Source of the DNA: Syntrophales bacterium
Lineage (GTDB): Bacteria; Desulfobacterota; Syntrophia; Syntrophales; PHBD01
Assembly (NCBI GenBank): GCA_963668175.1
Contig: OY764159.1
Coordinates: 4,224,001 to 4,288,000 of the forward strand
Length of the DNA: 64,000 nucleotides
Direction: 5' to 3'
Shown here: positions 1 to 64,000 of the stretch, piece by piece
How positions within the stretch are numbered: the stretch's first letter is position 1
How the letters are laid out: each line of letters starts with the position of its first letter
Program-made: the position numbers and the translations under genes
Notes under the pieces: generated by a model
Told to the model about the DNA's origin: nothing
Databases searched by the model: none
What the model saw: only the letters and a program-made list of their open reading frames with translations

Positions 1-2
1 AG

Positions 3-1973
3 GGCAGAAGCCGGGGGAGCATACTGGAAGCCCTGGCAGCCATAGAGGGCATCTATGTGCCGGCCGTTCATAAGGGGAACGAAACCATCAGGAAGAGGGT
101 CATTGCCGATCTGAATGCATGGTTGTATCCGGCGAGCCCCCTGGTCCCTCTCATGAAGACGATACACGACCGGGTGACCCTGGAAATAGCCAGAGGCTGC
201 ACCCGCGGCTGCCGTTTCTGCCAGGCGGGCATGGTATGGCGGCCCGTCCGCGAAAGAAACCCGGAATCCTTGAAAAAGATGGCCGATCAGATGTTGTGTT
301 CGACGGGCTACGATGAGCTTTCCTTGTTATCGTTGAGTTCAGGGGACTACAGCCTGATCGAGCCGCTGTTGTCCGACCTGATGGAGCGCTACTATCACCG
401 ACGGATTGCCATCGGACTGCCGTCGCTCCGCGCAGAAACGCTGAAAGAGCGGTTGATCGAAGAAATCAAGCGCGTTCGGAAGACAAGCTTCACGCTGGCT
501 CCGGAGGCCGGCACCCAGCGGCTGCGCGACGCAATCAACAAGGGCAACAGCGAAGAGGACCTTCTGGCAACGACGGGACGGGTTTTCGATGCGGGCTGGA
601 AATCGGTGAAACTCTATTACATGCTGGGACTGCCCGGCGAAACGGAAGAGGACATGGAAGGAATCGTCGACCTCAGTTACAAGGTTCTGAAGACCGCCAG
701 AAATCGCGGCCAGGTGACGGTCAGCATGTCCACCTTCGTCCCGAAGGCATTCACGCCTTTTCAATGGAACGCACAGATCTCATTGGAAGAAACGCGGCAG
801 AAGCAGGATTACTTCAGAAAACGTCTCAAGCACCGCAACCTGAACGTGAAATGGCACGATGCCCGGATGAGCGTCCTGGAGGGCATTTTCGCCCGGGGCG
901 ACGAGGAGACGGGTTTGCTCTTTGAAGACGCCTTCCGCCGCGGATGCAGGTTCGACGGGTGGACGGACCGGTTCCGGCATGACCTTTGGGAAGAGGCCGT
1001 TCGCGACAGCGGGCTGGCCGTCGATGCATGGCTTAAGTCCAGGAACCTGACGGACAGACTTCCCTGGGACAGGATCGACTGCGGTATCGATCGCCGTTTT
1101 CTCGTTTCCGAATTGGAAAAATCGGCCGCTCGCGAATCAACGGCGGATTGCCGCACCGGCAAGTGCCATCAGTGCGGCGTATGCGATCACATCAACATTC
1201 GTCCGCTGACCGCCGATGCATTACCCGCTTCGAATACGGACCGGCCGCTGCCCCGGACGGAGGCTTCGGCTGGGCAATCATCTTTGCTGACAGGCCGTTT
1301 TCTCCTCCAATTCGCCAAAACGGGCTTGTCCCGCTTTCTTTCCCATTTGGAATTGTCGTCATCCTTGATCCGCGCCATCAATCAGAGCGGTTTGAATTTC
1401 GTCTTTTCGCAGGGTTTCCACCCCCATCCGAAAATTTCCTTCGCCTGTGCGACGTCCGTGGGCATGGCAAGCGAGGGGGAATTCGCGGAGATACAGATAC
1501 AGAGGCATTCAGAGCCCATCGAGAAGATCCTGCAAAGGATCAACGCCTTCCTGCCAGCGGGCGTTGAAGTCCTCACCTTCAGACCCATCCCTTCCTATGG
1601 CCGTTCATTGTCCGAGACGGTCACCGGTTTCGAATACCGCGTCGTTCTGCCCGATGCTGTGCCCCGAGAGGGACTGCCGGCCATAACGGAGCAAATCTCT
1701 GCTTTTATGGCCAGCCGGGAATGGGTTGTCGTCCGGGAAGCGAAAGGAAAGGCCTCCACCAAAAATATTCGCCCGCTGGTGAAAGCATTGACTTTGGAGG
1801 ACGACGCGATTATACGGATGATCGTCGATTTCGGTCCGGAGGGATCGGTGAAGCCCTCGGATATCCTGACCCAGGTTCTCAAGCTGAATCAGGAACTGGT
1901 AAGAACGATGTGTATCGTGAAAGTCGGAACGCTTTTCCGCGAAGAGACAAACACCGGAACATCATGTCCATGA
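3..1973 (+). CDS. Radical SAM protein (TIGR03960-like) fused to a C-terminal radical SAM-linked (TIGR03936/DUF2344-like) domain; 5'-truncated by the window edge
   Basis: CxxxCxxC motif (RGCTRGCRFC), CxxxxCxxCxxC linker, C-terminal FLSHLE...FSQGFHPHPKISF motif; frame is open back to position 3. Confidence 0.85.
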   Translation, partial: GRSRGSILEALAAIEGIYVPAVHKGNETIRKRVIADLNAWLYPASPLVPLMKTIHDRVTLEIARGCTRGCRFCQAGMVWRPVRERNPESLKKMADQMLCSTGYDELSLLSLSSGDYSLIEPLLSDLMERYYHRRIAIGLPSLRAETLKERLIEEIKRVRKTSFTLAPEAGTQRLRDAINKGNSEEDLLATTGRVFDAGWKSVKLYYMLGLPGETEEDMEGIVDLSYKVLKTARNRGQVTVSMSTFVPKAFTPFQWNAQISLEETRQKQDYFRKRLKHRNLNVKWHDARMSVLEGIFARGDEETGLLFEDAFRRGCRFDGWTDRFRHDLWEEAVRDSGLAVDAWLKSRNLTDRLPWDRIDCGIDRRFLVSELEKSAARESTADCRTGKCHQCGVCDHINIRPLTADALPASNTDRPLPRTEASAGQSSLLTGRFLLQFAKTGLSRFLSHLELSSSLIRAINQSGLNFVFSQGFHPHPKISFACATSVGMASEGEFAEIQIQRHSEPIEKILQRINAFLPAGVEVLTFRPIPSYGRSLSETVTGFEYRVVLPDAVPREGLPAITEQISAFMASREWVVVREAKGKASTKNIRPLVKALTLEDDAIIRMIVDFGPEGSVKPSDILTQVLKLNQELVRTMCIVKVGTLFREETNTGTSCP

Positions 1974-3334
1974 ATTCGGACGCATCCAGAGAGAAAGCTG
2001 CAACGATAACGGCAAAGCTTCACCGTGCGGGTTATGAAGCCTACTTTGTGGGGGGCTGTGTCCGCGATATGGTCCGCGGCGTACCGCCCGCGGATTATGA
2101 CATCGTGACCTCGGCGCTTCCGGAACAGGTCCAATCGCTTTTTCCAAGAACCATTCCGGTCGGAGCCGCTTTCGGCGTCATCCTTGTCGTTGAAGACGGC
2201 CATCCGTACGAAGTAGCCACATACCGAACGGAGCACGGATACGAGGACGGACGACATCCGTCTCAGGTGACGTATTCGACGGCAGAGCAAGACGTTCTTC
2301 GGCGGGACTTTACGATCAACGGACTGCTCATGGAACCTGAATCGGGACGGGTCATCGATTACGTGGGGGGCGTTGCTGATATCGAGAACAGGATCGTCCG
2401 CACGATCGGGGACCCGGAAGAACGCTTCACGGAAGATCATCTCCGTATGATCAGGGCCGTAAGGTTTTCGGCCAATCTTTCCTATGGCGTCCACCCGGAA
2501 ACGCTGCAGGCGATCAGGAAAAACGCGCCGCTTGTCCGGAGAATCAGCCGGGAACGTATCCGGGAAGAGATGACCAAGATCCTCACGGGGCGCGGAGCCC
2601 GCTCCGGGGTGGAGATGCTGGCAGAATCGGGCATCCTCAAGGAAATCCTTCCCGAACTCGTCGCTTTGCAGGGCGTTGAGCAACCGCCATTCTACCATCC
2701 GGAAGGCGACGTATGGGAACACACCCTGCGGATGCTCTTCATCCTGTCCGAATCGGCCCCGACCGATCCCAGGCTCGCATGGGCCGTTGTCCTCCATGAC
2801 ATCGGCAAGGCGGTGAGCCGCTCGGAAGACGACGCCGGCGTTCATTTCTACGGCCACGTCCAGACGGGAAAGGAGATTGCCGCAGCGATCCTCGAACGTC
2901 TGAGGTTTTCACGAAGCGACCAGGAAACGATCATGGCCCTGGTTCAGGAGCACATGAAATTCATGCACGTCCGCGACATGCGCCCCAGCAAAATCAAACG
3001 CTTCATCAGGAAGGCCGATTTCGACCTCCATCTCGAACTGCATCGTCTCGACTGCCTCGGGAGCCATGGCATGCTTGACAACTACGAATTTTGCCGCGGG
3101 AAGCTGGATGAATTCACGGTGGAGGAACTCCATCCGCCCAGGTTACTGAACGGCGACGATCTTATCGCCATGGGTTTCCTGCCCGGGAGGCACTTCAAGG
3201 AGATTCTCCGGGAGTTGGAAGACGCCCAGTTGAGCGGTCAGGTTCACTCTACGGAAGAGGCCCGTACCCTGGTCATGACCCGATACGGCGGACTGCTTCC
3301 CGAACCGGACGGACGGAAGGTGACGCCGTCGTGA
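1970..3334 (+). CDS. cca: CCA tRNA nucleotidyltransferase / poly(A) polymerase family protein with HD domain
   Basis: VGGCVRD, DYD, RRDFTIN, EDHLRMIRAVRF, HPEGDVWEH and LHDIGK motifs; ATG at 1970 overlaps the upstream stop (ATGA); 1964 is an alternative start. Confidence 0.9.
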   Translation: MNSDASREKAATITAKLHRAGYEAYFVGGCVRDMVRGVPPADYDIVTSALPEQVQSLFPRTIPVGAAFGVILVVEDGHPYEVATYRTEHGYEDGRHPSQVTYSTAEQDVLRRDFTINGLLMEPESGRVIDYVGGVADIENRIVRTIGDPEERFTEDHLRMIRAVRFSANLSYGVHPETLQAIRKNAPLVRRISRERIREEMTKILTGRGARSGVEMLAESGILKEILPELVALQGVEQPPFYHPEGDVWEHTLRMLFILSESAPTDPRLAWAVVLHDIGKAVSRSEDDAGVHFYGHVQTGKEIAAAILERLRFSRSDQETIMALVQEHMKFMHVRDMRPSKIKRFIRKADFDLHLELHRLDCLGSHGMLDNYEFCRGKLDEFTVEELHPPRLLNGDDLIAMGFLPGRHFKEILRELEDAQLSGQVHSTEEARTLVMTRYGGLLPEPDGRKVTPS

Positions 3335-3352
3335 AGGAAAGCATTCTTCACG
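3330..3352. terminator. Hairpin between convergent genes, possible bidirectional terminator
   Basis: cgtgaagga-aagca-ttcttcacg inverted repeat with one G-U pair. Confidence 0.35.
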
Positions 3353-3374
3353 GCATCTACTTTGATGGGGTTCG

Positions 3375-4721
3375 TCAATAACCGGTTTTTTGAGAATCCC
3401 TGCTGCCGACGACGGTCATACCGATGATGTCGCTCAAATACCCTTTCCCGCGTCTATGCCTTTTGGATTTCACTCCCGGCTGGAGGGTTGTGACGGCGGC
3501 ATGCCCGACAATCTGTCTGCTGCTTTTCTTTCGGGTCTTCTTGTCCCGGGCACTCCAGAAATTGTGAAAAACGAGAATCTCCCCATTGTAACTGCCCATA
3601 TAGAGCATGATGTGCCCCTTGACCCAAAGCAGCGTCATGTAGGGAACGCCTTCTTTGAGAATGATCTTCTCTTTATCTTTCGAGGGAACCTCCCGGAGGT
3701 CGATGAACGATCCTCCCTCCAGAGCCTGATTCTTGGAGTTTCTCGGCATCCATATGCCGAAAGGCACGAACAGGTCCATGATCATGGCGGAACAATCCCT
3801 GTTCTGATAAAGCCCTCCCCATCCGTAGGGTTCATTGATAAGCTCGTTGGCAACCATGGCCATGTTGGTTCGGGTCAGCGGTAAAGGCTTCAGGGCAACG
3901 GCATCCGCCGGAACCACGGCCTTTTCAACGACGGCCCTGCCTGTCTGATTCGCAACGGCCACCGCAATATTCCGTTTCTTGCCGTCGGTACTTTCGCCTT
4001 CGTCCGGAAACAGGGTACCGATAGGCGCATTGAACAAATGCCGGCCGTTCTCGTCATAGATGGAAAGCTTGTCCTTAATCGGAACGACAAATGGTCTCTC
4101 CTTCCATTGTCCGATGAAATCGGCGTCGACGCGGGCCACGTCCTTGGCCGGAAGCCAGCCGTATGTATATCCGGTCTCGACGAAGACCCAGGTCCTGTCT
4201 TTCGTCCAGTGTGACAGATAGACGGGGGTGTTGACGTAAATGGCCGACTGCTGGAAATTATCGAAGGGATAGGTACAGCGTCCTGTTTCGCAATGGTTGA
4301 AATGGGGCCTCCGCGTGGGCAATACCCTCAAGTCCGAATTTGCTATGGCGATGCCCCTGCCTCCGCCGTTGGGAAAACTTTCCAGGTCGATATTTTCGGC
4401 CAGGGAATCTATCCATTCGAGGCTGTGTTTCCTGAGATTCTCGCCGTAGCCCGGATTATGGCGATAGATTTTCAGCTCTTCTTCGATTTCCGCTTTTGTA
4501 TAGCGCGGTTTTTCACAGGTCCAGGGTAAAAAATACATTTTATTGAAAACCGCATCCATCCTCTGCTGCTCTTCCCGAGGCGCCAATTCCTGAGTAGTCG
4601 ATATCTTGTCAAGATAGTAGCGGTGATCCTGCTTTAAAACGCGGATATCCCGAATGACGTCGGACGATCCGAAAAGACCCGATATTATTAACAGCCAGGC
4701 AATCCCGTTATGATAAAACAT
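3375..4721 (-). CDS. NlpC/P60 family cell-wall peptidase with SH3 domains
   Basis: PYGWGG...RDCSA catalytic Cys motif, GHIMLY His, N-terminal hydrophobic signal. Confidence 0.85.
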   Translation of the reverse strand: MFYHNGIAWLLIISGLFGSSDVIRDIRVLKQDHRYYLDKISTTQELAPREEQQRMDAVFNKMYFLPWTCEKPRYTKAEIEEELKIYRHNPGYGENLRKHSLEWIDSLAENIDLESFPNGGGRGIAIANSDLRVLPTRRPHFNHCETGRCTYPFDNFQQSAIYVNTPVYLSHWTKDRTWVFVETGYTYGWLPAKDVARVDADFIGQWKERPFVVPIKDKLSIYDENGRHLFNAPIGTLFPDEGESTDGKKRNIAVAVANQTGRAVVEKAVVPADAVALKPLPLTRTNMAMVANELINEPYGWGGLYQNRDCSAMIMDLFVPFGIWMPRNSKNQALEGGSFIDLREVPSKDKEKIILKEGVPYMTLLWVKGHIMLYMGSYNGEILVFHNFWSARDKKTRKKSSRQIVGHAAVTTLQPGVKSKRHRRGKGYLSDIIGMTVVGSRDSQKTGY

Positions 4722-4929
4722 GAGTGTTTCCCGATTCGCAGTCTAAATATTCATCATGGCCGATTTATTGCTTATTTTAACACAAGACCCTATGAACGGC
4801 AAACGTTATAAATGAATGGCAATACTGAAGAAAGACTGTTATATTATAAGGGTAGATAAAATTCGCAGAATTGAACTTTTTGGAGACCGCTCCTGTTTCC
4901 TGAAAAGACAACAGCTGAGGAGGAATGAC

Positions 4930-5145
4930 ATGGATGAGCAGGTATTGATTTATGGAAAACAGGGGTGACCTTACACGGATATGGCCAGGTCGGTCTATGG
5001 AAAGAGGGCTCTGTTCATCGATGTGAAATTGGATGGCGCAAAGCTTAAGGAGATGCTGAAATTATCCGGTGGATCGAGGCAGGTACCCGTTATCGTCGCC
5101 GCCGGCAAGGTGACCATAGGTTACGGCGGCTCTTGAGGCGTATAA
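4930..5145 (+). CDS. Glutaredoxin-like selenoprotein, 71 aa, two selenocysteines (U13 in UPYT; U69 in C-terminal GGSUGV-stop); Uxx-star-type
   Basis: RBS GAGGAGG at 4917-4923, ATG 4930, in-frame TGA at 4966 and 5134, TAA 5143-5145; reads MDEQVLIYGKQGUPYTDMARSVYGKRALFIDVKLDGAKLKEMLKLSGGSRQVPVIVAAGKVTIGYGGSUGV; Grx motifs QVPVI and IGYGG; hairpin after each TGA. Confidence 0.88.
4979..4998 (+). promoter_or_regulatory. Putative SECIS element for TGA 4966
   Basis: Stem ATA-(T bulge)-GGCC / GGTC-TAT with AGGTC loop starting 18 nt after the TGA; G in the second loop position. Confidence 0.7.
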
Positions 5146-5146
5146 A

Positions 5147-5165
5147 GACCTCCCGTCGGGAGGTT
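5147..5165 (+). promoter_or_regulatory. Putative SECIS element for TGA 5134, located in the 3' UTR
   Basis: GACCTCCC-GTC-GGGAGGTT stem-loop; loop starts with G, 18 nt after the TGA; no poly-U tail. Confidence 0.7.
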
Positions 5166-5325
5166 GTGTCCGGGCGCGAGTGTGGGCCATGAGCCGGTTT
5201 TCACTTCGTTAAAACGTATTATTTTATAATGAGTCTTTCCCCTAATCCGTTGACAAAAGGCGGCCGACGTAATAAATAGTGCAGGGAGGACAAGACTTGA
5301 AATCAAACAAGGAGGTCTAAGTTAT

Positions 5326-5832
5326 ATGTCGGATGAAACCAAAACGATAAATCAGGCCGTAAAAGCGATGGTAGACAAAGAAGGAAAATATCTGACCTTC
5401 TCGCTCGCCGGAGAGGAATACGGTATCGGGATATTGAAGGTGAAAGAGATTATAGGAATGATGTCGATTACCATGGTCCCGCAGACGCCGGTGTATATGA
5501 AAGGGGTCATTAATTTAAGGGGCAAGGTCATCCCTGTCGTCGATCTCAGGATTAAATTCGGGATGGACCCCATCGAATATAACGAGCGAACCTGCATCAT
5601 CGTAGTGGAAATCAGCGGCGAAGGCCGAACCATTCACATGGGCATCGTCGTCGACTCCGTCTCCGAAGTATTGAATATAAAGGCTGCAGACATCGAAGAG
5701 ACACCGAACTTCGGTACTCAGCTCAATACGGAATATATTCTGGGCATGGCCAAATCGGCAGGAGGGATTAAGATCCTCCTCGACATCGATCGCGTCCTGA
5801 GCACGGAAGAAATTGCCGGTATGACGAAATAA
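5326..5832 (+). CDS. cheW: Chemotaxis adaptor CheW
   Basis: KYLTFSL...EEYGI, GVINLRGKVIPVVDLR, GIVVDSVSEV motifs; RBS AAGGAGG upstream. Confidence 0.95.
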   Translation: MSDETKTINQAVKAMVDKEGKYLTFSLAGEEYGIGILKVKEIIGMMSITMVPQTPVYMKGVINLRGKVIPVVDLRIKFGMDPIEYNERTCIIVVEISGEGRTIHMGIVVDSVSEVLNIKAADIEETPNFGTQLNTEYILGMAKSAGGIKILLDIDRVLSTEEIAGMTK

Positions 5833-6003
5833 ATCGCAGCAACAAATACAGCATTTGATGCCCGAGGAGAAGCGGCAAGATAGGGACATGCATCCGTCCG
5901 ATGAGGATTCTTTTATATTCATGAATACGACCCGCTCTGAACGGATAATCGTCGATGGTGCGACCGATGGCCGCCGTCCTACTGCTAAGCGGATCTATAC
6001 CAG

Positions 6004-6900
6004 ATGAGTTCATCACACGGTCGGTTAGATATGTGTGAAAATGCCGCCTCCTCCGATAACCTGCCGAAACTGAAGTCTGAAAACATCGGCGACATTCATC
6101 TCACCTACCTCGATTATGAAACCCAGGGACCGCCCCTGGTATTTTTGCACGCGACGGGGTTTCTGCCCTGGCTTTGGCATCCCGTCGCAAGAAGACTCAC
6201 TGCTGCTTTCCATTCGATCGCCCCGTACTTCTGCGACCACAGGGATTCCAATCCCCGGACCGGCGCCATGCACTGGTCGACATTGGCGGAAGATTTAAAG
6301 TCCCTTTGCGACCGGCTCCGCATAGAAAACGGTTTTTTTGTGGGACATTCCATGGGTGCGACCGTCCTGACGATAGCCGCCGCATCGTACGGGTTGAAAC
6401 CGAAAGCGATGATCCTGATTGAGCCGATCTACCTCCCCGGCGATTTCTATACAAGATCCATCACCGTCGAAGAGCATATCCTCGCCTCGAAAGCCTTAAG
6501 GCGCAGGAACGACTGGAGCGATGACGACGAAGCACGGCAATACCTGGAATCGCGCGACCTGTTCAAAAACTGGGATGGCGAAGCACTCGATCTTTACATC
6601 CGGCATGGATTGACTGAACGCGGCAACGGCAGGCTCCAGCTCGTATGTTCCCCCCAGAGAGAAGCATCATTGTTCATGGGCGGCGTTCACGAAGATCCCT
6701 GGCCTCTCCTTCCCCGCGTCCAATGTCCCGTCCTCGTCATCGAGGGAGAAACGAGCGACAACAAAAAGTTCATAGATCTCAAGAAGGCTTCGTCACTGTT
6801 TCCGAAAGGATCGTACAAGCTTGTAGAAAGCGTGGGGCATCTCATCCCGATGGAGAATCCCCAAGCCGTCATCCGGATTATCGACGACTTTTTTAAATGA
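6004..6900 (+). CDS. Alpha/beta fold hydrolase (start may be 6031)
   Basis: LHATGF oxyanion region, GHSMG nucleophile elbow, GHLIPME catalytic His. Confidence 0.88.
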   Translation: MSSSHGRLDMCENAASSDNLPKLKSENIGDIHLTYLDYETQGPPLVFLHATGFLPWLWHPVARRLTAAFHSIAPYFCDHRDSNPRTGAMHWSTLAEDLKSLCDRLRIENGFFVGHSMGATVLTIAAASYGLKPKAMILIEPIYLPGDFYTRSITVEEHILASKALRRRNDWSDDDEARQYLESRDLFKNWDGEALDLYIRHGLTERGNGRLQLVCSPQREASLFMGGVHEDPWPLLPRVQCPVLVIEGETSDNKKFIDLKKASSLFPKGSYKLVESVGHLIPMENPQAVIRIIDDFFK

Positions 6901-7922
6901 AGGCGCTTCTTCTGACCCCTACCTATTTTCCGCTGCTGACGGGAAATGCCGTCACTGTGGACCGTATCGGTAAACACTTGACGCAATCCGGCATAGCGTC
7001 AACCACACTCAATCTGTCCGAATTAAGAAGCAAGCAGGTGATTCGAACGGCCGAACTTTACCAGCCGGACATCGTTCACGCATTTCACGCCTATAAGTCA
7101 GGCCGCATCGGCCTTCTCGCAAAAGACAGAACAGGGGCTTATCTTATTACAACGATGACAGGAACCGATCTTAACGTCGATTTGAAATCGATGCGGAAGA
7201 GAAGGGCGATTATCGACGTCCTGGATCATTCGGACGCAATAACCGTCTTCAATGAAGCTGCGAGGGAAATTCTTTTACAGGCAAATGTCCCTGAAGAAAA
7301 AGTAACCGTCATTCACCAATCCGTATCTCTTCCCGAAACCCCTTTTATCGATTTTCGCGAGAATTGGAAGATCCGTCGCGATGCCGTAGTTTTTCTCGCC
7401 GTCGGTGCTATAAGGAAGATCAAGAATATAGGGCTCGCTTTTCGGGTTCTGCAAGATTTGAAATGTTGCCTCCCTCAAATTCACTTGATCATCGCCGGCC
7501 CCGTTATCGAAGATGATGCCTTACAAGAACTCCTTTCGGATACAGCCGGCAAAGACTGGGTGACGTATGCAGGTGTTGTGGCCAGAGAAAATATCCGCTC
7601 GCTCTTTCTTTGTGCCGATATTTTTTTGAACACCTCCTTTTCAGAATCCGAAAGCAATGCCATGCTGGAAGCAATCAGTTGCGGGATGATCGTCATCGGT
7701 AGGGATATTCCCGGCAACAGCTCCCTACTGACGGAGGAAACAGGCCTTCTGTTTACGAATAAAAAAGACCTCATGCGGAAAATAATTTACGCCGTGGAAA
7801 ACATCGACAACATGAGGTCCATGCGGGAAAGGGCCGCAGCGCTTGCGTTTCGTGAGTTCGATCAAACGCGGGAACGAAACGGATATGTCGATCTGTATAA
7901 ATTGATAGCGAAAAAAGCTTGA
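6897..7922 (+). CDS. GT4 glycosyltransferase with SenB/GPMC-like N-terminal motifs
   Basis: GNAVTV, HAFHAYKS, TGTDL, RKIK and ESESNAMLEA motifs; ATGA overlap with the hydrolase. Confidence 0.85.
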   Translation: MKALLLTPTYFPLLTGNAVTVDRIGKHLTQSGIASTTLNLSELRSKQVIRTAELYQPDIVHAFHAYKSGRIGLLAKDRTGAYLITTMTGTDLNVDLKSMRKRRAIIDVLDHSDAITVFNEAAREILLQANVPEEKVTVIHQSVSLPETPFIDFRENWKIRRDAVVFLAVGAIRKIKNIGLAFRVLQDLKCCLPQIHLIIAGPVIEDDALQELLSDTAGKDWVTYAGVVARENIRSLFLCADIFLNTSFSESESNAMLEAISCGMIVIGRDIPGNSSLLTEETGLLFTNKKDLMRKIIYAVENIDNMRSMRERAAALAFREFDQTRERNGYVDLYKLIAKKA

Positions 7923-8008
7923 TAAATCGTTACTTTTAGTGTAGATTGCTTTCAATAATTAAGCATTGTATCGGGCATATCAAACAATAGCAAAGGAGGA
8001 AATTTAGA

Positions 8009-8359
8009 ATGGCTAAGGCAAAGCGGGGAGATTTACTCAGTTGTGAAATGTGCGGTCTGGTACTTGTTGTGGACGAGATTAACGGATATGGCATGGCGGA
8101 AGCGCTTTGCTGCGACATTCCGATGGCGAAGGGAAAGGCAGCCGCCAATAAGGCCAAGAGAAAATCGCTGGATATAAAGGCCAAAGGGGCGGCAAAGGCC
8201 GTCGCTGCGAAGCCGAAGGCCGCCGCAAAGAAAACTGCTGCGAAAAAACCCGCAACAAAAAAGGCAGCAGCAAAGAAAGTCGCCGTTAAGAAGCCTGCGG
8301 CCAAAAAAGCCGCGGCCAAGAAACCCGCGGCCAAGAAACCCGCGGCAAAAAAGGCTTAA
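8009..8359 (+). CDS. Small basic protein: N-terminal desulforedoxin-like CxxC-x18-CC domain plus Lys/Ala-rich histone-H1-like tail
   Basis: RBS AAGGAGG; GDLLSCEMCG...LCCDIPM; eight KKxAx pentapeptide repeats. Confidence 0.8.
   Translation: MAKAKRGDLLSCEMCGLVLVVDEINGYGMAEALCCDIPMAKGKAAANKAKRKSLDIKAKGAAKAVAAKPKAAAKKTAAKKPATKKAAAKKVAVKKPAAKKAAAKKPAAKKPAAKKA
8228..8356 (+). repeat. Degenerate 15-bp coding tandem repeat (KKPAA-type, 8 units)
   Basis: KKTAA KKPAT KKAAA KKVAV KKPAA KKAAA KKPAA KKPAA KKA; e.g. repeated aagaaacccgcggcc. Confidence 0.85.
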
Positions 8360-8472
8360 GCGACATCACCGAGATTAAGCATCGTGGTCCCGGGGCAGTC
8401 TGACCGCGGCTGAACTCCGGAACTCAAAAGAATTTCTGATACGACGATTCAAAAGGCGTCAACGATGAATTG

Positions 8473-8508
8473 ACCCCGTCTTTCATATCATGGTTTGAAA
8501 GGCGGGGT
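8473..8508 (+). terminator. Strong stem-loop, probable terminator of the histone-like gene
   Basis: accccgtctttca-N10-tgaaaggcggggt, 13-bp stem with one G-U pair. Confidence 0.55.
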
Positions 8509-8613
8509 TCGTTTCATGTAACATCGATTTTAAAGACATCGGTAAGAAGCGTACATTCCAGGTTTGAGGGAGAATTCCATCTTCTTCGTTTAGACCGGCA
8601 AGGAATCCGGCTT

Positions 8614-8826
8614 ATGGGCGCATCGGGAAAACAGATTAAACAACAGCAATCGAAACCCGATTTCATTCCTAACTCGAGAGAAAACCGTTGGTGCGAAAAG
8701 CACGGTTACTTTGTTGATTATGAGGCCTGTTCTGCAAGGGCGCGGAGCAAGTCGTTTTGCCGGCGATGTCTCTGGAAATGGCGTCAAATGCCCCTTCCCT
8801 TCCCGGACACGGCAACCAAGAATTAA
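8614..8826 (+). CDS. Small Cys/His-rich hypothetical protein (70 aa)
   Basis: AAGGA RBS before ATG 8614; C-x2-H-x8-C-x9-C-x2-C motif. Confidence 0.45.
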   Translation: MGASGKQIKQQQSKPDFIPNSRENRWCEKHGYFVDYEACSARARSKSFCRRCLWKWRQMPLPFPDTATKN

Positions 8827-8961
8827 TTCCTCCGTTCCGTTTCAGCATTGGATCGTCGGCTATAGGAACGGCAAAATGCCACTGTTGTTTCATCCTGTGC
8901 GCAGACTCTTCCGGTATTAATCGTTCTCAATCTTTATTTGGGCATAAACGTAAGGTCTATC

Positions 8962-9633
8962 ATGAACGTCTTGGTCGCCGCACCCCATCCGGATGACGAT
9001 CTCATCGGCTGCGGGGGAAGCATGATCGGTCACCTCAGGAAAAAAAGGAAAGTGAGCGTTATTTATCTGACTTCAGGCGATTCCGGAAATATCGACATTC
9101 CCAAGGGCGACCTGACGCTGTTGCGCGAAAACGAGGCGAGAGAGGCGGCATCCTTTCTCGGTATTCAAGACCTCATTTTTCTTAGAAACGAAGACGGATA
9201 TCTTCAAGCCGACAAAAGCAACCTGATCGAGATGGTGAAGCGGATCAGAGAGATCAGACCCGCATGGGTATATATCCCTCACCGGGGGGAAGCACATCCG
9301 GACCACCGGATGACCCACGACCTCATGATAGAAGCCATAAGACGCGCTTCCGGGCCCTGGTTTCAGGAATGCGGCGGCGAACCCTGGACCGTCGGAACGG
9401 TCTTATGTTATGAGGTCTGGTCGCCTCTTCAAAATATATCTTATACGGAAAACATAACCGACTGTATCGATCTGAAATTAGCCGCCCTTAGAAAGCACGC
9501 TTCACAGATTAAGAACACGGCCTATGACGAGGCGGTCGAGGCCCTGAACCGTTACCGCGGCATCGTGACGGGCGGGGGACGCTACTGTGAATGCTTCGAG
9601 GTTTTGTCAACATCCAACATGATTGAAGGATAA
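8962..9633 (+). CDS. PIG-L/LmbE family N-acetyl sugar deacetylase
   Basis: APHPDDD and HPDH metal-binding motifs, RENEAREAA; ATG 8962 preferred over TTG 8938. Confidence 0.9.
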   Translation: MNVLVAAPHPDDDLIGCGGSMIGHLRKKRKVSVIYLTSGDSGNIDIPKGDLTLLRENEAREAASFLGIQDLIFLRNEDGYLQADKSNLIEMVKRIREIRPAWVYIPHRGEAHPDHRMTHDLMIEAIRRASGPWFQECGGEPWTVGTVLCYEVWSPLQNISYTENITDCIDLKLAALRKHASQIKNTAYDEAVEALNRYRGIVTGGGRYCECFEVLSTSNMIEG

Positions 9634-9637
9634 GACC

Positions 9638-9937
9638 ATGTATCAAGAAACGGCCAAACAATGGATTGATGAAATGAGAGCAGAGGGGAAACTTCGGGAC
9701 ATGAATGGGGAAGCCCTCAGCAGGCTTGCGGATGAGTATGCGAAACAACTGGAGGAGAAATTCGAGGAGGCGGTAAAGAGACAGCTCGCACCGGCGGGCA
9801 AAGTGGCTGATTTTGAGCGCATGCTGATCTACGACAGCCAGTATATGAACAAGTACTTAAATCAGACCATTCCTGGTTATCCGGCCTTCAAAACGGAGAT
9901 TTTCGCTCAATTGCGAAAAGAGATAACAGGGATTTAG
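9638..9937 (+). CDS. Small helical hypothetical protein (weak DUF5663-like resemblance)
   Basis: GAAGGA RBS, ATG 4 nt after the upstream stop; ...FERML...YLNQTIPGY...LRKEI pattern. Confidence 0.65.
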   Translation: MYQETAKQWIDEMRAEGKLRDMNGEALSRLADEYAKQLEEKFEEAVKRQLAPAGKVADFERMLIYDSQYMNKYLNQTIPGYPAFKTEIFAQLRKEITGI

Positions 9938-9941
9938 CCGA

Positions 9942-10102
9942 CTGTTGAAAAACGCCCATCTGTTACGCGCGTCTGTGATCCTCGTCGATCGACATACTTC
10001 TGTACCTCATTCTCGCAGCACCCCGTGGGGAGGCTTTTGCACGCTTGATATCGGGACACTTTTTTGAACTCCCCCTATGCGGGGGGCACGGCCTGTTCAA
10101 AA
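9942..10102. repeat. Intergenic palindromic / MITE-like element
   Basis: Left end ctgttgaaaaacgcccatc; ttttttgaac at 10060-10069 as imperfect inverted partner; nested palindromes (gtcgatcgac, ccccgtgggg, ttttgaac...gttcaaaa). Confidence 0.4.
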
Positions 10103-10138
10103 TCGCGCTTTTCAATAAGCTTTTAGGAGGATTCGTTT

Positions 10139-10888
10139 CTGGACATTATCTTCTTGGGAACCAACGGCTGGTACGACACACCCACCGGAAACACCGTTTG
10201 CACCCTTATCAGCTCGCAGGAATATCACGTGATCTTCGACGCCGGTTACGGTCTATACAAGGCGGACCGGTATATCGAGGACCTCGATGACCGTCCCGTC
10301 TATCTTTTCCTCAGCCATTTTCACGTGGACCATATTGCCGGTCTTCATACGCTCAATAAATTCCGGTTTTCCGGCGGACTCGTGATCGGCGGCCCCGAAG
10401 GTACACGCAATGTTCTGAACATATTCCTCAACAGCCCTTTCACCGCCCCCCTTCGAGACCTGCCCTACAGAACCGGGGTTATAGAATTACCGTCTGAACA
10501 GGACCGGGTGCCCTTTCCTGTTACAGTCAAACCGCTGCGCCATACGTCACTGACTCTGGGTTACAGGATCGTACTGGACGGCAGGACCATAACCTATTGC
10601 CCGGATACCGGTTACTGTGCAAATGCCGTCGAACTATCCGCGGAGGCGGATATCCTCATCGCCGAATGCGCATACAAGAGCGGGCAATCCAACGAAGCCT
10701 GGCCGCACCTCAATCCCGAGACAGCGGCGAGAATCGCAAAGGAAGCAAGGGCCAGGAAGATGGCATTGATCCATTTCGATGCCAGAACGCATCCTACCCT
10801 TGAAGACCGGACGGATTCCGAAAACGCGGCGAAACGGATATTCCCTGAGACTTTTGCAACGATTGACGACATGAGGATTAGGTTCTGA
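10139..10888 (+). CDS. MBL-fold metallo-hydrolase (RNase Z/BN-like), probable CTG start
   Basis: SHFHVDH motif, DAGYG, PDTG, AEC, LIHF; AGGAGG 8 nt before in-frame CTG giving MDIIFLGTNGW. Confidence 0.85.
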   Translation: MDIIFLGTNGWYDTPTGNTVCTLISSQEYHVIFDAGYGLYKADRYIEDLDDRPVYLFLSHFHVDHIAGLHTLNKFRFSGGLVIGGPEGTRNVLNIFLNSPFTAPLRDLPYRTGVIELPSEQDRVPFPVTVKPLRHTSLTLGYRIVLDGRTITYCPDTGYCANAVELSAEADILIAECAYKSGQSNEAWPHLNPETAARIAKEARARKMALIHFDARTHPTLEDRTDSENAAKRIFPETFATIDDMRIRF

Positions 10889-10970
10889 CGCCATATCTCT
10901 GCCATGGTCATCCGCTTCGGCTGTTTGAAAGGGCTCGATCAATGCCGTCATCCCCAGGCCGGCGGCTGCA

Positions 10971-12164
10971 TTATTGTCCTCTCTCCATCAGTCCCACGAC
11001 CTCGATATGGGCCGTCTGGGGAAACATGTCGACGGGCTGAAGGCTTTTCAAATCATACCCCCTATCGGCGAGGGCCCTCATGTCCCTGGCCTGGGTGGCA
11101 GGATTACATGACACATAAACGATCCGCTCCGGTTGCACGTCGATGATCGCCGACAGGGTTTTAGGGCTCAATCCTACACGCGGCGGATCGCAGACAACAA
11201 CGTCGATATGTCGCATTTCGGTCTTCATTCGTTTCCCCAGGACATAAGCGACATCGCCTCGGACAAAGACGGCATTGTTATATCCTGCCCTCTGAAGATT
11301 GATCCCGGCGCAGTTGACCGCTTCCAAATCCGTTTCAATGCCTAAAACTTCTCCGGCATGAGGGGCCAGGAACAGGGCAAACAGCCCTGAACCGCAATAT
11401 GCATCCGCGACGCTCTCCTTTCCCGTCAAGGCACACATGGAGACCACCGTATCAACCAGCGCTGCCGTAAGCTCCGTATTGGCCTGGAAAAAACCCTCTT
11501 GAGGTACGAATAGATGTCTCCCTTTGACTGTCCTCAAGACAGTCCCGGAGGGACAGACAACCGACTCCCGGAATTCCTGATGAGACCAGAAGATATGCTT
11601 CCCCTCATGCAAGCCCTCAGCCTCCCCGGCGAGGAGATTACTTCTGAATCGCTGATAATCGCTATTGATCGAATCGTCCATGATCCGGCAGGATTCGATA
11701 TCGACGACCTCATGGCTCAAACCGTGCATGAAGCCGGATAGCCATTTGCCGTTATCGCCACGCACCGCCTGAAACTCGGCTTTCCCCCGGTAAGCGTACG
11801 GCCGGGGTGAATGAATAATCCCGGCAACTGACGGATTTGCGAATTTGCCGATCCTGGTAAAGGCATCGACGACATGGGCCGTTTTAATCTCCAATTGGGC
11901 GTCATAACGGATATGCTGGTACTGGCACCCCCCGCATTGGACGTAATACGGGCATACCGGAACGGCTCTTTCACGGGAGGGATCGAGAAGGCGAACGAGA
12001 CGCCCTCTGGCGTACCGTTTCTTTCTATCGACAATCTCGATTTCGACGGTATCCCCGATCATGGCAAAAGGGACAAAAACGACCAGTTCTTCGATCCGGC
12101 AGACGCCATCGCCTCCGAAGGCTATGCGGTCCACGACGGCCTCTATGATATCTCCTGCCTGCAA
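10971..12164 (-). CDS. rlmD: 23S rRNA (uracil-5)-methyltransferase RlmD/TrmA family with TRAM domain
   Basis: TRAM N-terminus, CPYYVQCGGC Fe-S motif, FFQAN, DAYCGSG, DPPR, YVSCNPAT, DMFPQTAHIE. Confidence 0.9.
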   Translation of the reverse strand: MQAGDIIEAVVDRIAFGGDGVCRIEELVVFVPFAMIGDTVEIEIVDRKKRYARGRLVRLLDPSRERAVPVCPYYVQCGGCQYQHIRYDAQLEIKTAHVVDAFTRIGKFANPSVAGIIHSPRPYAYRGKAEFQAVRGDNGKWLSGFMHGLSHEVVDIESCRIMDDSINSDYQRFRSNLLAGEAEGLHEGKHIFWSHQEFRESVVCPSGTVLRTVKGRHLFVPQEGFFQANTELTAALVDTVVSMCALTGKESVADAYCGSGLFALFLAPHAGEVLGIETDLEAVNCAGINLQRAGYNNAVFVRGDVAYVLGKRMKTEMRHIDVVVCDPPRVGLSPKTLSAIIDVQPERIVYVSCNPATQARDMRALADRGYDLKSLQPVDMFPQTAHIEVVGLMERGQ

Positions 12165-12391
12165 ACGAACAGTCCTTCCGTATTTCTCTTTACAAGGTTC
12201 TTCTTTGTTGATATTGATCCGAAAGTTATGTAATATTCACGCGGTTCTGATTCACATTTTTATAGGCGGAACCGATGATGCCTCGGGAGAAGATATGCGT
12301 GCAACCGGAAACGGCAAAACCGCTTCGTCTCCCCGGAACAGAATGAAGAACATGGATTCATCTACCGCCCTCCGCGGCCACAAGGATTGAC

Positions 12392-13231
12392 ATGTCGCCC
12401 AGAAACTCCATCCTCTGCCCGAATTGCAGGAAACTCATCAGTGAAGACGAAGAGCGGTGTCCTTACTGCGGTCTTGTCTCGCCTGGCTCCTTCTGGAAAA
12501 AAAATATCTTAAGCCGGTTTACGTCGAGACAGGCGGACGCCGTCAAATGGCTGGTCGGCCTGAACATCGCCTACTACATCCTGTCGCTTGTCATCAACCC
12601 TTTTCTGCACCAGTCTCTGGCTAATCCGCTGGCCTTTTTTTCACCTTCCGACGGAAGCCTCTTCATCCTCGGCGCCTCGGGAGCCCTTCCCATAGGCGGT
12701 TATGGACGGTGGTGGAGTCTTATCGCCGCTTCATTTCTCCATGGAGGGATTCTGCACCTGCTGTTCAATATGATGGCCCTCTGGCAGATGGGCTACTTCG
12801 TCCTGCGCGAATACGGTCTGAGCCGTTTTATCACCATTTATATCGTAGCCGGCGCCGGCGGCTTTTTTGTCTCTTTTATCGCCGGCATTTATTTGACGAT
12901 CGGAGCTTCCGCAAGCATCTGCGGCCTCATCGGCAGTATCATCTATTATGGAAAAAGCCGCGGCGGATTTTACGGTGAAATCATCTATAAGCAGGCCATG
13001 GGCTGGGTTATAGGTCTCGCCGTGTTCGGCTTTATCATCCCAGGGATCAACAACTGGGCCCATGGCGGAGGCCTCCTAACAGGTATCCTGGTCAGTTTTC
13101 TGGTCGGCTATCAGGAGAAAAACGAAGAGGGGTTCATTCACAGGGTCATCGCATCGCTATGCATCCTGCTGACTGCCGCCGCCCTTTTATGGGGTCTGTT
13201 TCAAGCCTTATCGATCCTGATGCAGCACTAA
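12392..13231 (+). CDS. Rhomboid intramembrane serine protease with N-terminal zinc ribbon
   Basis: CPNC...CPYC; HGGILHLLFN, GASA catalytic Ser, AHGGG His. Confidence 0.9.
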   Translation: MSPRNSILCPNCRKLISEDEERCPYCGLVSPGSFWKKNILSRFTSRQADAVKWLVGLNIAYYILSLVINPFLHQSLANPLAFFSPSDGSLFILGASGALPIGGYGRWWSLIAASFLHGGILHLLFNMMALWQMGYFVLREYGLSRFITIYIVAGAGGFFVSFIAGIYLTIGASASICGLIGSIIYYGKSRGGFYGEIIYKQAMGWVIGLAVFGFIIPGINNWAHGGGLLTGILVSFLVGYQEKNEEGFIHRVIASLCILLTAAALLWGLFQALSILMQH

Positions 13232-13240
13232 CAAATGCGG

Positions 13241-13270
13241 TTGACATTACAACGAATTATTCTTTAATAT
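13241..13270 (+). promoter_or_regulatory. Candidate sigma70 promoter for the lipoprotein gene
   Basis: TTGACA at 13241, then TTTAAT (16-nt spacer) or TAATAT (18-nt spacer). Confidence 0.45.
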
Positions 13271-13328
13271 AACGCCGATGCTTTGCTCCGTCACTGGACC
13301 ATCTTCGTTATTTTCGGCAAGGAGGGGT

Positions 13329-13745
13329 ATGTCTTCGAGAATTCAGTCGATCATCTATTTGATCCTTGCGTCATTCGTCATTTCGGGTTGTACCGTCGAT
13401 GTCGGCAGCAAAACCGTCGGTGTCCGATCCGGTCAATTCATTTATGTCGACGGCTGCCTTAAAACCGAATACCGTTTCCTCTTTGATGATGTTTGGACCG
13501 CATCGGAAAAAGCCCTGGCCGATATGAAAGCCGTGAATATTGAAAAAACACGGTATATCGCCAATGGAAAAATCACGGGAACGATCGGCAATGAAAAGGT
13601 GACCATCCTGATCGACTATCTGGCGAAGGAACAGACCCTCACTTCCGTCTCGGTCATGGTAGGTCCCGTCGGGGACAACAAGGCGTCCAGGCTGATCCAC
13701 GACAGAATCACCGCTACCCTGCTGAATAAACCCGGGACAAAATAA
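13329..13745 (+). CDS. Lipoprotein, DUF3568-like
   Basis: AAGGAGG RBS, ATG 13329, hydrophobic signal ending in lipobox ISGC; VMVGPVGDNKASRLIHDRI C-terminus. Confidence 0.75.
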   Translation: MSSRIQSIIYLILASFVISGCTVDVGSKTVGVRSGQFIYVDGCLKTEYRFLFDDVWTASEKALADMKAVNIEKTRYIANGKITGTIGNEKVTILIDYLAKEQTLTSVSVMVGPVGDNKASRLIHDRITATLLNKPGTK

Positions 13746-13810
13746 AACCCTCAATCTTCGCCGAAGAAGAGGGCAAGGTCATGGAAGCCGGAACCGGCTA
13801 AGAATCCATC

Positions 13811-14899
13811 TCAGACGTCTTTCGCAAGCATCCCGGCTGCTGCCTCCGTAACGGAATCCACGCCGATATTTTCCAGGCACAGACTCTTTCCCGAACCGTC
13901 GCAGCCCATCCGGTGGCACGGTGAACATGCCATATCCGTCGCGACGACGCGGTGCCGGTCGCCGACGGGGGCCCAATCGCGCCAATCGGTCGGCCCGTAA
14001 ATCGTAACCGTTCTTGTGCCTACCGCGGCGGCGATGTGCGGCGCCGCACTGTCGACGCCGATATGCAGCCTGCTTAAGCCCAAGACGCCGGCCAGCTCGG
14101 CCAGGGTTGTCCCGCCCGCCAGGTTGAAGGCCCGCCCGGAACATAAACCGATGAGCTTCTCCGCCCTCTCCCGCTCGTTCTTTGCTCCGATAACGACGAC
14201 ACCGAGCTTGAAATCCGTCCAGAACCGATCAATCAGAGAAACCCACTTTTCGTCTCCCCACTCCTTATACGACCATCTTGAATAGGGATTGATCGTGACC
14301 CAGGAAAAGCCGTCGCTGATACCCGCCTTGGCCAGAATCTCGCGGACGCTTTTTTTCGCTTGGTCCGATATCCAGATTTTGGGCTCGGTTTCCGGCGTTT
14401 CAATGCCGAAGCCGCGAACGATGCGCAAGGACTGCTCTGCGGCGCCATAAATCCGCTGCTCGGGAGGAGGCGGCGGAATCAAAAGATGCGTGAAGAGGAG
14501 ATTGCGCCACCAGGATACATCTTCATGATACAGGGAAGCCCTTATGGGCGCACCGGTCAGATAACCCATAAACGCGCCCCGGTCATTGGAACGCAGCTCG
14601 AACAGCAGATCGAATCGCGATTTTCTCAATTCCATCACCAGCCGGGTATGCTTTAATTCCTTCGTCAGGAAACCTCCCGGATGGTTCTTTATCTCGAAAA
14701 CATCTTCTATAGCGGGATCGGCTACCAGAAGCGATCCCATGCCTTCCCTGACCAGGACGGACAGGCGCCCTTCCGGGAAAGCCTTCTTTACGCAATGGAA
14801 AGTCGGGGTCGACCAGACGACATCGCCCACATCGCCCAGCTGAATAATCAGAATCTTCCCGATATTCGCCGGTAATTGAAAGTGATCCTTTATATTCAC
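13811..14899 (-). CDS. GT9 lipopolysaccharide heptosyltransferase-like protein
   Basis: LGDVGDV, GVDSAAPHIAAA, YGPT motifs. Confidence 0.9.
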   Translation of the reverse strand: MNIKDHFQLPANIGKILIIQLGDVGDVVWSTPTFHCVKKAFPEGRLSVLVREGMGSLLVADPAIEDVFEIKNHPGGFLTKELKHTRLVMELRKSRFDLLFELRSNDRGAFMGYLTGAPIRASLYHEDVSWWRNLLFTHLLIPPPPPEQRIYGAAEQSLRIVRGFGIETPETEPKIWISDQAKKSVREILAKAGISDGFSWVTINPYSRWSYKEWGDEKWVSLIDRFWTDFKLGVVVIGAKNERERAEKLIGLCSGRAFNLAGGTTLAELAGVLGLSRLHIGVDSAAPHIAAAVGTRTVTIYGPTDWRDWAPVGDRHRVVATDMACSPCHRMGCDGSGKSLCLENIGVDSVTEAAAGMLAKDV

Positions 14900-16014
14900 G
14901 ATAGATATTGATCCACGAGGGAGGCGACGTGGTCCGCTATGGAAAGACAGGAGGTCAGACCCGGAGACTCTATGCCGATGAGATTGACGAAACCGGGAAA
15001 TCCGGCCTCGGTCTCTTCCTTGATGACGAAATCGCGATAGGGTTCATCGGGCCCCTGCAGCTTGGGACGGATACCGCTCATGTCGGGTTGAAGGCTGTCT
15101 GCATGAACTCCGCTCAGATAGGTATTGATCGCCTTGTGAAAGGCCTCTCTTTTCAAAGAATCCACCGAATAATCTATCCTGTCCATATATTCCGTATCCG
15201 GACCGAAGCGGACGCGCCCGGCGAGATCCAGTGTGGCATGAACGCCGAGGCCCACATGATTTTTAACAGGGACGGGATAGACCAAGTGGCGGAGCCGGGG
15301 TGACGGCGATGCCGAGAAGTAACTGCCTTTGCAGTACTTTAAACGGTAATCATGTTTATCGATATCCATACCGGCCATAGCCGCGACCTTGTCGGCATGA
15401 AGGCCGGCACTGTTTATCAGTATCTTCGTGTTGAATCGATATTCTCCGCCGTTGACGTCCAGGCTATATCCTCGGCCGTCATATTTTATGGCGGTTATTT
15501 CCGTGCGATAGGCAACGACAGCTCCATTGCCCTCCGCCTTGATAAGCAGACAGCGCATGAGGCCGTGGGAATCAATGATGCCCGTGGAGGGCGAAAAGAG
15601 GGCATCGACGGCCTTAACGTCGGGCTCCATGCTCCGGATTTGATGATGCGTGAGAAACACCAAATCATTGACGCCGTTGGCTTCGGCCTGCGCTTTCAAT
15701 CCATATAACTCCGCCTTTTCGGCCGAGATGACGGCTACGATCATTTTCCCGATACGGCGATGGGCTATTCCGTTTTCTTCACAGAAATCGTAAAGACGGG
15801 CATTTCCTTCCCGGCATAATGCCGCTTTCTTCGACCCTGAAGGATAGTATATGCCGGCGTGGATGACTTCGCTGTTGCGGCTGCTGGTTTCCTGGCCAAA
15901 GGAAGGATTCTTTTCCACGAGCAAGACATGGGAGCAGGACCGGGACAATCTCTCCGCAATGGCGAGCCCCACGACCCCGGCACCGATGACGGTGACTTGA
16001 AACGGATCGCTCAC
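14896..16014 (-). CDS. FAD-dependent oxidoreductase, L-2-hydroxyglutarate oxidase (LhgO)-like
   Basis: IGAGVVG, TSSRNSEVIHAG, GIESPGLT motifs. Confidence 0.85.
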   Translation of the reverse strand: MSDPFQVTVIGAGVVGLAIAERLSRSCSHVLLVEKNPSFGQETSSRNSEVIHAGIYYPSGSKKAALCREGNARLYDFCEENGIAHRRIGKMIVAVISAEKAELYGLKAQAEANGVNDLVFLTHHQIRSMEPDVKAVDALFSPSTGIIDSHGLMRCLLIKAEGNGAVVAYRTEITAIKYDGRGYSLDVNGGEYRFNTKILINSAGLHADKVAAMAGMDIDKHDYRLKYCKGSYFSASPSPRLRHLVYPVPVKNHVGLGVHATLDLAGRVRFGPDTEYMDRIDYSVDSLKREAFHKAINTYLSGVHADSLQPDMSGIRPKLQGPDEPYRDFVIKEETEAGFPGFVNLIGIESPGLTSCLSIADHVASLVDQYLS

Positions 16015-17954
16015 AGGACGCTGTCCGATTCTTTGGGCGTATATTCCTGCACGATCCGCCGCAGCTGATCTTTGACGGCCGCCCCGTCGTGACGGTTCGC
16101 CGCCTCGGCAAGGGCATCCAATTCCCGATCCAGTTTACATCTAAAGTTCTCTAGGTCGCCGTTGCCGTTTGAAAAATGGTCGGCCCGCAATACCATGATC
16201 TTGTCATGGCCTGTTTCGACGATGCCTTCTCCGGAGGTAATTAACTCCTCGTAGAGTTTCTCGCCCGGCCTCAGGCCGGTGAACACAATAGGAACATCCA
16301 CTTCCGGTTCCTTGCCGGACAGTCGAATCAAATCCTTGGCCATATCGGCTATCTTAACGGGTGTACCCATTTCCAGGATGAAAATCTCGCCGCCTTTTCC
16401 CATGGCCCCGGCCTGGATGATCAGCTGGGCCGCTTCCGGAATGGTCATGAAGTATCGGGTTACTTCCGGGTGGGTGACCGTGACCGGCCCTCCCCGCTCT
16501 ATCTGCTTCCGGAAAATCGGAATGACCGACCCCGAAGACCCGACGACATTGCCGAAGCGCACCGCCATGAATTTCGTACCGCATCCCTGCAGCGATTGCA
16601 GCAGAAGTTCCGTCACGCGTTTGCTCGCACCCATGACATTGGTCGGCCGGACGGCTTTATCCGTCGAGACGAGGACAAAGCGCTCCACGTGAAAGGCTAC
16701 TGCCGTTTTCATTGCGACAAAGCTGCCTTGAATATTGTTGGAAACAGCCTCCCAGGGATTCATTTCCAGCATCGGTACATGCTTATAGGCGGCCGCATGG
16801 AGTACGACCTGCGGTCGATATTTGAGGAACAAGGCTTTCATTAAGGATTCATCCTGGACCTGCCCCAAGATGGCTTGACAACTTTCAAAATGGAGTTTTT
16901 GATGGAGCTCCATTTGAATCGTAAAAAGATTGGCTTCATTGGAATCGAGAAGGACAAGAAGACGGGGCTTAAAACGGACGACCTGCCGGCAGAGTTCCGA
17001 ACCGATGGAACCTCCGCACCCCGTTATCAGGACGGTTTTTCCGTCAATATAGTTACTGATCCCGGCCGGATCGATCTGAACCGGCGGCCTTCCCAGAAGA
17101 TCCTCATAGCTGACGTCGCGCAGCACTTTCACGCTGACGCTGCCGTCAATAATTTCCCCTATCCCCGGCAGGGTCTTGAACTGAACACGGCAATTTTCGC
17201 AGATATCGACAATTCTTCTCATCGCCTGACCTGACGCCGAGGGAATGGCGATCAAGACTTCGTCAACATCGTTGTCCCCGATAATCTTCACGAGATCGTC
17301 GATACAACCCAATACATTGACCCCATGGATCGATCGCCCCTGCTTCTGAGGATTGTCGTCCACGAAACCCGCAACCCGATAATTCAGATGTTCGTTATCC
17401 AATATTTCTCTCAGGATTTTTTCGCCGGCGTCGCCAGCTCCGACGATAAGGACCTTCTTGCTCGGTCTTGCCTGAGGACGGCTCTGGGAATCAACTTTCG
17501 TCCGGTTCTGGGAAAAGTAATAACCCCTTATTAAGAAACGGAGTCCTCCTGTAAGGAGAAATGTGAGAACGCCATCCAGGAGAAATACTGCCCTGGAATA
17601 ACCCTCAAATCTGTAAACGTATAAAATAACGGCCATGCCGATCAGCACGGAGGCAACGGATGCCTTAAACAGATTCCAGACGTCCCAAACGCTCGTATAA
17701 CGCCACATTCCCCGATAAAGCCCAAACGAGAAAAAAACGGCGAACTTCAAGGGGACAAACCAGACCAAAATAATCTTGATGTTGTAGATTTCGTAAGGCC
17801 CCAACCGAAACTCGAAGCGGAACAGATAAGCAATCACATGAGCCAGAGCAAAAAGAACCGCATCGAGGCATATCATGAAATAAAATTTGGGATTTTTAAG
17901 CTGCCGAAACACTTCTATTCTTCCATTTCGTTCGAGGTTTGATGCTCTCTGCAC
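16011..17954 (-). CDS. Membrane-bound UDP-GlcNAc 4,6-dehydratase (PglF/WbpM/CapD family)
   Basis: N-terminal TM helices, GAGDAG, TGCGGSIGSE, HAAAYKHVP, STDKAV, RFGNV, GLRPGEKLYEEL. Confidence 0.93.
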   Translation of the reverse strand: MQRASNLERNGRIEVFRQLKNPKFYFMICLDAVLFALAHVIAYLFRFEFRLGPYEIYNIKIILVWFVPLKFAVFFSFGLYRGMWRYTSVWDVWNLFKASVASVLIGMAVILYVYRFEGYSRAVFLLDGVLTFLLTGGLRFLIRGYYFSQNRTKVDSQSRPQARPSKKVLIVGAGDAGEKILREILDNEHLNYRVAGFVDDNPQKQGRSIHGVNVLGCIDDLVKIIGDNDVDEVLIAIPSASGQAMRRIVDICENCRVQFKTLPGIGEIIDGSVSVKVLRDVSYEDLLGRPPVQIDPAGISNYIDGKTVLITGCGGSIGSELCRQVVRFKPRLLVLLDSNEANLFTIQMELHQKLHFESCQAILGQVQDESLMKALFLKYRPQVVLHAAAYKHVPMLEMNPWEAVSNNIQGSFVAMKTAVAFHVERFVLVSTDKAVRPTNVMGASKRVTELLLQSLQGCGTKFMAVRFGNVVGSSGSVIPIFRKQIERGGPVTVTHPEVTRYFMTIPEAAQLIIQAGAMGKGGEIFILEMGTPVKIADMAKDLIRLSGKEPEVDVPIVFTGLRPGEKLYEELITSGEGIVETGHDKIMVLRADHFSNGNGDLENFRCKLDRELDALAEAANRHDGAAVKDQLRRIVQEYTPKESDSVL

Positions 17955-18060
17955 CGGTGACGCGAAGCAGTATCATACATGATTTTTCAAGCCAAAGAGA
18001 AAAGATCCTTTCGCCTGCGAAAACCTGTCACATCGATCTTTCCAAGGTATGGGCAAATCA

Positions 18061-19044
18061 TCATTCCCAGCCTACTTCCTTCATTCCAACCTTCTCGGAA
18101 AAGGCCGAAATCAGTTGAGCTGTAAATAAAATAGTTTTAAAGTCGTCGGCAACGGGCTCTCTGCAGCAACGGGCGAATTCGTTCAGCATATTGACATAGC
18201 AGTTCTCGGCAGGCAGCTCCACGCTCTCCATTGCGCCGCTGGCTGACCGCATATAAAGAACGGGCCTGTAATCGTCAGACTTTGAAAATATCCTGTCGGT
18301 AAAAATCACGCCTTTTTCAAACCAAAGCTCGGCTTGATTGATGTAGCAGCTGTTATAACTCCAGTCCAGGATTGCTTTGCCGCCATTTTCATATCCCAGG
18401 ACGCAGAAACCGGACTGGTCGATATGGTTTGCGTCGGCCCGATATTCCGCCAGTTCGAAACGGGGGCGCCCATCAAACAGTTCAGCGGCCAGGGAAAAAG
18501 TATAGCTGCCGACATCCAGCAAAGCGCTTGCTCCCAGGTTGGAGATAATGCGAAAGCCTGGTTGATCCAAGGCGGGGATGGAAAAACGGCAAATCAGCCG
18601 CCTGAGAGTGCCATACTGCATACCTTCAACCACCTCTTTCAGTTTCCTGAACTGCTGGTGGTACTTGTACATATACGCTTCGCCGACAAACAGACTCTTC
18701 CCCTGAGCCATCTCGAGCAATTGCCGCGAATGCGCAGAAGAAGTCGTCAGCGATTTTTCACACCACAAATGTTTTCCGGCATTCAGCACCGCTTTCCCTT
18801 GTGTGAAATGCAGGCCGGTCGGCGTGCAAAGAAAAACCGCTTCAATCTCCGGATCGGACAGCATCGTCTCGCCAGACGGATAGTATAAACAACCCAAGCG
18901 GCCAGCTTCCCGATTACCCACCTCCTTATCACGGGTACAGATGCCGACGAGTTCAACAGACGCCGCATCCTTAAGAGCCGCCAAAATACGTTTGCGGGCA
19001 TGTCTTCCCAGGCCCCAAATGGCCGTTTTAATACTATCGCGCAT
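18061..19044 (-). CDS. Gfo/Idh/MocA oxidoreductase (NDP-hexose ketoreductase-like)
   Basis: WGLGRHA, HLWCEKSL, ALLDVGSY motifs. Confidence 0.8.
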   Translation of the reverse strand: MRDSIKTAIWGLGRHARKRILAALKDAASVELVGICTRDKEVGNREAGRLGCLYYPSGETMLSDPEIEAVFLCTPTGLHFTQGKAVLNAGKHLWCEKSLTTSSAHSRQLLEMAQGKSLFVGEAYMYKYHQQFRKLKEVVEGMQYGTLRRLICRFSIPALDQPGFRIISNLGASALLDVGSYTFSLAAELFDGRPRFELAEYRADANHIDQSGFCVLGYENGGKAILDWSYNSCYINQAELWFEKGVIFTDRIFSKSDDYRPVLYMRSASGAMESVELPAENCYVNMLNEFARCCREPVADDFKTILFTAQLISAFSEKVGMKEVGWE

Positions 19045-20050
19045 ACAAAGGCCCGTATCTCAGGACGAAAAGCAGTATAGGCGTAACGCCGGCAAGGAAG
19101 ATAAGCCCGCCATACGGTCTATACACCACAGACAAATAGGCCAATGGTAAAAGATAAAAAAAATTGATGCCCATGATGAGACAGGTTACGAATTTATGAT
19201 TATTCAGGACCCGGGCCAGATTCTGATAGGCGTGGCTGCGGTGGGTCCGATACCAGCCCTTCACCAGGAACATCCGCAAAATGGTGGTGGTCGTGGTATC
19301 CGTTATAAAATAGGCAAGGATGATTAACCATGTCCAAATGGATAGCATCTCGTTTTTTACGGTAATTAACATCAGCATCCCGAAAATGCAGCCGAAGAAA
19401 TTGCTTCCCGCATCACCCAAGAACATCTTGGCGGGGGGCCAATTGAAAAGCAGGAAGGCTAAAGATGAAGCAGCCAGGACGATGAGCAGGAAACCGTACG
19501 GTTCAATCCCCATCCACAGAAAATAACCGCCGACGCTTATGGAAAAGAAAATAGCGCCGGAAGTAGCCAGGCCATCGATACCGTCCATAAAATTAAACGA
19601 ATTGATGAACCAGACAAACGCGACCGCAGCAATGGCGTTCGCTGATGCATTCAGACCGGGAACAGAGTCCAGGAAAGGATGATGTGGAATTCCGCCGAGC
19701 CAATACAGCCCCCAGCCTACGACCAGGAATTGTATGAAGAAACGAATGCTCGCTTTGATCTCCCAAATATCATCGAGAAACCCGGTAACCGACATGATCA
19801 GACCGCCGCCGAACAGAGCGATGAATTCTGCATTCTTTATGCTGCCGGACAGTCTTAAGAACAGGATGAAGGCCAAGAAAATTAAAGCAATTATAGCGCC
19901 GCCGCCCTGCGGAGTCACATTCCGATGCAGGCTTCGTTCATTGGGTATGGCGACCAATTTTAATTGCGGGGCATACTTCTTAAGAAAATAAATTCCTAAA
20001 AGACTGAGCGCAAAAGCAATTACAGGAAACCATATCATGAGCTTCATCAT
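19034..20050 (-). CDS. MraY/WecA-family undecaprenyl-phosphate sugar-1-P transferase (WbpL-like initiator)
   Basis: PNERSLH, GFLDD, NFMDGIDG, FNWPPAKMFLGDAGS, HRSHAYQ. Confidence 0.9.
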   Translation of the reverse strand: MMKLMIWFPVIAFALSLLGIYFLKKYAPQLKLVAIPNERSLHRNVTPQGGGAIIALIFLAFILFLRLSGSIKNAEFIALFGGGLIMSVTGFLDDIWEIKASIRFFIQFLVVGWGLYWLGGIPHHPFLDSVPGLNASANAIAAVAFVWFINSFNFMDGIDGLATSGAIFFSISVGGYFLWMGIEPYGFLLIVLAASSLAFLLFNWPPAKMFLGDAGSNFFGCIFGMLMLITVKNEMLSIWTWLIILAYFITDTTTTTILRMFLVKGWYRTHRSHAYQNLARVLNNHKFVTCLIMGINFFYLLPLAYLSVVYRPYGGLIFLAGVTPILLFVLRYGPLYAR

Positions 20051-20763
20051 TCTTCCGATGATACCGGTTTTCTTCTGCCTTTGACAATCGTCTGGCGGCT
20101 TCGCGCCAGGACCGTTTCACGCGGAGGAACATCTCGGGTAATCGTCGAGCCGGCACCAACTATCGCTTTCTCTCCCACTCTCACAGGAGCCACCAGTTGG
20201 CATCCTGAACCTACAAAAGCACTTTCTGCGATATAAGTATCGTTCTTCTTCACGCCGTCGAAGTTGCAGGTGATCGTTCCGGCGCCGATAATAACATCCT
20301 TTTCAAGGACGGCATCCCCGATATAACTCAAATGATTGACTTTGCAGTCAGGACCCATCGTTACTTCCTTGACTTCGACGTAATTGCCGATTTGCACGCG
20401 ATCGCCTATTTTCGTCCCGGTACGGATTCTGGCGTATGGTCCTATCAAACATGACTTGCCGATAACGGCATTTTCCACCATGGAGTTGGCCTGAATCTTC
20501 GTATCCGAGTCGATCGTCGTATTTTTAAGGATACAGTTGGGACCTACTGTAACGTTGTCACCCAATCTGACATCGCCTTCCACAATCACATTAATGTCAA
20601 TTTCAACATTTACACCGCATTCGAGGGAGCCTCTGATATCGAACCTCATGGGATCACGCAAATATACGCCCTGGGCAACAAGTTCGTTGGCACGCCGGAT
20701 CGATACGGCCCTTTCTGCACTTATCTTTTCTTCCAAATCAGTCATACGCGATTCCCTCATCAT
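20047..20763 (-). CDS. Stand-alone GlmU-like left-handed beta-helix acyltransferase (no uridyltransferase domain)
   Basis: GVYLRDPMRFDIRG, IGPYARIR, GNYVEVK, NHLSYIGDA, GAGTITCNFDG; only 238 aa. Confidence 0.85.
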   Translation of the reverse strand: MMRESRMTDLEEKISAERAVSIRRANELVAQGVYLRDPMRFDIRGSLECGVNVEIDINVIVEGDVRLGDNVTVGPNCILKNTTIDSDTKIQANSMVENAVIGKSCLIGPYARIRTGTKIGDRVQIGNYVEVKEVTMGPDCKVNHLSYIGDAVLEKDVIIGAGTITCNFDGVKKNDTYIAESAFVGSGCQLVAPVRVGEKAIVGAGSTITRDVPPRETVLARSRQTIVKGRRKPVSSEE

Positions 20764-21431
20764 GAGGTCATACGGATAATGTGCAGGCCTTCGCCATAGG
20801 CGAAACCGGACTGGCTGCCTCTAAACATGGCCAGGGCTCCGGCAGCCTCGATGGATCGGGGTCCGGGGAAAGGCGACACCTGACTTTTAAAACAGGAAAG
20901 GGCCTCTTTCTTGATCTCGATGGTTCTCGAAATATCCACGATCCAGTTCGGCACAAAATTGGACTCTATATGGGGAGCGTTCCAGTGGGTCTCGGACAGG
21001 GTTTCATAGGCGGCAAGGATTTTGATGTTTGCGCCCTTTCCTATCGGTCTTGCAGCAACCATCGCCGCATCAAACACCAGGCGATGATCAATATGACGAT
21101 CAGGGTAGGGGCAAACGACAAGGGAAGGCTTAAAATCGTTTACAACCCCGACAACCTTACTGTTTAATTCACTGATAGGAACATTGCCGATATACGTGGC
21201 GGGAATCTTCAGGTATTCACAATGGTCGACTCCCAGCAGTTCGTGCGCTTTTTTCGCTTCTTCCACCGTGACGGCGAAATCTTTTTCCGAATACAGGGGA
21301 GGGAGATGGCCCGATACCGTTAATACCATCACTTTGCAGTTGCAGTCTGCTAGTTTCTTCATAAAGCCGCCGACCCCCAACACATCGTCATCCGGGTGAG
21401 GGGCAATAACGAGGGCTCGTTCAAAATCCAT
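20760..21431 (-). CDS. PIG-L family deacetylase
   Basis: APHPDDD, HIDH, YETLSET motifs. Confidence 0.9.
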   Translation of the reverse strand: MDFERALVIAPHPDDDVLGVGGFMKKLADCNCKVMVLTVSGHLPPLYSEKDFAVTVEEAKKAHELLGVDHCEYLKIPATYIGNVPISELNSKVVGVVNDFKPSLVVCPYPDRHIDHRLVFDAAMVAARPIGKGANIKILAAYETLSETHWNAPHIESNFVPNWIVDISRTIEIKKEALSCFKSQVSPFPGPRSIEAAGALAMFRGSQSGFAYGEGLHIIRMTS

Positions 21432-21443
21432 GGTACGCCTCTC

Positions 21444-22694
21444 CTATTCGACAATACGGGCTGTGGGCATCGGTAGAATAAATTTTCCGCCCCGGTTTTT
21501 GTATTCTTTATGCTTTTCCATGATAGGTTCCGCAAAATTCCAGGAAAGCACGACCAGATAATCAGGCATTCGCTTGTAGAGTTCGTCTACCACCATGATC
21601 GGTATATGAAGACCCGGGGTGAACTTGCCCTGCTTTAAAGGATTGTCGTCGACAATATAGTCTATAATGTCTTTTCCCAGGCCGAAGTAGGTCAGCAGCG
21701 TCGTCGATTTGGTCGGCGCGCCATATCCGGCGATGCTTTTGCCCTGCATCTTAAGCGACCGCAATATACCGGACAATTCTTGCTTAACTGTATTTATCTT
21801 TTCATTGAAAGTTCTGAAAGTCTCAACCTTGTCCAGGCCCATTTCTTCTTCGAGCCGTACTAACGCGCTCACACTTGAATCGGCACGGCGACGGCCGCCT
21901 TTTTTCTGGACGCATACGCGAATGGAGCCTCCCTGCGGAGATATTCTTTTCACCGAAAGCAATCCCATGTCAAGGCTCTCGAAGAAAGGGATCAGCGGCT
22001 TTACGCTGTGATAATCCAAATGCTCATGATACATGGTATCAAACCAGGTGTTGCGATAAACATCCAGAAGGTAGCCGACTTCAAAAATGAACAACCCGTC
22101 ATCGGCCAACCAGTGTTGAACGCCGCGCATGATACCGGTCAGGTCGTCTATATGGGCGCAGGCGTTGTGCGATGTGATCAAATGAGCTGGTCCGTATTCT
22201 TTCAAAAGCTGTTGTCCGAGCGATTCCGAAAAGAATGTGGCGATGGTCGGTATGCCTTTTTCTGTCGCCTTGGCTGCGATTTCCGTCGCAGGGTCGACAC
22301 CCAATACCTTGTGACCGGCCTCTTTGAAAAATCTCAGGCAAGAACCGTCATTCGAACCGATATCGGCGACAAGCGCCCCCTTCGGAATTGCATATTCCGC
22401 CAATACATCCTTGGCATATTGACGGAAGTGTTCTACAAAAATGGGCGCAGTACCGGACACATACTTGTAGTCGTCCTGATAGAGAATCTTGGGATCGACG
22501 ACATCCGCCAATTGGACGTGAAAACAATTTTTACAGAAGCGGACGACGAGGGGATAGAAGGACTCCGGAATCAGAAGCTGCTCTTTAGAAAGAAAATTAT
22601 TACCCGGGGGAGTCGGCTTAAGCTCTATGACGTCTTCAAGCTGCTTCTGATTGCAGAGACGACAAGCGTCCCTGCGATAATAATCTTTATTCAT
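21444..22694 (-). CDS. NDP-sugar C-methyltransferase-type class I SAM methyltransferase
   Basis: N-terminal CRLC/CKNC zinc motif, DIGSNDG, YHEH, YGAPTK, DDNPLKQG, LSWNF. Confidence 0.88.
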   Translation of the reverse strand: MNKDYYRRDACRLCNQKQLEDVIELKPTPPGNNFLSKEQLLIPESFYPLVVRFCKNCFHVQLADVVDPKILYQDDYKYVSGTAPIFVEHFRQYAKDVLAEYAIPKGALVADIGSNDGSCLRFFKEAGHKVLGVDPATEIAAKATEKGIPTIATFFSESLGQQLLKEYGPAHLITSHNACAHIDDLTGIMRGVQHWLADDGLFIFEVGYLLDVYRNTWFDTMYHEHLDYHSVKPLIPFFESLDMGLLSVKRISPQGGSIRVCVQKKGGRRRADSSVSALVRLEEEMGLDKVETFRTFNEKINTVKQELSGILRSLKMQGKSIAGYGAPTKSTTLLTYFGLGKDIIDYIVDDNPLKQGKFTPGLHIPIMVVDELYKRMPDYLVVLSWNFAEPIMEKHKEYKNRGGKFILPMPTARIVE

Positions 22695-23163
22695 GACTCA
22701 CCAAACTGTCGGGGGCCATCAGCTGGACCCTAATGACATCGGCTTCATAAGCCTCCTGGTCTCGGAAATTGCGACTGATCGCCAGGAAATGCGTGTCTTC
22801 GGGGAAATATGTCGCATGTTCTTCCATAGGCGGCGTAAAAATCATGTCCCCTTTTTTGAAAGTTGTCTTCTTGATTTCGCCGGTATGGCCGTGGGGACGA
22901 TAGTAATAATCCATGATGCCGGACAGGATATACATATAGTGCCAGTCCGTCTTATGGTAGTGGTTTGACCGGAGCGATCCTTGCTTCGAGAAAATCAACG
23001 ACACGTTTCGCGTCGGTACATTGACCAGGCATTGTATAAAACCGCGATCGTCTTCATGCGCGGCATCCAAGGTAACAGAAATATCTTTTGGCCAATCCTT
23101 GGGATCGTCATCAAAAACCTTTTCCATCTTTGTCTCCTGTATCCGATATTGAGGGGTTATCAT
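22687..23163 (-). CDS. Cupin-domain sugar isomerase/epimerase-like protein
   Basis: DDRG, RSNHYHK, PPMEEHA cupin motifs. Confidence 0.75.
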   Translation of the reverse strand: MITPQYRIQETKMEKVFDDDPKDWPKDISVTLDAAHEDDRGFIQCLVNVPTRNVSLIFSKQGSLRSNHYHKTDWHYMYILSGIMDYYYRPHGHTGEIKKTTFKKGDMIFTPPMEEHATYFPEDTHFLAISRNFRDQEAYEADVIRVQLMAPDSLVSHE

Positions 23164-23359
23164 TCCGTTTCGTGGTCTCTTTTGCCATACTCAGTCATAC
23201 ATGTCAATATTATTGGCGACATAGCATCCTAAGGACTTACCGAAATTCATCATGTTCATGCGGCGTATACCAGATTTTACCTCTCCGCAACGACGCAAGG
23301 TTCCGGAGTGATGGGACGCTCGGTGGGATGCCAAGGAATACTGTTATCTTATCAAGGCC

Positions 23360-24487
23360 TTACTTAAACCAAACGGTCCGGTTGACATAGTCGATGTAGC
23401 TCAAAACAATTCTCAAGACCTTTTTGGAGACGTTGTCCACATCGTAATCGTAGACAAGCCTGAATTGACGTTCATCCTGAGAATGCTGGGCCGTCACGAC
23501 GCCGATGGCTTCCATGACGCGATCGGCTTTGAGACCGCACATGATCAAGACGCCTTCATCCATGCCTTCCGGCCTTTCGTGGGCCTGTCGGATCGTCACC
23601 GCCGGGAAATTGAGAATGGACGATTCCTCCGTTATCGTCCCGCTGTCCGATATGACGCAGAAAGCCTGCATCTGGAGTTTTACATAATCATAAAAGCCCA
23701 GCGGCTTTAAGAAACGAATCATGTGGTCGAGATTCTCCATCCCCATCTTTTCCAGCCTTTTTCTCGTTCTGGGATGGGTGGTCACAATGATCGGCATTTT
23801 GTATTTCCCGACAATCTGCTGCAACGTCGCCAGCAAATCTCCGAAGTTGACATCGCTGTCTATGTTTTCTTCCCGGTGGGCGCTGACCACGAAATATTTC
23901 CCCGGAGAGAGATCGAGACTTTTCAGAACATCCGATTTTTCTATTTGCGGCATATAGTGATACAGGATTTCTTTCATGGGAGAACCTGTTTTTATCACTG
24001 TCTCCGGCTTCAAGCCTTCAGCCAGGAGATAACGCCGGGCGTGTTCGGTAAGCGGCATATTGATATCGCTCAAATGATCGATGATTTTCCGGTTAAGCTC
24101 CTCAGGGACACGTTGATCAAAGCTTCGATTGCCTGCTTCCATGTGAAATACGGGTATCTTCCGCCGCTTCGCCGAAATCACGGAAAGACAGCTGTTGGTG
24201 TCGCCATATAGCAGGACGGCATCGGGTTTTACCTGCTCCATGATGTCATCCGATTTCGATATGACGTTGCCGATCGTCCTTGCCAGATTTTCCCCTGCGG
24301 CATCCAGGAAGAAATCCGGTTTCCTGATACCCAGGTCACGGAAGAATATCTCATTCAGTTCATAATCGTAATTCTGCCCCGTATGAACCAGGACATGGTC
24401 GGCATATTGATCCAGTTCATGCATGACCCTGCATAGTTTGATAATTTCAGGGCGTGTTCCTACAATAGTCATTACCTTTGTCTTCAT
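23360..24487 (-). CDS. fnlC: UDP-N-acetylhexosamine 2-epimerase (FnlC/WbjD/QnlB-type)
   Basis: VGTRPEIIK, HTGQNYD, GDTNS, HMEAGNR, SAHREEN, SDSGT, ERPEG. Confidence 0.88.
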   Translation of the reverse strand: MKTKVMTIVGTRPEIIKLCRVMHELDQYADHVLVHTGQNYDYELNEIFFRDLGIRKPDFFLDAAGENLARTIGNVISKSDDIMEQVKPDAVLLYGDTNSCLSVISAKRRKIPVFHMEAGNRSFDQRVPEELNRKIIDHLSDINMPLTEHARRYLLAEGLKPETVIKTGSPMKEILYHYMPQIEKSDVLKSLDLSPGKYFVVSAHREENIDSDVNFGDLLATLQQIVGKYKMPIIVTTHPRTRKRLEKMGMENLDHMIRFLKPLGFYDYVKLQMQAFCVISDSGTITEESSILNFPAVTIRQAHERPEGMDEGVLIMCGLKADRVMEAIGVVTAQHSQDERQFRLVYDYDVDNVSKKVLRIVLSYIDYVNRTVWFK

Positions 24488-24538
24488 AACCGTCCTTTAT
24501 TTCATTCGCCGTCGCTTTTCAGAAATGCTCGACTATCT

Positions 24539-25612
24539 CTATCGCAAAAGCTCTTCTCCCGAAGACAGATCCCCATCCTCAACCATTAATTTGTGGCGCT
24601 TTAATAATGCGATCGTCTGCTCAAGATCGAACACGGAATCCGAAGAACTGAATTCTTTCTTCAGCACGTGAACCGCTTCGTGTCCGTCTTCAATCAACTC
24701 GGGCAGCATGGGGAGAATGGCGTAGTAATCGCCGCGACGTACACAGTGGTACGCTTCCTCATCCGATACGAGAATCTCATGTATCTTTTCGCCCGGACGG
24801 ATACCGGTAACCTTGATTTCGACAGCGCGGTCTCCTATGAGCGCTTTCGCGATATTCAGGATATTCGTGGCAGGGGCATTGGGAATGTAGGTTTCTCCCC
24901 TTTTGGCGCCGGATAAAGCCGCAAACACCGTATCCACCGCCTGATCCAGGCTGAGTAAAAAGCGCGTCATTTCCGGAACCGTAATCGTAACGGGACCTCC
25001 GTTCTTTATTTGCTCGTGGAATAGTGGGATAACGGACCCTCTCGATGCCAGGACGTTACCGTACCGCACGCAGATAAATCGCGTCTTGGGATTCAGGATA
25101 TTGGCCGTCGTGATGATCCTTTCCTGGATCGATTTCGTCATACCCATGACGTTAATCGGTTTGCAGGCCTTATCGGTACTGATCGCCACCACGGTTTCCA
25201 CCGGATATCCGTTTTCCTCAATGGCGCGGACGATATTGGCGGCGCCCAGGCAATTGGTCATAACGGCTTGAACCGGAAAATACTCACAGGCCGGCACCTG
25301 CTTCAAGGCGGCCGCGTTGATGACGATGTCGGCATCCTTGACGACGGAACAAACGTCCGCATAATTGCGTACGTCGCCGATTCTGAACTCCAGAACGTTC
25401 ATGAAATTCCGGTATATCACCTCATCGGTGGCAACCAGCTTATGAAGATAAGCCATACGCATGTCATGCTGCTTCGCCTCATCGCGGGAGAACACGATAA
25501 TTTTATCCGGAGTGCCCCTTTCTCCGGTCAACATGCGGCGCACGAGGGTCTTTCCCATCGACCCTGTTCCACCCGTTACTAAAACAGTCTTCTTATCCAG
25601 ATTCATTCTCAT
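24539..25612 (-). CDS. fnlA: UDP-GlcNAc 4,6-dehydratase/5-epimerase (FnlA/CapE family)
   Basis: TGGTGS, FSRDEAKQ, AALKQVPACE, STDKA, RYGNVLASRGSV. Confidence 0.85.
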   Translation of the reverse strand: MRMNLDKKTVLVTGGTGSMGKTLVRRMLTGERGTPDKIIVFSRDEAKQHDMRMAYLHKLVATDEVIYRNFMNVLEFRIGDVRNYADVCSVVKDADIVINAAALKQVPACEYFPVQAVMTNCLGAANIVRAIEENGYPVETVVAISTDKACKPINVMGMTKSIQERIITTANILNPKTRFICVRYGNVLASRGSVIPLFHEQIKNGGPVTITVPEMTRFLLSLDQAVDTVFAALSGAKRGETYIPNAPATNILNIAKALIGDRAVEIKVTGIRPGEKIHEILVSDEEAYHCVRRGDYYAILPMLPELIEDGHEAVHVLKKEFSSSDSVFDLEQTIALLKRHKLMVEDGDLSSGEELLR

Positions 25613-26475
25613 TTCCCCTTTTCCCGACTTAATTCGTCAACCATTTGCTCCCACGAGGGAGTTTGATAATGAAATTGCCTTCGGAAGGCAGATGAATCGA
25701 GACTTCTGTCACAGTAGAAAGATTCCTCGGGTAAAACCTCCACCGAGGGATGCATTTTTTTGCCGATCATAGTTAACAAATCGAATTTACTGATAGGTTC
25801 GCTCGATACATTATAAAGTCCCGTAGCACCGGGATACTTCTCGACCAAGTTTATAACAATACGGCTCAATTCGCGCGTCGTCAGTCCCGTATAGATGGCA
25901 TTCCTGAAGCCCCGGACCTGACCTTTCTGTGCCAGAAACCATTCCAGAAGTTCCGTACCGTCTGACAGTTCCCGGCCAATGAACGAAGATCTCAGGGTGA
26001 TTACGTTGGCCCCCTGCACCTCTCCCAAAGCTTTTGTCCTGCCATAAAGGTCCGTTGCGTTTGCAGGAGCCGTATCCGGATAATGACCAGCCATCCCGTC
26101 AAAAACACAATCCGTACTGAAGTGGATGAGTCTTGCATTCAGTTCAAAAGCCAATCGCGCCAGTTTGTGTGGAAACAGGGCATTGATGACAATGCTGGGA
26201 ATCGGATTGCCCGCCTCTTCCCTTCGCTTTGTAATTCCTATGCAATTCAGAATCACATCCGGCCGGATGGCATTCAAAACGCCTGTGAGCAACGAAAGAT
26301 CGTAGATATCGACATGCTCGATGACCTTATCGCTGGCATATAGATCGTCACAGCCGTAATCTTTGCGTCCTTTCCGAATGGTCGTATATGTTTCAGGGAT
26401 TTGTGATGCGATCATTTCCCATAATGCATGGCCTAACATACCAGTTCCGCCCAGAATGACGAGTCGCATAGTCAC
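25609..26475 (-). CDS. RmlD-like NDP-4-keto-6-deoxyhexose reductase (QnlA/WbvR-like)
   Basis: GGTGMLG, HFSTDCVF, YGRTKALGE. Confidence 0.85.
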   Translation of the reverse strand: MTMRLVILGGTGMLGHALWEMIASQIPETYTTIRKGRKDYGCDDLYASDKVIEHVDIYDLSLLTGVLNAIRPDVILNCIGITKRREEAGNPIPSIVINALFPHKLARLAFELNARLIHFSTDCVFDGMAGHYPDTAPANATDLYGRTKALGEVQGANVITLRSSFIGRELSDGTELLEWFLAQKGQVRGFRNAIYTGLTTRELSRIVINLVEKYPGATGLYNVSSEPISKFDLLTMIGKKMHPSVEVLPEESFYCDRSLDSSAFRRQFHYQTPSWEQMVDELSREKGK

Positions 26476-27698
26476 CCCCTATACCCGCATAATTCCAAGA
26501 GCCAGCCATTGAGACGATTCAGAAGCAGATTGCGCTCGAAGTTGCCTTCAAAATATTCCCTCCCCCTTTCAGCCATACGTTCCCGCTCGGCAACCGGCAT
26601 CCGATAGAGTTTCAGGACTGTCTGCGCCAATTCATCGGGACTTTCCGCGGCGCATGTCAAGCCCGCACCGGCTTCTTCGACGACGCGGGCACCTTCCCCG
26701 TCCAAGGCAGCAATGATCGGCCTGGCACAGGCGAGATAGGATTGTACTTTACCCGGAATGGTCAGGGCAAATATGGGCTCCTTTTTCAGTGTAACCAGCA
26801 TGGCATCTGCCAGAGAAAAAAACTTGGGCATATCCTCCACGGGATATCGCCCGATCAAGTGAAATGTTGCGGAGAGGTTTCGTGCCGCGACTTGATCTTC
26901 AACCCATGATCTCAATCGGCCGTCCCCAATAATTACCCAATGTATATCCTTGTATTCTTTAATTTTTTCAGCGGCGTTTAATACTGTCTTAAAATCCTGG
27001 GCCGCACCGATGTTTCCCGCAAATACGATGCGGAATCCTAACGGCATCAGAGAACGTTCGGACGCATCAGAGGGAAGCGTCATTTTTCTGTATAACTCTT
27101 CAGCACCGTTCGGGAAATACCGTATTCTCTCCTTAACGATACCCTCTCTTTCAATATAGGATGAAAAAGTACGCGACTGCATCATGATCATGTCGCAATT
27201 TCTGTATATCGTTCTAATAAATATTCTTACGAATTTCAACAGATATGCTGCTTTTATAGCACCCGTTGCAGAAAGGCTCTCCGGCCAGATATCCTGCGCC
27301 CAATAGACGACTTTCGCCTTCTTAAGCATTTTAAAAAGGATCGCAGGAATACCTTCCGTAAAGGGCGACAGGCTAAAGAGGATCAGGTCATACTTCTTTC
27401 TGCAGTAGAACTGCCCCAATACGGAGGCACACAATGTGAATGACAGATAATTTATAATTAACCGCATTGTCCCGCCTGGTCCTCTCGGAATAAGCGGGAC
27501 CCTGACAACATCCACTCCTTGGTAGTTTTCTCTTCTTTTATTGCAACATGTATATCCGGAAAAATATTTACCACCCGGATAGTTCGGAATACCCGTCAGC
27601 ACGGTAACATCGTGCCCCTTTTCCCGCAAACCCGATATGACGTCATTATTCCGGAAGCTCTCCGGCCAGAAGTACTGCGTGATAAAGAGTATATTCAT
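26472..27698 (-). CDS. GT4 glycosyltransferase, WbuB-like
   Basis: TQYFWPE, TGIPNYP, QDIWPES, FAGNIG.AQ, TIPGKVQSY. Confidence 0.88.
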   Translation of the reverse strand: MNILFITQYFWPESFRNNDVISGLREKGHDVTVLTGIPNYPGGKYFSGYTCCNKRRENYQGVDVVRVPLIPRGPGGTMRLIINYLSFTLCASVLGQFYCRKKYDLILFSLSPFTEGIPAILFKMLKKAKVVYWAQDIWPESLSATGAIKAAYLLKFVRIFIRTIYRNCDMIMMQSRTFSSYIEREGIVKERIRYFPNGAEELYRKMTLPSDASERSLMPLGFRIVFAGNIGAAQDFKTVLNAAEKIKEYKDIHWVIIGDGRLRSWVEDQVAARNLSATFHLIGRYPVEDMPKFFSLADAMLVTLKKEPIFALTIPGKVQSYLACARPIIAALDGEGARVVEEAGAGLTCAAESPDELAQTVLKLYRMPVAERERMAERGREYFEGNFERNLLLNRLNGWLLELCGYRG

Positions 27699-27744
27699 TT
27701 TTTATCTTTGATGTCTACGCCCGATCTTATTTTTTTCTTATCTC

Positions 27745-29190
27745 TTATTTTTCAAAAGCCCTCTTCACAGGTACGTCTATATGTCCATTTCTCTTCGCAT
27801 AATATCCGCATACCCGATTGACCAGATAAATGATCCCAATATTCATGATGATTGCCCCAAAGAGAAGATAGCTTTGCCCTGGAACATATCCGAAATGTGC
27901 ATATCTGTAGGCAACGACTTGTCCAATCAAAGAACATAAAATCATATTCCCTCCGCCTAATTTATATACTACTATCTCAATTGCCGCAGCCAAGATTCCA
28001 AGAAGGACCATGGATATGAATAATACAGCCGAAGAGCCCTGATAATAGAAGAAACCTAAAACTCCGGGTACCGTTATAAAATGATGTTTTTTGGAATTCA
28101 TCGTGTCATATCCCGTCTTTGCTATATTTAAATCGTAAATGCTCGTACCGTAATCCGAATATTTTTCTTTCCAAACTTCTTTCCATAATTCCTGACCTAA
28201 TTTTCCATAACTCGATATCGCCAGAACACCCTCTATACCTACCCATCTGTTAACGAATAAGTTGTATGTCCTTCGCGTCACGTAACTAATTTTACTATCC
28301 ACGCTAGTCTCATGAATCGCGTTAGAATCATAATTGAATTTTCTCTCTCTTATCATGTTAACCGAGAATACTGAGCCTATAAACAAGAAAATGAACACAG
28401 CAAACACCACGATCTTGAATTTAGAAGTCATTCTGCAATCCCTATTTCTATCTATCTCAGCTGCTCCAAAAAAAAGCGCACTTGCATTAATGATCATAGC
28501 TCTACTCAGTATCGATATGCTCGAACAAAACGTTTCGAACAAGCTTATCACGGCTACTACGTAAATATCTTTTCTGTACCTAAGTTCGCATTCTATCACA
28601 ATTGCGGAAATTGATGCTAAACCAAAGAGCAATAACCATGTGTATACTCCATTGAGGCCAAAAGGCAGCACCGTTTCCGCAGCCAGTCCTCTTTGATACA
28701 CCCCAAGCCAGACATTTGTTGCTGCAATTATGACGACGAACGATACAAATGTTCCCAAGACAGCGCCTCTATTCTTTCTATAGAATATGCTCAGGTAGTT
28801 TTCGCCCGCATTTTTCGCATTTTTTTCATGACACCATATTTTTTCTCTTATGTAACTCGCGATAATTAATCCCGCAGCCCCGATGGTGCATACTAACAAC
28901 GCTCTGTCTGATGCGGGTCCCGAATAATCGAAATTGCCTGTCGCTTCAATAAATCGATATTTACAGAACAAAAGCACATATGTATATTTCATCCAAAATC
29001 CGAGCCAAAGGAATATACCGATGAATGTATCGAAAAATATTCTTTTCCGTCGGAACCCCGTGACTAACAAAATGTTAAATACTATCGAAAATAGTATATA
29101 TATATATGCATGCCCCGGATATATGTAAGATGCCGTAATTATTAATATCGAAATTATGCAATATATTATAGACGACATCCTTGGCATCAA
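27745..29190 (-). CDS. wzy: Polytopic membrane protein, probable O-antigen polymerase
   Basis: About 11 hydrophobic segments, large loop, AT-rich, located inside the glycan locus. Confidence 0.55.
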   Translation of the reverse strand: MMPRMSSIIYCIISILIITASYIYPGHAYIYILFSIVFNILLVTGFRRKRIFFDTFIGIFLWLGFWMKYTYVLLFCKYRFIEATGNFDYSGPASDRALLVCTIGAAGLIIASYIREKIWCHEKNAKNAGENYLSIFYRKNRGAVLGTFVSFVVIIAATNVWLGVYQRGLAAETVLPFGLNGVYTWLLLFGLASISAIVIECELRYRKDIYVVAVISLFETFCSSISILSRAMIINASALFFGAAEIDRNRDCRMTSKFKIVVFAVFIFLFIGSVFSVNMIRERKFNYDSNAIHETSVDSKISYVTRRTYNLFVNRWVGIEGVLAISSYGKLGQELWKEVWKEKYSDYGTSIYDLNIAKTGYDTMNSKKHHFITVPGVLGFFYYQGSSAVLFISMVLLGILAAAIEIVVYKLGGGNMILCSLIGQVVAYRYAHFGYVPGQSYLLFGAIIMNIGIIYLVNRVCGYYAKRNGHIDVPVKRAFEK

Positions 29191-29259
29191 TCCTATTCCT
29201 TGTTTAGGATATTCACGATTTAATTGACGATCATTCGTTGAAGTATAGCTTACGCCTTG

Positions 29260-31773
29260 TTAGAACCATCTAGGTCGGCATTTTTCATTCCCGATAACTT
29301 CTTCTTTCACGATTTCACTATCGCTTTTTCTTTGAATCATTTTCGAAAGCAATATTCCCCATATAAAAAAAGTGAAGATACCAGAGTAGGGCTGCCTGAG
29401 TCCGACTTTGACAAAATTATCAACAAATACAAGGTACATAACGATGATGCTTAAGACTAAATATTCAGGCGACTCCAGTATAAAGTGACGCTGTCTAAAT
29501 ATTTGGTGTGCTGAATAACCAATAAGAAATATCAATGGGATGAACGAGATAAAACCATAATTATAGATTAGATCCAAATAATAATTATGAGCACTCGGCA
29601 TTTCGTTCCTGTTCGGCCTTTGAACATTTCCAAAAAGAAATGGTTTAATGCCAGTCGTAATCCGCTGAAGATGATGACTCCAGTATTCTCTTCTTTGATA
29701 AGTCTTTTGGTTATTTAACTTATCAATCAGCGGAACGTTGCTGGTTGAAATATTTATCGGCTTATTCAGATCCTGCAGATCGCCCTTATGGAAAGCCGCA
29801 CTCACGATGTATCCTCCGAGACTTAAGTATCCATTGTTATTTTTCCCATAATATAAATATACGAATGACAACGTGAGTGCAATCGCGATTGAGATAATTA
29901 TAAGTTTATCAAAGTACTGTTTATAATAAATAACCAATAATGTTATGCCGAGATAAAATAATGATATAGTAGTAATCGAAACCGACATCGTAGCGTAGAT
30001 ACTGACGATCGGAATATAAATCAGCAAGATCAACCTAAAACGCTTCTCCCTCCAAAAAGCATATATAGCCATCAAAAAGGCGCAAACCAAAACTAGCGGC
30101 ACATATTGCAGATGTTGGTAAATGCTGAATAGAAATACTTTCGGATAAAGGAAATATGTTCCCTGAAGCCAGGTAGATAATAGTTGCAATGGTATAATTA
30201 TCATTACAACATATAGAAATGCTCTGTACATGGTCCCTTCTTCATCCTTAAGGTTCCCATAAAGTTGTCCCAACACAAGTGCCACCATGGGCAATATGAA
30301 TTGCAGCAAGAATATGAGTTTTGCACTCATCCGCTCATGATTCATCCCGGAAGATGCGAAGGAAGCGATTAACATCGCGACATACATGGCAAACAGAAAG
30401 CTCAGGGAAAGATATGCATGTCTGTATCTGCTGATTAACGGGATGAATATAAAACACGCGAAGGCAGAGATTGGAATCGGCAGATTTGATAAGATACCGC
30501 GTGAATCAAAGACCATGGCCGAATCGCTAAATATACCTGAATTAAACTGAACAAACACCGGAAGAAGGATTAATGCGGCAACGACCATTTTGAAGGAGCT
30601 TTTAGATGCAAACACAAATTCTTTACTAGCCCCGATATCTTGCCTCTCGGAGCACCAATAAAACACATAGGCGAGAATTGCGCTGATCAAATACAAAACC
30701 ATTAATGCGTTAATGCCCAAGATATAATACATATAAGGCACACATGCTATAATAAGAAGATTCATCAATAAATCCGGACCGAATAGATTGTTGTCGTCAT
30801 GTAATTGAAGTATACGAAAACGGATCATTTGCGCGTAAACCATAACAACGCCGCCAACGAGAGATGCGCCAATTGAACCCCATAAGAGGTTGGATCTTTT
30901 TAGATATGCTAAAGATACATTATACAATTCAGGATATTGAGAGCAGATAAAGAGAACCATGCCCGATATTACAGTGAAGCCAAGCAGTAAATTAATCCTA
31001 AAGGTAAAGAAGGATTGCCTGTTTACATCTTCGTAAAGAACGACGCTCGGTCCTAATACTTGCGCGAATAAAGATCCGATCATTCCACCTAATGCAAAGG
31101 AAGTGAAGAGAATCCCGGCTATTTCTTTGCCGGCAATCAAGAGTATAATTAGTCTAAACACATACAGGGTGACGCCAATAATCATCGTCGAGCCGAATTG
31201 CGGGAGCATCAGGCGCCATAAAAACTGAAATGATGTTTCACTTTGCAATGTCCCATATACGAATCTTGCCGACAACAAGAATGGTGAAAGAGCCCATATA
31301 TACAAACCCAAAAAAGGCACGGGAAGGGAATAGAGAAGCCAGACCACAGCTATAAGGAAGCCAACTATTTGTAGGCATATAAAATTACGGGCAAATGTTT
31401 TATGATTCTCCAATTCCATTTTGCTCAGATGTATATCTGATATCCATTCCACACACCGTCTTAAAATAAGGGCAACAACAAAGTAGACACTTGCGTCACT
31501 CGATATCGAACACAAGAAATACGCTACGAGGGCTAACGGCAGAAGCAAAATCAATCGGGTCCAAGTGATTGATTCGATACTTATTTGTGACAAGGGATTC
31601 AGGATAATACTTCGAGAATTAGCCGAGAACGAGAGAAAAAGGGCGGCAATCGCCCCTTGTATAATACCAACATCCGCTGCAAGATGAGATTGTCCGCTTA
31701 TGCCGAGAATAACCATCAGGGCAGTCATGGCGAAAGTATTCCATGCAAATGCAATGGGAAACAGATAGTTCAT
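29260..31773 (-). CDS. 837-aa polytopic membrane protein: flippase-like N-half plus O-antigen ligase/polymerase-like C-half
   Basis: More than 20 hydrophobic segments; C-terminal RREYW...SAHNYYLDLIYNYG (Wzy_C-type HN motif). Confidence 0.6.
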   Translation of the reverse strand: MNYLFPIAFAWNTFAMTALMVILGISGQSHLAADVGIIQGAIAALFLSFSANSRSIILNPLSQISIESITWTRLILLLPLALVAYFLCSISSDASVYFVVALILRRCVEWISDIHLSKMELENHKTFARNFICLQIVGFLIAVVWLLYSLPVPFLGLYIWALSPFLLSARFVYGTLQSETSFQFLWRLMLPQFGSTMIIGVTLYVFRLIILLIAGKEIAGILFTSFALGGMIGSLFAQVLGPSVVLYEDVNRQSFFTFRINLLLGFTVISGMVLFICSQYPELYNVSLAYLKRSNLLWGSIGASLVGGVVMVYAQMIRFRILQLHDDNNLFGPDLLMNLLIIACVPYMYYILGINALMVLYLISAILAYVFYWCSERQDIGASKEFVFASKSSFKMVVAALILLPVFVQFNSGIFSDSAMVFDSRGILSNLPIPISAFACFIFIPLISRYRHAYLSLSFLFAMYVAMLIASFASSGMNHERMSAKLIFLLQFILPMVALVLGQLYGNLKDEEGTMYRAFLYVVMIIIPLQLLSTWLQGTYFLYPKVFLFSIYQHLQYVPLVLVCAFLMAIYAFWREKRFRLILLIYIPIVSIYATMSVSITTISLFYLGITLLVIYYKQYFDKLIIISIAIALTLSFVYLYYGKNNNGYLSLGGYIVSAAFHKGDLQDLNKPINISTSNVPLIDKLNNQKTYQRREYWSHHLQRITTGIKPFLFGNVQRPNRNEMPSAHNYYLDLIYNYGFISFIPLIFLIGYSAHQIFRQRHFILESPEYLVLSIIVMYLVFVDNFVKVGLRQPYSGIFTFFIWGILLSKMIQRKSDSEIVKEEVIGNEKCRPRWF

Positions 31774-31878
31774 AATTTTATGCAGATATAATATACATTA
31801 TGAATATTAAATACAAGTAAAATGATTAAATATTATCACGCACATTAACACACGAATATCTTTTTATTCGCGGGTTAA

Positions 31879-33015
31879 TCATTCCTCATCCAACTCTCCA
31901 ATGGCCTTCCATGTCAGGATAGACGTATCTTTCCAGTCATATATCAGGGAACGTTCTTTCGCCTGCATGGATAACCTCTCAATTTCCGTAGGCTTATCGA
32001 TAAAAGTGCAGATTTTATTCGCTAATTCGTCAGGCGAGACCGGATCAAAATAGACCACGGCATCACCGCCGAACTCAGGCATCGGCGGACGGTCAGAAAC
32101 AACCAAAGGCCTTCCGGCACCCAGAGCCTCAAGAAGAATATTCGGACAATTCTCACACTCCGACGCAAAAATATTAACTTTTGCGTGATAATAGACGGAC
32201 GGTAGGTCTTCGTAGGGAATATTCCCGGGAAGCAGAATATCGCCCTGTAGCCGGAGTCTTTTTATTTCCTCAATCACTCGTTTTCCATAATCCGTCGAAT
32301 GGACGCCTGCCAGGACCAATTTTTCCGATGTCTTCCGGAGTTGTTTAAGACGGTGAAAACCCCTGACGACTTCCATCTGATTCTTATAAACATCAAAAAT
32401 GGAAACATAGAGCAAATAACCTGCGCCATCCTCGGGCAGCCATGACAGCCTTTGCGGCACTTTCGCATCATCTATTTTGAAACGCTCCGTAAGTCCATGA
32501 TTGATGGTTATGGCTTTCTTCAATCGGCCTCTCAATCGGTCCTCAATAAGCTGGCGCGGATAATCCGCAATGAAAATGACAAGATCGGCATTTTGCATGC
32601 TTCGCAACATAGCCTTTTCAAGTATCCAGTTGCGCAGACGTTCCAGCCCCAAAGGATATTTGGCCCGCTGAATATAATCGAACGGAAGCATGTTGCGAAA
32701 CATCGTAACAGTCTTGCAGCCGGGCGGCGGCTTTGTATTGATAAGCCCTCCGGGGCAGAAAAGCACGTCAGCCTTCAACTCTTTCAGCAACCGGGGAAGC
32801 ATCATTTTTTCCCAGCATGCCCTTAAGAGAGGATTTTCCGTAGGCCAATCGATCGGCAACCTGATGATCCTAGGTGCTGCCGGGATAGAGAGGGAATCTG
32901 GCACCAATACAAAGAACATCGCATCCTGGAAATCTTCCGTATATCTCAGCAGATTAGCCAGATAGGTCTGCCCGCCTCCTCGGCGGGCAGAGAAGGCGTT
33001 TATGATGATATTCAT
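31879..33015 (-). CDS. GT4 glycosyltransferase
   Basis: GGGQTY, YKN, SECENCPNILLEA; start at ATG 33015 (MNIIIN) avoids overlap with asnB. Confidence 0.88.
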   Translation of the reverse strand: MNIIINAFSARRGGGQTYLANLLRYTEDFQDAMFFVLVPDSLSIPAAPRIIRLPIDWPTENPLLRACWEKMMLPRLLKELKADVLFCPGGLINTKPPPGCKTVTMFRNMLPFDYIQRAKYPLGLERLRNWILEKAMLRSMQNADLVIFIADYPRQLIEDRLRGRLKKAITINHGLTERFKIDDAKVPQRLSWLPEDGAGYLLYVSIFDVYKNQMEVVRGFHRLKQLRKTSEKLVLAGVHSTDYGKRVIEEIKRLRLQGDILLPGNIPYEDLPSVYYHAKVNIFASECENCPNILLEALGAGRPLVVSDRPPMPEFGGDAVVYFDPVSPDELANKICTFIDKPTEIERLSMQAKERSLIYDWKDTSILTWKAIGELDEE

Positions 33016-33032
33016 AGATGCCTCTCTTTTGC

Positions 33033-34898
33033 CTAATTTGCCGATCTCGCCCTGCTGCGAAAATCGAGCAGCATGAGAATAGCCCACAATAACGGATGAA
33101 CATTCCGCTTGCCGGATTGATGCAAGCTCCACAGATTGAGAACCGAATCCTGATTCAGAGGCAGCGATTGAAAGAGCGACGTATCCTGAAGTCTCTCTTC
33201 ACCCCAATCCTTGAGAGGACCTCTCAACCAGGCATCAATTGGCACTGCAAATCCCATTTTAGGACGGTCCAGCAATTCTTTCGGAACAAATCTATAAGCC
33301 AATTTTCTCAACAGATATTTGTTTACGCCGTCTTTCAATTTCCATGAGACAGGGAGCTTCATCGCCCAGTCGACCAAGTCGTGCTCCAAGAGAGGATCTC
33401 TCGATTCAAGAGAAAAGGCCATGCTTGCAACATCGACTTTCTGGAGATAATCGTCCGGCAGCGTGAAAAGAGCATCCAGCCGCATTCCCTTTTCGCTTGG
33501 ATGCAAATCATCGGAGAAATCTTTCTCGGCGAGCTTGAATAATTCACGTATGCCATGGGTTTTCTTCAATACGTCATCATTGAAAAACCCCGAGAAATCT
33601 TTTGCAATGCTCCGCGAAAATGCGAACGCGGTTACAATATCCGATTGAGAGAGCGCTCCCGCCAGCAGTCTCAGCTGATGCATAGGAAGCAGACCGATTG
33701 CTGAACTTGCGAGACGGCGGAAGGCATCCGGCAGTCCGTATAAGAAATGAATTTTCTCGATGATCTGATAATAATGATAGCCACCGAAAAGTTCATCCCC
33801 GCCGTCGCCGGACAGACTGACGGTAACGTGCTTTCTGGCCAGGCGGGACACCGCCATGACAGGAAAAGCTGAACTGTCAAAGAACGGCTCGTCGAATTCT
33901 TCAACAAATGTCGGCATCAGAGCAAGCAACTCGTCAATGTGCAAGTTTTCCGATTTATGATCGGTTTCTAAATGATTTGCCACTTCCGATGCAAAACCGC
34001 TTTCATCGTACTGCTTCTCGGAAAAACCAATGGTAAACGTTTTCACCGGCCGGTTGCTGTGTCTTCTCATCATGGCCACAACCAGCGAACTGTCAATCCC
34101 TCCCGACAGAAAGGCCCCCAAGGGAACATCGCTTATCATACGGGATTTGACACTTCTTGATATGATCTCCTCCAATTCTTCGAGTAAGTCCTCTTCGCTT
34201 CTATTGACCCATGATGTTTCCGGCCTTATTTTTCTGAAATCCCAATAGCGTTCGATTCTGAGGCCTTTTTCATCGATCATCAGGAAATGAGCCGGCGGAA
34301 GCTTCTTTACCGACTTGTATATGGAATACGGTGCAGGGATATAGCCGCACTCAAGATACAACCGGAGCGCCTGCTCATCTGTATCTCTTGACAAGGATTT
34401 ATCAAGGGCAAAAAGGGCTCGCGGCCTGGATGAAAAAATGAAACTGCTTGCCGAGTGATGGTAATAAAATGGCTTGACCCCCATGCGGTCCCTTGCGGCA
34501 AAAAGTCTTTTTTCCAATCGGTCCCATATTGCGAATGCAAACATCCCGTGAAAATATTGAAGGCATCCCGAACCCCACTTTCCAAATGCCGCAAGGATGA
34601 CCTCGGTGTCGCTGTTGCTCCGCCATTGCCCACCAAGATTCTTACGCAATTCCTGGAAATTGTATATCTCCCCGTTGAAAACAATGACATATCTCCCGTC
34701 GTCCGAAATCATGGGCTGATGTCCCGTTTCGGTTAAATCAAGAATGGCAAGCCGCCGGTGCCCCATGCCGACATATTCATCATGCCAAGCGCCTGTATCG
34801 TCTGGACCTCTCTTTTGCAGCATTTCTGCAGCTTTCAGCAAGAGATCGGCATCTCCGCGGAACCCCTTGCTCTGATAAATACCGACGATGCCGCACAT
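33033..34898 (-). CDS. asnB: Glutamine-hydrolyzing asparagine synthase-family amidotransferase (glycan amidation)
   Basis: MCGI N-terminal Cys, RGPD, NGEIYN, DRMGVKP, LSGGIDS, GDGGDE. Confidence 0.92.
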   Translation of the reverse strand: MCGIVGIYQSKGFRGDADLLLKAAEMLQKRGPDDTGAWHDEYVGMGHRRLAILDLTETGHQPMISDDGRYVIVFNGEIYNFQELRKNLGGQWRSNSDTEVILAAFGKWGSGCLQYFHGMFAFAIWDRLEKRLFAARDRMGVKPFYYHHSASSFIFSSRPRALFALDKSLSRDTDEQALRLYLECGYIPAPYSIYKSVKKLPPAHFLMIDEKGLRIERYWDFRKIRPETSWVNRSEEDLLEELEEIISRSVKSRMISDVPLGAFLSGGIDSSLVVAMMRRHSNRPVKTFTIGFSEKQYDESGFASEVANHLETDHKSENLHIDELLALMPTFVEEFDEPFFDSSAFPVMAVSRLARKHVTVSLSGDGGDELFGGYHYYQIIEKIHFLYGLPDAFRRLASSAIGLLPMHQLRLLAGALSQSDIVTAFAFSRSIAKDFSGFFNDDVLKKTHGIRELFKLAEKDFSDDLHPSEKGMRLDALFTLPDDYLQKVDVASMAFSLESRDPLLEHDLVDWAMKLPVSWKLKDGVNKYLLRKLAYRFVPKELLDRPKMGFAVPIDAWLRGPLKDWGEERLQDTSLFQSLPLNQDSVLNLWSLHQSGKRNVHPLLWAILMLLDFRSRARSAN

Positions 34899-34916
34899 AA
34901 TGGTTATCTCTATTCC

Positions 34917-35966
34917 TCAGTTGAGTGAATCCAACACGATTTTCATTCTGTGATACCAGGTATGTTCTTTTCTGACGCGCTCGTATCCTTGCTCCGCAAT
35001 CTTCAGTCTCTCCCGATCGTTTTTGATATAAAACCTGATCTTATCCTTCAATTCGTCCATATTTTTATAGCAAACGATCTCTTCTCCTATGTTAAACATC
35101 TCCTCCAGCCCTTCTTTATAATCGACCATCGAGAAAGCCCTACAGGCCGGTATTTCGAACGTCCTTGTATTCACACCATAGAGAGACTGTGGATGATTAA
35201 TATTCAAATTTATTTTCGATGCGCAGTATATCTTCTTCACGGTTTCACCCGACGCTTTCCCGCGATAGTAATCACCTTTCATCTTATCCTTGTGTCTGTC
35301 CCAATAGTCCCCAAACACACCAATCCGAACATTATTCAGTTCATTAAAGAGATTGATTCTGTTTTGAAAAGGCATGCCGACAAAAGATACATCAAACGCA
35401 TACCGGCCTCTCTCTTCGTCGGTTAACTGGACATTCCTGTATATTTCATCATCGGCAGCCAGAGGAAGATAGGCCACATTTGAAATACCTCTTCTTTTAA
35501 CGACGTCTACATAGTGCTTGTCGAAAACGAAAATACGGCTGTAATGCTTCATTCCCCTTTCAAAATTGTTTGTCCTGAATTCATCTCCCGCGGTCACGCC
35601 ATCACCTGAATAGAACGGATCGTCCCATTGATATGAGATGCATGGAATTTCGATCTTTTTTAAACTTTGCAGTGTCTGCGGTAGAATACTGTCTCCCTTC
35701 ACAATAAAAATTAGAGCGGGCTTTATTTGCTTCGCATTTCGCAGGTATCTTCTGTTCTCATGTCTCAGGGCCGCAAGTAGCAGCGGATTCAGTACACTCC
35801 TTGTCATTCCGTACATTCTCGTGATTTTACCTAACACTCTTTCCCAAATCTGCATGTTCAGGCCAAAGAGGGTGCTTTCATAACCCAGCCTTTCGAAGGC
35901 CCTTTTGATGGATTCATCCAAACCGTAATACTGGGGTGCTAAGATAATAACGCTACGGCTTTTCAT
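34917..35966 (-). CDS. CgeB-family (Glyco_trans_1_2-like) glycosyltransferase
   Basis: WDDP, LPLAAD, SFVG, SKINLN, NTRTFE, EHTWYHR. Confidence 0.8.
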   Translation of the reverse strand: MKSRSVIILAPQYYGLDESIKRAFERLGYESTLFGLNMQIWERVLGKITRMYGMTRSVLNPLLLAALRHENRRYLRNAKQIKPALIFIVKGDSILPQTLQSLKKIEIPCISYQWDDPFYSGDGVTAGDEFRTNNFERGMKHYSRIFVFDKHYVDVVKRRGISNVAYLPLAADDEIYRNVQLTDEERGRYAFDVSFVGMPFQNRINLFNELNNVRIGVFGDYWDRHKDKMKGDYYRGKASGETVKKIYCASKINLNINHPQSLYGVNTRTFEIPACRAFSMVDYKEGLEEMFNIGEEIVCYKNMDELKDKIRFYIKNDRERLKIAEQGYERVRKEHTWYHRMKIVLDSLN

Positions 35967-36873
35967 TCCAGATTCTTTCCGTCTCCTTCATCTTGAGCAA
36001 CCCCTCCTTGATGCCCAACGGCATTAACTTAAGTTCATCCTCCATCTTTCTTGTTCTGTAGGACGTATCCTTGGGCCTAGGAACCATGCCCTTGAAGAAA
36101 TCATGACCGACCGATTTGACCATGTTGTCATCCAAACCGAAGACTTGAGCTGCGGTTCGTATGAACTCAAAAATGCTGACGCGATCCCGCCCTGCAATAT
36201 TAAATGTCTCCCAACGGCTCTCATCGACTATTTTTCTTATAGCCTCCGCGCACTGCTCAACATACAGAGGCATGACATAGACATCTCCATAGCCCATGAA
36301 CGTATCGCCGTGTCTCAACTTCTCAACAGCCATGGTTACAATATTGGATCTTTCCGAAGGATTATGCCATCCATACAATATATTCGGCCTTATAATTGCC
36401 GACGTTATTTTTCTGCCTTTAATGATCGTTTCACCTGCTAATTTGATTTCTCCGTAATAATTGACCGGTTTCGCTTCATCCGACTCACCGTAAGGAGCGC
36501 AATTTCCATCGTATATGCCGTTTGAAGAAATATACACGTACTTTGCCCCGTACTCTTCGCAGAGCGAGACAATTTTCTCTGTTCCGCCGATATTGATATC
36601 CCAGGTAATTTGTCTGTTATTTTCCGCATAATCCGGACTTCCGATACTTGCCGTATGGATCACGACATTCGGCTTAAAAGATTTGAATAGTCTGCTGTAG
36701 CTATCGTGATCCCTGATATCCATTTTTTCATAACGAACGGCTTGTGTATGCTCAACCTTATAGTCGCCCACATACGTCGAAACGATCTCGTGATCGACCC
36801 GGAATTTCCCGATCAGAGAGTATCCCAAAAGCCCGGTTCCACCTGTAATTAATATCCTGCGTTTATCTTCCAT
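35953..36873 (-). CDS. RmlD-like SDR oxidoreductase
   Basis: TGGTGLLG, YISS, PVNYYGEIKL, PRPKD. Confidence 0.85.
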   Translation of the reverse strand: MEDKRRILITGGTGLLGYSLIGKFRVDHEIVSTYVGDYKVEHTQAVRYEKMDIRDHDSYSRLFKSFKPNVVIHTASIGSPDYAENNRQITWDINIGGTEKIVSLCEEYGAKYVYISSNGIYDGNCAPYGESDEAKPVNYYGEIKLAGETIIKGRKITSAIIRPNILYGWHNPSERSNIVTMAVEKLRHGDTFMGYGDVYVMPLYVEQCAEAIRKIVDESRWETFNIAGRDRVSIFEFIRTAAQVFGLDDNMVKSVGHDFFKGMVPRPKDTSYRTRKMEDELKLMPLGIKEGLLKMKETERIWNEKP

Positions 36874-37110
36874 GTACAGAATCTCTCATCAGAATGTATT
36901 ATCGATTATCGTTCTTATCTCTCGTCGACCAGAACCGCTTGACGCTCCGCAAATTCATTTTCGTTCCGGCATCGAATCAGCAACGCTCGTTCTGCTTAAT
37001 TCACGATACGCCACGCTTTTTATTACAATAAAGAACTGGAGTTGGGATGGATTTCTGAATTATCGATGGTCAAAGAAAGATGAACCTGATCGACTGTTCC
37101 TCGCTTATTG

Positions 37111-38991
37111 TCAATTCAGTGGTGGATCAGCCGAAACCGATTCCAGACATTTTTTCCAGCGCGGCATTTTTCTATCGAGGCAGAAATACGGCTCCACTTT
37201 ATCAATATCATCACATTCCAGAACGCTGCGAAGAGCCTGTGCCAATTCCTTATGATTCGTCACGTATGTCACATTCCGCAAACCGCGCAACGGACTCAAA
37301 TTCAAGGCATTGCCGTCCAGCATCGAAACGACCGGAATTCCGGCACAATACGCGTCTACGGCCCCAGAGGTTATGTTGCTTGAATAAACAACGTCACATT
37401 GATGGAGCAAATCCGCCAATGGCAATGAGAGGTCCTGCAAGTGTAACGAAGGATAATCACTTTCCTTTACGGGGCAGTTAGGATGTGACTTAATAATATA
37501 ACAGGTATCAGCCGGCAATAAAGAAGCTGCGGCAGTCAACCATTGCATTTGCTGACGGGTGATAGGAGCCGAATAATCCCCTAAGATGAGAACACGTCTC
37601 GACATTAATGCCTTTGGCTTCTTGGCACGCTTTTCTTTCATATCCGCAAGATAAAGGTACCGTAAAGCCTCTGCTTCCATAATCTGATCCATCGGATACG
37701 CACTTTCTTGATAGCATTTCATGGCTGCCGGACCATTAAGAACCACTCTATCCGGCAGAGGTAAAGCATTCTTGCCAGTCGGTCTGTAACTGCGTGGATC
37801 AAAGAAATAACGTAAATCCCAATATCGGATCGTTGAATGCGGGACGCCGATCAACGTCCCATGCCCGGCAGCCCGCCAGGCATGAATAAATCCCATTTCC
37901 CAACCCTGATTTTCCTGAAGATAGACACCTAGTTTCTGGGGCGGTAAATTTCCAATCGTTCGCTCGAACAGATTCAGGCATAAGCAGTTTAATATCGCGA
38001 CCGGGCCTCGCATCGAATTGAACCATTCCTGTTTAAATAGCGGCCATAAATCTAGTTTTGACCCGGTGGGGCAAAAGTGGGTATTGATTCCAGCCAGCCA
38101 TCGACTAATCCATACGAGGCGACTATAATCAGACAGCGAGGCAAACACTGCAGAAATGCTGAGTGCGCTATCCAGACAGCTATGGGATTGTCCTTTGACA
38201 CCGCACTGATTGAAACGCGCGATTACGTTCCTCGCCTCCTTGGTAGATGCAACAGCATTATGTTGAATATAATGATGGAGCCAGTTAACCTTCGATCCTG
38301 ACTGATCGAGCACATCGATCAGATCCGTCCAGAAATTGGACGCAAATTTGCCAGTCGTCAAAGCTTTTTGGTCCAGATGAATGAGATAGTCGACGAAAGT
38401 CATTTCACTTCCGCCGCCCACGGTTTGCTTCCTCAAAGGCCAGCGTTTCCAAACATAATGTACCAGTGTTATGAACGCCTGAATCAGATTGGGCAATGAG
38501 CGATATACTCTTTTAATCCAATGGTCAGATTCAACCTGCTTCTCTAATGGGCGCCATTCAAATGCCAACCCGGCACGATGGCACCATGATCGAAAAGTCT
38601 TCACCAATGCTTTATTACGACTTGCCAAGATAATTCTGGTAACTTGATGAGCAGCTACCAGTTCTTCAAGCACTAGCAGTTTAAAAACATGTATTACATG
38701 AAATGATTTATATGCATTGCATTTCTCGGAAATTAAGGTCATCCACCAATAACTGAAACCTGGACGAAGCTCCAAATGATCTATTAACCGTTTACCGTTG
38801 ACATGCGACTCTCCTAAGTCATAAATCCAGGCAAGGTATCGCTTCTTCAGTACATCGGCTCGCTGTTCCACGAGTCTGGGGAGTGAATATGTCGAATCGG
38901 CATTATCCCCATAACTCCGCCAGAGAACAGGAATCCACTTCCCTTCCGGGGGCAAGCCTTCAGTGTCCCATATAATCCATGTCTTTGTCAT
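37111..38991 (-). CDS. Surface carbohydrate biosynthesis protein (TIGR04326/LIC13510-like; probable GT-B transferase)
   Basis: SYWWMT..EK, YLQENQGWE, HSTIRYWDLRY, EALRY, HP, LNLSPL motifs. Confidence 0.7.
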   Translation of the reverse strand: MTKTWIIWDTEGLPPEGKWIPVLWRSYGDNADSTYSLPRLVEQRADVLKKRYLAWIYDLGESHVNGKRLIDHLELRPGFSYWWMTLISEKCNAYKSFHVIHVFKLLVLEELVAAHQVTRIILASRNKALVKTFRSWCHRAGLAFEWRPLEKQVESDHWIKRVYRSLPNLIQAFITLVHYVWKRWPLRKQTVGGGSEMTFVDYLIHLDQKALTTGKFASNFWTDLIDVLDQSGSKVNWLHHYIQHNAVASTKEARNVIARFNQCGVKGQSHSCLDSALSISAVFASLSDYSRLVWISRWLAGINTHFCPTGSKLDLWPLFKQEWFNSMRGPVAILNCLCLNLFERTIGNLPPQKLGVYLQENQGWEMGFIHAWRAAGHGTLIGVPHSTIRYWDLRYFFDPRSYRPTGKNALPLPDRVVLNGPAAMKCYQESAYPMDQIMEAEALRYLYLADMKEKRAKKPKALMSRRVLILGDYSAPITRQQMQWLTAAASLLPADTCYIIKSHPNCPVKESDYPSLHLQDLSLPLADLLHQCDVVYSSNITSGAVDAYCAGIPVVSMLDGNALNLSPLRGLRNVTYVTNHKELAQALRSVLECDDIDKVEPYFCLDRKMPRWKKCLESVSADPPLN

Positions 38992-39057
38992 TTATTTTGA
39001 CGGAAGAAAAATTCTTGAGAGAATGTTCAAGTCTTGATAAGCCCTTTTCTTGAAATA

Positions 39058-39693
39058 TCACTCGCAGAATTCATGAAGTCGCTTAAGATCCTTTATGACC
39101 TCAATATCGGGAGGAAATAGACCTCTGCCTTCGCTGCAGCGGCCGACAAAACGGACTCCGGCGAATCGTGCCCCATCGTAATCTGTCATTGCGTCACCGA
39201 CCATCATCACCGTGTTGCGATCAAATTCATGGGTATTGCATATTCGATTAATGATATCTTTCTTGGTTGACGGAGCACCATGTACCGAAACAAAAAAATG
39301 ATCCATTCCCCTGCATTCCACGATTTCCCTAATTTCTTCATCTGGCGTTCCGGAAGCGACAAACAGGGCAATCCCTCTGTAGAATTCGGATAAGAATTCA
39401 AACGCTCCCGGCACCCAAGGAGCATTTATCACGGCATCCTTCACCAAATTGGAAAATGTTTCTCCCAATGCTTTTTCTTCTTGTAAAGAAAGAGGTTTTT
39501 TTAAGATTACTTCATGAAAATACCTGAATTTCTTCAGGCGTGAAACGCCTCCATTCGCCAAGTGATAATCGATTACCTGGCGGACGACATCGTCACCATA
39601 CCGAGCATACATATCAGCAAAAGCCCTCGTTTTTACATCGACTGATTCTACCAGGACACCATCAAAATCGAAGATAATCACCTTTGTTTTCAT
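39058..39693 (-). CDS. HAD-family phosphatase
   Basis: FDFDGV motif I, SGTP, VGDAMTD. Confidence 0.9.
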   Translation of the reverse strand: MKTKVIIFDFDGVLVESVDVKTRAFADMYARYGDDVVRQVIDYHLANGGVSRLKKFRYFHEVILKKPLSLQEEKALGETFSNLVKDAVINAPWVPGAFEFLSEFYRGIALFVASGTPDEEIREIVECRGMDHFFVSVHGAPSTKKDIINRICNTHEFDRNTVMMVGDAMTDYDGARFAGVRFVGRCSEGRGLFPPDIEVIKDLKRLHEFCE

Positions 39694-40352
39694 GATTCAT
39701 CAATCCATGCCACGACTGAGCAGGGAGCGGCATCGGCCTTTTCAAATCTCATAGGAAGAGCGACGATTTGAATCAAACGTTTCGTATCATCAATTTCGTC
39801 AAGGCTCATGTCTTCAATAAGAACGATATCTCTCTCCAGAAACGCGCGATGCGCATTTCTCCCTTCCTCTCGGTTTGTCAAACTGGAGATGGATATAAAG
39901 TCGATCCCGATTGCTTTCAATTGAGGGTATAGTCTCTTTAAATATATTGCCAGGCTGGATGACAATCCTGGCCCATTTCGCCAGTAACAATCGCAGCCGC
40001 GTTTTTCTTCGAAACCGGTCTTAAGTAAAATAATATCCACCGCAGATGATAGACTCCTTTTCAGCAGATCGTCCGGAGTAATCAACATGCCGGGAGTTAC
40101 AGAAAGACTTACCAACGCTGGTGATTCAAATATCCAATAGTCGGGCGGATAGTCATCTAATGTTCTTCCTCGCTGCAGAAAATGATAGGGCGCGTCGATA
40201 TGCGTGCCAGCGTGATTCGGCAGATTCAAAATGGCAGTATTGCAACTATCTCCTGAGACGATTGATCTATGGGAATTTATACGGAAGTCTTTTTCTCCTC
40301 CGTAAAGGGGGGTGGAGGAAGATAGTATATGTGACAGCCAGACGAGTCTCAT
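39690..40352 (-). CDS. Cyclase family (kynurenine formamidase-like) metallo-hydrolase
   Basis: HAGTHIDAPYH, GIDFISI, IED motifs. Confidence 0.88.
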   Translation of the reverse strand: MRLVWLSHILSSSTPLYGGEKDFRINSHRSIVSGDSCNTAILNLPNHAGTHIDAPYHFLQRGRTLDDYPPDYWIFESPALVSLSVTPGMLITPDDLLKRSLSSAVDIILLKTGFEEKRGCDCYWRNGPGLSSSLAIYLKRLYPQLKAIGIDFISISSLTNREEGRNAHRAFLERDIVLIEDMSLDEIDDTKRLIQIVALPMRFEKADAAPCSVVAWIDES

Positions 40353-40412
40353 AGGTGAATATGAATAAATACGCTATTGCCGATCGCACTATGACTGATA
40401 GTAAATCAGCCC

Positions 40413-41294
40413 TTACGCTTCTCTACCATTATAGACCTCCTCGATAAGATCTAGAATCCCCTGACCGATATCGACGAACACACTGGGCACCATCTTTTTA
40501 CCTTCCCGAGGAGTGAAACGATAAGGGGTCATGTCGTAATGTGCCGAATCGCGTCCCTCTTTCTTAAAATCTATACTTATCTTCTCTCCGAGTATTTCTT
40601 GGATCATTCTGAGAAGTTCTCGGGAATTAAGTGCATGTGTACCGGTAATTGTTAATCGTTCATTTGCAAACTGCTGTTCCAGAGCGACAACGCTCAGTTC
40701 GGCCGCATCCTTCACGTGGATGTATTCACGCCTCTCATCACCACTCCCGGGATATATGATACGACCTTCACGGACTGCTTGAGTTACATACTTCTTCATG
40801 CCATTCCATTCCTGCGATCTCGGTCCATAAAGTGAACCGTAACGGAGGATTGTATAATCAAGACCGAATTGCTCATGATATGTATCAAGCATATGCTCGA
40901 CAGCTTGCTTGCTGACCCTATAAAATGATCCTTGCTGGCTGTATACATATATCGTCGAGGCATATATGAGACGCTCAACACCCGCCTTCAAAGAAGCGTC
41001 AAATACGATGGAACTGCCTATAATATTCTGTTCCAGTGTTTCCCTGGGAGAGGTTACCGCCATGCCAATATCAGCGATACCAGCCATATGGTATACGAAG
41101 CGAGCATCTGCCAGACAATTACTGATACTCTCCTCATTCATGATATCGCCAATGACCATCTCCTGCCCGGGACGCAGCCAAGCCGAGGGTCGCACGTCAA
41201 ATATGCAGACGTCATAACCGTTATCTGTCAATGCATCTGCAATATGACTCCCGAGAAAACCTGAACCACCTATCACGACCACCTTATTCTTCAT
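40413..41294 (-). CDS. NAD-dependent epimerase/dehydratase
   Basis: GGSGFLG, YRVSK, RYGSLYG. Confidence 0.88.
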   Translation of the reverse strand: MKNKVVVIGGSGFLGSHIADALTDNGYDVCIFDVRPSAWLRPGQEMVIGDIMNEESISNCLADARFVYHMAGIADIGMAVTSPRETLEQNIIGSSIVFDASLKAGVERLIYASTIYVYSQQGSFYRVSKQAVEHMLDTYHEQFGLDYTILRYGSLYGPRSQEWNGMKKYVTQAVREGRIIYPGSGDERREYIHVKDAAELSVVALEQQFANERLTITGTHALNSRELLRMIQEILGEKISIDFKKEGRDSAHYDMTPYRFTPREGKKMVPSVFVDIGQGILDLIEEVYNGREA

Positions 41295-42217
41295 ATCAAA
41301 CCCGACTCCTTTAATCCGATAAACAGATTCGCAATTGCATCTCTTTCCATTTTTATTCTTGCCTCGCGGGCATAGGATCCAATGTGAGGAGTCAGCAAAA
41401 CCCGCTCAGAATCCATAAGACAACCATAATATGGTTCCTCATTAAATACATCAAGACAAGCAAAACCGATCTGCCCGTCTGACAGGCACTCCCGCAGGGC
41501 CTGTTCATCTATTAGACTTCCTCGAGCCGTATTCACCAACAGAACACCCTTCCGGCAGGCCCTCAATTCTACTCTACCGAGAATCACGTTCTTGCCGCTC
41601 GCATGCAGAGAGACAATATCCGACTTTCCGAGAAGCTCGACCAATGATACGGGCCTTGCATCTTCAGATTCAGTCATCTGTTGAGGGTCATAATATATAA
41701 CATTTGCGAAGAATGCCCGAACCAGTGATCCGACCCGCTGTCCTATCTCGCCGAATCCGATAATCCCGACAGTTTTTCCCTCCAGAAGTGACCCCATATG
41801 TTTTTCCCATTTATTCTCACGAATAAGCCTGTCATGCAGGCTTATTTTCCGCAGGGCGGACAGGATCAGTCCCAAGGTAAGTTCGGCAACCGACTGCGTC
41901 AGTACCCCAGTTGTTCTGTAAACACGAATGCCGAAGGATCCCGCCGCATCTCTATCAACATTGTCCCAGCCAACACCAACCCTGGAAATAACCTTCAGAA
42001 ATCCACATGCCTTTTCGATCGTGCCCCGGGTAATTGATTCAGTACCTGCCAACATTCCGATAGGCCGATACTGCAATAGAAGCTCCATGAGTTCCTCTTC
42101 CCGGAGCGCTCTCTTATGATGATTCAATATAGGATTACATCCGACATCGCGGAGAGAATCAAGCATTTCTGGTATTTCTAATCCGAATGACGATGTTGTT
42201 ATCAGTATATTAGGCAT
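41291..42217 (-). CDS. D-2-hydroxyacid dehydrogenase (phosphoglycerate dehydrogenase-like, no ACT domain)
   Basis: SRVGVG.DN, GFGEIG, NTARG, LDVF..EP, TPHIGS. Confidence 0.88.
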   Translation of the reverse strand: MPNILITTSSFGLEIPEMLDSLRDVGCNPILNHHKRALREEELMELLLQYRPIGMLAGTESITRGTIEKACGFLKVISRVGVGWDNVDRDAAGSFGIRVYRTTGVLTQSVAELTLGLILSALRKISLHDRLIRENKWEKHMGSLLEGKTVGIIGFGEIGQRVGSLVRAFFANVIYYDPQQMTESEDARPVSLVELLGKSDIVSLHASGKNVILGRVELRACRKGVLLVNTARGSLIDEQALRECLSDGQIGFACLDVFNEEPYYGCLMDSERVLLTPHIGSYAREARIKMERDAIANLFIGLKESGLI

Positions 42218-42231
42218 GAGATAATTTTCAG

Positions 42232-43098
42232 TTACCAGCTCCTGTAATATTTTGAATCGTCGCTACTCTTTTTCAAAATAACACCGTAAAATCCTTCAAA
42301 GTCAAGTCTCCGCCATAGGTATTTTGTCCAGGAGAGGAGACCCGACGAAGGGTATTGTTTGTAAAGATCACGGGCGGCAACCTCCCAGCCGGAGAAGCGA
42401 AAAATCAGGTCCCAATCTCCAGGACAGAGTTCAAAAATATGGGTATTTTCCGCCCATACCTCCTGCTGCAAGTTGTTTCTGAGATGATGGAGACCAACCC
42501 TACTCGTCCTTAAATAAGGAACGGTAATAACGAAATAGGAACAGGCAGCGTGCACGGCCATTGAATGCAGAAAGCTTACGGGATCAAAAAGATGCTCCAG
42601 CATTTGAAAAGAGAGGAATACATCTGCCGATACGCCTCCGTTTACCAGATGCAGCTCTTCCGCACGGCATTGCATGGCATCAAGCCCCTGAGCCTTGATC
42701 TTCCTGACTGCCTCCGGGTCGAGATTAACGGACATCGATTTTAGCTCTATGCTGTAATTTTCTTTCAGACCTTCCAAATATCGCAAATGCGTGCCGGATG
42801 AGTCGCCTATATCGACAATCTTTATCTTTCGTTCGCATGTCTTGTTAATGAGCAATTCTATTGCCTTCAAGGTCAGACTTGTTTGAAATGTGTGCTGGGC
42901 GCGAACCTTGGTATTTATATAATTGTCTTTACTGTCTATGCGAAATGTTGTGTACTGCTCAGATATGTCTGGTACGATTGATGTTAACCTGTTTTTCAGG
43001 CTGGTCTCGCCTCGCTCTTCAGTACTCTGCACAAGCGAATGGATTAGGATATTATGGATTCTCCCTGCAATAGCCTTTTTAATGGATCGCATAACCAA
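42232..43098 (-). CDS. Class I SAM-methyltransferase-like protein
   Basis: VDIGDSSG, FQMLEHLFDP, ITVP; start TTG 43098 or ATG 43092. Confidence 0.65.
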   Translation of the reverse strand: MVMRSIKKAIAGRIHNILIHSLVQSTEERGETSLKNRLTSIVPDISEQYTTFRIDSKDNYINTKVRAQHTFQTSLTLKAIELLINKTCERKIKIVDIGDSSGTHLRYLEGLKENYSIELKSMSVNLDPEAVRKIKAQGLDAMQCRAEELHLVNGGVSADVFLSFQMLEHLFDPVSFLHSMAVHAACSYFVITVPYLRTSRVGLHHLRNNLQQEVWAENTHIFELCPGDWDLIFRFSGWEVAARDLYKQYPSSGLLSWTKYLWRRLDFEGFYGVILKKSSDDSKYYRSW

Positions 43099-43117
43099 TT
43101 AAATTTACCACAAAAGT

Positions 43118-43180
43118 CTAATCACTGCCAGCAACTGTAATTATCTCGCCTGTCACGAAGCCCGCGGTCTCTGACATGAG
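43118..43180 (-). pseudogene. Remnant C-terminus of a classical SDR (FabG-like) gene
   Basis: Minus-strand reading LMSETAGFVTGEIITVAGSD-stop; in-frame stop seven codons upstream. Confidence 0.5.
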
Positions 43181-43462
43181 ATGAGATCTTTGCACAACTC
43201 ATCATTTATTCATTCTCACTTCACGAATCTGATGTTTCATGACTTGTCCTAATGAACATATCATATTGATTTATGTGGCATATTTTCTTCATATTTATCT
43301 CACCGGAAGAAATCGCGGCTTCAAGAAAATGAAAAACAACCTCACATTCTCATGTGCTGCAACTTTCAAGGGAGCGGTTTGCCTTTTGATAAACAGCGGC
43401 CTTAACCACCAGCTATCAGCTTTGATCATCAATCGCAGCATTGCGTTTTTGTTATAATACTA

Positions 43463-44242
43463 TCAGCAGTTCTGCTTCAGATATAAGTTCCTTAACTTAT
43501 CTCCTGCCATCAGCTGTTCTACTTTTTCCAAATCAGCTTGGTTATCAACGCTTAACGATTCCGCATCCGTCATTACCATATGTACATGTTCTCCATGCTC
43601 AATGATTCTCATCATATCAACAGATTCAATTTTCTCTAAAGGCGTTGGAGGCATCGAATTGAATTTCAGCAGGTAATCCCTCCGAAAAGGAATAATGCAA
43701 ACCTGTTTAAGCATCGGGACATCCGGAACCCCTTTTTTCCTGGACGGAATAGGCTCACGTGAAAAATAGAGTGCGGTACCGTTCATTCCGACTACCACCT
43801 TAACTTCGTTAGGATCTTCAAACTCCGCCGGTGACTTAATCGATGCCATCAAGTTAACGACGTTGATGGAAGAATCTTTGAGCATCGGCGTAATAGACTG
43901 TTCTATCATTTCCGGTGTGACCATAGGTTCATCGCCTTGAACCATCACTACTATATCCACTTTGCCTCCGATATCTGCCTCAATCTTGAGCATGGCCTCG
44001 GAAGTTCGATCCGTACAGCGCTCATGCGTATCGGCAGTTATAATGGCTTTTCCTCCAACGCTCTCAATATAGTCATATATCTCCCGATCACAGGTTGCTA
44101 TATATGTTTCTGTCAACAGCTTACACAAACGTGTCCTAAAATATACATGCCCGATCATGGGCATCCCATGAATGAGCGCCATAGGCTTTCCCGGAAAGCG
44201 CGAAGAGGCCATCCGAGCAGGAATAATGGCTACGATATTCAT
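43463..44242 (-). CDS. kdsB: CMP-Kdo synthetase-family cytidylyltransferase
   Basis: IPARMASSRFPGKP, QGDEP, YFSREPIP, LEKIES; RBS AAGGAGG. Confidence 0.88.
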   Translation of the reverse strand: MNIVAIIPARMASSRFPGKPMALIHGMPMIGHVYFRTRLCKLLTETYIATCDREIYDYIESVGGKAIITADTHERCTDRTSEAMLKIEADIGGKVDIVVMVQGDEPMVTPEMIEQSITPMLKDSSINVVNLMASIKSPAEFEDPNEVKVVVGMNGTALYFSREPIPSRKKGVPDVPMLKQVCIIPFRRDYLLKFNSMPPTPLEKIESVDMMRIIEHGEHVHMVMTDAESLSVDNQADLEKVEQLMAGDKLRNLYLKQNC

Positions 44243-44518
44243 ATGCCTCCTTTCATTTTTCTAATTTTATTATTTACAACTTAACGCTGTACTTCTCATG
44301 CACAAGAAGTTCTAAGTCTATTATATAAAACGGATTTTAGCATGTGCCGCATTGTTTACAGTGTTCCATACATGACCGGATTCATTTGATCTTTAATTTA
44401 TTATATAAGATTCATTAAATCACTATAAGAAGATACTTCATTCTGATGTTAAGAATGCCTTTAATGAAAATATTATATACCTGCAATCTTGCTTAAGGAT
44501 AATTTTTGTATCACGATA

Positions 44519-45904
44519 CTAAAATACAGGTAAGTTTGCTGCGGTCACCCGTGGGTCCTTGCGGACTGAAGTCGGAACAGGAAAGCCATTTGCTCTTAAA
44601 TGATCCTGGATCTCGTTTTCAGCTTTTTCCTTTAATGTGAATAATTCCTCATTAGACATATCCGTTAAATTAACTAAAAAGTCCCTGACTTCACCTACAA
44701 GTTCCAGATAAACATCCTCGTTTTTAATCAGTCCCTTTTGTCGAGCATAATCATAAAGGGTGGTTCCTGGAATTGGCGTCACAAAAAAGAATTCGCCACC
44801 CACCATATTTTCCTTGCAAAACTCTACAGTTTCCTGAAGAGTCTGTGGCGTCTCACAGGGCATCCCGATCATGAAATAAGCTCTCACCTCAATGCCGGCT
44901 TCTCGTGTCCAGCGGATTGCCTTACGCGCTTGCTCTGGCGTAACGCGTTTATCCATATATTCGAGGACTTCAGGGCTAGCACTTTCTATTCCGTAAGCCA
45001 AGAAAATACATCCTGCATGTCCCATGCGCTGCAACACTTCTTTGCGCACAAAATCGGCACGTACATTAGCCGACCAAGTAATGCGTGGAAACCGTTTCTC
45101 AAACATGTCGCAAATCTCTTCTGTGCGGGAAGTGGATGTAACAAATGTATCATCTAGAAAATGAATGTGCTCTATACTATAAGTATTTATGAGATATTCG
45201 ATTTCACACGCTATATTTTCAGCAGACCGCATTCTTAAACGCCGTCCGAAATTACACATGCAATATATGCATTTGCCGGGGCATCCGCGTGTAGAAAAGA
45301 TGCTCATTCCGTTCTTGCGACCGCAACGGAACAAGAAATTCTTTGTATAAACTGGCATTTGATCAATCAGATGCCAGGCAGGCAATGGAATCACATTGAT
45401 ATCCGCAATAGGAGTTCGTGGCGCCGTATGCATGATTAAACCATTACCCTTGTTAAAAACAATGCCTTCGCAAAATTCTAGCGAATCATTATCGTCGATT
45501 CTTTGCACCAATTCCTTAACCGTCTCCTCACCTTCCCCCACAGTCACAATGTCTGCGGAACAATGCTGTAAATACATCTCTGGCATAGAAGTCGGTCCCG
45601 GACCTCCCATAACCAAAGGAACTTTCGGTGCCACAGCCTTTAAAATCCGTCCCAAGTCTTTAACTTTTCGATATTGCGTAATTATACTGGATACCCCAAT
45701 CATCCCAAGATTCTTTTCTTTCTTGATGGCATCAAGTAGCTGCGCTTTGCCGTTATCCCTGTTTAAATTCAAGTCAAATATCCTTACTTTATGCCCAGCA
45801 GCAGACAAACTAGCCGCAATATATGCCAGACCTAATGGCGGCATAGATGGCGGCATAAATTCACGGTCAATCGGATAAATTAGAAATACTTTCATAAACC
45901 TCAC
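44519..45904 (-). CDS. Cobalamin-dependent radical SAM protein (class B methyltransferase-like); start may be 45895
   Basis: PPLGLAYIA, GGP, GEGE B12-binding domain; RGCPGKCIYC; DDTF, GIES, FMIGMP.ET. Confidence 0.9.
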   Translation of the reverse strand: MRFMKVFLIYPIDREFMPPSMPPLGLAYIAASLSAAGHKVRIFDLNLNRDNGKAQLLDAIKKEKNLGMIGVSSIITQYRKVKDLGRILKAVAPKVPLVMGGPGPTSMPEMYLQHCSADIVTVGEGEETVKELVQRIDDNDSLEFCEGIVFNKGNGLIMHTAPRTPIADINVIPLPAWHLIDQMPVYTKNFLFRCGRKNGMSIFSTRGCPGKCIYCMCNFGRRLRMRSAENIACEIEYLINTYSIEHIHFLDDTFVTSTSRTEEICDMFEKRFPRITWSANVRADFVRKEVLQRMGHAGCIFLAYGIESASPEVLEYMDKRVTPEQARKAIRWTREAGIEVRAYFMIGMPCETPQTLQETVEFCKENMVGGEFFFVTPIPGTTLYDYARQKGLIKNEDVYLELVGEVRDFLVNLTDMSNEELFTLKEKAENEIQDHLRANGFPVPTSVRKDPRVTAANLPVF

Positions 45905-46056
45905 ACTATCAGCAGGAATAACAGGAACGATCTTAATAAATCATTCCATAAAAAATCAATACCTCGATTTTTACCAGACTTCCCATTCAATCAACCAGTA
46001 AAACTTTCCAATAAATTTTGATTAAACAATCTCCGCACCGATAACTACAAAATAAT

Positions 46057-46821
46057 TCAATTGCTTCCCTTTAGTGAATTTAATCCTTCGCGGCAAGCAC
46101 ATTCAAGCATCCTGATATCAAGACTGTATGCTATAAATCTGTAATTATCTTTAATTCTCTCTTGAAGCTCAACTACATCCGGTTCAATAACATGAATGCC
46201 AGGTACCTTTCCGGAAGCAACTCCGTCGCGTCTTATTATGCCCATCGCTTTCTTCATATCTGGATGTTCAAAATCTCCCGGTATACCCAATGATCCCGAT
46301 AAATCGTAAGGTCCTACAATAAAGCCGTCTACACCGTCAACAGCCAGAATCGCAGACAGATTTTGTACAGCCTGAATATGCTCAATCTGTACAATTACGA
46401 TTACTTTACTTTGCAACCATGCCTTATATGAACCAAAAGCTGCGCCATAACCCTGCGCCCGCGCCAATCCTACACCTCTTTTTCCCTGCGGAGGATAACG
46501 AACGGAAGCAACAGCCTGCTCTGCTTCTGCAACGGAATTCACCATGGGCACGATAACGCCGTGAGCACCTGCATCCATGACTCTTTTTATCTGCACAGGA
46601 TCATTTTTTGAAAGGCGAACGAGTGGCGTAACATCACAAAGATCAATTATACGGATCAATTCTTCGGCTTCGCGTATTGTTATTACGCTGTGTTCAAGGT
46701 CAACAGCCAGCCAGTCAAAACCGGCCCTAGCCATTATTTCCGCTATCGCCGGATGGGCCAAAGTTATCCAGGAACCGACGGCGGGTTTTCCGCTACTCAT
46801 TTTTTCTTTTAAATCTTTCAT
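46057..46821 (-). CDS. HpcH/HpaI (GarL-like) class II pyruvate aldolase
   Basis: GFDWLAVDLEH, MDAGAHG, YPPQGKRG, QIEH, GPYDLS. Confidence 0.9.
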   Translation of the reverse strand: MKDLKEKMSSGKPAVGSWITLAHPAIAEIMARAGFDWLAVDLEHSVITIREAEELIRIIDLCDVTPLVRLSKNDPVQIKRVMDAGAHGVIVPMVNSVAEAEQAVASVRYPPQGKRGVGLARAQGYGAAFGSYKAWLQSKVIVIVQIEHIQAVQNLSAILAVDGVDGFIVGPYDLSGSLGIPGDFEHPDMKKAMGIIRRDGVASGKVPGIHVIEPDVVELQERIKDNYRFIAYSLDIRMLECACREGLNSLKGSN

Positions 46822-46956
46822 TTTATTCTTTCTTTAAAATTTATTTTTTATTAAATAAGGAACAGCTAATATTACCTCCGCTGTTATCCTATAACTTTTC
46901 CTTCGCCAACATGCAATTTCAATTTCTCCAATAGCTTAACTTTTTGAAATCTCCTC

Positions 46957-46982
46957 TTGAGAAATCGGTTTGAGAAATCGGT
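46957..46982. repeat. Perfect 13-bp tandem duplication
   Basis: ttgagaaatcggt present twice in tandem. Confidence 0.85.
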
Positions 46983-47058
46983 CCCAAAACCGATTCTTGC
47001 AAAATATACTGTTGTTCGAAGGTCTCATGCAGTCACCTTTTCATCAATTTCATAAAAT

Positions 47059-48543
47059 TTAAATAGCCTCGCGCCTGATACCATTAATAATTGTACACCT
47101 GATTTGCCAGTACCGCATATTCTTCTTTTTAAAAATTGTATCTAATAATACTATATATATCATAATCAAGCTAATTTTAATCATTATCATTAATGTCATA
47201 TGCACTTGGATCTTTTGAAGTATAAATATAGCTATAATAACCGCTACAAGTGGAACAGCATTAGCCATAATGGCATATTCTGTTTTATGTAGTTTTTGTG
47301 ACATATAATATGTAGTAAACAGAATAACGAGCTCAGAGCACACCTTTGCATATGCAGCACCATACATATTGTATTTTGGTATAAGTATATAATTCATATA
47401 ACCATTGAGAAATGCCGCCAAAATAAAAGACAAAGGAAACCACACCGTTTGATTTTTATAAACAAATTTCAGCTGAAAAAAACCCGTCAGCTCCGCGAAA
47501 ACAATACTTAGAGTGAATATGGGTACTATCTTATAACACTCATGAAACCTCTGGTTCATTAGAATCGAAACAATTTCTTTACTGAATAAAGAAATCAGAA
47601 AGTATAATAATATGGATATCTGAAAGAACAAAGCAAAAGATTCCTGAATATCCTTCTGTATTCTTTCGTGATTTGAGTCCAATCTCTTGCTTATCTCCGT
47701 TTTCATCGTGATTGCTATAGGCCTAGAAAAAAATGAATACTGATTCGCCAGATTTGTCCCAGCCGTGTAGATGCCAACTGAGCTTATGGAATGAATATTG
47801 TTAAGAAATATCTTATCTATTCGATCCTGAATCCACCCAGCAAAATTCAGCGGCACAAGCGGCAACGAATATACCATCGCTTCCTTGAATATTTTCATTT
47901 TCTCCAGCCGGAAGGACAGCCATTCCCTTAAACTCCACAGAGCATATATCGTAACGAATACTTGAACCATTAGCTGGAGAACCAGGATATCCCAAACGCT
48001 AAATCTAAAAATTGTCAATCCGACTATTTGGGCCGGCATAAATAGAATAAAATTTGCCATATCGATAAAAAAGTATTTTTTATTGAGCTGCAAGTTCAAC
48101 AGAGTACCCGTTGCGTATCCTTGAACACTCATTAGAAAGCCTGTCGCTATGGGAATATAATAGAAAATGTGTCTCGGCGGATCAATCGTTCCTATTACCA
48201 AATCCGCAATTTCTTCCATGAATATCGACGCGATGATGGACCCTACCAAAGAAAACATTATTGTGTACGCCAGCAAAGCACCGAGTCGCTCTTTACACTC
48301 TTTCGGATCTGTTCTTTCATACTTAAAAATCATCCGGCCGGCGAAAGAATGCAGTCCCATTCCGAAAGTGCCGCTCAGCAGCGCCTGGACGACGGTAAAG
48401 ATCGCGATAATCCCGAAGTCTTTAGGGGAAAGATAGTACGTAATGACCGGTAACAGAAACAGTGATACAATCTTAATCATTACCTGAGATGCAGTCAGCC
48501 AGGCAAAATTCTTTATGTGAAAAGTGAAGTTTTTAATATCCAC
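47059..48543 (-). CDS. wzx: Oligosaccharide flippase
   Basis: YLSPKDFG, YSLPLVP, IDK, VGIY, LIPKY..YGAA; many TM segments. Confidence 0.88.
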   Translation of the reverse strand: MDIKNFTFHIKNFAWLTASQVMIKIVSLFLLPVITYYLSPKDFGIIAIFTVVQALLSGTFGMGLHSFAGRMIFKYERTDPKECKERLGALLAYTIMFSLVGSIIASIFMEEIADLVIGTIDPPRHIFYYIPIATGFLMSVQGYATGTLLNLQLNKKYFFIDMANFILFMPAQIVGLTIFRFSVWDILVLQLMVQVFVTIYALWSLREWLSFRLEKMKIFKEAMVYSLPLVPLNFAGWIQDRIDKIFLNNIHSISSVGIYTAGTNLANQYSFFSRPIAITMKTEISKRLDSNHERIQKDIQESFALFFQISILLYFLISLFSKEIVSILMNQRFHECYKIVPIFTLSIVFAELTGFFQLKFVYKNQTVWFPLSFILAAFLNGYMNYILIPKYNMYGAAYAKVCSELVILFTTYYMSQKLHKTEYAIMANAVPLVAVIIAIFILQKIQVHMTLMIMIKISLIMIYIVLLDTIFKKKNMRYWQIRCTIINGIRREAI

Positions 48544-48567
48544 TCTACTAAATGCTCATGAAAACGT

Positions 48568-50415
48568 CTAGATTCGGTTCAAGTATGCGACTATTCTCTT
48601 GCCCGCCGATCCGTCCAATATATGCATGTATTTTGATGAATGATTATCGTGGAAGGCATGCATGAAATGATTCAATTCAGAAGGGTTCTCTCTGTTTCTT
48701 TTTACAATATCAATCAGTTCTTGCGAAGAGGATGCTCTTATCACATGTTCCCAATTAGTTCCATTCAATGGTGGATAAAATGTATCGGAATTGAAATGCG
48801 GTTCCAAGAATATGACCGGCACTCCGGCGGCCAATGCTTCATAAAAGGTATTCGAAATATTGCATATCAGCAGATCGACATCGTATATCAATTCACAAAA
48901 CGGAATGGCAAAGTCACTCATTTGCACTGCCGCAATGTCGACATCGTAACGCTCGAACATGTATTGATGGTAGGCCATGTTCTCATGGTGCGTACGATAA
49001 AGGATATTCATACCCATATCAAGCAGCCGCGGTATCGACATTATTAATTCCTTGAAATAGAGCTCCTGATACTGGAATCGGTCCAGCCTCGCATAAAAAT
49101 TGTCCGAATAGGTGTGCATCAAGATTTTCTTTATCGACGTGATGTTTTTACGCTTTTTCTCCGTGTAGTGGTCTGTACTCGGATTGCCCAGTTGTACCGA
49201 CTTCGCCTTTATCATATAAGGATAATTATCCGATTGCGTATCAAACACATCGGGTTTTATGATTAAATCCGGATTGGATCCCCTGGAGGCCTTCTGAGCG
49301 AAGCGGTACCCCATGATCCCGTGGTCGACAAACACGCTCCTGCATCCCGAATTCCTGCAAGCCTCAACAACGGTTTTCCCCCTTTCCGTCATCACATCCA
49401 CCAGAACCGTTTTCTCGATGTTGAAGTCGCCTATCCCCTTTTGGACTCGACGATAATACTTGAGAAGTTCCGGGATATGCACGGATACGATCCTCTGAAT
49501 GACGTTAAGATAAAAACGAGAGTAATCGATGTGATTATACGTGAAGCGCGTTTCATAATTCGGCGGCCTGGAAAGAATGAAGTTCTTTCGAAGCGTTTCC
49601 AGGTATTCCTCTTCCCGCCTATCGAAATCATAACGAACGCGATCGAAATCAAGTATCTTGACCAGTGCGGACAAACTCTTCCAGGCTGCCGCAGAAAATA
49701 TGTAACCGTTCTGCGTGTGCTCCAACAGACTATCGATGTTGAAATAGCAGAATAAATAGACCTTCTTTTCATTGCTCCGCAATATATGATGAACCTTTTG
49801 GAAACACTCCAGGATAATCGATTTGATGATATTTTTTATGCCGCCCACTCCTGCTTGACCGTTTATCAAACCCGTAAACACCGGCGGGATCATCTTTTCC
49901 GGCTTTATATAATAGTTCGGAATCTCCCCCAATTGCCTCAGAACATCCCTTATGAGACCTTCTTTATCGAAATATTGACCCTTGTCGTCCTCGTAGTAGA
50001 AAAATGAGTTGCTTGCATTTGAAAGATCGTAATATACGCTTTCGACATTTGGATATTGCTCAATGATTTTTCTGACAACTTCGCCATATTTCACCAAAAT
50101 ACTTTGCAGATAGGTCCTCGAAAACAGAATCTGGGTTATATCTCCAAAGGATACATTTTCAATAAGCGTCAAATCCTTTCCGTCAATCATATACCACTGC
50201 CGCGCAAACTCATCGGTTACTTCGTGGAGGTTTTTATAATCATCATCCGACAGATACTCTTCAATAAAATGGACTCTATGTCCTCCTGCTTTGCTGACCA
50301 GTTTATCGAAAGGCAGATAATTGAAGCAGACGACAAGATCATTCGCCGCATCAAATGATCCCGCCGAAATCATCCGGTCGATGCTGGCATCATTTTCGAT
50401 AAGGTATAAATTCAT
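48568..50415 (-). CDS. Hypothetical protein, probable GT-B glycosyltransferase (sialyl/ulosonyl-transferase-like C-terminus)
   Basis: VDHG, LGNP, RTHH, SNTFYEALAAGVPVI, DGSAGKRI. Confidence 0.55.
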   Translation of the reverse strand: MNLYLIENDASIDRMISAGSFDAANDLVVCFNYLPFDKLVSKAGGHRVHFIEEYLSDDDYKNLHEVTDEFARQWYMIDGKDLTLIENVSFGDITQILFSRTYLQSILVKYGEVVRKIIEQYPNVESVYYDLSNASNSFFYYEDDKGQYFDKEGLIRDVLRQLGEIPNYYIKPEKMIPPVFTGLINGQAGVGGIKNIIKSIILECFQKVHHILRSNEKKVYLFCYFNIDSLLEHTQNGYIFSAAAWKSLSALVKILDFDRVRYDFDRREEEYLETLRKNFILSRPPNYETRFTYNHIDYSRFYLNVIQRIVSVHIPELLKYYRRVQKGIGDFNIEKTVLVDVMTERGKTVVEACRNSGCRSVFVDHGIMGYRFAQKASRGSNPDLIIKPDVFDTQSDNYPYMIKAKSVQLGNPSTDHYTEKKRKNITSIKKILMHTYSDNFYARLDRFQYQELYFKELIMSIPRLLDMGMNILYRTHHENMAYHQYMFERYDVDIAAVQMSDFAIPFCELIYDVDLLICNISNTFYEALAAGVPVIFLEPHFNSDTFYPPLNGTNWEHVIRASSSQELIDIVKRNRENPSELNHFMHAFHDNHSSKYMHILDGSAGKRIVAYLNRI

Positions 50416-53054
50416 ATCGAATCAATATGGGGAAATACAGGATTGGGGCCGGGCGGGAGCAGGTCATGCATTCTAAGAAAATCGCTGAACCGGAACAGCA
50501 ATCCGTCGTTATATCTGCGTGCTGCAAGCTGCAAACCGAACGGCATTTTCCGAGGCGACACAAAAACAGGAGCACTTATAACCGGAAGATAGGTCATTGT
50601 CCACATAAGCGCAGGGTCAGGCGTTTCCCTGATTTCTCTCTTGGGTGCATCACCGGCGGTACTCAACGTGATCATGATGTCAACGCCTTTCATGAACTTT
50701 TCCATCTCTGAAACCATCTTCTCCTGCGTCTTCAAGGCCGATTTGAATGTCTCCGGATCGATACTCAAGCCGTGCTGGATTAATTCATTCATGATCGGCG
50801 AAACGAGTTCGCGCCTGTTGAACTCATCTTTGAAATAATTCGACAACATTTTGTCGTAAATGATGCCGTGTATTTCGTGCGCTCTTTGCATAATATAGGG
50901 AGGGTCTATTTCGATGATCTCGACTGCCCCCGTCTTATCCAGTTTCTTCATCCACCGACTCAAGGCATCCTTTGCATAATCTTCCGCATATTCCCAGGTA
51001 TGCGTTCTGGTAAATGCAACACGCCAAGGACGATTGTGGGGTCTGCCTTGTCTTTTGCCTTCATTCATGGCCTTGTTTGAAATAGGGTAATTCTCCCCGC
51101 GTACGCGGAGCAACTCGAACATCGGCTCCATATCTTCATAATGAAGGACGAAATATCCCACCGTATCGAGACTGTCCGTCGTCTTCAAAATGCCCGTCCT
51201 GGGTATCAAGCCGAATGACGGCTTACAGCCGTAAATGCCGCAAAAACTGGCCGGACGGACAATCGATCCCGCCGTTTGCGTCGCGAGCGCCACAGGGACC
51301 ATACCGGTGGCTACCGCCACGGCTGAACCGCTTGATGATGTTCCGGGTGTTCTTGAAACATCATGGGGGTTGTTGGTCTTCCCCAACGTATGTACTGCAA
51401 ATTCCGCCGTCACCGTCTTGCCCGGGACCACCATCCCCAAATCCCTCAAATTAAAAACGACGCGGGCATCGTTACCGGGAATGAAGCCTTTCCAGAGAGG
51501 ACTTCCCATCTCCGTAGGATAATCGGTCGTGTTGAATATGTCCTTAACGCCGACGGGAATACCTTCCAAAGGTCTGCACGCATTTCCTTCCTTAAGCCTT
51601 CGTTCCGATTCCTCCGCCTGTTCCATGAGCTTTACGGGATCAAATATCTGCCACGCCTGGTATCTTTCTTCGTAGCGCTCAACCGCCTCAACGCACCAGC
51701 GGGCGATTTCCACAGGACTTATATGCCGCAATGCAACGAATGATAAGAGCCCGCTTATACTGAGATCGTGAAACGAACGGGGTTTCTCGATAGCCGTTTT
51801 CCTCAGCTTCTCTGCTTTTAAATCAGCGGATGCAGAGGAGGAGATTGGGTTGATCCCCCTGTGCTTCTCAATAATCTGTTGAGCAAACGGACGTATGCGT
51901 TCCTTGTTGCGTCTCTTCTTTGGAAACACCGGAAGATCGGCTTCTTTGAGTTCCTTTCTTCGCAGCTTCTTCATCGTTTCATAAAACTCGTCTTCCGACA
52001 TACCGGTGATCTCGAGAAAGTAATCGAGGGCCTCCGGACGGACAGGATCGAATCGACGCACAAGTTCATAACCTTCATCCCTCGACAACAGGCCGTTTCT
52101 GACATCCAGATTGGCATGGAACGTGGCCCGCCCATAGCCCCTCTTGAGATAACAAGTGAAATCGTGCATTCCCGGCATCATGCACTCGGCGCTCTTGTAG
52201 TGTTTGTATGTCTGCTCGATTTCGGTCTCTTTCCAATTAAAATGGTCCCGCACAAATTCCGTCTGTCTTTCATCGTCCCAAAAGTAATAATTGCCGATAT
52301 GGATGAACTGAACCCCCGCTTCGTCGAATTCTTCCTGGGACGGCAATTCAAATGGATAAACGTCCTTCCTTGTTATGTAATCGCACACCATGTCGTTAGG
52401 ATAGAACTTAGCGGACACATCGTAAAAATACTCTCTCCTGACAACCATAGGATTCGAATAGGAACTCATGCCATGCCCCTCCGCCGGCGGCTCACCGTAA
52501 ACGACAAGGGGTATTTTAAATTTCGTGGCGATGTGCAGCGGGAAAGCCCCCACTCCGGCGTGACAATGCCAGCAGGTATCTCCCAGGAGACCTAATGATC
52601 TTTTGGCCAATCGATTTACGAGGTCTCTGTTCGGCGTAAACATGATGTGGTCGACATTGAACGTCTCGAGCGAATTTACAAGGTTGTACCAACCCGTTTC
52701 ACTGTACCAATTATGATTAAATGTAACCGCGAGGGGCTTCATATGATGAATGTGACACAGGATATATAGCTGGAAGATGCTGTCCTTCCCTCCGCTGATA
52801 GGAACAATGCAATCATAATTTCCGTCTTCCTTGACCTTCGCTTTCGCGCTGTCCAGGATCACCTTCAACTGCTGCTGCCTTTCCTGCCAGTTGATGTGCA
52901 TTTTTTCTTCCGATGATCGGCAGGCCTGACAGATTCCCAATTCATCGAAAGTTGTTCCCTCTTCCGTCTCGGGAATACAGCAGCGTACGCAATAACGCAT
53001 GTGTTTATCGAATAAAGGTTTTCTGTTCTTCTTCATATATGTTTTTTGTTTCAT
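50412..53054 (-). CDS. N-acetyl sugar amidotransferase (WbuX/WbpG/PseA-like) fused to an amidase-signature domain
   Basis: YCVRC, CQAC, SGGKDS, CWHCH; then GIPVGVKD, PGTSSSGS, TQTAGSIVRPASFCG in one uninterrupted 880-aa ORF. Confidence 0.88.
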   Translation of the reverse strand: MKQKTYMKKNRKPLFDKHMRYCVRCCIPETEEGTTFDELGICQACRSSEEKMHINWQERQQQLKVILDSAKAKVKEDGNYDCIVPISGGKDSIFQLYILCHIHHMKPLAVTFNHNWYSETGWYNLVNSLETFNVDHIMFTPNRDLVNRLAKRSLGLLGDTCWHCHAGVGAFPLHIATKFKIPLVVYGEPPAEGHGMSSYSNPMVVRREYFYDVSAKFYPNDMVCDYITRKDVYPFELPSQEEFDEAGVQFIHIGNYYFWDDERQTEFVRDHFNWKETEIEQTYKHYKSAECMMPGMHDFTCYLKRGYGRATFHANLDVRNGLLSRDEGYELVRRFDPVRPEALDYFLEITGMSEDEFYETMKKLRRKELKEADLPVFPKKRRNKERIRPFAQQIIEKHRGINPISSSASADLKAEKLRKTAIEKPRSFHDLSISGLLSFVALRHISPVEIARWCVEAVERYEERYQAWQIFDPVKLMEQAEESERRLKEGNACRPLEGIPVGVKDIFNTTDYPTEMGSPLWKGFIPGNDARVVFNLRDLGMVVPGKTVTAEFAVHTLGKTNNPHDVSRTPGTSSSGSAVAVATGMVPVALATQTAGSIVRPASFCGIYGCKPSFGLIPRTGILKTTDSLDTVGYFVLHYEDMEPMFELLRVRGENYPISNKAMNEGKRQGRPHNRPWRVAFTRTHTWEYAEDYAKDALSRWMKKLDKTGAVEIIEIDPPYIMQRAHEIHGIIYDKMLSNYFKDEFNRRELVSPIMNELIQHGLSIDPETFKSALKTQEKMVSEMEKFMKGVDIMITLSTAGDAPKREIRETPDPALMWTMTYLPVISAPVFVSPRKMPFGLQLAARRYNDGLLFRFSDFLRMHDLLPPGPNPVFPHIDSI

Positions 53055-53079
53055 CTCGCCCCAGCCATTTACTTTATTG

Positions 53080-53616
53080 TCATACTATATCTTCCCTGAA
53101 CAAAGCAGCATGAACCATGTCAACCTCTAAACCTTCAAACAGCATATGCCGGACTCTCCTTCCATCCTCGACCATGCCGGTACTTCTCATAATTCCCAGC
53201 ATGGCTTCATTGTTCGATATCGTCCCGGCCGTGACTTTGCGAACGCCAACCAAACGGAAGAGATATCCGCACACGGCGTTCCATGCCTCCGCGCCGTATC
53301 CTTTCCGCCATGCTTCACGACAGCCGATCAGGATTCCCATATCGGCAGTGTTGTTTATGACGTCGACATATGCGTTTATATTTCCCAAGTGCAGCCTGTC
53401 GCTCTTGCGAACTATCGCCCAGAAATAGTTGGGCGTACCGTCGAACGATTGTAAGTATTCTCTGCATGAATCGAGGGTGTGACGACGAAATCTCTGCTCG
53501 CTGTAGCGCACGACCTCCGGATCACTCAGCCAACTGACATAGGCCATCGTAAGGAATTTTTCGGAAAACGGCTCCACATATAGCCTTTCGCTCTCTATCG
53601 TATCGGATACGGCCAT
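53080..53616 (-). CDS. GNAT (RimJ/RimL, PseH-like) N-acetyltransferase
   Basis: YVSWLSDPEV, HLGNI, WRKGYGAEA; GAGGGG RBS before ATG 53616. Confidence 0.85.
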   Translation of the reverse strand: MAVSDTIESERLYVEPFSEKFLTMAYVSWLSDPEVVRYSEQRFRRHTLDSCREYLQSFDGTPNYFWAIVRKSDRLHLGNINAYVDVINNTADMGILIGCREAWRKGYGAEAWNAVCGYLFRLVGVRKVTAGTISNNEAMLGIMRSTGMVEDGRRVRHMLFEGLEVDMVHAALFREDIV

Positions 53617-53629
53617 CCATCCCCTCTCA

Positions 53630-54748
53630 TTATGAATAATGTTTCTCAAGAATATCGGTCAAAAATGTGAGGCATTTTTCCGATGAACCTTCCACGAACG
53701 CATCCGCTACTTTCGCGGCCTCCGGCGGACAAGGAACGCTTCTATTTTTGATTGCGAACTTTAATTCATCCCTGGTAAAGAAATACGGCGTAACGCCGTC
53801 TCTCGCGGACGCGAGCCACTCCTTTTCCAGAGGCCTGGGCAAAATGGAGAGAGTAGCCCGCCCCATAAGAACCGCCTCCACCAGCAGCATGGAGGTCATA
53901 CCAACCACGAAATCGGAACCGTAGATCACTTCGAGGGCATCTTCGTCTTTGCTTATGTAATCAAAGTGTTTTATAAACTCGCTGAATTCGTCAACCGTGT
54001 TTTTGGGATGGAGTCGCATGACGAGATAAGGGCGTTCGGCAAGCTCCGATAGACTGTCGAGAAATTCCTCCAAGACGATTTTCGTCCTTTCCGTATAACG
54101 CCCCGAGCCTTGCAGGGTATATTCCGAAGAATGGTGAAATTGCCCGGGTTCGAAGCCTGTCGATATCTCGGAGGCAAAAAGCCATATAGGTTGCCCCTTT
54201 GACCAGCCCGGAAAAAGCGTCGTACGCAGGTCATCGAGATTTTTCCTCTGCCATTCTTTTAATGCGGACCGGACATAGTCATAGCGAGGATGCCCACACA
54301 CGACCAGCCTTTCCTTTTGGTATCCAAGCGTCGTGAATCGATCGGCCGTCCAGCGGTCGGGAACCAGCAGCCAGTCGGGTGCGAATCTGAGCGGCTCCTT
54401 CGATGTTCCCCGGAAACGATACTCCGCATTGATGCCAGCGTCCACAACGCCGACGGATACCCTATCGGCCCTCTTGGCCGAATCTATAAGCTGGAGGCCT
54501 ATGGTTCTCGGATTCTCGGCCGTTCCGACTAACAAAACCCTGGGATTGTATTTTTTAAAAATTGCTGCGGCATCTTCTCCGAAAGGAACCCGCTCCGAGT
54601 CCACATGTAACCTATCCAGATAATCGCCTGCAATCCCCTGAGACAATAATTTCACTTTCAAGCCACGTCCCGAAAGCATCTCGGGGAACGGCTGCACATA
54701 GTTGGCGGCACCGGGATCTTCAACGAATATGAGTACGTCAATGTTCAC
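53630..54748 (-). CDS. GT-B fold protein, probable CMP/CDP-donor transferase
   Basis: EDPGAAN, GHPRYD, RLHPK, GMTSMLLVEA. Confidence 0.6.
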   Translation of the reverse strand: MNIDVLIFVEDPGAANYVQPFPEMLSGRGLKVKLLSQGIAGDYLDRLHVDSERVPFGEDAAAIFKKYNPRVLLVGTAENPRTIGLQLIDSAKRADRVSVGVVDAGINAEYRFRGTSKEPLRFAPDWLLVPDRWTADRFTTLGYQKERLVVCGHPRYDYVRSALKEWQRKNLDDLRTTLFPGWSKGQPIWLFASEISTGFEPGQFHHSSEYTLQGSGRYTERTKIVLEEFLDSLSELAERPYLVMRLHPKNTVDEFSEFIKHFDYISKDEDALEVIYGSDFVVGMTSMLLVEAVLMGRATLSILPRPLEKEWLASARDGVTPYFFTRDELKFAIKNRSVPCPPEAAKVADAFVEGSSEKCLTFLTDILEKHYS

Positions 54749-54769
54749 GTATCGTACGCCATGACCCGA

Positions 54770-55780
54770 TCAGGGCATTGTAACAGATTTTTGTGAGTCA
54801 CGGGCAGAGTCCAATATGGCATGCAGTACTTCCGTTGTTCTTAAAGCCGAATCCCCGTCGCTCCATAGCGGTTTTGCTTCGGTAACGGCGTCCGCCAGGT
54901 TTGAATACATATGATACAAAGCATTTCCAATCGTTGACTCGATCTCGGCTAACCGATCGGACGCTATTTCTTTCTCCCCGCCGACGGCCCTGTTGCCGGA
55001 CAGGGGATAACGATAGATGCCCAGGCCTTCCTGCAGGATTGAAAGTCTTCCCATATCTCCCCAGATATCGAGGCCGTTCTCTCTGTAAAAAGCAAATGAC
55101 ACCGTGTTCATGGTAACAAGGAGGCCGCTTCGCATCCTGAGAGCAAAAGGCACATGGAAATCATTCGCCCCGAAAGGCTGGATATTTCCCAGCGCCCTGA
55201 CCGAATCGATCTCGCCGAAGAGCATCCTGACAAGATCGACCATATGGGAGCCGTTATTGAGCAGACCGTTCCCATACAAGCCGAAGACCGCCTGGGGATT
55301 GCCGATAATGTCATGCATCCCCACTGACGCCAGCGCTCTCAACCGCTCATCCGCTCTTCGCACGAAATTGACTTGGAGCAGGATATTTCTGCGCCTGCAG
55401 ATCTCGACGAATTTGCGGGCGTCATGGAGACTTAAGCCCAGGGGCTTCTCGGCAAGGACAGCCTTCAAGGAGGGCAATTTTTCTATGAAATGAAGCCGCG
55501 TATCCGGGGGTGTCGCAATGATGGCCACATCGGGCGCGTGGTCGGCAGCAAAATCATCTATGCTCGCGTTTACGCAATTTACCTGCCATTCCGTCGCGGC
55601 CTGCCCCAACGCACCTTCGGAGGGATCGATAACGGCTTCCCAGTCGAACAGGGGATGATCGCGCAAGACCTGGGCATGGGTGGCATAAGGAAAATGCTTC
55701 GCCATGATCTCGTCGCCGGCGTATCCGGCGGCGATCTTGCCAAAACCGACAAGGACGGTCTTCAACGGGGAGATTTTCAT
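54770..55780 (-). CDS. Gfo/Idh/MocA oxidoreductase
   Basis: GFGKIA, IATPP, AEKP, NGSH; ATGA overlap at 55777-55780. Confidence 0.85.
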   Translation of the reverse strand: MKISPLKTVLVGFGKIAAGYAGDEIMAKHFPYATHAQVLRDHPLFDWEAVIDPSEGALGQAATEWQVNCVNASIDDFAADHAPDVAIIATPPDTRLHFIEKLPSLKAVLAEKPLGLSLHDARKFVEICRRRNILLQVNFVRRADERLRALASVGMHDIIGNPQAVFGLYGNGLLNNGSHMVDLVRMLFGEIDSVRALGNIQPFGANDFHVPFALRMRSGLLVTMNTVSFAFYRENGLDIWGDMGRLSILQEGLGIYRYPLSGNRAVGGEKEIASDRLAEIESTIGNALYHMYSNLADAVTEAKPLWSDGDSALRTTEVLHAILDSARDSQKSVTMP

Positions 55781-56517
55781 CGGGTAGGTTTTTCTTCGCA
55801 ATCCCGATTGATTTCGAGCAGCGCCGGGTCCTGTCTCAGCAATTCCATGATTTCCTCAATACCGAAAACATCGCCGAATTTGGGTTGAAGGCGCCGATAG
55901 ATCTCGGTGATGAACCGGTGATCCTCCGGATAATCCAGTTGAAAACGGTAATCCGGGCCATGCCATCTTTCCGGCGCAAAAAGATGAATGATGCGGTACT
56001 TCTCGGGATGTTCATAGAAATACAAAGAGACATGCTCTCGGACGGCCGGGTCCTTGACATCCTTGTCTATTTTTTCAAGCTCGCCGAAAGAAAACACTTG
56101 AATGTCTTCACCCATCGGAAACGACAATTTGCTCACGTTGGCAACGACGTCGCAGTCGTTTTCAAGAAACGTTTTCACTCCCATATCGATCAAACCGGGG
56201 TCGATCAGGGTACAGTCCCCCGTAACCTCGACAATGATATCCGACCCCATCGTACGGTGCGCCTCCACAACCCGCAGCAGGACATCTTCCTCGCTGCCGC
56301 GATAAAAGGGCACTTTCTCTTTTTTGGCCCAGGCTTCCAGGGCATCATCGGCCGATGCGACTGACGTGGCCAATACGATCCCATCCAGCAGTTTGCAGTG
56401 TTTCAGCCTTCTCGCCAGTCTTGTCAAAGCGGGTTCGCCGTTGATATCCGCCAGCACCTTACCCGGAAATCTTGAAGATCCCATGCGCGCTTCGATACTG
56501 GCTACAATCTTTGGCAT
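55777..56517 (-). CDS. SpsF/PseF-type acylneuraminate cytidylyltransferase family protein
   Basis: EARMGSSRFPGKVL, RGSEEDVL, TGDC, REHV, LDYPED. Confidence 0.85.
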   Translation of the reverse strand: MPKIVASIEARMGSSRFPGKVLADINGEPALTRLARRLKHCKLLDGIVLATSVASADDALEAWAKKEKVPFYRGSEEDVLLRVVEAHRTMGSDIIVEVTGDCTLIDPGLIDMGVKTFLENDCDVVANVSKLSFPMGEDIQVFSFGELEKIDKDVKDPAVREHVSLYFYEHPEKYRIIHLFAPERWHGPDYRFQLDYPEDHRFITEIYRRLQPKFGDVFGIEEIMELLRQDPALLEINRDCEEKPTR

Positions 56518-56526
56518 ATTGACCTC

Positions 56527-57792
56527 CTACTCCAGTGAATTGAGTTCCAATCTGTGACGATGGACTTTTCTGATGGCCTCAACCATCAATTCCAAGACCT
56601 CAGGCGAAATATCATACATGCATGGTTCGTAAACAAGCAGCTCCTCTGAGTGCATGCGTTCGGCCACCGGACATGCACCCTCTTTATAATCGATCGTAGA
56701 GAGGTTGAAAGGATACGACCCCAGGGCTATTTTCTTTTGAAACATGGGCAGCATATACAGCGGTCGCACATATCCCGTCGAGTGCGGAAAGCCCTCCGCC
56801 TCCAGGGCACGGCTGAACTGCCGGCGCGAAACACCCAGCGCATCGCCGTCGACTTTCATGCCCCAGACATAATAAACATGCCTGCAATCCGACCTCACTA
56901 CCGGAGGCGTTAGACCCGCAAGACCCCGAACACCCTGCGACAGTCTTTCGGCGACTGTCGTTCTCGCCTCCACATGCCGGTCTATTTCCTTGAGTTGTTC
57001 AATACCAATGGCGGCACTCATTTCAGTTAAGCGGTAATTGAAACCGATGATGCCGCTGATATTCTCGACTTCCATCGGACCGACGACGTTTTCACCGTGA
57101 TTCCTTATCATCCTCAGACGAAGAGCCAGATCGTCGTCATCGGTCACGCACATCCCACCCTCGCCCGTATGGATATGCTTGTGGTAGTTCAGGCTGAACA
57201 CGCCGATATGACCGATCGTCCCCGCATACCGGCCTTTTTCTCCGGCAAGAGGTCCCTGCGCGTTGTCCTCGATGAGATATATCCCGTGCCGATCCGCCAT
57301 CGATCTCAGCCTTTCGAGCTGCGCCGGGTGTCCGAAGAGATTGACGGCGATGATGGCGCGTGTGCGAGGCGAAATCAGGCCTTCTACACACTCCGGATCA
57401 AGACAGAACGTATCCGGCTCGATATCGGCAAAGACCGGGATCCCGCCGTAAACGACCGGGGCAACGACCGTCGCCGACATGGTCAAAGGAGGAACGATCA
57501 CTTCGTCGCCCGGCTTTAAATCCACGGCACCCATGGCGGCGAACAATCCGGATGTCGCCGAGTTTACGGATATCGTATGCCTGATTTTGAAACGTTCGCT
57601 CCACATCCTTTCAAACTCTTTAACTACGGGTCCCCCGAGATACTGGTCACCCGGGCTGCCATAGAAGCCCGAGAGCGTCCCGGATCGAATAACAGAAGCA
57701 ACGGCGTTGAGTTCCTTATCTCCTATCGAATTGTACTTGGGCAGTTCTTGCTTCAGGACCGGCTCGCCGCCCAGAATGGCCAATTGTGACAT
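56527..57792 (-). CDS. DegT/DnrJ/EryC1/StrS PLP-dependent sugar aminotransferase
   Basis: NSATSGL, EDNAQ, SLNYHKHIHTGEGG, GFNYR. Confidence 0.92.
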   Translation of the reverse strand: MSQLAILGGEPVLKQELPKYNSIGDKELNAVASVIRSGTLSGFYGSPGDQYLGGPVVKEFERMWSERFKIRHTISVNSATSGLFAAMGAVDLKPGDEVIVPPLTMSATVVAPVVYGGIPVFADIEPDTFCLDPECVEGLISPRTRAIIAVNLFGHPAQLERLRSMADRHGIYLIEDNAQGPLAGEKGRYAGTIGHIGVFSLNYHKHIHTGEGGMCVTDDDDLALRLRMIRNHGENVVGPMEVENISGIIGFNYRLTEMSAAIGIEQLKEIDRHVEARTTVAERLSQGVRGLAGLTPPVVRSDCRHVYYVWGMKVDGDALGVSRRQFSRALEAEGFPHSTGYVRPLYMLPMFQKKIALGSYPFNLSTIDYKEGACPVAERMHSEELLVYEPCMYDISPEVLELMVEAIRKVHRHRLELNSLE

Positions 57793-57795
57793 TTG

Positions 57796-59652
57796 TTATC
57801 CTCGGCTGTTTTCGATGAACTGGAACCAATATTCAAGATTCAGCAACTGCCAGAGAAACATCATGTGGTTTTCCTTCGTCTCCCGGTTTTCAACGATTCT
57901 CTGGTGCTCCCTGACGATATTCATAACTGCGGATATATTATAAACGCCTCTCTCCTGGAAGCGTTTCGTATGGATCATATCCATCAGGAGTTCCTGACCT
58001 CCGTTTGAGAACCAAACGTGAGCCGGAGCGTTCCATCCGGTCTTTTTTATCCTGCATCGCGTGGTTTCCGGCAGAATGTCCTTCATCGCCTCCCTTAAAA
58101 GTATCTTGGTGACCCCGTCCCTGATCTTTAGCGCTCCGGGGATGCGAAACATAAACTCGACGAGGCGGTAATCCAGAAAGGGTTCAAAATGGGAAAGCCC
58201 GGCAGCCTCGGCCTGCCTGTCCTCCGCCCTCAGGCAGCACGGCATTGTTTCCCGGGTTATATCCTGGAACGTCCTGTTCTTCAGAAAACTTTTAAAGGGA
58301 TGTTCCATCACCGGCTCAAATTTTTCGAGCGGATAATAATCCCTGTTGACCGTATGGACATATTTATTCATCCGGTTGCGTTCCGGCTTGCATGTACCAG
58401 GAAGAGACAGGTCCGTACATCTGGAAAGGTAATCATTGACGACGGATTCGTTTTTTCTGAATATCGGATGATCATGATACTCCACCCATTTGCCGATTTC
58501 CCTCGACAGCTGCTCTTCCTCGCCCCGCGTTTTCAGGTCGGCAAAATGGTAGAAGAAGTATTCATACTCGCCGGCGTTCAATTCATCTCCGCCGAGACCG
58601 CCGAACAACGATCCGAATCCCTCCTCCGCTGCCTTCCCGCATAACAGGAAGTGGGAAAGCCATGTGGCCGTTGCAACGGGTTCGTCGTTTGCGGCTATCA
58701 TTTTCGGGACCACATCCCGAAGGTCCGGGATACCGATTTCGATGGAGTACCATCGCTCGACGTATGACTCCAGGATTGTCCGGATATCCTCCGACTCATC
58801 GTAGGTCTTGTCTTCGTACGTAGTCGATAACGCCATCTGTTTCCTGCCGTTTATCCGTGATGAGGCGGCAAGTATCGAAGAAGAGTCCATGCCTCCGGAT
58901 AAAGTGAAGGCAGGCTTATGGGCCTTGGCGTACCTTATCTTTACGGCATCGAAAAGCAGGGAGCGATACTGTTCCGCAAGATCCTTTTCCGTCCCGGCAA
59001 AATCGGGTACTTCATGCAATATCCAGTAGCGTTCCGTTTCGATGCGTGTTCCATCCCATTTCAGAATTCTACCGGCCGGCAGCTGCCTGATTTCTTCGAA
59101 AGGTGTACCTTCCTGATCGTTATCGAAATATCGATAGTGCGACCCGGCGAAAAGTGCGACATATTTTCGGTTTGCAGCACAATTGACGCCAGGCAGCCCC
59201 AGAAACGACGTGAGTCGGGAGGAGAAAGCCAAGCAACCGTTTTTTTGTAAGTAATACAGTGGCTTGATGCCAAGCCGATCCCGCGCCAGCCACAGGAGCC
59301 CTGTGTCTGCATCATACAAGGCAATGGCAAAATCCCCGTTGATCCGTTCCGCGGCATTTCGAAATCCATGCTTCCTGTAAAGCTCATAGAACAGAGCGAC
59401 ATCCGGTTCCGTCCCATATTCATCAAATTCACGCGCGTTGTATATATAGCCGTCCATGGCGATGATCACGCCGTCTGAGTCCAGCGGTCGGCATCCCATC
59501 TCCAATCCGGACCAGCCGAAGGAGGCGCATTTAGACGCCATCGTTTGTCGTTTTTCGGCGGGTTGCTGACGGACCCTTTGCATCATGAGTTGGAGCGCTC
59601 GTGAATTGCGCTCGGGCCCTTCTTCACTCACGTAACCGTATATTCTCGACAT
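57796..59652 (-). CDS. Asparagine synthase-like ATP-dependent amide ligase lacking the N-terminal catalytic Cys
   Basis: Starts MSRIYG; DGYIYN, RDRLGIKP, LSGGMDS, GGDEL, PFLDYR. Confidence 0.85.
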   Translation of the reverse strand: MSRIYGYVSEEGPERNSRALQLMMQRVRQQPAEKRQTMASKCASFGWSGLEMGCRPLDSDGVIIAMDGYIYNAREFDEYGTEPDVALFYELYRKHGFRNAAERINGDFAIALYDADTGLLWLARDRLGIKPLYYLQKNGCLAFSSRLTSFLGLPGVNCAANRKYVALFAGSHYRYFDNDQEGTPFEEIRQLPAGRILKWDGTRIETERYWILHEVPDFAGTEKDLAEQYRSLLFDAVKIRYAKAHKPAFTLSGGMDSSSILAASSRINGRKQMALSTTYEDKTYDESEDIRTILESYVERWYSIEIGIPDLRDVVPKMIAANDEPVATATWLSHFLLCGKAAEEGFGSLFGGLGGDELNAGEYEYFFYHFADLKTRGEEEQLSREIGKWVEYHDHPIFRKNESVVNDYLSRCTDLSLPGTCKPERNRMNKYVHTVNRDYYPLEKFEPVMEHPFKSFLKNRTFQDITRETMPCCLRAEDRQAEAAGLSHFEPFLDYRLVEFMFRIPGALKIRDGVTKILLREAMKDILPETTRCRIKKTGWNAPAHVWFSNGGQELLMDMIHTKRFQERGVYNISAVMNIVREHQRIVENRETKENHMMFLWQLLNLEYWFQFIENSRG

Positions 59653-59655
59653 GTC

Positions 59656-60351
59656 TCAACCTGTGTTCTTTCTTGCAATCAAAAATTCCCAATAGTGAGG
59701 GTAATCGATCACCATTTGCGGTTTTCCGCCTGAAAAGCGGTCCTCGGCAAATTCCACGGAAAAACAGTAGGACTCTATGAAGGTTTTTAATTCCATCCTC
59801 GGGTAGGCGTTTATATGAACCTTCAGTTCCACGTCGCCATCGAGGTATTTATCCACGACGTATAAATATTCCGGAATCTCCTTAATCGACTCGCGAAGAA
59901 CGACCGTCTTTCTTGCACATTTCAACATCCGTTCAAGATAACGCGGGTAGTTGTCCAGGTAAGTCAGAACATTGATGCAGACGATGTGATCGAACGACTC
60001 ATTCAGATCCTCTATTCTCATCAACTGGAGATTCTCCGCCGGAAGCCCGTACGAAGGCATCACCTTTTTACCGATCTTGATGAGTGATGCCGCTGCGTCT
60101 ATCCCGAAATAAGCTGCCAAAATGTTTCTCTTTCGCAGCGAATGGTAAAAATAGCCGCCGCCGCATCCGACATCAAGGAGGGTATCGCCCTTTTCCATAT
60201 GAGGCATCAGAAGCTCCAGGGCCTGCTGATGACACGTCATCTCCTCGGCCTCAAGACGGCAGCGTCTCGCATAGAGTTCCCGAAGGCTCCGGCTGTTCTC
60301 CCAGGTGGAGTATTTGGCCCAGCCCTTTTTGTTTATGGTCTTTCCGGCCAT
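59656..60351 (-). CDS. Class I SAM-dependent methyltransferase
   Basis: LLDVGCGGG motif I, FDHIVCINVL. Confidence 0.85.
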   Translation of the reverse strand: MAGKTINKKGWAKYSTWENSRSLRELYARRCRLEAEEMTCHQQALELLMPHMEKGDTLLDVGCGGGYFYHSLRKRNILAAYFGIDAAASLIKIGKKVMPSYGLPAENLQLMRIEDLNESFDHIVCINVLTYLDNYPRYLERMLKCARKTVVLRESIKEIPEYLYVVDKYLDGDVELKVHINAYPRMELKTFIESYCFSVEFAEDRFSGGKPQMVIDYPHYWEFLIARKNTG

Positions 60352-60357
60352 CGAGGT

Positions 60358-61164
60358 TTAAACTAAAAATGCCCTGATCGTATATTTCGTGCTGGGTTCC
60401 TGAAGTCTCACGACCGTCAAAGGAGTGAAACCGGCCTTCTTCGCCATGAGCACCGTTGAAGCAAAACTGAACACATGGATGTGATCAATGAAAAATTCTT
60501 CCCGGCCTTTTCCCTCCCGCGCAGCCATTTCGCCATCCGGCACTTCGACATAGACGAAGCCCCGAGGGGCGAGATATTTCTTCGAGTGATTCAGCATGCT
60601 GATCGGGTCATCGACATGCTCAAGGACCTTGTTGAAGGAAATGGCATCATAACACTCCGAAAGTTCTGCCGTCATGAAATCGCACTGAATCGCCCTTACA
60701 CCGACATTGGCAACGATATGCTCTACCGCCGACTTGTCCGGATCAATCGCCGTACAATTCCAGCCCGCATGTTTTATTCCATGGGGAAAAATACCCAACC
60801 CCGAACCTACATCCAGGATATGCTTTTCTGATTTTCCTCCATTCCATAAAGCATCGGCAAATTCGCTGACGGCCTTCACGCGGCCGTGATTATCGGAACG
60901 CGATGGATCGAGAGAAACGATGCGGTCGAAAGTTCGTTTGATTCCGGAACTATCGCTGTAATTTGCGTTAACGTAATTTCCTGAATAAAGGGCCTTCGTA
61001 TCCATTTTGAAGTCCGAAAAGAAGTGACCGCAGATATTGCATTGAAGCATCCGGCGAAAATAGTCTTGCCTGCTGCCGAAATCGAATCTTATTTCGCCGT
61101 CGGGCGGAGTGTCATATTCGAAAACGACCGACATGTTCTCGCTGCTGCAGATGGGACAGCTCAT
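60358..61164 (-). CDS. Class I SAM-dependent methyltransferase with N-terminal zinc ribbon
   Basis: CPIC/CNICG, LDVGSGLG, VLEHVDDP, YVEVP. Confidence 0.88.
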   Translation of the reverse strand: MSCPICSSENMSVVFEYDTPPDGEIRFDFGSRQDYFRRMLQCNICGHFFSDFKMDTKALYSGNYVNANYSDSSGIKRTFDRIVSLDPSRSDNHGRVKAVSEFADALWNGGKSEKHILDVGSGLGIFPHGIKHAGWNCTAIDPDKSAVEHIVANVGVRAIQCDFMTAELSECYDAISFNKVLEHVDDPISMLNHSKKYLAPRGFVYVEVPDGEMAAREGKGREEFFIDHIHVFSFASTVLMAKKAGFTPLTVVRLQEPSTKYTIRAFLV

Positions 61165-61562
61165 GGCGCCTCGGTCTGTATACCGTATTCTTTGATTTTC
61201 GTTTCCAGTTCTCGAAGGTGTTCCTCATTGTCCAGCCAGCATATGATCTCCAGCGGTTCCTTGCCGGCATAATCGAGGAAGAGGTCTTCCTTGCCTTCCT
61301 CGACGAGAAGAATGAAGAAGCGGTCGATCCTGTTCTTTACCAGAACCGCTTTCAAGCCGAAACTCTGGAGCCTCCCGTTTAAAGACGGCGTCGCGTAATA
61401 TCCCCACGACTTTCTGACCACGTCGTATTCCCTTCCTGCGGAAGTTACGAACGTCACTTGCTCGTCGGGTTCGAGTTGAATCTCGCCGCAGTCGCTGATC
61501 TCGATCTTCACGTCGAAACCCGCTTCGAACTTTCGCGGAGGAATATTTTGTTTGAACTTCAT
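61161..61562 (-). CDS. Hypothetical protein (133 aa)
   Basis: ATGA overlaps at both ends; PPRKFEAG, EYDVVRKSWGYYATPSLNGRL. Confidence 0.7.
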   Translation of the reverse strand: MKFKQNIPPRKFEAGFDVKIEISDCGEIQLEPDEQVTFVTSAGREYDVVRKSWGYYATPSLNGRLQSFGLKAVLVKNRIDRFFILLVEEGKEDLFLDYAGKEPLEIICWLDNEEHLRELETKIKEYGIQTEAP

Positions 61563-62680
61563 TGCCACGTCCAGTCTTCTATGAGAAAATCCGGCATCTT
61601 CCATACGCCGTCGACATATTTCCAGATGGTTGTGTTCCTGAATTTCTCGATTGTCCGGAAGAATTTCTCCGTTGTTATGCCCGCAAAAATACAGAATTTC
61701 TCGATGTCGCCGTATGGTGTCTGATCGCCCTTCCGGCGAATGATATCGATTGCATCGTCCCGGCTTAACCGCCCGTTTCTGATTTCCAGAGACAGGTTAT
61801 CAAAAAGCCTCGTAAACCCGAATTTATACCACTTCAGATAATGATGGATGGAAATGAAATCGTCATCTATATCCGCATAGTCATAGTATCCTGTTTTGGG
61901 ACCCTCCAGACTGCTCTTAAAACCATGCTCCTTCGCGACACGATACGTCACTTCAGGGTCCCACGGAAAATAATATCCTAAAAAGACGGCAAGGACGTTT
62001 TTTTCTTCAAGTTCGGAATCGCCGGGGCCAAAGTACGGAGTCAATTCCTTCTCCGACAGCTGATCATCTATCCAATCGTGTGCCGTGGTGCCATGCGACA
62101 CGCCGAATTTCTTAAGCCAGTTGCTGTCCAGCTTAAAACCCGTCAGCTCTTCTTCATCCGTTCCGTATTCAAATGCCGAATTTTCACCCCAAACGACAAG
62201 GGGAATATCGAACTTAACCGCAATCTTCAACGGTATATTGAAGAGCGCAAGGTGCATTGGAATGGCCGTACTGCCGAAGCGTTCCAGCGCCTTGAGCATG
62301 AACTTCTTTTCCACGTTCGGATTGATGCTGTAATCGATATGATCGACGCCGAGGCTTATCAGATTCTCCAGGTTCTTGCGCCCGACTACCGTCCTTGCCG
62401 GCGTCTTCCATGTAACGGCCAGAGGATGCATACCGAATTCGAGGCAGCGGACGACCTGCCACGTACTGTCTTTACCTCCGCTGACAGGTATCACACAGTC
62501 GTAGCCGCTTCCTCTTCTTTGAGCATTGCGGACGACCTCACGGAACTGTTTTTCCCGTCCAGCCCAATCGATGGTATCGTATTTTGAACCCGAACTTTTG
62601 CACGCATTGCAGACCCCGTCGTTTCCAATAATCAAGCCTGGTCTCGTGTCGGGAAGGACACATTTTAAACAATACTTCAC
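61559..62680 (-). CDS. N-acetyl sugar amidotransferase (WbuX/PseA-like)
   Basis: YCLKC, CNAC, VSGGKDS PP-loop, GEN, KFGFTR, IRNG. Confidence 0.9.
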   Translation of the reverse strand: MKYCLKCVLPDTRPGLIIGNDGVCNACKSSGSKYDTIDWAGREKQFREVVRNAQRRGSGYDCVIPVSGGKDSTWQVVRCLEFGMHPLAVTWKTPARTVVGRKNLENLISLGVDHIDYSINPNVEKKFMLKALERFGSTAIPMHLALFNIPLKIAVKFDIPLVVWGENSAFEYGTDEEELTGFKLDSNWLKKFGVSHGTTAHDWIDDQLSEKELTPYFGPGDSELEEKNVLAVFLGYYFPWDPEVTYRVAKEHGFKSSLEGPKTGYYDYADIDDDFISIHHYLKWYKFGFTRLFDNLSLEIRNGRLSRDDAIDIIRRKGDQTPYGDIEKFCIFAGITTEKFFRTIEKFRNTTIWKYVDGVWKMPDFLIEDWTWQ

Positions 62681-62692
62681 GCGGCTCCCTCA

Positions 62693-64000
62693 TCATCCGT
62701 TGATTTCATAAAACATCTTTGCATTGATAAAGCTGAACATAAACTTACTGTGGCTGTTTGGAAAGAAATCCCGATCAATCAAAGACTCTATACAATCTCT
62801 TTTGATGATATCGTAAATGGGGTTGTCTTCCAGCAAGTAATTTCGCGTATCTTCATCCTTGAAGTCGATTATCGAGTCGATGGACGCGTTAAAGCCCTTT
62901 TTCTGCCTGTCCAGACGGACTTTATCGTTCAGAATCCCTTTCATGGCTTCCCGCAGGATGTATTTCCCGAATCCGCCGACAATGAGATATTCTGCGGGAA
63001 TAGAATAAGCGAAATCAAAAAGCCGCGAGTCCAGGTACGGACTGCGGTTCTCAATGGAATATTTCATTGAATTCAAATCGTCTTCATGCAGTATCACCCG
63101 CGTTGCTTCGTGAAACAACTCATTCATCATCCTATTACGAAGAAGCGAATCACAGAAATGATGCTCCGTAAACGGTTCAAAAAAATCCCGCGTCAAATAG
63201 GTCTGAAATTCTTCACTCTCGTCAAACACATGCTTACGCATGTTCCGATCTTCCATGTAGAGATTCGGATTTCTCAAGAGCGGATTCCGGACAAATACCT
63301 GAATATTCCTTTGCCAATCCGACAGGTATTTCCCGTAATCCGGATGATTTCGTATTTCATAAAGGTGCAAAATAAAATGATCGTAATATCCCGTGAACAA
63401 TTCATCGGCGGCTGTTCCGGAAAAAGCCACACGGTATCCGCTGCCGGATATGGCTTCAGACAGCAGGGAATGCACAAAATACGTAATCGTTGCGACGGGA
63501 ACATCGTGGTATCGCACCAATTCGCGAAGTCTGCTCAACGATTGCTCATGATGAAGTTCGATCAGGGTATGCCTGCAGCCGAGGTCATTGACCGTAGCCA
63601 TAATGTTGTCATACTCGTTGTATCGCTCGTCACTCTCGATGATGGAAAAAGAGGCGATATCGCAGCCGAATTCCTTCACAGCGATCGAGACAAGGGACGC
63701 CGAGTCAATTCCGCCGCTGAGGCAAAACGCCAGGGGTACATCGGATCGAAGTCTGATTTTCACGCTTTCGATGAGCCTTTGTCTCACCCCTTCAACTGCT
63801 TCTTCAATGCTCATCTTCTCGGGGCGACATGAGGGCTCCCAATATTTCCTGAAGCTCATCCCCAGTCGCCGGTCTATTGTGAGGTTCGTCGCGTACGGTA
63901 TTTCCTCTATTTCGTTAAAAAAGGTCTCATTCTTCTTGTAAAGGGATTTGTAGCCGTTCACCAGATACCGAAGGATCTGTTTCGTATTGACGGTAAAGCT
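62693..64000 (-). CDS. asnB: Asparagine synthase-family amidotransferase; 5'-truncated by the window edge
   Basis: LRSDVPLAFCLSGGIDS, ADELFTGY, ENRSPYLD, KKGF; frame is open to 64000. Confidence 0.85.
   Translation of the reverse strand, partial: SFTVNTKQILRYLVNGYKSLYKKNETFFNEIEEIPYATNLTIDRRLGMSFRKYWEPSCRPEKMSIEEAVEGVRQRLIESVKIRLRSDVPLAFCLSGGIDSASLVSIAVKEFGCDIASFSIIESDERYNEYDNIMATVNDLGCRHTLIELHHEQSLSRLRELVRYHDVPVATITYFVHSLLSEAISGSGYRVAFSGTAADELFTGYYDHFILHLYEIRNHPDYGKYLSDWQRNIQVFVRNPLLRNPNLYMEDRNMRKHVFDESEEFQTYLTRDFFEPFTEHHFCDSLLRNRMMNELFHEATRVILHEDDLNSMKYSIENRSPYLDSRLFDFAYSIPAEYLIVGGFGKYILREAMKGILNDKVRLDRQKKGFNASIDSIIDFKDEDTRNYLLEDNPIYDIIKRDCIESLIDRDFFPNSHSKFMFSFINAKMFYEING

Follow-up and report, generated by a model that had tools for sequence, protein, structure and literature searches.

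A Syntrophales gene that very probably encodes a cysteine-free UXX-star family 1 protein with two selenocysteines

The window analyzed here is a stretch of 64,000 nucleotides from a Syntrophales bacterium (contig OY764159.1). Between a divergent NlpC/P60-type gene (3375–4721, minus strand) and cheW (5326–5832, plus strand), it contains a plus-strand reading frame with two in-frame TGA codons, which gives a complete protein when both are translated as selenocysteine (Sec). The features at this locus are as follows.

4816–4845, plus strand: promoter-like site, ATGGCA and TATATT with an 18-nt spacer and an extended TG; weak consensus match (9/12)
4918–4923, plus strand: Shine-Dalgarno sequence AGGAGG, 6 nt 5' of the ATG at 4930; read directly from the sequence
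4930–5145, plus strand: putative UXX-star family 1 selenoprotein coding sequence, 71 residues, ATG to TAA with the stop included; from the frame as read and profile matches
4966–4968, plus strand: UGA codon 13, putatively read as Sec, where glutaredoxins have the nucleophilic first Cys of CPYC
4979–4998, plus strand: SECIS-like hairpin 1, stem arms AUA-(bulged U)-GGCC and GGUC-UAU around the loop AGGUC, located within the coding sequence; from folding, alignment and pair counts
5134–5136, plus strand: UGA codon 69, putatively read as Sec, at the 'UXX-star' position three codons 5' of the stop
5143–5145, plus strand: true stop codon TAA; read directly from the sequence
5147–5165, plus strand: SECIS-like hairpin 2, 8-bp stem GACCUCCC/GGGAGGUU and loop GUC, lying entirely within the 3' untranslated region; from folds and pair counts

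Translated with TGA as U, the frame yields 71 residues with UPYT at positions 13–16, RQVP at positions 50–53, a C-terminal GGS-U-GV and no Cys; the codons 3' of the TGA at 5134–5136 are GGC and GTA, followed by TAA. The mechanical ORF list contains this frame as two pieces only (4816–4968 and 4981–5136), and the ORF track therefore misses the gene at 4930–5145. A sequence-only reading of the same DNA had described a strong ribosome binding site and an ATG opening a frame with two TGAs that the ORF track overlooks, and a Cys-free product of 71 amino acids carrying UPYT, QVP and GGS-U-GV-stop. Each of these elements was recovered exactly, with the TGAs at codons 13 and 69. Upstream, the same frame stays open as far as an ATG at 4816; a start at this position was rejected in favor of 4930 on the basis of the ribosome binding site, the start of the family model (at residue 5) and the starts of homologues. 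Promoter-like sites in the region numbered 2, compared with 1.2 ± 1.1 in shuffled sequences, which is not significant alone.

The protein matched the NCBIfam model NF041114.2, "UXX-star selenoprotein family 1", with 103.9 bits against a cut-off of 72 (E = 3.9e-30), and profile positions 1–70 of 70 were aligned to residues 5–71. The parent model NF041212 (78.4 bits, cut-off 66) and the Pfam Glutaredoxin domain (29.2 bits, cut-off 22.9) were also matched above their cut-offs. The agreement with family 1 extends over the full length, and UPYT, a Sec codon three codons before the stop and a length of ~70 residues are all shared; within the family, the window copy is a Sec13 form, not a Cys13 form, and its true stop is TAA instead of TGA. 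Two homologues already bear the NCBI protein name "UXX-star (seleno)protein family 1", and the name 'Uxx-star', which the sequence-only reading had given from recall, is indeed that of a curated family. These matches argue strongly that 4930–5145 (plus strand) encodes a Cys-free member of UXX-star family 1, and that both UGAs are decoded as Sec is very probable. Its family of selenoproteins is already curated and published, so the gene is no discovery. For this genome, the result is an annotation fix, in that a gene between the NlpC/P60 gene and cheW becomes visible only if both TGAs are translated as Sec, and the selenoproteome of the organism gains a double selenoprotein.

A literature search for 'UXX-star' returned a 2026 review (PMC13188914) as the sole text. 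A table and a sentence of that review give UXX-star family 1 as 'Distant Grx-like protein 1' with the motif UxxT and 2 Sec, cite Haft & Tolstoy 2025 on UXX-star families 1–3, and credit family 1 to Zhang & Gladyshev 2008. The main text of Zhang & Gladyshev 2008 contains 'Grx-like ... UxxC' and has no occurrence of 'distant Grx'. Fujita 2007 (PMC1914089) lists a 'Glutaredoxin-like' TGA cluster in Carboxydothermus, which may or may not belong to family 1.

The source genome, a single contig of 4.57 Mb, encodes a complete bacterial Sec machinery: selB (386.7 bits), selA (605.8 bits) and selD (391.4 bits) were all found above their cut-offs, and the tRNA-Sec model matched with 77.4 bits at a gene that ARAGORN called as tRNA-SeC with the anticodon tca (UCA). 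Lack of this machinery would have spoken against the earlier proposal of two Sec residues; all four components, selA, selB, selD and tRNA-Sec, are present. The selD gene, which lies outside the window (4129230–4130159 of the contig), has one in-frame TGA inside its full-length match, so that its product, selenophosphate synthetase, is probably a selenoprotein too. A second match to the tRNA-Sec model, at 1026000–1026093 of the contig, scored 47.9 bits against a gathering score of 47 and is probably another long-arm tRNA. When the genome was scanned for Uxx-star genes, 4930–5145 was the only one returned, together with one partial match of 20.8 bits.

We then surveyed 101 genomes (the source and 100 relatives), 56 of which contained a match, above the cut-off in 51. 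The 59 loci examined (that of the window and 58 from relatives) comprised 41 of the family 1 type and 18 of a paralogous clade. Among the 41 family 1 loci, codon 13 was TGA in 39 and TGC in two (L026 and L047), and codon 69 was TGA in every one (41/41). The 39 distinct homologous proteins shared 58–70% identity with the window protein across the full 71 residues, and the invariant columns of these 39 sequences (G12, U/C13, T16, R50, V52, P53, G66, G67 and U69) flank each TGA on both sides. Thus, similarity does not end at the first TGA, as the earlier reading had allowed it might, and homologues align a TGA or a Cys with position 13 and a TGA with position 69, as that reading required.

These observations bear on the alternative that 4930–5145 is not a selenoprotein gene at all, but a decayed glutaredoxin pseudogene, or that the 51-codon ORF at 4981–5136 is alone real. 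Standard ORF finding does yield fragments only, as such a reading would predict. However, the TGA sites are conserved across phyla, frameshifts are absent, identity extends over the full length, the ribosome binding site is correctly spaced and the Sec machinery is complete, so that we regard this alternative as extremely unlikely. The pseudogene in particular was rejected because both stops are TGA at conserved sites in a frame without frameshifts that retains full-length identity.

A further possibility is that only one UGA is decoded as Sec, in which case the protein would end at residue 68 and the hairpin behind the gene would be a transcript-stabilizing or terminator stem. Gene callers and some public annotations do stop Cys13 homologues at 68 residues. 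To cover other phyla, we scanned one genome per species with a peptide pattern requiring Cys at position 13, and 43 loci were returned, from Syntrophales, Pelotomaculum/Desulfotomaculaceae, Nitrospirae, Acidobacteriota, Planctomycetota, Anaeromyxobacter and others. A tail of TGA, exactly two sense codons (mostly Gly-Val) and a stop codon was found in all 43 of these loci and in all 41 family 1 loci, two sets that together span several phyla, and the curated NCBI model covers the tail as well (positions 1–70 of 70 matched). Both facts speak against an end at residue 68. The hairpin might pass for a terminator stem, but no T-run follows the stem, no terminator-like site was scored there and the distance between the hairpin and the UGA is fixed; hairpin 2 was accordingly rejected as a terminator. 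Taken together, these data make decoding of a single UGA very improbable, slightly less so than the absence of any selenoprotein gene.

The reading with two Sec residues is also compatible with the 30 database homologues. Seventeen of them (66–69 residues, Cys13) terminate at the tail TGA, six have Trp at the TGA codons, from gene calls in which TGA is Trp, six are fragments starting 3' of the first TGA and one has CPYC but lacks the tail. The six with Trp (P0002, P0014, P0016, P0018, P0024 and P0025) are public metagenome calls of full length with Trp at both Sec positions, and this Trp is a systematic mis-translation. Cys was found at position 69 in none of the 41 family 1 loci, none of the 43 Cys13 loci and none of the 30 database proteins. 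Judged from the aligned sequences, position 13 is a classical Sec/Cys pair, and the putative tail Sec69 has no Cys counterpart in any set examined here. The family exemplifies a tail Sec position without Cys-bearing relatives in these sets.

The true stop codon of the 41 family 1 loci was TGA in 26, TAA in 10, including the window copy, and TAG in five. In the 26 loci with TGA (L024, L025, L027–L030 and others), UGA appears as Sec and then as a stop 9 nt further on, and a hairpin begins 1–7 nt 3' of the second TGA. In this respect the family would be a clear natural example, in many homologues, of UGA specifying Sec and, nine bases further on, termination.

The 18 paralogous loci in relatives (L050 and L053–L069) differ from the window gene in a motif of the [U/C]PFC or [U/C]PFT type and a longer linker before the tail. 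In four of them (L054–L056 and L068) the end was read as ...G-x-U-A-[VI]-stop; that of L053 is odd, with a TGA, three codons and another TGA. This clade looks like UXX-star families 2/3, and a copy was absent from the source genome in the genome scan. Families 2/3 and the HUGP/GUXX-star fusion have the same truncated glutaredoxin-like fold and the same Sec-x-x-stop end as the window protein, which nevertheless scored under the cut-offs of all of these models (47.6 bits versus 100 for NF041211, 48.6 versus 97 for NF047338 and 47.9 versus 325 for NF045501).

A hairpin after the TGA had been part of the earlier argument, and we found one after each UGA: both stems start 11 nt after their UGA, with a 10-nt spacer, and the stem of hairpin 2 begins 2 nt past the stop codon. 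In the window alone, the 65 nt after the first UGA folded no better than shuffled sequences (z = +0.47; 130/200 as good), and the 67 nt after the second UGA folded mildly better (z = –1.65; 10/200 as good). Covariation was strong for hairpin 2 and modest for hairpin 1. For hairpin 2, 92.3% of 234 cells were paired, compensatory changes occurred in 6/6 pairs (65 cells), covariation was 0.640 compared with 0.241 ± 0.025 in shuffles (0/500 as high) and slid controls were paired in at most 47%, where these counts come from the same alignments as the structure itself and related sequences inflate the shuffle control. The distance to the UGA is fixed, and loops containing G/U are found across the covarying stems. 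Since this stem lies beyond the stop codon, the family would offer a clear natural example that a bacterial SECIS can act wholly from the 3' untranslated region.

For hairpin 1, with the same limits on the counts, the 5-pair core was paired in 97.5% of 200 cells from 41 sequences, covariation was 0.266 compared with 0.186 ± 0.012 in shuffles (0/500 as high) and slid controls were paired in at most 62%. Compensatory changes were seen in 2/5 pairs and seven cells, for example from GCC/UCG to GCU/UCA, and fall at synonymous positions of Ala and Ser codons. The hairpin overlies the codons of a conserved Ala-Arg-Ser-Ala stretch; therefore, its conservation could be largely at the protein level, and the support that it provides is modest.

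A structure predicted with AlphaFold2 from the alignment of 39 sequences had a mean pLDDT of 83.9. It contains the elements b1 (5–9), a1 (14–26), b2 (27–31), a2 (36–45), b3 (54–57) and b4 (60–63), followed by a coil tail (64–71) of lower confidence (last pLDDT blocks 70 and 57). The predicted fold is that of a glutaredoxin (b1-a1-b2-a2-b3-b4), in which an 8-residue Gly-rich tail would replace the usual last helix. The closest solved structures were the glutaredoxins 3IC4 (TM 0.74) and 3GRX (TM 0.72), and NrdH-redoxins followed with 0.64–0.72. This prediction, together with the Pfam Glutaredoxin match, bears out the assignment to a thioredoxin-fold, glutaredoxin-like protein that had been made from the sequence. 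When its profile was aligned with solved glutaredoxins, the first Cys of CPYC was matched by U13 and the second by T16, while K10 coincided with the conserved Lys and V52-P53 with the cis-Pro motif. Other Cys residues are absent from most family members.

Compared with dithiol glutaredoxins (E. coli Grx3, 3GRX/1FOV; A. fulgidus Grx-1, 3IC4), the window protein has the same fold (TM 0.72–0.74), and its active site, the Lys at –3 and the cis-Pro VP align with theirs; it differs in having Thr for the second Cys, no C-terminal helix and its second redox-capable residue on the tail. It also departs from what defines a classical glutaredoxin, dithiol CPYC or monothiol CGFS in a full fold with a C-terminal helix, as its motif is UPYT, its model closes with a coil tail beyond b4 and its score for TIGR02181 was 29.6 against a cut-off of 90. 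NrdH-redoxins (4FIW, 1H75 and 4HS1) have a small glutaredoxin-like fold of similar size (TM 0.64–0.72) and a CxxC motif, and no NrdH model was found among the NCBIfam matches of the window protein.

Mammalian thioredoxin reductase carries a Gly-Cys-Sec-Gly (GCUG) tail in which Sec pairs with the adjacent Cys, and SelL-type proteins have both Sec in one UxxU motif that forms a diselenide. The window protein resembles the former in a Sec near the penultimate position of a flexible Gly-rich C-terminal tail and the latter in having two Sec that would be able to form a diselenide; it is homologous to neither, and its Sec residues are 56 apart, in contrast to the UxxU of SelL. By analogy, the U69 tail would work somewhat like the GCUG tail of the reductase. 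Another Sec-containing glutaredoxin is that of Clostridium (Kim et al. 2011, as cited in PMC13188914), which the review gives as of the UxxC type. On that description, the first active-site residue of the glutaredoxin fold is Sec in both proteins, whereas the Clostridium protein retains a resolving Cys (UxxC), with a single Sec in a full-length fold, and the window protein has UxxT and a tail Sec.

The following mechanism could be proposed from the sequence and the model. U13 would attack the substrate from the place of the first Cys of CPYC, whose second, resolving Cys is replaced by the invariant Thr16. Since Thr16 is invariant at the resolving-Cys position, U69 would be the only second redox-capable residue. 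The flexible Gly-rich tail would then fold back to resolve the intermediate, with U69 forming a Se-Se bond (or S-Se where residue 13 is Cys), the protein acting as a small low-potential redox carrier. In ordinary glutaredoxins, the Gly-Gly after b4 lines the active site, and therefore U69, two residues on, would sit near U13. An intramolecular U13-U69 diselenide, as put forward in the sequence-only reading, is plausible and would fit the invariant T16 and U69. However, a diselenide is very hard to reduce, which counts against a redox cycle, no reductase or substrate for the protein was identified, and its gene neighbors vary between phyla. We consider the chances evenly balanced that the protein runs a redox cycle through a U13-U69 diselenide with the tail Sec69 as the resolving residue.

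Alternatively, the two selenolates could hold a soft metal, a metalloid (candidates being Hg, As, Cu and Cd) or another substrate, and the protein would be a chaperone or sensor without diselenide cycling. Metal or metalloid binding is what the review suggests (PMC13188914), and in two of the 43 Cys13 loci (L086 and L099) ArsR-type HTH_5 regulators lie immediately upstream. On the other hand, no metal-resistance or transport genes lie beside the gene in the window, none recur in 28 related or 43 distant loci apart from these two regulators, and the active-site geometry of glutaredoxins, with Lys at –3 relative to U13, the cis-Pro VP and the GG, is invariant and fits a redox function at least equally well. 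We therefore view metal binding as unlikely, and the redox cycle through U13 and U69 is the reading that we prefer.

We further analyzed the gene neighborhood. In the 28 related loci, the neighbors included an NlpC/P60 gene (12/28), an HtrA-type protease (9/28), a small cNMP-binding protein directly upstream (8/28), a rubrerythrin-like gene (7/28, six of them directly downstream on the same strand), RtcB (4/28) and a nitroreductase (3/28). One relative (L083) has the order cNMP-binding gene, UXX-star gene, HtrA and CheW. A block of the Syntrophales type recurs in L025–L045 and L081–L091, with NlpC/P60, cNMP-binding, UXX-star, rubrerythrin-like, HtrA and CheW genes, of which the window retains NlpC/P60 and CheW alone around the gene. 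Because related loci share these neighbors and L083 preserves the order, the layout of the window appears to be what is left of a syntenic block common to the lineage.

For the 43 Cys13 loci, 146 of the 152 neighboring ORFs were scanned (E ≤ 1e-10). A tandem ThyX-type (Thy1) gene of 514–585 residues adjoins 13 of them (L103, L104, L106, L108, L109, L113–L117, L120, L122 and L123), 12 of which are of the Acidobacteriota/Vicinamibacterales type, the other (L114) being labelled Bifidobacteriaceae. In 12 of these 13 genes there are two Thy1 (ThyX) stretches, which suggests a flavin-dependent thymidylate synthase fused in tandem. A class II (B12-dependent) ribonucleotide reductase lies just downstream and convergent in four of the five Planctomycetota loci (L096, L098, L100 and L101), and the contig of the fifth ends 184 nt past the match. 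Rubrerythrin was found beside six Syntrophales-type Cys13 loci, an ECF sigma factor beside four and an ArsR-type regulator beside the two mentioned above. No single partner conserved across phyla was found in the 28 related and 43 Cys13 loci.

An NrdH-like role as an electron donor in Planctomycetota would fit the adjoining ribonucleotide reductase, although this enzyme is of class II, as opposed to class Ib for NrdH-redoxins. A more elaborate and doubtful extension of the redox reading is that Sec69 is an obligate redox partner, never exchanged for Cys, that replaces the lost resolving Cys; the terminal -Sec-Gly-Val-COOH, folded back into what is the glutathione groove of ordinary glutaredoxins and bonding to residue 13, would then be a built-in seleno-thiol cofactor for organisms without glutathione. 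In some phyla such a self-contained redoxin would serve the synthesis of deoxynucleotides, in line with the adjoining class II ribonucleotide reductase and ThyX-type genes. Neither this connection nor that to oxidative stress amounts to evidence; both are leads.

Elsewhere in the window, the ORF of a radical SAM fusion (TIGR03960/TIGR03936; 57–1973, plus strand) and that of a CCA-adding enzyme (1721–3334, plus strand) overlap by ~250 nt, and the listed start of the latter is probably too far upstream.
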